Below are positions 1-20,000 of a stretch of DNA of 20,000 nt, piece by piece. Position 1 is the stretch's first letter, and the number at the start of each line of letters is the position of its first letter. A model generated the notes under the pieces. It searched no databases, was not told the origin of the DNA, and was given only the letters and a program-made list of their open reading frames with translations. The translations under genes were made by a program, and so were the position numbers. Origin of the DNA: Perkinsus olseni (taxonomy: Eukaryota); assembly GCA_013115125.1 (NCBI GenBank), contig JABANN010000077.1:59425-79424 (forward strand), in the 5' to 3' direction.

Positions 1-1817
1 GTACCTGTTCCAGAGCTAGATCCACCTTAGGCCGCGCCTCAGGGGCCTTCATTAGAATCTCCGCAGTGAATGACCTCAGGGGATCTGGAAGGGCGATCGA
101 CCCTCCCTTCTGCCTACTACTCTCCCTACCAGTAGAGGTAACATAAAGCATCATGTCGTTGATGCTGATGGAGCAGGGATTGCCTCCCAGCCGTACCTAC
201 AGAAGACGAGAAGAAGTCAGCCTGCCCTCAGCGGAGGTATCACCCTACGTGTCTCATTGGCTCCAAGTGCTTAGCAAGGGTAGCCCACGGCTCGTAGGCC
301 TTCATGGCCATCAACCTGAGGTCAGTGGGCCTCCATTGACCGAGAGGCGATAGCAGGGGACGCTCACGTCGGCTGCGGTAAGGGGTAGGTGAAGCAGCAC
401 TCGCTGAGTGACGATAGGAGTATCAACTGAAGAGAGGAGAGTATCAGGCCACCTGTGACTACCGGCTAGGGACTCGCTCAAATTTCCGCAGCAAAAAGTC
501 CGCGAATGCCCGTAGACGGGTTCGAACCCACGGCCTCCACCATGCAATCACAAGGCTCCATCCAACAGCGCTAACGCTCAACCACCTCCCGGTTACATGC
601 GTTCGTGTCTCCCGACACGTGAGCGCCAACTTGACCAGTCTTGGAAGAATCTCCTTGTTGAATTTGTCCTCAAAGCTCATCGGCGTCTCTACCTAACCCC
701 CCAGCAACCATCCAACTCCCCCACTGCAGCAGCAGTACCTCCTCGAGAAGAGTTGCCTCCATGAAATCAGCATCCATGAAGGGGCCCATCAGGATGAGCA
801 CGCCTGGCTTGAAGTCAGATACGTACCTAGGGCAGCGGCTGAGGGCAGAGGCCCGCGGTACGGGCCCTACTTGGCGATCATCTCCAATCTTTGCCCACCA
901 TGCACTTTACCCTTTACTGATTGGAAGGGACCGCTGGCGCATACGACGTGGATAGGGGCGCCGTCGGCATGCGCCACCTCGAGAGAGATGCTCGGCCTAG
1001 CACTCGACAAGTCTCTTGCGATAAGTTACAGCATTCCTACTCCTCATTGGTGACCTTCCTGCCCCATTCCACGCCGGCTCCCGTGACCATGCCCTCAGCA
1101 ACCAGCTCGCCGCCACAGCTGTTGGGGCTTGTACGACCAATAACGCCAACCACACACCCAGGGAACACTGAAAGCATCATAACCAGCACGAGCACGACTC
1201 CCCTCCTACAAGTGTAGCTGTCCAACGCCTGCACGTTGAGAATCAGTCGCTTTCCTCGACCGCTCGCCCCTGGCCCTCCTGAGCGGGAACGGAGGCTCGC
1301 GACCTTCGGTCAGTGCCGGGGCAGTACCAGTGAATATAGGTTCTAAGAGCAGACTCTGTGGGTTGAGGTTAAGCGGGTCTGGAACCGGCTGGAGGTTCTC
1401 ATCCGCCTCACAGCACACACGACCGACCATGAGGACAGCCTGACTGTACCTGACTCGCACAGCCCTTACCGCGTGGGACACAGCCCTGGCCGTAGCCTCA
1501 CTGAGTGCCGAACACTCCTATCTCCAAGTCACCCTCCTCTTCCTCCTCAGGATGCATCGAACGGTATAGCTTATTCGCCTGTAGAAAGGTCGTCGACACT
1601 TGGGGGCCAAGCACGGGCTACGTTGGCGACGATTTCGGTATACAGCTTTGCACAACGGGCCGCCTCCCCTTCTCGTCGGCTCTCCACTGAGTTGTCCATC
1701 CACCGATATCTGTCAGTACCGCAAGAAAAGGAATTCCCGGACTGCCCACCCTCACCCTTGGTACTCCCCGCCATCAAAACGACTGTGGGCACTACGAGCT
1801 GATGCCGCTGCCGCCAT
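1..1817 (-). CDS. POLA2: DNA polymerase alpha subunit B (Pol12/POLA2-like), multi-exon, 3' end beyond left edge of window
   Basis: Manual splicing over GT-AG introns (e.g. 1710-1755, 427-596) gives MAAAASARSAHSRFDGGEYQG/YRWMDNSVE..., MVGRVCCEADENL...LNPQSLLLE, SVFPGCVVGVIG, IHVVCASGPF, KPGVLILMGPFMD, LILLSSLSECCFTYPLPQP, LGGNPCSISINDMMLYVTST/DPL. These follow the known order of B-subunit motifs (GRICCD, SLFPGQ, AAGPF, PDVLILMGPF, YPQPP, NPC.INGV). Family assigned from memory of the motifs, not from a search. Confidence 0.9.
493..497 (-). terminator. Candidate RNA polymerase III terminator (TTTTT) 9 nt after the tRNA-like element
   Basis: AAAAA at 493-497 on + is T5 on -, immediately 3' of the B-box-containing element. 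Confidence 0.4.
507..580 (-). pseudogene. Degenerate tRNA-Ala(UGC)-like element (pseudo-tRNA or tRNA-derived SINE head) inside the POLA2 intron 427-596
   Basis: Minus strand reads TGAGCGT-TAGCGCTGTTGG(A-box-like)-ATGGAGCCTTGTGA-TTGCATG-GTGGAGGCCGTG-GGTTCGAACCC(B-box)-GTCTACGGGCA. Spacing is tRNA-like, with TGC at 544-546 in the anticodon position. Acceptor, anticodon and T stems pair poorly. Confidence 0.6.
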
Positions 1818-1942
1818 GCTCCAATACAACACTGGGCGCCCCGTGAAAGTGAGTACTCAACCAAACCCCACTCCTCAGCAGAAACGCCTTACAATACTAC
1901 AGAGCTAATTTACACTGAGCAGACACCTCCTAAAGGGCAACC

Positions 1943-2884
1943 TCAGCCACTGTCATCAGCGGGTCCTTCGACCATGATGCGCATAAGGACGCCATAGACT
2001 CGTACAGCCTCCGCAAACGTCGGTGCTCTGAATGTTAACGGCACTTTAGCAATCCTGCTGTCCTTATACCCACCCTTCAGAGGGCCCACAAAGATAGAAT
2101 TCTGGTCCTGCCGAGGAGATCCAACCAAAACTAGCGTCTTCGGGTTCTCCAGATACTCCTTCCACCGCTCTGACACCACCTCCAATACATCTTGCCGTAT
2201 CTTAGCGTCCTGCGTGCGTCTCATAAATGCCCCCATCGACTTAGCCTGTTCGAATTTCCGCTGCGCACCTCCCTGCTTGCGTCGTACCGTGTACTTCTTA
2301 AAGGTAGTGTGCTCAACTATTTTTCCCTCAGCGTCCCAGACGCAGCCGGCGAATCGTCCGCTGCGGAAGAGCAGCAACACGACGAACTGCAAACTCCCCC
2401 AAACATCGGCATCGATCGTCGAGGCGAGCGCTATTCGCGGCGAGGAGTCGAGAATCTTCCATGGGTAATTGTCCATTATGAACCCCTTGCTCGGCAAATC
2501 CGTGGAGCTTTCGCTTTCTCCACCAGACTCCACCTCAGAAGAATCTTCCGAAGAGTCGCAACAGCCGAGCGAGGCTTCCAGCCATTCATCGTAGCCCAGC
2601 GGCGAGGCCCCGGACTGAGCCCGCTTGACATTCTCCACGTGCCATTCGCTCTTACAGTGCTGTCTGAGCGCTGATGAATCCGTATAGGAATACTCAGGGC
2701 ACTTGGAGCAGTGACGGCGGTACGTCCCACCCGCGAAGCTGACCCTTCCACGACTTGGCTGCGACGGCGTGACGCGCTCAGGCATGACCCGTTGGCCAAG
2801 GCCGTACAGGCGCCTGTACCGAATAGCCTCTACTGGTGGAAGAATCCGCCATCCCACGGGCGCTGTACTGGACCACATAGCCAT
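1943..2884 (-). CDS. Vms1/ANKZF1-like protein (C2H2 zinc finger + VLRF1 release-factor-like domain), 313 aa, single exon
   Basis: Uninterrupted ORF with CSKC...RQHCKSEWHVEN zinc finger, an acidic linker, then LLFRSGRFAGCVW...HTTFKKYTVRRKQGGAQ. The last part matches the Vms1/ANKZF1 VLRF1 catalytic loop (YTxRxKQGGSQ-type). Confidence 0.88.
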   Translation of the reverse strand: MAMWSSTAPVGWRILPPVEAIRYRRLYGLGQRVMPERVTPSQPSRGRVSFAGGTYRRHCSKCPEYSYTDSSALRQHCKSEWHVENVKRAQSGASPLGYDEWLEASLGCCDSSEDSSEVESGGESESSTDLPSKGFIMDNYPWKILDSSPRIALASTIDADVWGSLQFVVLLLFRSGRFAGCVWDAEGKIVEHTTFKKYTVRRKQGGAQRKFEQAKSMGAFMRRTQDAKIRQDVLEVVSERWKEYLENPKTLVLVGSPRQDQNSIFVGPLKGGYKDSRIAKVPLTFRAPTFAEAVRVYGVLMRIMVEGPADDSG

Positions 2885-3000
2885 ACCAAAACAATCGCTA
2901 AAGACTGGCGACTGCGGACCAGGGGACTACAGAAAAACTCGAGGACGATACCACCCGACACAACAACATCATGAAGGCACTGCAAACTCTGTAAAAAGAG

Positions 3001-3015
3001 CTGAGAGAAAGAGAG
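3001..3015 (-). promoter_or_regulatory. Polypyrimidine tract + AG acceptor upstream of the Vms1-like ATG (5'UTR intron acceptor or trans-splice acceptor)
   Basis: Minus strand CTCTCTTTCTCTCAG ending at 3001, ~117 nt upstream of the ATG at 2884. Confidence 0.35.
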
Positions 3016-3476
3016 CACCTCAACTTGAAAGTTCAGAAGGCCTGAGGATCGGAATGCCTTGGTGAAGTAGCAGAAGTAGCAGTTTATGGGAAATAGTCAA
3101 TATGTAATCTGACGCCCTAATGGTCTAGCCCTGATCGGCACTGCTGCCTCACACAGCGAGGAGGACAAGAGTACCATGACTGGGCCAGTCAGACTGGCTG
3201 TGATGACGGGGAAGAGGACCTACAAAACTGCAAAATCAACGCATAACTCGCCGAAAGAGACCCACCAAGTCTAACGGCCACTGACAGACTCGTCACTTCT
3301 AAGGCATCAGAGCGAAATCTCCCACGTTAGTTCCCTAACCCATTACGCATCGTCATTCCACAACGACCATCCTCGCCACAGTGAACTACCCTAGTTCACG
3401 CATCGGGAAGTGTGATCTTGTCGTCCCTCCAGCAATAGACAGCAACACTCACCTCGGCCACTTTCTGCTTTACACC

Positions 3477-6400
3477 TCATTCAGCCATACCGGGCACTGC
3501 TGGTCGCAACTCGGGTGTTGTTTCCGCGCTGCTCGATGCCTCGTTATTAGCTGCGAAGAGCTTCTTCCTCTCAATGAGTGGCACTTCGCTGGCGTTCTTC
3601 GCTGTCAGCTCAATGCCAAGGCCGCGACGCTCAAATAACCCACATACAGCCTCAGTCATGGTATGCACGTGGGATCGACTGACAAGAGCGGTTTGCTAGT
3701 ACTTTGGATGCCTCCAAGACCCCTACTTTTCCTCCAGCTCGGTAAGCGCTCTCTGAGTTCTTCTCATCAACGTCGTCATCTTCGTCCGACTGAGCGGCCT
3801 GTCTTTCGTTGTGAGGGTGTCCTTCGCGACCGCACAAATGTCGTGATGCTCCTCATCCTCGATCAACACCTAAGTGACCATCGCCATCGGCGATACGGCC
3901 CGACCCCGCGAGAGCCGGGCAGATGTCCTCCGGAAACCCCCACACACACCGTATGCACCAACGTATTGTGATGGCAATAGCCGCCCGAGAGGCCGGACTC
4001 CCAACCCGTTATAGCGGTCCTTAACTTACCAGATCACGAAGCAGCTCCCGATCCACCTGCTTGGTATCGTGACCTCCATGCTCGCGCCCATCTAAATAAA
4101 GGATTCAAGCGGTCAGATGCGGTGGGGAGGGCTGCGGGTGCTCGCGCCTCCGTCACGACATCAGATCAGCACTGTCGAAGCGATCGATCAATCACTAGTT
4201 TCACAGGGGACAACAACGATCCTCACCTGCCGAGCCTTGAGCGAGCTGAGTGGCCACCCACCAGCTATCCCGAACGAAGATGAATGGAGCGAGAACGATG
4301 AAGACCAAGAACTCGAAGATGCCGGCCACAACACCTGAGGGCTCAACTCACGACCGGAGTTGGCGGTGGGCGGAGGCGTACCAATGAAGAAGCCGTAGAC
4401 TCCTCCTGTATGGCCCCCCTGTACCATACCCTTGAATAGGGTCGTTCCGGCATTGAGTGCTTTCACCTGAATCAACAGCGAAGTTCGTAGCACGTGAGAG
4501 TGCAATAGAAGGACATACGAAGTGAACATAGAGGATGCCTCCCCGAGTCCTTCCCCAATCGGCTGTCCTCAACGGCGCCACCAATACTCCCTGGGACTCC
4601 GATAATGCTACAGCACAGACGGGGCCTGCCAAGAAGGAGGGGGTGTGGGATTGGTAGATGTCATTGTTGTTGTTTACATAGTCCAACATCCCGTACTGTA
4701 TCATGATACTCAGCAGCCCGCGGCCTGTATGATATATCATCTTCTTCCCATCTACCCATCACTCGACATAATTCACAAGTCACGAGCTCTAATGGCAACT
4801 GCCGTTGGAAGCCGAGGGCCCCTTCATGAGCACCCATACCTCGCCTTCGCTCCGCCTGTAACAAGTTCCGGTACAAGACAAGGTCGCCAGGCAGCCTCGC
4901 CGGGCTCACCAAGAATCCTCTCTGCAACACCCTCGCTGCGGCTCTGGCCTCCTCGGTCATGCAGTACTTCAGGGCAGATCCGATCGCCTTAGCATTCACG
5001 TTCTTCTTGTGAATAGAACGCCCAGCTCCGTGCAGTTGGACCAACCCGCCTGAAGAAGGGGTGGGTACGAGGATGAACAGGGGATACTCAGGTCCACAGG
5101 CTACCCCAGATCCACTGGTCCCCGAAGAATGATATGACGGAGGTTGGTAGGCCGAAGTCCAACCCCATAGCCGTGGTACCAGCACCTCCATGATGCATAA
5201 CAGCACAGCACTTAGGGAATAGATAATCATGTGGTATACCTACAATGGAGGGGTACCGATAGTCGATAGGCTGATGATGATTATGTACCCGATAGGAAGG
5301 CTATGTTATCCTCTCCTAATGCCTTCAGTATATCATACTCCCAAGTACCCTTGGCATCCTCTACTGATGATGAACCCGCACAAGCATCACAGAATAGACC
5401 ATTACTGAAATAGACAGCACTAAGATCTCTGCTCCTTGATGGGAGCCGCTGGAATGAGCCGACGAGTAACCCAGGTAGCCCCTTCATCAAGCGTTGGAAT
5501 CAGCCTAGCCATCTCAAGCCCCTTGACCCTACTGTGAGTAAGCATCCGGCTCCCTGCCACAGTTAGGGCAACGTGCAGGGGGATCGCAAATGAAGAAGAC
5601 CCGCTGCTTCAAGTCTGAGAGAAGGAGGAGTATGCCGGACACATCTCTACAAGCTGAAGTCACCTGGGACGTCGGCGAAATCCTGAGCGGTTAGCTTATT
5701 GAGAGAACACCATCCCTTCTGAAGGACAACTCTGAGGTCGGGCATCTCCTTAACGGCCTGCAAGATGGGCTTGTATCTGAGCAACCGAGTGAATGCGTCA
5801 CTGCGCCACGAAATTGCATCTCACATGTAGGAGAGGTCCCCACCGATGCTGCCGAAACCGATGTAGAAGGGCTTGGGCCCGCTGCTCAGGAACTTCGCGA
5901 GGTTGGAAGGCGGTACGTAGGAGGTGTTCTCTTTATCTAAGATAAGACTCTGTCCCTAACCCCACGTTAGCACTCGAGAGATCCGCCTTACCTGAGCCAC
6001 TGCAAAAGCCCGTTATGTCGATGTTCGGGCCCCAATCCGGAGGCTTCGGGAAGAGGGACGGCGAGAAGCAGTAGGAGAAGGGCACCTGTAACAAAGCGCC
6101 ATACACCTCGAATTCGAATACAATTGTCACATCATGATAGAATAAACAGGGCAATGACGATAAACCCATTGCCATTGCCCTGGCGCGATGGGTCAACTTC
6201 TGAACCCAGCGGGGTTTGATTGCGTAAATTAGCATTCGATCGTCTGTACACTACTAGTATCCGTATACTGCCATCTCAGTTATTCTTATGCTCCTTCACC
6301 AAGATTTGGTATGAACGCATCAGGTCCAGTGCTACTGCACCCCATCATCATAACCACTCACCCCCCAGTCCTCTAACAAAGATCCAGCACTGTGCCACAT

Positions 6401-9400
6401 CCCTATTTTAGGAATGTGGAGGACCTCCGCCCTAAACTTGGGTACAGCCGACGCCATACCTCGCCATTGCATCTGAGATACTTCCTTAAGACACCCGAGG
6501 GACTAGCAGCCAGAACTCACCTGATCGAACCAGCGGTAGCTCAACAGCCGCCAGTACGGATTGTCGTGGATATCCCCAGAGCTGAACGGGTGCCCCAGAA
6601 CCTTAGTCTTGGACCAAGGCATCGAGAAGAACCTGCAGTGGACAACGTGGAGTGGCTTCAGTGCTGCGGCGATGGCCTACATATGGAGGGGGACGCCGAG
6701 CCTCTCAGCGAGGTGTACATGGATGTAGGACGGTGGATTAGCAATCATGGCGTGAGTCACCCAGCGGCCTTCGGGATCACCTGCGGCGCGCGACATTTTT
6801 CACAACGTAACTGAGGCCGACTTACTCTTCACTGCAGCCCATGCCCCAACCTTGTCGGTCCGCCATCCGGGTGGGAAGAAGATTTCCCGCAAGGACTCCA
6901 TCATACCGGGAGTATGCAGCAGCACGTACCACATTTCACGAGGGTTCAGCAGGAACCCAGGGCTCCATGAAGGACCCTCTGCTGCGTGCCTGACGACGGA
7001 TGTCACGAAAAACAGCGGACGGGAAGACAGGCGTACCTCATGAAGTCCTCTGGCTGCCAATGACCAGGGGCATCGAGGGCCATGGGGAAGGACTCTACGC
7101 CTTCCTTCTCTACTATATCCCGGAATTTATCATGGGTGCAGATACGACAATGATGGCCCATCGCATTGAGCTCCTGTGAGGTGAAGGAAATGTGGTATTG
7201 ATGTGGTTGAGTTATTACCTTGGAAATGGCGATGTAGGGCTCAACATCTCCACGGCTGCCAACATCAATGAGGGTGATATTCATCCGAGGGACGTTATTA
7301 CCCTCCGGTCGAGGGAACATTATCGGTACCTAGGGAGGAGAGGTGCGCCTCATCCAGTCTGATGGGCTACTGATGGTACCAAGTCTGGACGACGACGTAC
7401 GATGCCGTTAATGACAACTTGCAGTCTGTGCATTCTCGTCTCGATAACACCTTCACCAGCATGATCAAGATTATCGAAACTCAAACATATGTATCTGGCA
7501 CTCGTCTGGGTAGACACGTAGCATCCTGTGAGGCCTACTGTTGCCATTGCCCAGGGTTGCCACTCGCATCACGAACGAGCAGATCCCGTAATCTCCTAGT
7601 AGACTGGAGAGAAAGGTACGAACCTGCTGGAGCAGCGACTCCCCCGGCGGAGACAGACCAAGGCCCAGCCGCTTCCCGAAACCGCACATACCTTGTTTTC
7701 GATGCACTCGGAAATAGTACATAGTCTTGGCATTGAATTCTGTAGCACATCCCTCCACAGATACATACGTATCAGGAGAGGTGGGAACTTTATCCCGGGA
7801 CATGGCCCAGAGTAGTCGCCAATGACTTTCAAGATTGAGGGTGTATAGGAAGGCTGAGAGAAGACAAGTTGGGCGGCGGAGGGTCGACGTGTCTACTCAC
7901 CGACTGCAATGACTAAAACGAAGTTGACTAAGTCGGCCATGGACAAGAAGACGGAGGAGTTCTCCAACCAGAATAACGAGCTGAACACGACAGGAAGCCA
8001 CGAAGTACGTATGTCCATTACCAGGACAAATTCCGGGTCTGCGGACTTACCTTGCGATAACCCCGGTAGTAACGATGACGTCGATGCACAGGAGAGGCAA
8101 GACGCCAATATGGGACATGCTCACATGGCTGGCTATAATAGTAAATAGCCCCTGAAATCAACGTCTGCCTCCGCAGAACGCTGCACATACCAACTTACCG
8201 GGTCAGCTACCCAGACTATCCTGGAGAGTACCGGAACATGATGGTACGGATTGATCGGGTCTGGTGGTGTCTAAGACAAAGCAGGCAATGGAGATTCACC
8301 AGCAAGAGCAATGAGGGGGCGAATGCTGCTGTGATGGACTTCTCGGCCAAGATCCGTCTTACATCTTCCATGGCTCTGCCGAAGTTGTAAACGTATACGC
8401 AAGAGAACAAGGAAGTAGACACGAAGAATAGGAGGCCGGCCGTCAGTAGCCGCCAAGAATTGCCAAAGGAAACGACAGTGAGACAAACGGATACTAATAG
8501 TAGTAGGGCGCTCGCGATTTGGACCTGCGGAAGAGAACAGCACCCTAGATCATCCATCTGACCAAGCCAGGAGTAAGCAAGGAGCACCCTGGCGAGCAGA
8601 TACTGTATGGGTGGGTGGTGCGCCCAGTGAAATCAACGACCACGATAGGCTCTATTGCCAACACACAACAAGCTAACGCGGAAAGGGCCACATCGGACCC
8701 TGTCCAAGCTGTACTCCAGCATCCACACTGGTCAAAATGGAGGTCATTCAGCACTCAAATGGGCTTGAAACTATGCAACGATCGGCAGCATTCATAGTGC
8801 CATATCCGGAATCTACTCAAAGGGAATCTCTCTCGGGAGTTGGTACCGGCGAGGCTGCACACACAAACCCGAAATTACGCAGGTATGTTCTCTACCGAGT
8901 ATAGTAAAGTCTACTCCTCATCCGTTTGTTGCACAATTCAGCGACCTATGAGCATTTCATGCACATCTCTCATGCCCAGCAAAACAAGAGGAAACAGGTA
9001 AATTTATTCCTCAGCTCAACCCCAACTCCTGGAGGTGCTCTTGCAGCAGCCAACCCACCGATCAAGGCTTACCACGACGCCAGCCACCATGCTAAAAGTG
9101 TTGCCATCCAGAGGTCCATGAAAGTTAACAGCAACAAAAGTCATTGCGACGACCAATCTGACAGAGAAGCGCCGTGGTAACGGGGAGCCTCAGCAGTTAC
9201 TAAGCTTACAATAGCACACCAGCGACAGCCCATCTCATATGGCGGGTGATCCAAAAGGTCTGTCGCGATCTGGCCCACAGTCGGTATCTAGTCCAAAAAC
9301 CGTACGCACGTAGGGAACAACAACCGCAGACGCAGCGTAACGTACTCTTTCTCATCGAGACTGCTGCTGAACTTATGCGAGAACGGCTCTCTGTAGTTAT

Positions 9401-10812
9401 CATCAAAATACTTCAATAATGAGGAGGACACACCCTGAAACAAAAAACGTCTCGCTCTCTCCGGACGACAATAGAAAGATCTCAAGAGCACCGCAATGGG
9501 CTACATCAGCGAGTTATGCCGGACGAAGTTCTGATTCCTGGACAGGCTCCGCTGCGCGAGGGCACAGATAAAGTAGAGTAGCAGGGGAATGGTTGGCTCA
9601 CGTGAATTCCCAGATCGTAGGAGCCATCCTTGTTCGTTCTGAACTGCAGCCTATCCATCATCAGCGAGAATAGATCAGCTTGAGCACGAAGCAAGTTACT
9701 ACTACCGACCAGACACAGGCCGAACACCTGAGAAAGAGTATGCTACTGATAATGCTGTAGCGATGCCGTAGACTTACGAACCAGTGGCAGAGTACCCCTG
9801 CCCACATCATCATCATGTAAGATGCAGTGTAACGGCCAGTGTAGCTGTAGGCCAGAAGCGCGATGTCGGATCCTGAACGACAGAGTTTGTGGAAAGTTGC
9901 GGACGCAGTGGAAGACTCACCGATCAGGTAAAGCGCCACCGCAAGGAAACTAACACTAGGGAAGATTCTCGAACTCATGCATGTGAGAAGCAAGACCATT
10001 GGGATGGGCATCGCCCTGGCCGGAGTAAAGGTCGAAGGGTCACCGACCGCACAGACGAACTCGCACACTAGCGTTAGTAGAATCGAAGTGGCCACTATGG
10101 TATGGGTATGCTTGACGGCGGGGTTGAGGAGTAATACAACACCTCCAAGCAGGAGCATCAACTGAAGGGAAGTGTGGGGGAGGGCAGCAGTGAGGAGGCG
10201 GTGGACTTACCGGCCCGAGTATGAAGTAGAAGTATCCCACCCAATTCTGGAATGGTTGAGCTAACAAAATCGCAGTCTCCTCATCTTGCTGTACAGCGGC
10301 TTTTGTGAGGAAATAAGTTGATAAATGCTCGGCCGTGTAGACAGCAAAACCAACAAATAGGAGGCACACCCAATAACGAAAGTTCCAATTATTAAATGCA
10401 TTCCAAAACTGCATTGAGAAGTTACCTGATTGGACGGAGATGATCACCTCAAGTCGGCCGCCGACCCCCAACTCACCCAGGAAGAGATACTCCCCGGCAT
10501 TCACATCTTTGGTTTCGCTGTCGGCGTCCTCATAAGCTCGACTAATCCTCAACAGCTCAGCAGGCGACAGACTACCATCAGACCCTATCCTCGGTAAGTC
10601 GGGCGGTTTACCTTGAAAGAGTAACATCAACGATACAGCTGGAGCGACAATAGGCACCAACTCCGCGTCACACGAGAGCAGGAAGCCCCACAGCAGCAAC
10701 GGTCGCTACATGGTTCTGAGTTCACTGCGGAAGCCTCCGTGGAGCCCTCAACGTCTGTCTGGACCCCATCGAAAGAGCTTTCGGGGGACTGTGCAAGATA
10801 GGAGCGAATCAT
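3477..10812 (-). CDS. Polytopic membrane protein-sterol 3-beta-glucosyltransferase-like (GT1) fusion, copy A, many exons
   Basis: Start MIRS (ATG 10812) is shared with copy B. Hydrophobic exons ~10430-7830 splice in frame into a linker and then GT motifs [17 protein letters not shown] (~7280-7235), [61 protein letters not shown]...SFFGDQ (~5230-5115) and [15 protein letters not shown]. Last exon ...[13 protein letters not shown]...GMAE* stops at 3477. Not every exon junction was checked. Confidence 0.8.
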
Positions 10813-11264
10813 CGGAAAGAAAACAGATGGAATAGCAGCACTGGCAAACACCCCCATGGCACTCCATGGCAAGCTGGCTCAACGCGAAGTCACAAGGGAT
10901 ACGAGAAAAAGGGATGAAAGCAAGTTTAACGAGAAAGAAGAACCGCCTGTTCCCAGCAGGCGTTCTCTGAGGCAGAATCGCGAACGACCCGCGAGACCGA
11001 AAATGAACAACGTTATTAAACTTCATCTAGTAGAAACAGGCCCAGCCGTTACAATCAACTGTCAGCCACCGATGGCATGAGGCCTTAGCACGACTCCGGT
11101 ATACTCTCGAGAACAGTGAGGAAAATGGCACCTGAGCAGCACTTGGCCGGTAACCATCAATCTCGTCTTCACTATGCCTCGGTGACGAGCGAGCTCCAGG
11201 CCCATTGCCTTGGAGGGCTAGAGAGAGTCTCGGCCACATTGCAGTGTGAAGGCCCGTGCTCACC

Positions 11265-12274
11265 TTAGGCCCCTCTTAGCGGTGTCTTCATGTTCCTATC
11301 ACTATCAGCACCAGCAAGAGCTCTGTCGTAGGGATTCAGCAAGGGTTCCTTGTAGGCGCTCTTAGCTGTGAGCTCGATACCAACGCCACGACGCTCGAAC
11401 AGCTGGCATGCTGCTTCGGCCATTGCCCGCACCCGAGCACGACTGAGGTAGGAACAGCTGAGCCCCTCTGCCAGCCCGTAGTCCTCCTACTTCGCCTCAA
11501 GCTCGCTCAGCGCCCGCTGTGTCCGTTCAGTGAGGAAGGCAAGCTCCTCCTCATCCAGCACCCTATCGTCGGCCCCTACGCTGCTCGCTGACACCGCCCG
11601 GACATCACCGTAATTCTGATCATCTACCAGAACCTGAGTAATCACTGCGCCTAGGGACTTACCAAACAGGAGCGTACCAGTCCCTTGAGCAACTCTGCGT
11701 CCGCCGTCTCCGCGTCCCGTCCTCCAAGCTGCCGTCCATCTAACATGTCACAGCGAGATGGCAGCACTAGAACCGCCCTCGTAGGCTACCTGGTGAGCCT
11801 TGGGCGAGCTGCGTCGCCACTCTCCAGCTATCACGCACGAAGACAAAGGGCGCGCACACGATGAAAACGACGAACTCCAGGATGCCCGCGACGACTCCTA
11901 CAGGGGGAGGGCCATCATGACGGAGATGACGTGGCGTGGCCCGAGGTGCTCACCGATGAGAAAGCCGCGGATGCCTCCAGTCTGACCACCCTGAACCATC
12001 CGCTTGAAGAGCCTTGTCGCAGCCTTCAGGCCTCGTACCTGCTCCAAGAGAGAGCGCTGAATCCGGAATAGAGAAGGTATCGAGAGCGATGGGGGAGGGA
12101 GCCGCATTGAGTGCTGGGGAGAGATAGCTTACGAAGTGAACATAGAGGATGCCTCCCCGAGTCCTTCCCCAATCGGCTGTCCTCAACGGCGCCACCAATA
12201 CCCCCTGGGACTCCGATAATGCTACAGCACAGACGGGGCCTGCCAAGAAGGGAGTGTGGGACTGGCAGTTGTCG

Positions 12275-12332
<58 letters not shown>

Positions 12333-15300
12333 CATAGTCCCACATCCCGTACTGTATCATGATACTCAGCAGCCCTCGGCCTGTATGATATATCATCCTC
12401 CTCCCATCTACCCATCACTCTACATAATTCACAAGTCACGAGTTCTAATGGCAACTGCCGTTGAAAGCCGAGAGCTCCTTCATGAGCACCCATACCTCGC
12501 TTTCGCTCCGACTGTAACAACAGACAAGGTCCCCGACACGACCCTCTACGGCGTAATGAGATCGCTCACCCGGAAGCTCTCTTGGAACCTCTTGGCTGCA
12601 CCCTTAGCACCAGCAGTGACGCTGAACTCCAAGCATTCCTTAACACTTTGCGCGGTCACTCGATCTCTCCGCAGGAACTTTCCCGCCCCATGCAACTGTA
12701 CTAGCCCACCTAAATAGCACGCACACATAACAGTACTCCGACAAAGGAAGGGCAACAACAGAACCGCCGCCTGCTGCAGTCCTTACCCCAGATCCACTGG
12801 TCCCCGAAGAAGGATATGACGGAGGTTGGTAGGCCGAAGTCCAACCCCATAGCCGTGGTACCAGCACCTCCATGATGCATAACAGCACAGCACTTAGGGA
12901 ATAGATAATCATGTGGTATACCTACAATGGAGGGGTACCGATAGTCGATAGGCTGATGATGATTATGTACCCGATAGGAAGGCTATGTTATCCTCTCCTA
13001 ATGCCTTCAATATATCATACTCCCATGTACCCTTGGCATCCTCTACTGATGATGAGCCCGAACAGGCATCACAGAATAGACCATTACTGAAATAGACCGA
13101 AACAATCGGCGGCAAGAACCAATCCGGACGGAGCGCCTCACTCAGCCCAATCGCCAGCCGACACTAGAAAAGCTCCAAGGAACGGGTGGATTTTCGGAAA
13201 GAAACAACGACGTTACTGGTGCCACCAAAGCGCTAGTGCAACCCTCTTTAGAGCTTACTGTGTGTACGAAGCGTCGTTCGTATGACACTTCGGGCAGAGT
13301 TCAGGAGGTGTGGCAATCAGGAACACTCTCTCCCGAAAATCTGAGGCAAACACGCGTGCCCAGTACGGTCTGTATACGGATATTGTATCATATGCTCACT
13401 CGGTATGGCGGCGAAATCCTGAGCGGTTAGATCATTCAGAGTACACCATCCCTTCTGAAGGACAACTCTGAGATCGGGCATCTCCTTAACGGCCTGTAAG
13501 ATGGGCTTGTATCTGAGCAACCGAGTGATGGGCGTCACTGCGCCACGAAATTGCATCTCACATGTAGGAGAGGTCCCCGCTGATGCTGCCGAAACCGATG
13601 TAGAAAGGCTTGGGCCCGCTGCTCAGGAACTTGGCGAGGTTGGAAGGCGGGACGTAGGAGGTGTTCTCTTTATCTGATGGAAAAGAACGCTTCCACGATG
13701 ACCGCGCGCCACGAAATTGTCAATAGGTGGAGTAAGTTGTACATCCTTTGGAGCACACGCCGGTGATCTCAATGTTCGGGCCCCAATCCGGAGGCTTCGG
13801 AAAGAGGGACGGCGAGAAGCAGTAGGAGAAGGGCACCTGTGACGAAGGACCAGCGTGCCATACTTATGACTCAGTCAAGCGACGAAACCGATAACGCACA
13901 GCGGAGAACGCAATTCTCAACTGAATGCGGAATGCCCAGAGACTCCTTCGGACCCCATCCCGGCCTTCCCACGAACGAGGCGGTCGATAAACTTAGTATC
14001 GTACCGTTCATCATCGAAATGCCACACGAAGCCTCGTGCCAACCCGAGACATACAACGACCGAAAACGACGAAGTGATGACGAAACTTACCCCCCAGTTC
14101 TCCAAGAGGGACCCGGCGCTGTGCCACATGCCTATCTTAGGTATGTGCAACACCTTCTCCCGGAACTCATTCACCGCTGCCGCCATACCGTGCCATTGCA
14201 TCTGGCACGACCACCCGTTAATACAGCGCAATTATAAAGCCTCTCTCATCAGTTGAACCGAGGCCACTGTACGGATTAGCTTTTTCACGCTACCTGGTCG
14301 AACCAGCTGTAGCTGAGCAGCCTCCAGTAGGCATTTTCATCCAGCTCCTTAGAGCTCATCGGATGCCCCAACAACTTCGTCCGTGACCACGGCATAGGGA
14401 AGAACCTAATTGCAGCACAGACACCCTCCACCGTCGATATCGAGACGACAGAAGCAACATACATATGAAGAGGCACCCCCAGCCTCTCAGCGATGTGAAC
14501 GTGCACGTAGGCAGGGGGATTGGAGATCATCGCATGCGTTACCCAACGCTTCTCGGGGTCACCTGAAGAGCTCGGAGATGTCCCGCGGGAACACAATTAT
14601 ACGGGTATGAACCAGTTGTAGAGGACAACTTGGCATTCATCGACTCCGTTATTGGGCACGTTAACGTCTAATATCCACGCTATCACCTACTACGATCACA
14701 TCGGAGCCCCAGAAGACCAAGTGTTCGAGATGAGCGGTTGCAAGGAAGAGCCAAGCGCTGCAGCAGAGCAGCTATGGGTCTCTCAAGGCTACTGTTCACC
14801 CTTTCCGCCTCACTTCTCACAGCAGCCCATGCTCCGATGTCATTGTTCTCCCATCCCGGTGAGAAGAACAGCTCACGCACAGACTGCATCATCTCAGTTG
14901 TGTGCTGCAGAACGAAGGACATGTCATGGGGGCTGATGAGGAACCCTGGGCTCCAGGAGGGGCTCTCAGCGGCGTATCTGGCGGACGAGTTGCTGAGTCC
15001 GACAACGTCACGTGGTCTAACCCACCGCATCAGAACCTCTGGCTGCCAATGACCTGGGGCATCGAGGGCCATGGGGAAGAACTCTACGCCTTCCTTCTCT
15101 ACGATATCCCGGAATTTATCATGGGTGCAGATACGACAATGATGACCCATCGCATTGAGCTCCTGTGAGGTGAAGGAATTATGGTATTGATGTGGTTGAG
15201 TTATTACCTTGGAAATGGCGATATAGGGCTCGACATCTCCTCGACTGCCGACATCAATGAGGGTGATATTCATCCGAGGGACGTTATTACCCTCCGGTCG

Positions 15301-18300
15301 AGGGAACATTATCGGTACCTAGGGAGGAGAGGTGCGCCTTATCCAGTCTGATGGGCTACTGATGGTACCAAGTCTGGACGACGACGTACGATGCCGTTAA
15401 TGACAACTTGCAGTCTGTGCATTCTCGTCTCAATAACACCTTCACCAGCATGATCAAGATTATCGAAACTCAAACATATGTATCTGGCCGAGAGATCTCT
15501 CACGGAGTCGGTCCAGTGGAGCCCGAAGGTGCTCACTGTTGCCACTCTAGGGGTTCCCTTTCAGCATCCTCAACTAGAAGATCCCTCAGCCTTCGAGTTG
15601 ACTGTAAAGACAGGTAAGAACCTACGCATTGTCATGCGCACCGCGGTGGGCCGACTGAGTACTCCTACTTTTCCCTTGATGCACTCGGAAGTAGTACATA
15701 GTCTTGGCATTGAATTCTGTAGCACATCCCTCCACAGATACATACGTATCAGGAGAGGTGGGGACTTTATCCCGGGACATGGCCCAGAGTAGTCGCCAAT
15801 GACTTTCAAGATTTAGGGTGTATAGGAAAGCTGAGAGAAGACAAGTCGAGCGGCGGAGGGTCGACAAGACTACTCACCGACTGCAATGACTAAAACGAAG
15901 TTGACTAAGTCGGCCATGGACAAGAAGACGGATGGATGCTCAAGCCAGAACTCCGAGCTGACCACAACGTGAAGGATTCGGAAGGAAACCCGTGGAATTG
16001 CAATCGTGCAGGCAGATTCACCTTAGAATAACGCCGGTGGTAACGATGACGTCGATGCACAGGAGAGGCAAGACGCCAATATGGGACATGCTTACATGGC
16101 TGGCTATAATAGTAAAGAGTCCCTGAGAAGCGACGTGTCTTCAAGCATGACCGTGCGTGAAGCCCCACTACCGGATCTGTAGCCCAAACCATGCGCATCA
16201 TGACTGGCGCGTAGTGAACCGCGTCCACGGCGTCCGACTTCCACTGGAAGGAAAGAGAAGCTGAGCGAGGAGCGGCGACAGTCGTCGTCACGCCCTACCT
16301 CCTCAACTGCCCGGCCGAAATTATAGATATACACACAGGAAAACATCGCTGTCGAGACGAAGAAGAGCAAACCAGCGGTCACCAGTCGCCGAGGCTTGCC
16401 AAATGAAACGACAGTCAGACAGACCGATATCAATAGTAGTAGGGCACTCACGACCTGGACCTGTGAGAGAACAAAATGGTACGCAAAGTCGATAGGAGGC
16501 GACCCAGCTTACCACAACTCCCGATACCGTACTGGCGGTGTTACCATCAGGGCCAGCATGGAAATCAGCCGCCACGAAGATCATTGCAGCAATCAACCTA
16601 CACAGTCGGAAGAGAATGCTACCACAGCTGAACCCGTCAAGGGCTCTTACAGGACGACTCCTATGATGGCCCACCGCATATGTCGAGTAACCCAGAACGT
16701 TTGCCGGGATCGTGCCCACAGACGATAGCTGAGATGGTGACACAGTCGATAGGCTTATCTACACGCGGTGGTCTCACTCCTTCTCGTCTATCCTCTTACT
16801 AAACGCTGGTGAGTAGGCCGCCTTGTAGTTATCCTCGAAGTAATTCAACATGGGAGCACTCACATCCTGAGAGGGGCAGTCACCATGACCTAGTGGAAAG
16901 TCCACATCACTGTATCGTCACGCGCCATGATTTCAAGGCTGACGATAGCAACACATGATCCGAGTAGAAGGAGTAGCATGTACCGTATATAAGACTACAG
17001 GCTAGATTCGTGTGTGCAATCTACTGGCGATACGGAACAAGTGACGACTCTCCCAACGTGAAGCATCGGGACGACCCGGAGTCCGCAAGCAGTACTGCAG
17101 TGATAATCGCTATCCAGCCCTCATCACAGGTGGTTATGGACAGAATTGAGAGCCAGTCCTCCCACGGCCGCAAGGATGAACTCTAACCATGGACTTACAT
17201 GAATGCCCAAGTCGTAAGACCCATCTTCATTTTTCCTAAACTGCAGCCTATCCATCATTAGATAGAACAGATCAGACTGAGCCCGAAGGAGGTTACTACT
17301 ACCAACCAGACACAGGCCGAACACCTGACGAGGGATGGTGAATACACGCAAGCCGATACCGGCAACCACTTACGAACCAATGACACAGCACGCCGGCCCA
17401 CACCATCATAGTGTAGGGAGCTGGATACTCACCCGAGGAACTATAGACGATGAGAGCGATATCAATGCCTGAGAGGAAGACCATCTAGTAATCACTCTCC
17501 TCATACCCTATCAAAGACAAATGCTCATTCCACCACTTCCAGAGACCGATCTTGTCACTCCAACAGCTAAGCGAAAAACTTGTCAACTCCAAACTCTCTA
17601 CAGCCACAAGAGGAGTCGAAGACTCCCAAGTGATTATAACGCCAATGAGTCAAGACAAACGTCGGCTGAGGCCAAGATTCCGGCCCAGGACTTCCGGAGG
17701 AAAGAGAAATTCAGTATCTCATCTCTGACAATAGCGTGCCGCATGAGCTCGAGATATAAACTGCCTACGACTAAGAGCAAAAAATAAGAGCTCCTACGCA
17801 CCCCCTCCTGAGCGGTTATGATAGCTTACCTATCATGTAGAGGGCCACCGCGAGGAAGCTAACACTTGGGAACAGTCTACTGCTCATACTCGCCAGAAGC
17901 AGGACCATCGGGATGGGCATGGCGCGGGTAGCCGTGACCGTGAAGGGGTTACCGACCGCGCACATGAACTCGCAGATCAAGGTCAAGACAACAGAGATGG
18001 CCACTATGGTATGGGTATGCTTGACGGCGGGGTTGAGGAGTAATACAACACCTCCAAGTAGGAGCATCAACTGAAGGGAAGTGTGGGAGAGGGCAGCAGC
18101 AGTGAGGAGGTGGACTTACCGGCCCGAGTATGAAGTAGAAGTATCCCACCCAAGTTTGGAATGGTTGAGCCAACAGAATCGCCGTCTCCTCATCTTGCTG
18201 TACAGCGGCTTTTGTGAGGAAATAAGTTGATAAATGCTCGGCCGTGTAGACAGCAAAACCAACAAATAGGAGGCACACCCAATAACGAAAATTCCAATTA

Positions 18301-18686
18301 TTAAATGCATTCCAAAACTGCATTGAGAAGTTACCTGATTGGACGAAGAGGATCACCTCGAGTCGGCCGACGACCACCAACTCACCCAGGAAAAGATACT
18401 CCCCGGCATTCACGTCCTTGGTTTCGCTGTCGGCATCCTCATAAGCTCGACTAATCCTCAACAGCTCAGCAGGCGACAGACTACCATCAGACCCTATCCT
18501 CGGTAAGTCAGGGACTTTATTCTGAGCGTCACCTGAGCACTTTCCACATCAAAATCCACCTGCCGCCCAAGCCAGCTCACCATCGCTCGATTGCGAGGCG
18601 TACGGCACGTCAGCTGCAACGCCGGCGTTATCATACACCCCACCAAACGAGGCCTCAGTGGATGGTACAGGGCACGAACGAATCAT
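11265..18686 (-). CDS. Polytopic membrane protein-sterol 3-beta-glucosyltransferase-like (GT1) fusion, copy B (tandem paralogue)
   Basis: Same exon order and splice phases as copy A where checked: MIRSCPVPSTEASFGG..., membrane exons, GSRGDVEPY (~15245), [44 protein letters not shown] (~12880-12797). Last exon ...FERRGVGIELTAK...PLRGA* with TAA at 11265-11267. Confidence 0.8.
12274..12330. repeat. (GTT)19 / (AAC)19 microsatellite within a copy-B intron
   Basis: Perfect 57-nt run inside the GTAAAC...GGCAG intron 12240-12333. Copy A has only (GTT)3 at 4666-4674. Confidence 0.95.
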
Positions 18687-18818
18687 ACCCGGGGGCCTGG
18701 GGGAGAGAACACTTACAACTACCATGCCAACATGATACCCATTGCCGTACTAAACGCAATCCACCCCTAGATGTGAGCGAGAACTGTGCAGAATACTACA
18801 GAGTAAAAAACTAGAAGA

Positions 18819-20000
18819 TCAGGCAGAAGTCAGAGCGCCATGCAGTAGTTCTCGGCATTCGCTTCCCCCCTCTGCGGCGCACATCTCCTTAACCACCGGA
18901 TCCTTGGCCATAGCAAAGGCAAGGGACCGGGGGTCTTTCGAGGCCACACACATCGCAAGCACATGACGAGGCCAGGCAAGAGAGAGGAAGAGTGAGAATA
19001 GCCGCCGTGACGCAGCTAGGCCTGCGTCGCCATCTGGGCACCTAACATAGAGCACAAAGTCAATAGATTTTATCGCCAGGATCTACTTTCATGATTGACC
19101 CCATCTTGAACGAATACGTTTGTCTAAATATAAAATTGTTTTAGCATAAAAATGGCACAAAAATGTGAAATGGCACAAAGATCAGACTATCAGATCATAC
19201 ACACGTTGAAGCGAACTATCAAAGTGCTTGCCATTTCGATATGCAAATCGCGAAATGCGACGTAACTTTTAGGATTTTACGAATATGGAGTTGGGACTTC
19301 AAAGGAACATGATGAAGAGAACAAATACTGGATGTCATTCAATATTCGTTCTCTCTATGTTCCTCCAAAGTTCCAGCTCGATATCCGTCGAGTCCTAGAA
19401 ATTACGCAAAATTTCGCGAATTGCATATCGAATCGTAGGTTCCCGACTGTCCTCGACCCAACTGTCCCCGACTGTAGGTTTTATAGAGTTTTTTCCGTCT
19501 TAGCCTCTTTCAGTCCGAATATTGATGAAGCATACTAGTGTACCTCTCCCTAGATACCCTATGAGTTGCAGGTCCCATCTCGCTGTGGTGGATGAGAAAT
19601 CTGAACCGTAGTAGCACTAGGCACAAATTTCTTATCATATACATGAACTCAATAATACTCATACTGCTCTTATCCTCATTTTCCTACGCATAAACGAATC
19701 ACACACTGATCGAAGCGAACTGGCTGTCCATGGTCATCAAGCCCACACCAGGCCCACAACTACCTTCCGTCCTCCGTCGAGTTATCGTCCTCATCGCCAA
19801 CCTCGGCCAAGTTGACCATACCAACATCGGCCTTGGCATACCCTGGGGATCTATCGCATACCATCAGACCACGCATCGAGCGCACCACGGAGTCGAAGCT
19901 GACCACAGCTGGTTCCGGAACTCCATCCAGGAACTCCCTGGCCGTGCCGTCCTCACCGAAGCAGCTGAGCAGGTCAACCCATCTACACTCAGCCACCAGC
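18819..20000 (-). CDS. Hypothetical protein, last two exons (5' part beyond right edge)
   Basis: Exon ending at 19764 (...EDDNSTEDGR) joins in frame over a GTAGTT...TTAG intron (19042-19763) to exon 19041-18819 (CPDGDAGLAASRRLFSLFLSLAWPRHVLAMC...HGALTSA*). No family recognised. Confidence 0.6.
19235..19432. repeat. ~200-bp imperfect palindrome (two ~100-bp inverted arms, almost no spacer) in an AT-rich intronic insert; possible MITE/foldback-type element
   Basis: Left arm TTCGATATGCAAATCGCGAAAT...CGTAACTTTTAGGA...GGAACAT...GAGAACAAATACTGGATG versus the reverse complement of the right arm TTCGATATGCAATTCGCGAAAT...CGTAATTTCTAGGA...GGAACAT...GAGAACGAATATTGAATG. Centre ~19335. Confidence 0.85.

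Follow-up and report, generated by a model that had tools for sequence, protein, structure and literature searches.

The window, a stretch of 20,000 nucleotides of DNA from the shellfish parasite Perkinsus olseni, carries two tandem genes on its minus strand, each joining a membrane domain of a predicted 12 helices to an enzyme domain that resembles sterol glucosyltransferases (SGTs) (Table 1). Copy 1 is matched letter for letter by a GenBank protein, KAF4659366.1 (P0001; 'hypothetical protein FOZ61_004800, partial [Perkinsus olseni]', 1461 aa), which maps to 10842..3480 in 36 exons with GT-AG sites at all 35 introns. Copy 2 (18686..11268) was modelled by spliced alignment, with the P. chesapeaki protein P0002 as guide; this copy is intact, follows the same exon plan as copy 1 and is the ortholog of P. 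chesapeaki FOL47_010379.

Table 1. Features of the two tandem fusion genes, in positions of the window.
Feature	Position	Strand	Details
Spliced-leader trans-splice acceptor AG, copy 1	10841..10842	-	first letter of mature mRNA at 10840, 28 nt before ATG
Copy 1 coding region	3477..10812	-	ATG 10812, stop TGA 3479-3477; 36 exons; 1451 aa from MIRSYLAQ; exact P0001 mapping
Copy 1 N-terminal hydrophilic region	10379..10812	-	aa 1-95, predicted cytosolic; ends in conserved FW..F..WN.RYW motif
Copy 1 polytopic membrane domain	7831..10378	-	aa 96-535, exons 3-14; about 12 predicted TM helices (6 + 81-aa loop + 6)
Copy 1 intron 9	8525..9072	-	548 nt, versus 52 nt in copy 2
Copy 1 soluble linker domain	7294..7830	-	aa 536-660, exons 14-17, about 125 aa; conserved across the fusion-protein family
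Copy 1 GT-B domain	4832..7293	-	aa 661-1165, exons 17-30; Glyco_transf_28 N-half and EryCIII-like/UDPGT C-half
Copy 1 C-terminal module	4276..4831	-	aa 1166-1300; conserved CELC...CPVC four-cysteine motif, then predicted 13th hydrophobic helix
Copy 1 C-terminal tail	3480..4275	-	aa 1301-1451; poorly conserved between copies
Copy 1 3' UTR intron	3218..3450	-	RNA contigs of X4 and X2 part from the adjoining genomic letters at 3451
Copy 2 coding region	11265..18686	-	ATG 18686, stop TAA 11267-11265; 36 exons; 1448 aa; 35/35 introns GT-AG
Copy 2 polytopic membrane domain	15808..18287	-	about aa 101-540; boundaries set from motif positions, offset by 5 aa relative to copy 1
Copy 2 GT-B glycosyltransferase domain	12488..15282	-	about aa 666-1170
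Gene-conversion tract 1	7047..7499	-	97% identical to 15036-15488, exons and introns alike (self-BLASTN)
Gene-conversion tract 2	5102-5415	-	98% identical to 12784-13097 (self-BLASTN)

A sequence-only reading of this DNA had proposed a single-gene fusion of about 10-12 N-terminal membrane helices with an SGT domain, present twice, spliced in frame through canonical GT-AG sites and roughly 1,400 aa long. The fusion is supported by the exact GenBank model, the copy 2 model, RNA contigs and the match of the enzyme part to yeast UGT51, and both tandem copies are intact, each as one gene. All 70 introns are GT-AG, the frame between the membrane and glycosyltransferase (GT) domains has no internal stop in either copy, and the proteins are 1451 and 1448 aa long (Table 1). 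The interval proposed for copy 1 runs exactly from the stop codon to the ATG, and the 11 peptide strings quoted all lie on the minus strand where they had been placed, seven of them in both copies. One detail did not hold, namely the last junction, which had been read as PDLVPS/VPIMF with a donor 9 nt downstream of that in P0001 (PDLV/PIMF). The PDLVPS/VPIMF junction is carried by GenBank model KAF4699099.1; the 50-nt skip of the P0001 version was seen in RNA contigs from three of four runs.

The proteins encoded by the two copies are 78% identical. Identity of individual exons ranges from 38% to 100%, the motif exon 28 being fully identical, and falls to 49% in the C-terminal tail. Two tracts of near identity between the genes were assigned to gene conversion.

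The RNA support consists of a chain of short de Bruijn contigs, some of them mixing the two paralogs, with 15 of 39 joints and 21 of 26 loose ends listed. Removal of 15 of the 35 copy 1 introns was seen in these contigs: 11 as exact joints (introns 1, 2, 3, 10, 11, 14, 15, 16, 23, 27 and 30), two (12 and 13) spanned by a contig with copy-2-type letters, and two (17 and 24) from contig loose ends. Across 7300-8300, the interval that the sequence-only reading had put forward for checking, membrane and GT exons are joined in the RNA, and every intron from exon 10 (TM8-9) to exon 18 (GT) was seen removed among contigs of runs X4 (recorded as RNA), X1 and X2, the linker introns 14, 15 and 16 included. 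Two of the 15 listed joints lie outside the model (6086->7047 and 7494->7701, sides 22-23), and one X1 contig (8496-9100, depth 35.8) runs unspliced over intron 9. The 3' UTR intron was placed from X4 and X2 contigs that continue for 242 and 234 letters past 3451, the first 30 of which lie at 3188-3217, and a genomic GT donor follows 3451. Copy 2 is also transcribed and spliced, with RNA contig loose ends at 12006, 12679, 14092, 15933, 17968 and 18510.

At the 5' end of copy 1, one contig from one run (X1) has a loose end at 10842 (minus sense), where CTTGGCTCA is followed by the genomic AG. These letters match the final 11 nt of the PmaSL1 sequence in PMC3101222, and the Perkinsus spliced-leader sequence is given also in PMC9399869. 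On this evidence the copy 1 transcript is trans-spliced to the Perkinsus leader, PmaSL1 meeting with its 3' end an AG acceptor that precedes the start codon. Among the 21 listed loose ends, none is a spliced-leader end inside the gene. As the contigs are short, some of them paralog-mixed, and the joints and loose ends listed are those counted above, a GT-only mRNA that starts from a spliced-leader site within the gene is possible.

The same architecture was found elsewhere. In a third P. olseni paralog (P0036, about 44% identity), 12 predicted TM helices read on into GSRGDVQP. The reading frame from TM to GT is not there by chance, because it has been kept in two diverged paralogs and in this third one, and is spliced as modelled in the RNA contigs. 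P. chesapeaki carries the fusion as a tandem pair of 1452 and 1455 aa, an MMETSP transcript of Noctiluca scintillans (4320 nt) has both parts in one ORF of 1378 aa, and the domain order recurs in three ENA metagenome proteins (1300, 1309 and 1237 aa). The membrane domain was detected in 13 proteins at E <=0.001 among 1.84 billion representatives. The single-protein fusion of the 12-helix domain and the SGT-like enzyme is real and rare.

Existing annotations might suggest that the membrane exons and the GT exons are two genes or transcripts wrongly joined, both by gene prediction and by the sequence-only reading. GenBank models at the P. olseni locus disagree, with one of 1014 aa starting inside TM10 and others of 2665 and 2538 aa merging both copies, and in P. 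marinus the ortholog is annotated as two pieces, one of 106 aa (TM) and one of 213 aa (GT), which lie on a single contig of 2320 nt. The RNA evidence, too, is pieced together, and none of the listed contigs is full-length. Against this stand the introns removed from exon 10 to exon 18, the listed loose ends free of internal spliced leaders, the frame open across the junction in three paralogs and the Noctiluca ORF with both parts, and we regard a false joining as highly improbable.

The sequence-only reading knew of no earlier description of this architecture, and in the full-text literature searched we found none of a polytopic TM region fused to an SGT; gene models were already present in GenBank and UniRef under automatic names. 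What had escaped that reading was a third paralog, relatives beyond Perkinsus and, towards the C-terminus, the four-cysteine module and the 13th TM helix.

A Kyte-Doolittle scan gave 10 N-terminal windows of at least 1.6 and one C-terminal window. With two weaker, conserved N-terminal segments added, 12 + 1 TM helices are predicted, in agreement with the 10-12 N-terminal helices proposed earlier; this count and the topology come from hydropathy and the positive-inside rule only. The K+R counts favour a common side of the membrane for N-terminus, central loop and GT domain. The membrane domain had no sequence match in Pfam, NCBIfam or PDB, and the linker had none in Pfam; hmmscan against Pfam at E up to 10 gave no family common to at least two of the five TM-only members. 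Transporter and flippase profiles in Pfam and NCBIfam (MFS, MOP/Wzx/MurJ, MprF-type, RND/SSD) were not matched, nor were those of a sensor family. The sole match in the PDB profile search, the TM segment of dystroglycan, was judged spurious. No internal repeat of the N-half and C-half was found (hhalign probability 0.3%). The domain is conserved: dN/dS is 0.11, versus 0.21 in the GT domain, a sequence comparison that indicates strong purifying selection, and several residues within predicted helices (P0001 numbering) are kept, E195 in 7 of 8 clades, R226 and P229 in 8 of 8, and Q401 and D476 in 7 of 7. The conserved intramembrane E, R, Q and D together with this dN/dS argue for more than an anchor, and name no function; the roles suggested in the sequence-only reading, by which the TM region would deliver, sense or translocate a lipid such as scavenged sterol, are thus putative.

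Perhaps the 12-TM domain of the fusion is a permanent anchor, a targeting device or a regulatory sensor that handles no lipid, the acceptor being taken straight from the cytosolic leaflet. Such a role is ascribed to the six-helix anchors of membrane adenylyl cyclases, and the layout of six helices, loop and six helices fits cyclase-type anchors. The nearest language-model cluster has Pfam AC_N on 33% of its members (scores 0.95 for P0025 1-450 and 0.87 for P0001), and a MASE8-bearing bacterial cluster scored 0.90 (P0025 1-450); these clusters would suggest sensing over transport, and are leads only. Peripheral SGTs function without any transporter, as the available text of PMC5465953 describes, and the membrane domain itself matched no transporter family. 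However, in a plain anchor one would expect neither the retention of intrahelical E, R, Q and D in 7-8 clades nor a dN/dS (0.11) below that of the catalytic domain, and twelve helices far exceed what anchoring needs. The language-model scores are uncalibrated for protein parts, and hmmscan at E up to 10 gave neither AC_N nor MASE8. The likeness to AC_N anchors of class III adenylyl cyclases and to MASE8 sensors, in layout and language-model proximity, is thus a lead and not a membership, the Perkinsus protein having no cyclase domain. We consider an anchor or sensor possible, at well below even probability.

Conserved E, R, Q, D and H such as those found here, within the membrane or at its interface, are typical also of integral-membrane enzymes, and consecutive pathway steps are commonly fused in one protein. 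The membrane domain could accordingly be a second enzyme, for example an acyltransferase converting steryl glucoside to acyl steryl glucoside, in a two-step glycolipid synthase. This seems very unlikely, with no match in Pfam or NCBIfam to a membrane acyltransferase or other enzyme family and acylated steryl glucosides without evidence in these organisms.

Above gathering scores the GT domain matches Pfam Glyco_transf_28 (PF03033, 3.9e-16) and EryCIII-like_C (PF06722, 6e-12), with UDPGT (PF00201) sub-threshold. Among solved proteins it is closest to yeast UGT51 (5gl5/5xvm), which is matched in three stretches at E 9e-52, with GtfB next at 3.9e-13. The motifs GSRGDV.P, HHGG.GT and FFGDQ align with those of UGT51, and the nucleotide-sugar motifs are intact. 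Both domain halves and the closest solved relative are those of the CAZy GT1 sterol 3-beta-glucosyltransferases (UGT51/UGT80, EC 2.4.1.173). In copy 1 the domain also has an insertion, CPNC...CDAC, at 5570-5380 (minus strand). In the scanned genome and metagenome collections, the nearest GT relatives are bacterial GT1 proteins, as yet uncharacterised, with identities of 30-43% (one short fragment, L035, reaches 51%), from Methylomirabilota, Polyangiaceae, Binatia and 'delta proteobacterium' MAGs and from soil metagenome contigs. They have in common with the Perkinsus protein the DHWQPE and MVFTMPW motifs, including the HWQPE insertion, and align to the GT part only, from query residue 510 or beyond in 35 of 35 metagenome loci and 549 or beyond in 6 of 6 genome loci. 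Hydrophobic segments nearby were seen in none of the 16 metagenome and 6 genome loci examined, in a rough stop-to-stop ORF reading with some rows in another frame.

Whether the acceptor is a sterol is a separate matter, and either answer is compatible with each view of the TM domain. 'Sterol' may be the label of the nearest characterised relative, the true acceptor being some other lipid of the membrane or a small hydrophobic molecule, such as a ceramide, diacylglycerol, triterpenoid or polyketide. Identity to UGT51 is confined to three stretches, the family has insertions of its own (the HWQPE region, unaligned to UGT51, and the Cys-rich insertion), the nearest relatives in the collections are the bacterial GT1 proteins described above, and NCBIfam gave only sub-threshold matches to macrolide and rifamycin glycosyltransferases. 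On the other hand, UGT51 is by far the best solved relative, the automatic name of the models in UniRef and GenBank is 'Sterol 3-beta-glucosyltransferase', and the available text of PMC2868825 reports a requirement of Perkinsus for exogenous sterol, together with P. marinus ESTs matching sterol glucosyltransferases. A non-sterol acceptor is therefore a tentative proposition that we would not favour.

Overall, the explanation that we consider best, with confidence slightly better than even, is that the tandem genes each encode an integral-membrane lipid glycosyltransferase with a lipid-handling membrane domain. The gene structure, the splicing across the junction, the domain content and the conservation are results described above; the topology, the donor, the acceptor and a role of the membrane domain beyond anchoring are inferred. 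Each gene would give one spliced-leader-capped mRNA and one integral membrane protein of about 1450 aa, in the order cytosolic N-terminus, six helices, cytosolic loop (about 81 aa), six helices, cytosolic linker (about 125 aa), GT-B domain, four-cysteine module, TM13 and tail. The GT-B domain (CAZy GT1, UGT51/UGT80-like) would face the cytosol, the four-cysteine module would probably bind zinc, and the variable tail would lie on the opposite side of the membrane from the GT domain. Using a UDP-sugar, most likely UDP-glucose, the enzyme would glycosylate a hydroxyl of a membrane lipid, most likely the 3-beta-OH of a sterol that is reportedly taken from the host. Standing in for the fungal GRAM/PH targeting domains, the membrane domain would keep the catalytic site against the bilayer. 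Since E, R, Q and D are kept inside predicted helices under strong purifying selection, it probably has a further role in binding or moving the lipid substrate or product, which it could present to the active site or, in the case of the glycolipid, flip.

A bolder version, which we think unlikely, is that the 12-helix domain is a new eukaryotic lipid-handler family that takes up or flips sterol or steryl glucoside, hard-wired to the glucosylating enzyme. If so, scavenged sterol would be captured and glycosylated by a single coupled machine in the sterol-auxotrophic perkinsids and in some of their dinoflagellate relatives. This vectorial 'modify-and-move' device would be an analogue of bacterial MprF with an independent origin.

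An SGT made integral to the membrane by a conserved domain of 12 helices would represent a different route to the lipid acceptor from that of peripheral SGTs. In a parasite reportedly dependent on host sterol, it may mark a distinctive sterol-handling step of perkinsids and early-branching dinoflagellates. The fixed pairing with a lipid glycosyltransferase gives a testable handle on the role of a rare, unclassified membrane domain, and the RNA-supported gene structure corrects the partial, shortened and merged GenBank models at this locus.

In its GT-B domain, with a Glyco_transf_28 N-half, a UDPGT/EryCIII-like C-half and aligned motifs, the Perkinsus protein resembles UGT51/Atg26 and UGT80. 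Fungal SGTs combine GRAM, PH and catalytic domains (available text of PMC9698648), whereas GRAM and PH domains were found neither in P0001-P0003 at E up to 1 nor in P0036, P0027 and P0023 at E up to 10. Tomato and Arabidopsis SGTs have no predicted TM segment and behave as peripheral proteins, according to the available text of PMC5465953, whereas 12 N-terminal helices and one C-terminal helix are predicted in Perkinsus. As far as these texts go, they bear out the view of the sequence-only reading that characterised SGTs are peripheral and without a polytopic domain. What Perkinsus has beyond UGT51/UGT80 comprises about 12 predicted N-terminal TM helices, an unclassified linker, family-specific insertions, the four-cysteine module and a C-terminal TM helix. 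The likeness to MprF is one of design logic only, a soluble enzyme modifying lipid head groups and a polytopic domain being placed in one chain. The polytopic domain of MprF moves the modified lipid across the membrane (available text of PMC11980842), whereas translocation in Perkinsus is putative; no sequence relation between the two proteins was found, and with respect to function and chemistry (aminoacylation in MprF versus predicted glycosylation in Perkinsus) the order of the domains is reversed.

The window is eukaryotic DNA in which short introns are abundant, and the sequence-only reading had proposed that it holds, twice over, a gene joining a membrane region of many helices (TM region) to a sterol-glucosyltransferase domain (GT). 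All 11 of its peptide strings were found on the minus strand, seven of them twice. When one TM exon served as query in a word-based search of proteins, three matches of 1452-1461 aa were obtained, from P. olseni and P. chesapeaki, all with PF03033 and PF06722. All letters of the P. olseni protein P0001 (KAF4659366.1, 'hypothetical protein, partial') are matched exactly by 36 exons in 10842..3480, and the extent proposed for copy 1, from the ATG at 10812 to the stop at 3479-3477, matches this mapping. With that ATG the product has 1451 aa and starts MIRSYLAQ, as do the P. chesapeaki proteins. Copy 2, modelled by aligning the DNA globally and by spliced alignment with the P. chesapeaki protein P0002 as guide, is a second intact gene (18686..11268, 36 exons, 1448 aa, TAA stop at 11267-11265), and from exon 3 onward the exon lengths of the two copies are equal. 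The canonical GT-AG splicing claimed for both copies holds for 70 of 70 introns, with the donor consensus G/GTAAG.

Most copy 1 introns are 44-58 nt long. Homologous introns of the two copies show roughly tenfold length differences (548 versus 52, 48 versus 361 and 167 versus 332 nt), so that some of them carry insertions; in these length-variable introns neither an Rfam family nor a clear terminal repeat turned up, the one feature seen being a 15-nt inverted pair at 8478/8920. Scanning for Rfam families and tRNAs gave no hits. Downstream of the pair (1943-2926, minus strand) lies an open frame of 327 aa that contains a bVLRF1 domain (VLRF1/Vms1-type peptidyl-tRNA release factor, E 1.5e-27). 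Upstream of copy 2 there is a 76-nt inverted repeat (19235-19310 / 19357-19432, 78% complementary, 46-nt spacer), and a 24-nt direct repeat at 19194 and 19698.

Logan contigs of four sequencing runs were aligned to 3400-10900, X4 and X18 being recorded as RNA and X1 and X2 guessed to be RNA. This support consists of short assembled contigs and not of single molecules; contig depth was not used for ranking parts or genes, X18 covers copy 1 partly, and uncovered bins were not counted as evidence. Among the 15 joints listed, out of 39, 11 are model introns 1, 2, 3, 10, 11, 14, 15, 16, 23, 27 and 30, each with CT..AC ends on the plus strand (GT..AG when read on the minus strand). Two others (introns 12 and 13) are spanned by a contig with extra letters of copy 2. 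The last two, 6086->7047 and 7494->7701, whose sides measure 22-23 letters, are unlike the model; we tentatively read them as copy-2-type contigs whose diverged exon fails to align on copy 1. Short loose contig ends carry the first letters of the following exon, and introns 17 and 24 were thereby added as removed. The splicing across the TM-GT junction anticipated from the sequence is borne out by X4, X1 and X2, where all introns from exon 10 (TM8-9) through exon 18 (in the GT) are seen removed. With both 36-exon models intact and the introns between the two parts removed in RNA contigs, the proposal of a single gene, in two copies, stands. A mis-joining of TM and GT exons is very improbable beside this evidence. 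X1 also has an unspliced contig across the 548-nt intron 9 of copy 1 (8496-9100).

At the 5' end, an X1 contig reaching 10842 runs on (minus sense) as CTTGGCTCA ahead of the genomic AG. This matches the final 11 nt of PmaSL1, the Perkinsus spliced leader, in the form printed in PMC3101222 and PMC9399869. From this one contig, mature copy 1 mRNA therefore begins 28 nt 5' of the membrane-region ATG, and leader addition at this acceptor removes two out-of-frame ATGs upstream (GCCATGGAGTGCCATGG; region 10813-10900). No internal spliced leader within copy 1 was found among the 21 loose ends listed, of 26. A similar CCCCCAG lies 12 nt before the copy 2 ATG at 18686 and may be its acceptor. Other loose contig ends match copy 2 at 12006, 12679, 14092, 15933, 17968 and 18510, which shows that this copy is likewise expressed and spliced. 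In the copy 1 3' UTR there is a 233-nt GT-AG intron at 3218-3450, and RNA contigs of X4 and X2 pass directly from 3451 to 3217. Exon 16 of copy 1 ends in two in-frame GT donors, GTACCA and GTAGCC, spaced 9 nt (7371-7380 and 7329); the choice varies among GenBank models (PDLV/PIMF or PDLVPS/VPIMF), and the aligned RNA contigs use the upstream donor only. Each gene gives one mRNA and one polypeptide, in the order TM region, linker, GT, Cys module and helix.

GenBank models of the locus disagree, comprising a partial 1461-aa protein, a 1014-aa one from another assembly, starting inside TM10 (KAF4699099.1, P0027), and two of 2665 and 2538 aa (KAF4693705.1 / KAF4693704.1; P0032, P0034), both from one assembly, in which the tandem genes are merged. 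The 2665-aa model joins copy 2 to copy 1 at exon 2 of the latter. That a merged mRNA of this sort is the main one is made less likely by the intron-1 joint and by the spliced leader at 10841. The P. marinus ortholog is annotated as two pieces, PMAR002105 and PMAR002104 (P0007 and P0009; 106-aa TM, 213-aa GT), on one 2320-nt contig.

By hydropathy the TM region (residues ~96 to ~535) contains twelve helices, ten strong and two weaker but conserved, arranged as six helices, an 81-aa loop and six helices. Judged by K+R counts, one side of the membrane carries the N-terminus, the central loop (7-14 K+R) and the segment past TM12; heuristically, we take this side to be cytosolic. A soluble, conserved linker of ~125 aa follows TM12 and has no Pfam match; a PX-like assignment, suggested by motif resemblance, found no Pfam support and was dropped. 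The GT-B domain comes next (Pfam Glyco_transf_28, 3.9e-16; EryCIII-like_C, 6e-12). Its best solved relative is the yeast UGT51 catalytic domain (5gl5/5xvm, E 9e-52), with which the motifs GSRGDV.P, HHGG.GT and FFGDQ align. Insertions particular to the family are the HWQPE region and, in some members, a CPNC...CDAC motif. Beyond the GT-B domain lie a conserved CELC...CPVC module, a 13th helix, a strong one, at about residue 1280-1300 and a variable tail.

Sites, selection between the copies (Nei-Gojobori dN/dS, copy 1 versus copy 2) and conserved residues (P0001 numbering, compared across 7-8 clades)
Feature	Position	Strand	Observation
Spliced-leader acceptor AG, copy 1	10841-10842	minus	X1 contig end
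Long intron, copy 1 intron 9	8525-9072	minus	
Long intron, copy 2 intron 4	17469-17829	minus	
Long intron, copy 2 intron 6	16867-17198	minus	
TM region			dN/dS 0.11, dS ~1.2
Linker			dN/dS 0.215
GT domain			dN/dS 0.21
C-terminal module			dN/dS 0.12
W103-N104..Y107-W108	TM1 start		kept across clades
E195	TM3		kept in 7/8 clades
R226-L-x-P229	TM4		kept in 8/8 clades
Q289 and D298	helix after TM6		kept in 8/8 clades
Q401	TM8		kept in 7/7 clades
D476	TM10		kept in 7/7 clades

The charged residues conserved within helices argue for a role of the TM region in binding or moving something polar. That the region serves as an anchor or sensor only is, beside these residues, a less likely but still plausible reading. 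Against Pfam at E up to 10, no family was common to at least two of five TM-only members, and NCBIfam and PDB sequences gave nothing usable for the TM region or the linker; an hhalign comparison of the TM region's N-half with its C-half detected no repeat. Language-model look-alikes are leads only: one cluster, automatically named PIG-C, in which 33% of the members carry AC_N (0.95 for residues 1-450 of the relative P0025, 0.87 for P0001), and another that bears MASE8 (0.90). A second enzymatic activity in the TM region seems improbable.

The same tandem pair occurs in P. chesapeaki, under locus tags 010379 and 010380. Of the two copies in the window, copy 1 is 78.0% identical to 010380 versus 70.5% to 010379, and copy 2 is 78.7% identical to 010379 versus 71.0% to 010380; the duplication is therefore older than the split of the two species. 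Near-identical tracts between the copies (97-98% including introns; 7047-7499 / 15036-15488 and 5102-5415 / 12784-13097) alternate with strongly diverged exons (38-60% aa identity), a mosaic that marks gene conversion as having recurred within this old duplication. P. olseni has a third paralog, P0036 (KAF4651252.1, 681 aa, partial), which runs through the full 12-TM region and linker and reaches GSRGDVQP ahead of the contig end; its shorter cluster-mate P0004 is at ~44% identity. A HMMER search with this third paralog against 1.84 billion representative proteins gave only 13 at E 0.001 or better.

Outside Perkinsus, the fusion is found in a 4320-nt MMETSP transcript of Noctiluca scintillans (P0013, 1378 aa), and three proteins from ENA assemblies (P0012, P0017 and P0025; 1300, 1309 and 1237 aa) have the Perkinsus domain order. 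These four align end to end, Cys module and C-terminal helix included, and both Pfam GT halves are present in P0012, P0013 and P0017. Word-based searches with the TM region found Perkinsus proteins only. A 'Proteobacteria bacterium' MAG protein (P0019, NDC39523.1, 459 aa, 1409-nt contig) is TM region only, ended by the contig edge; because a search with it found no relative in 185,579 prokaryote species genomes, its contig is probably a mis-binned protist one. Searches with the GT motifs gave 35 loci in metagenome contigs and six in prokaryote genomes (Methylomirabilota, Polyangiaceae, Binatia and 'delta proteobacterium'), all matching the GT part only, and a rough reading of the ORFs surrounding 16 metagenome and six genome loci found no hydrophobic segments. 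A search of viral contigs gave no relatives.

We propose that the GT domain would face the cytosol, the side that supplies UDP-glucose, and would glycosylate a membrane lipid, most likely at a sterol 3-beta-OH. Sterol is the likeliest acceptor because UGT51 is the closest characterised enzyme and because PMC2868825 reports that P. marinus requires exogenous sterol and expresses SGT-like ESTs; set against these two points, an acceptor other than sterol is a minority reading, though one to be kept in mind. The 12-TM domain would stand in for the GRAM/PH targeting domains of fungal enzymes and probably helps to handle the lipid, as substrate or as product.

Full-text searches, covering few subscription journals, turned up no account of a sterol glucosyltransferase that is polytopic; the Perkinsus sequences themselves are already public, auto-named 'Sterol 3-beta-glucosyltransferase' or 'hypothetical protein'. 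By sequence tests the GT domain is of the UGT51/UGT80 kind. However, the known enzymes of this kind are peripheral, those of fungi having GRAM/PH targeting domains (PMC9698648), whereas the Perkinsus protein has neither GRAM nor PH and is not peripheral. If the membrane domain were a new lipid transporter coupled to glycosylation, interest would rise sharply. The closest logic is perhaps that of MprF, described in PMC11980842 as a lipid-modifying enzyme fused to a product-translocating domain, a likeness that is one of analogy and not of homology.
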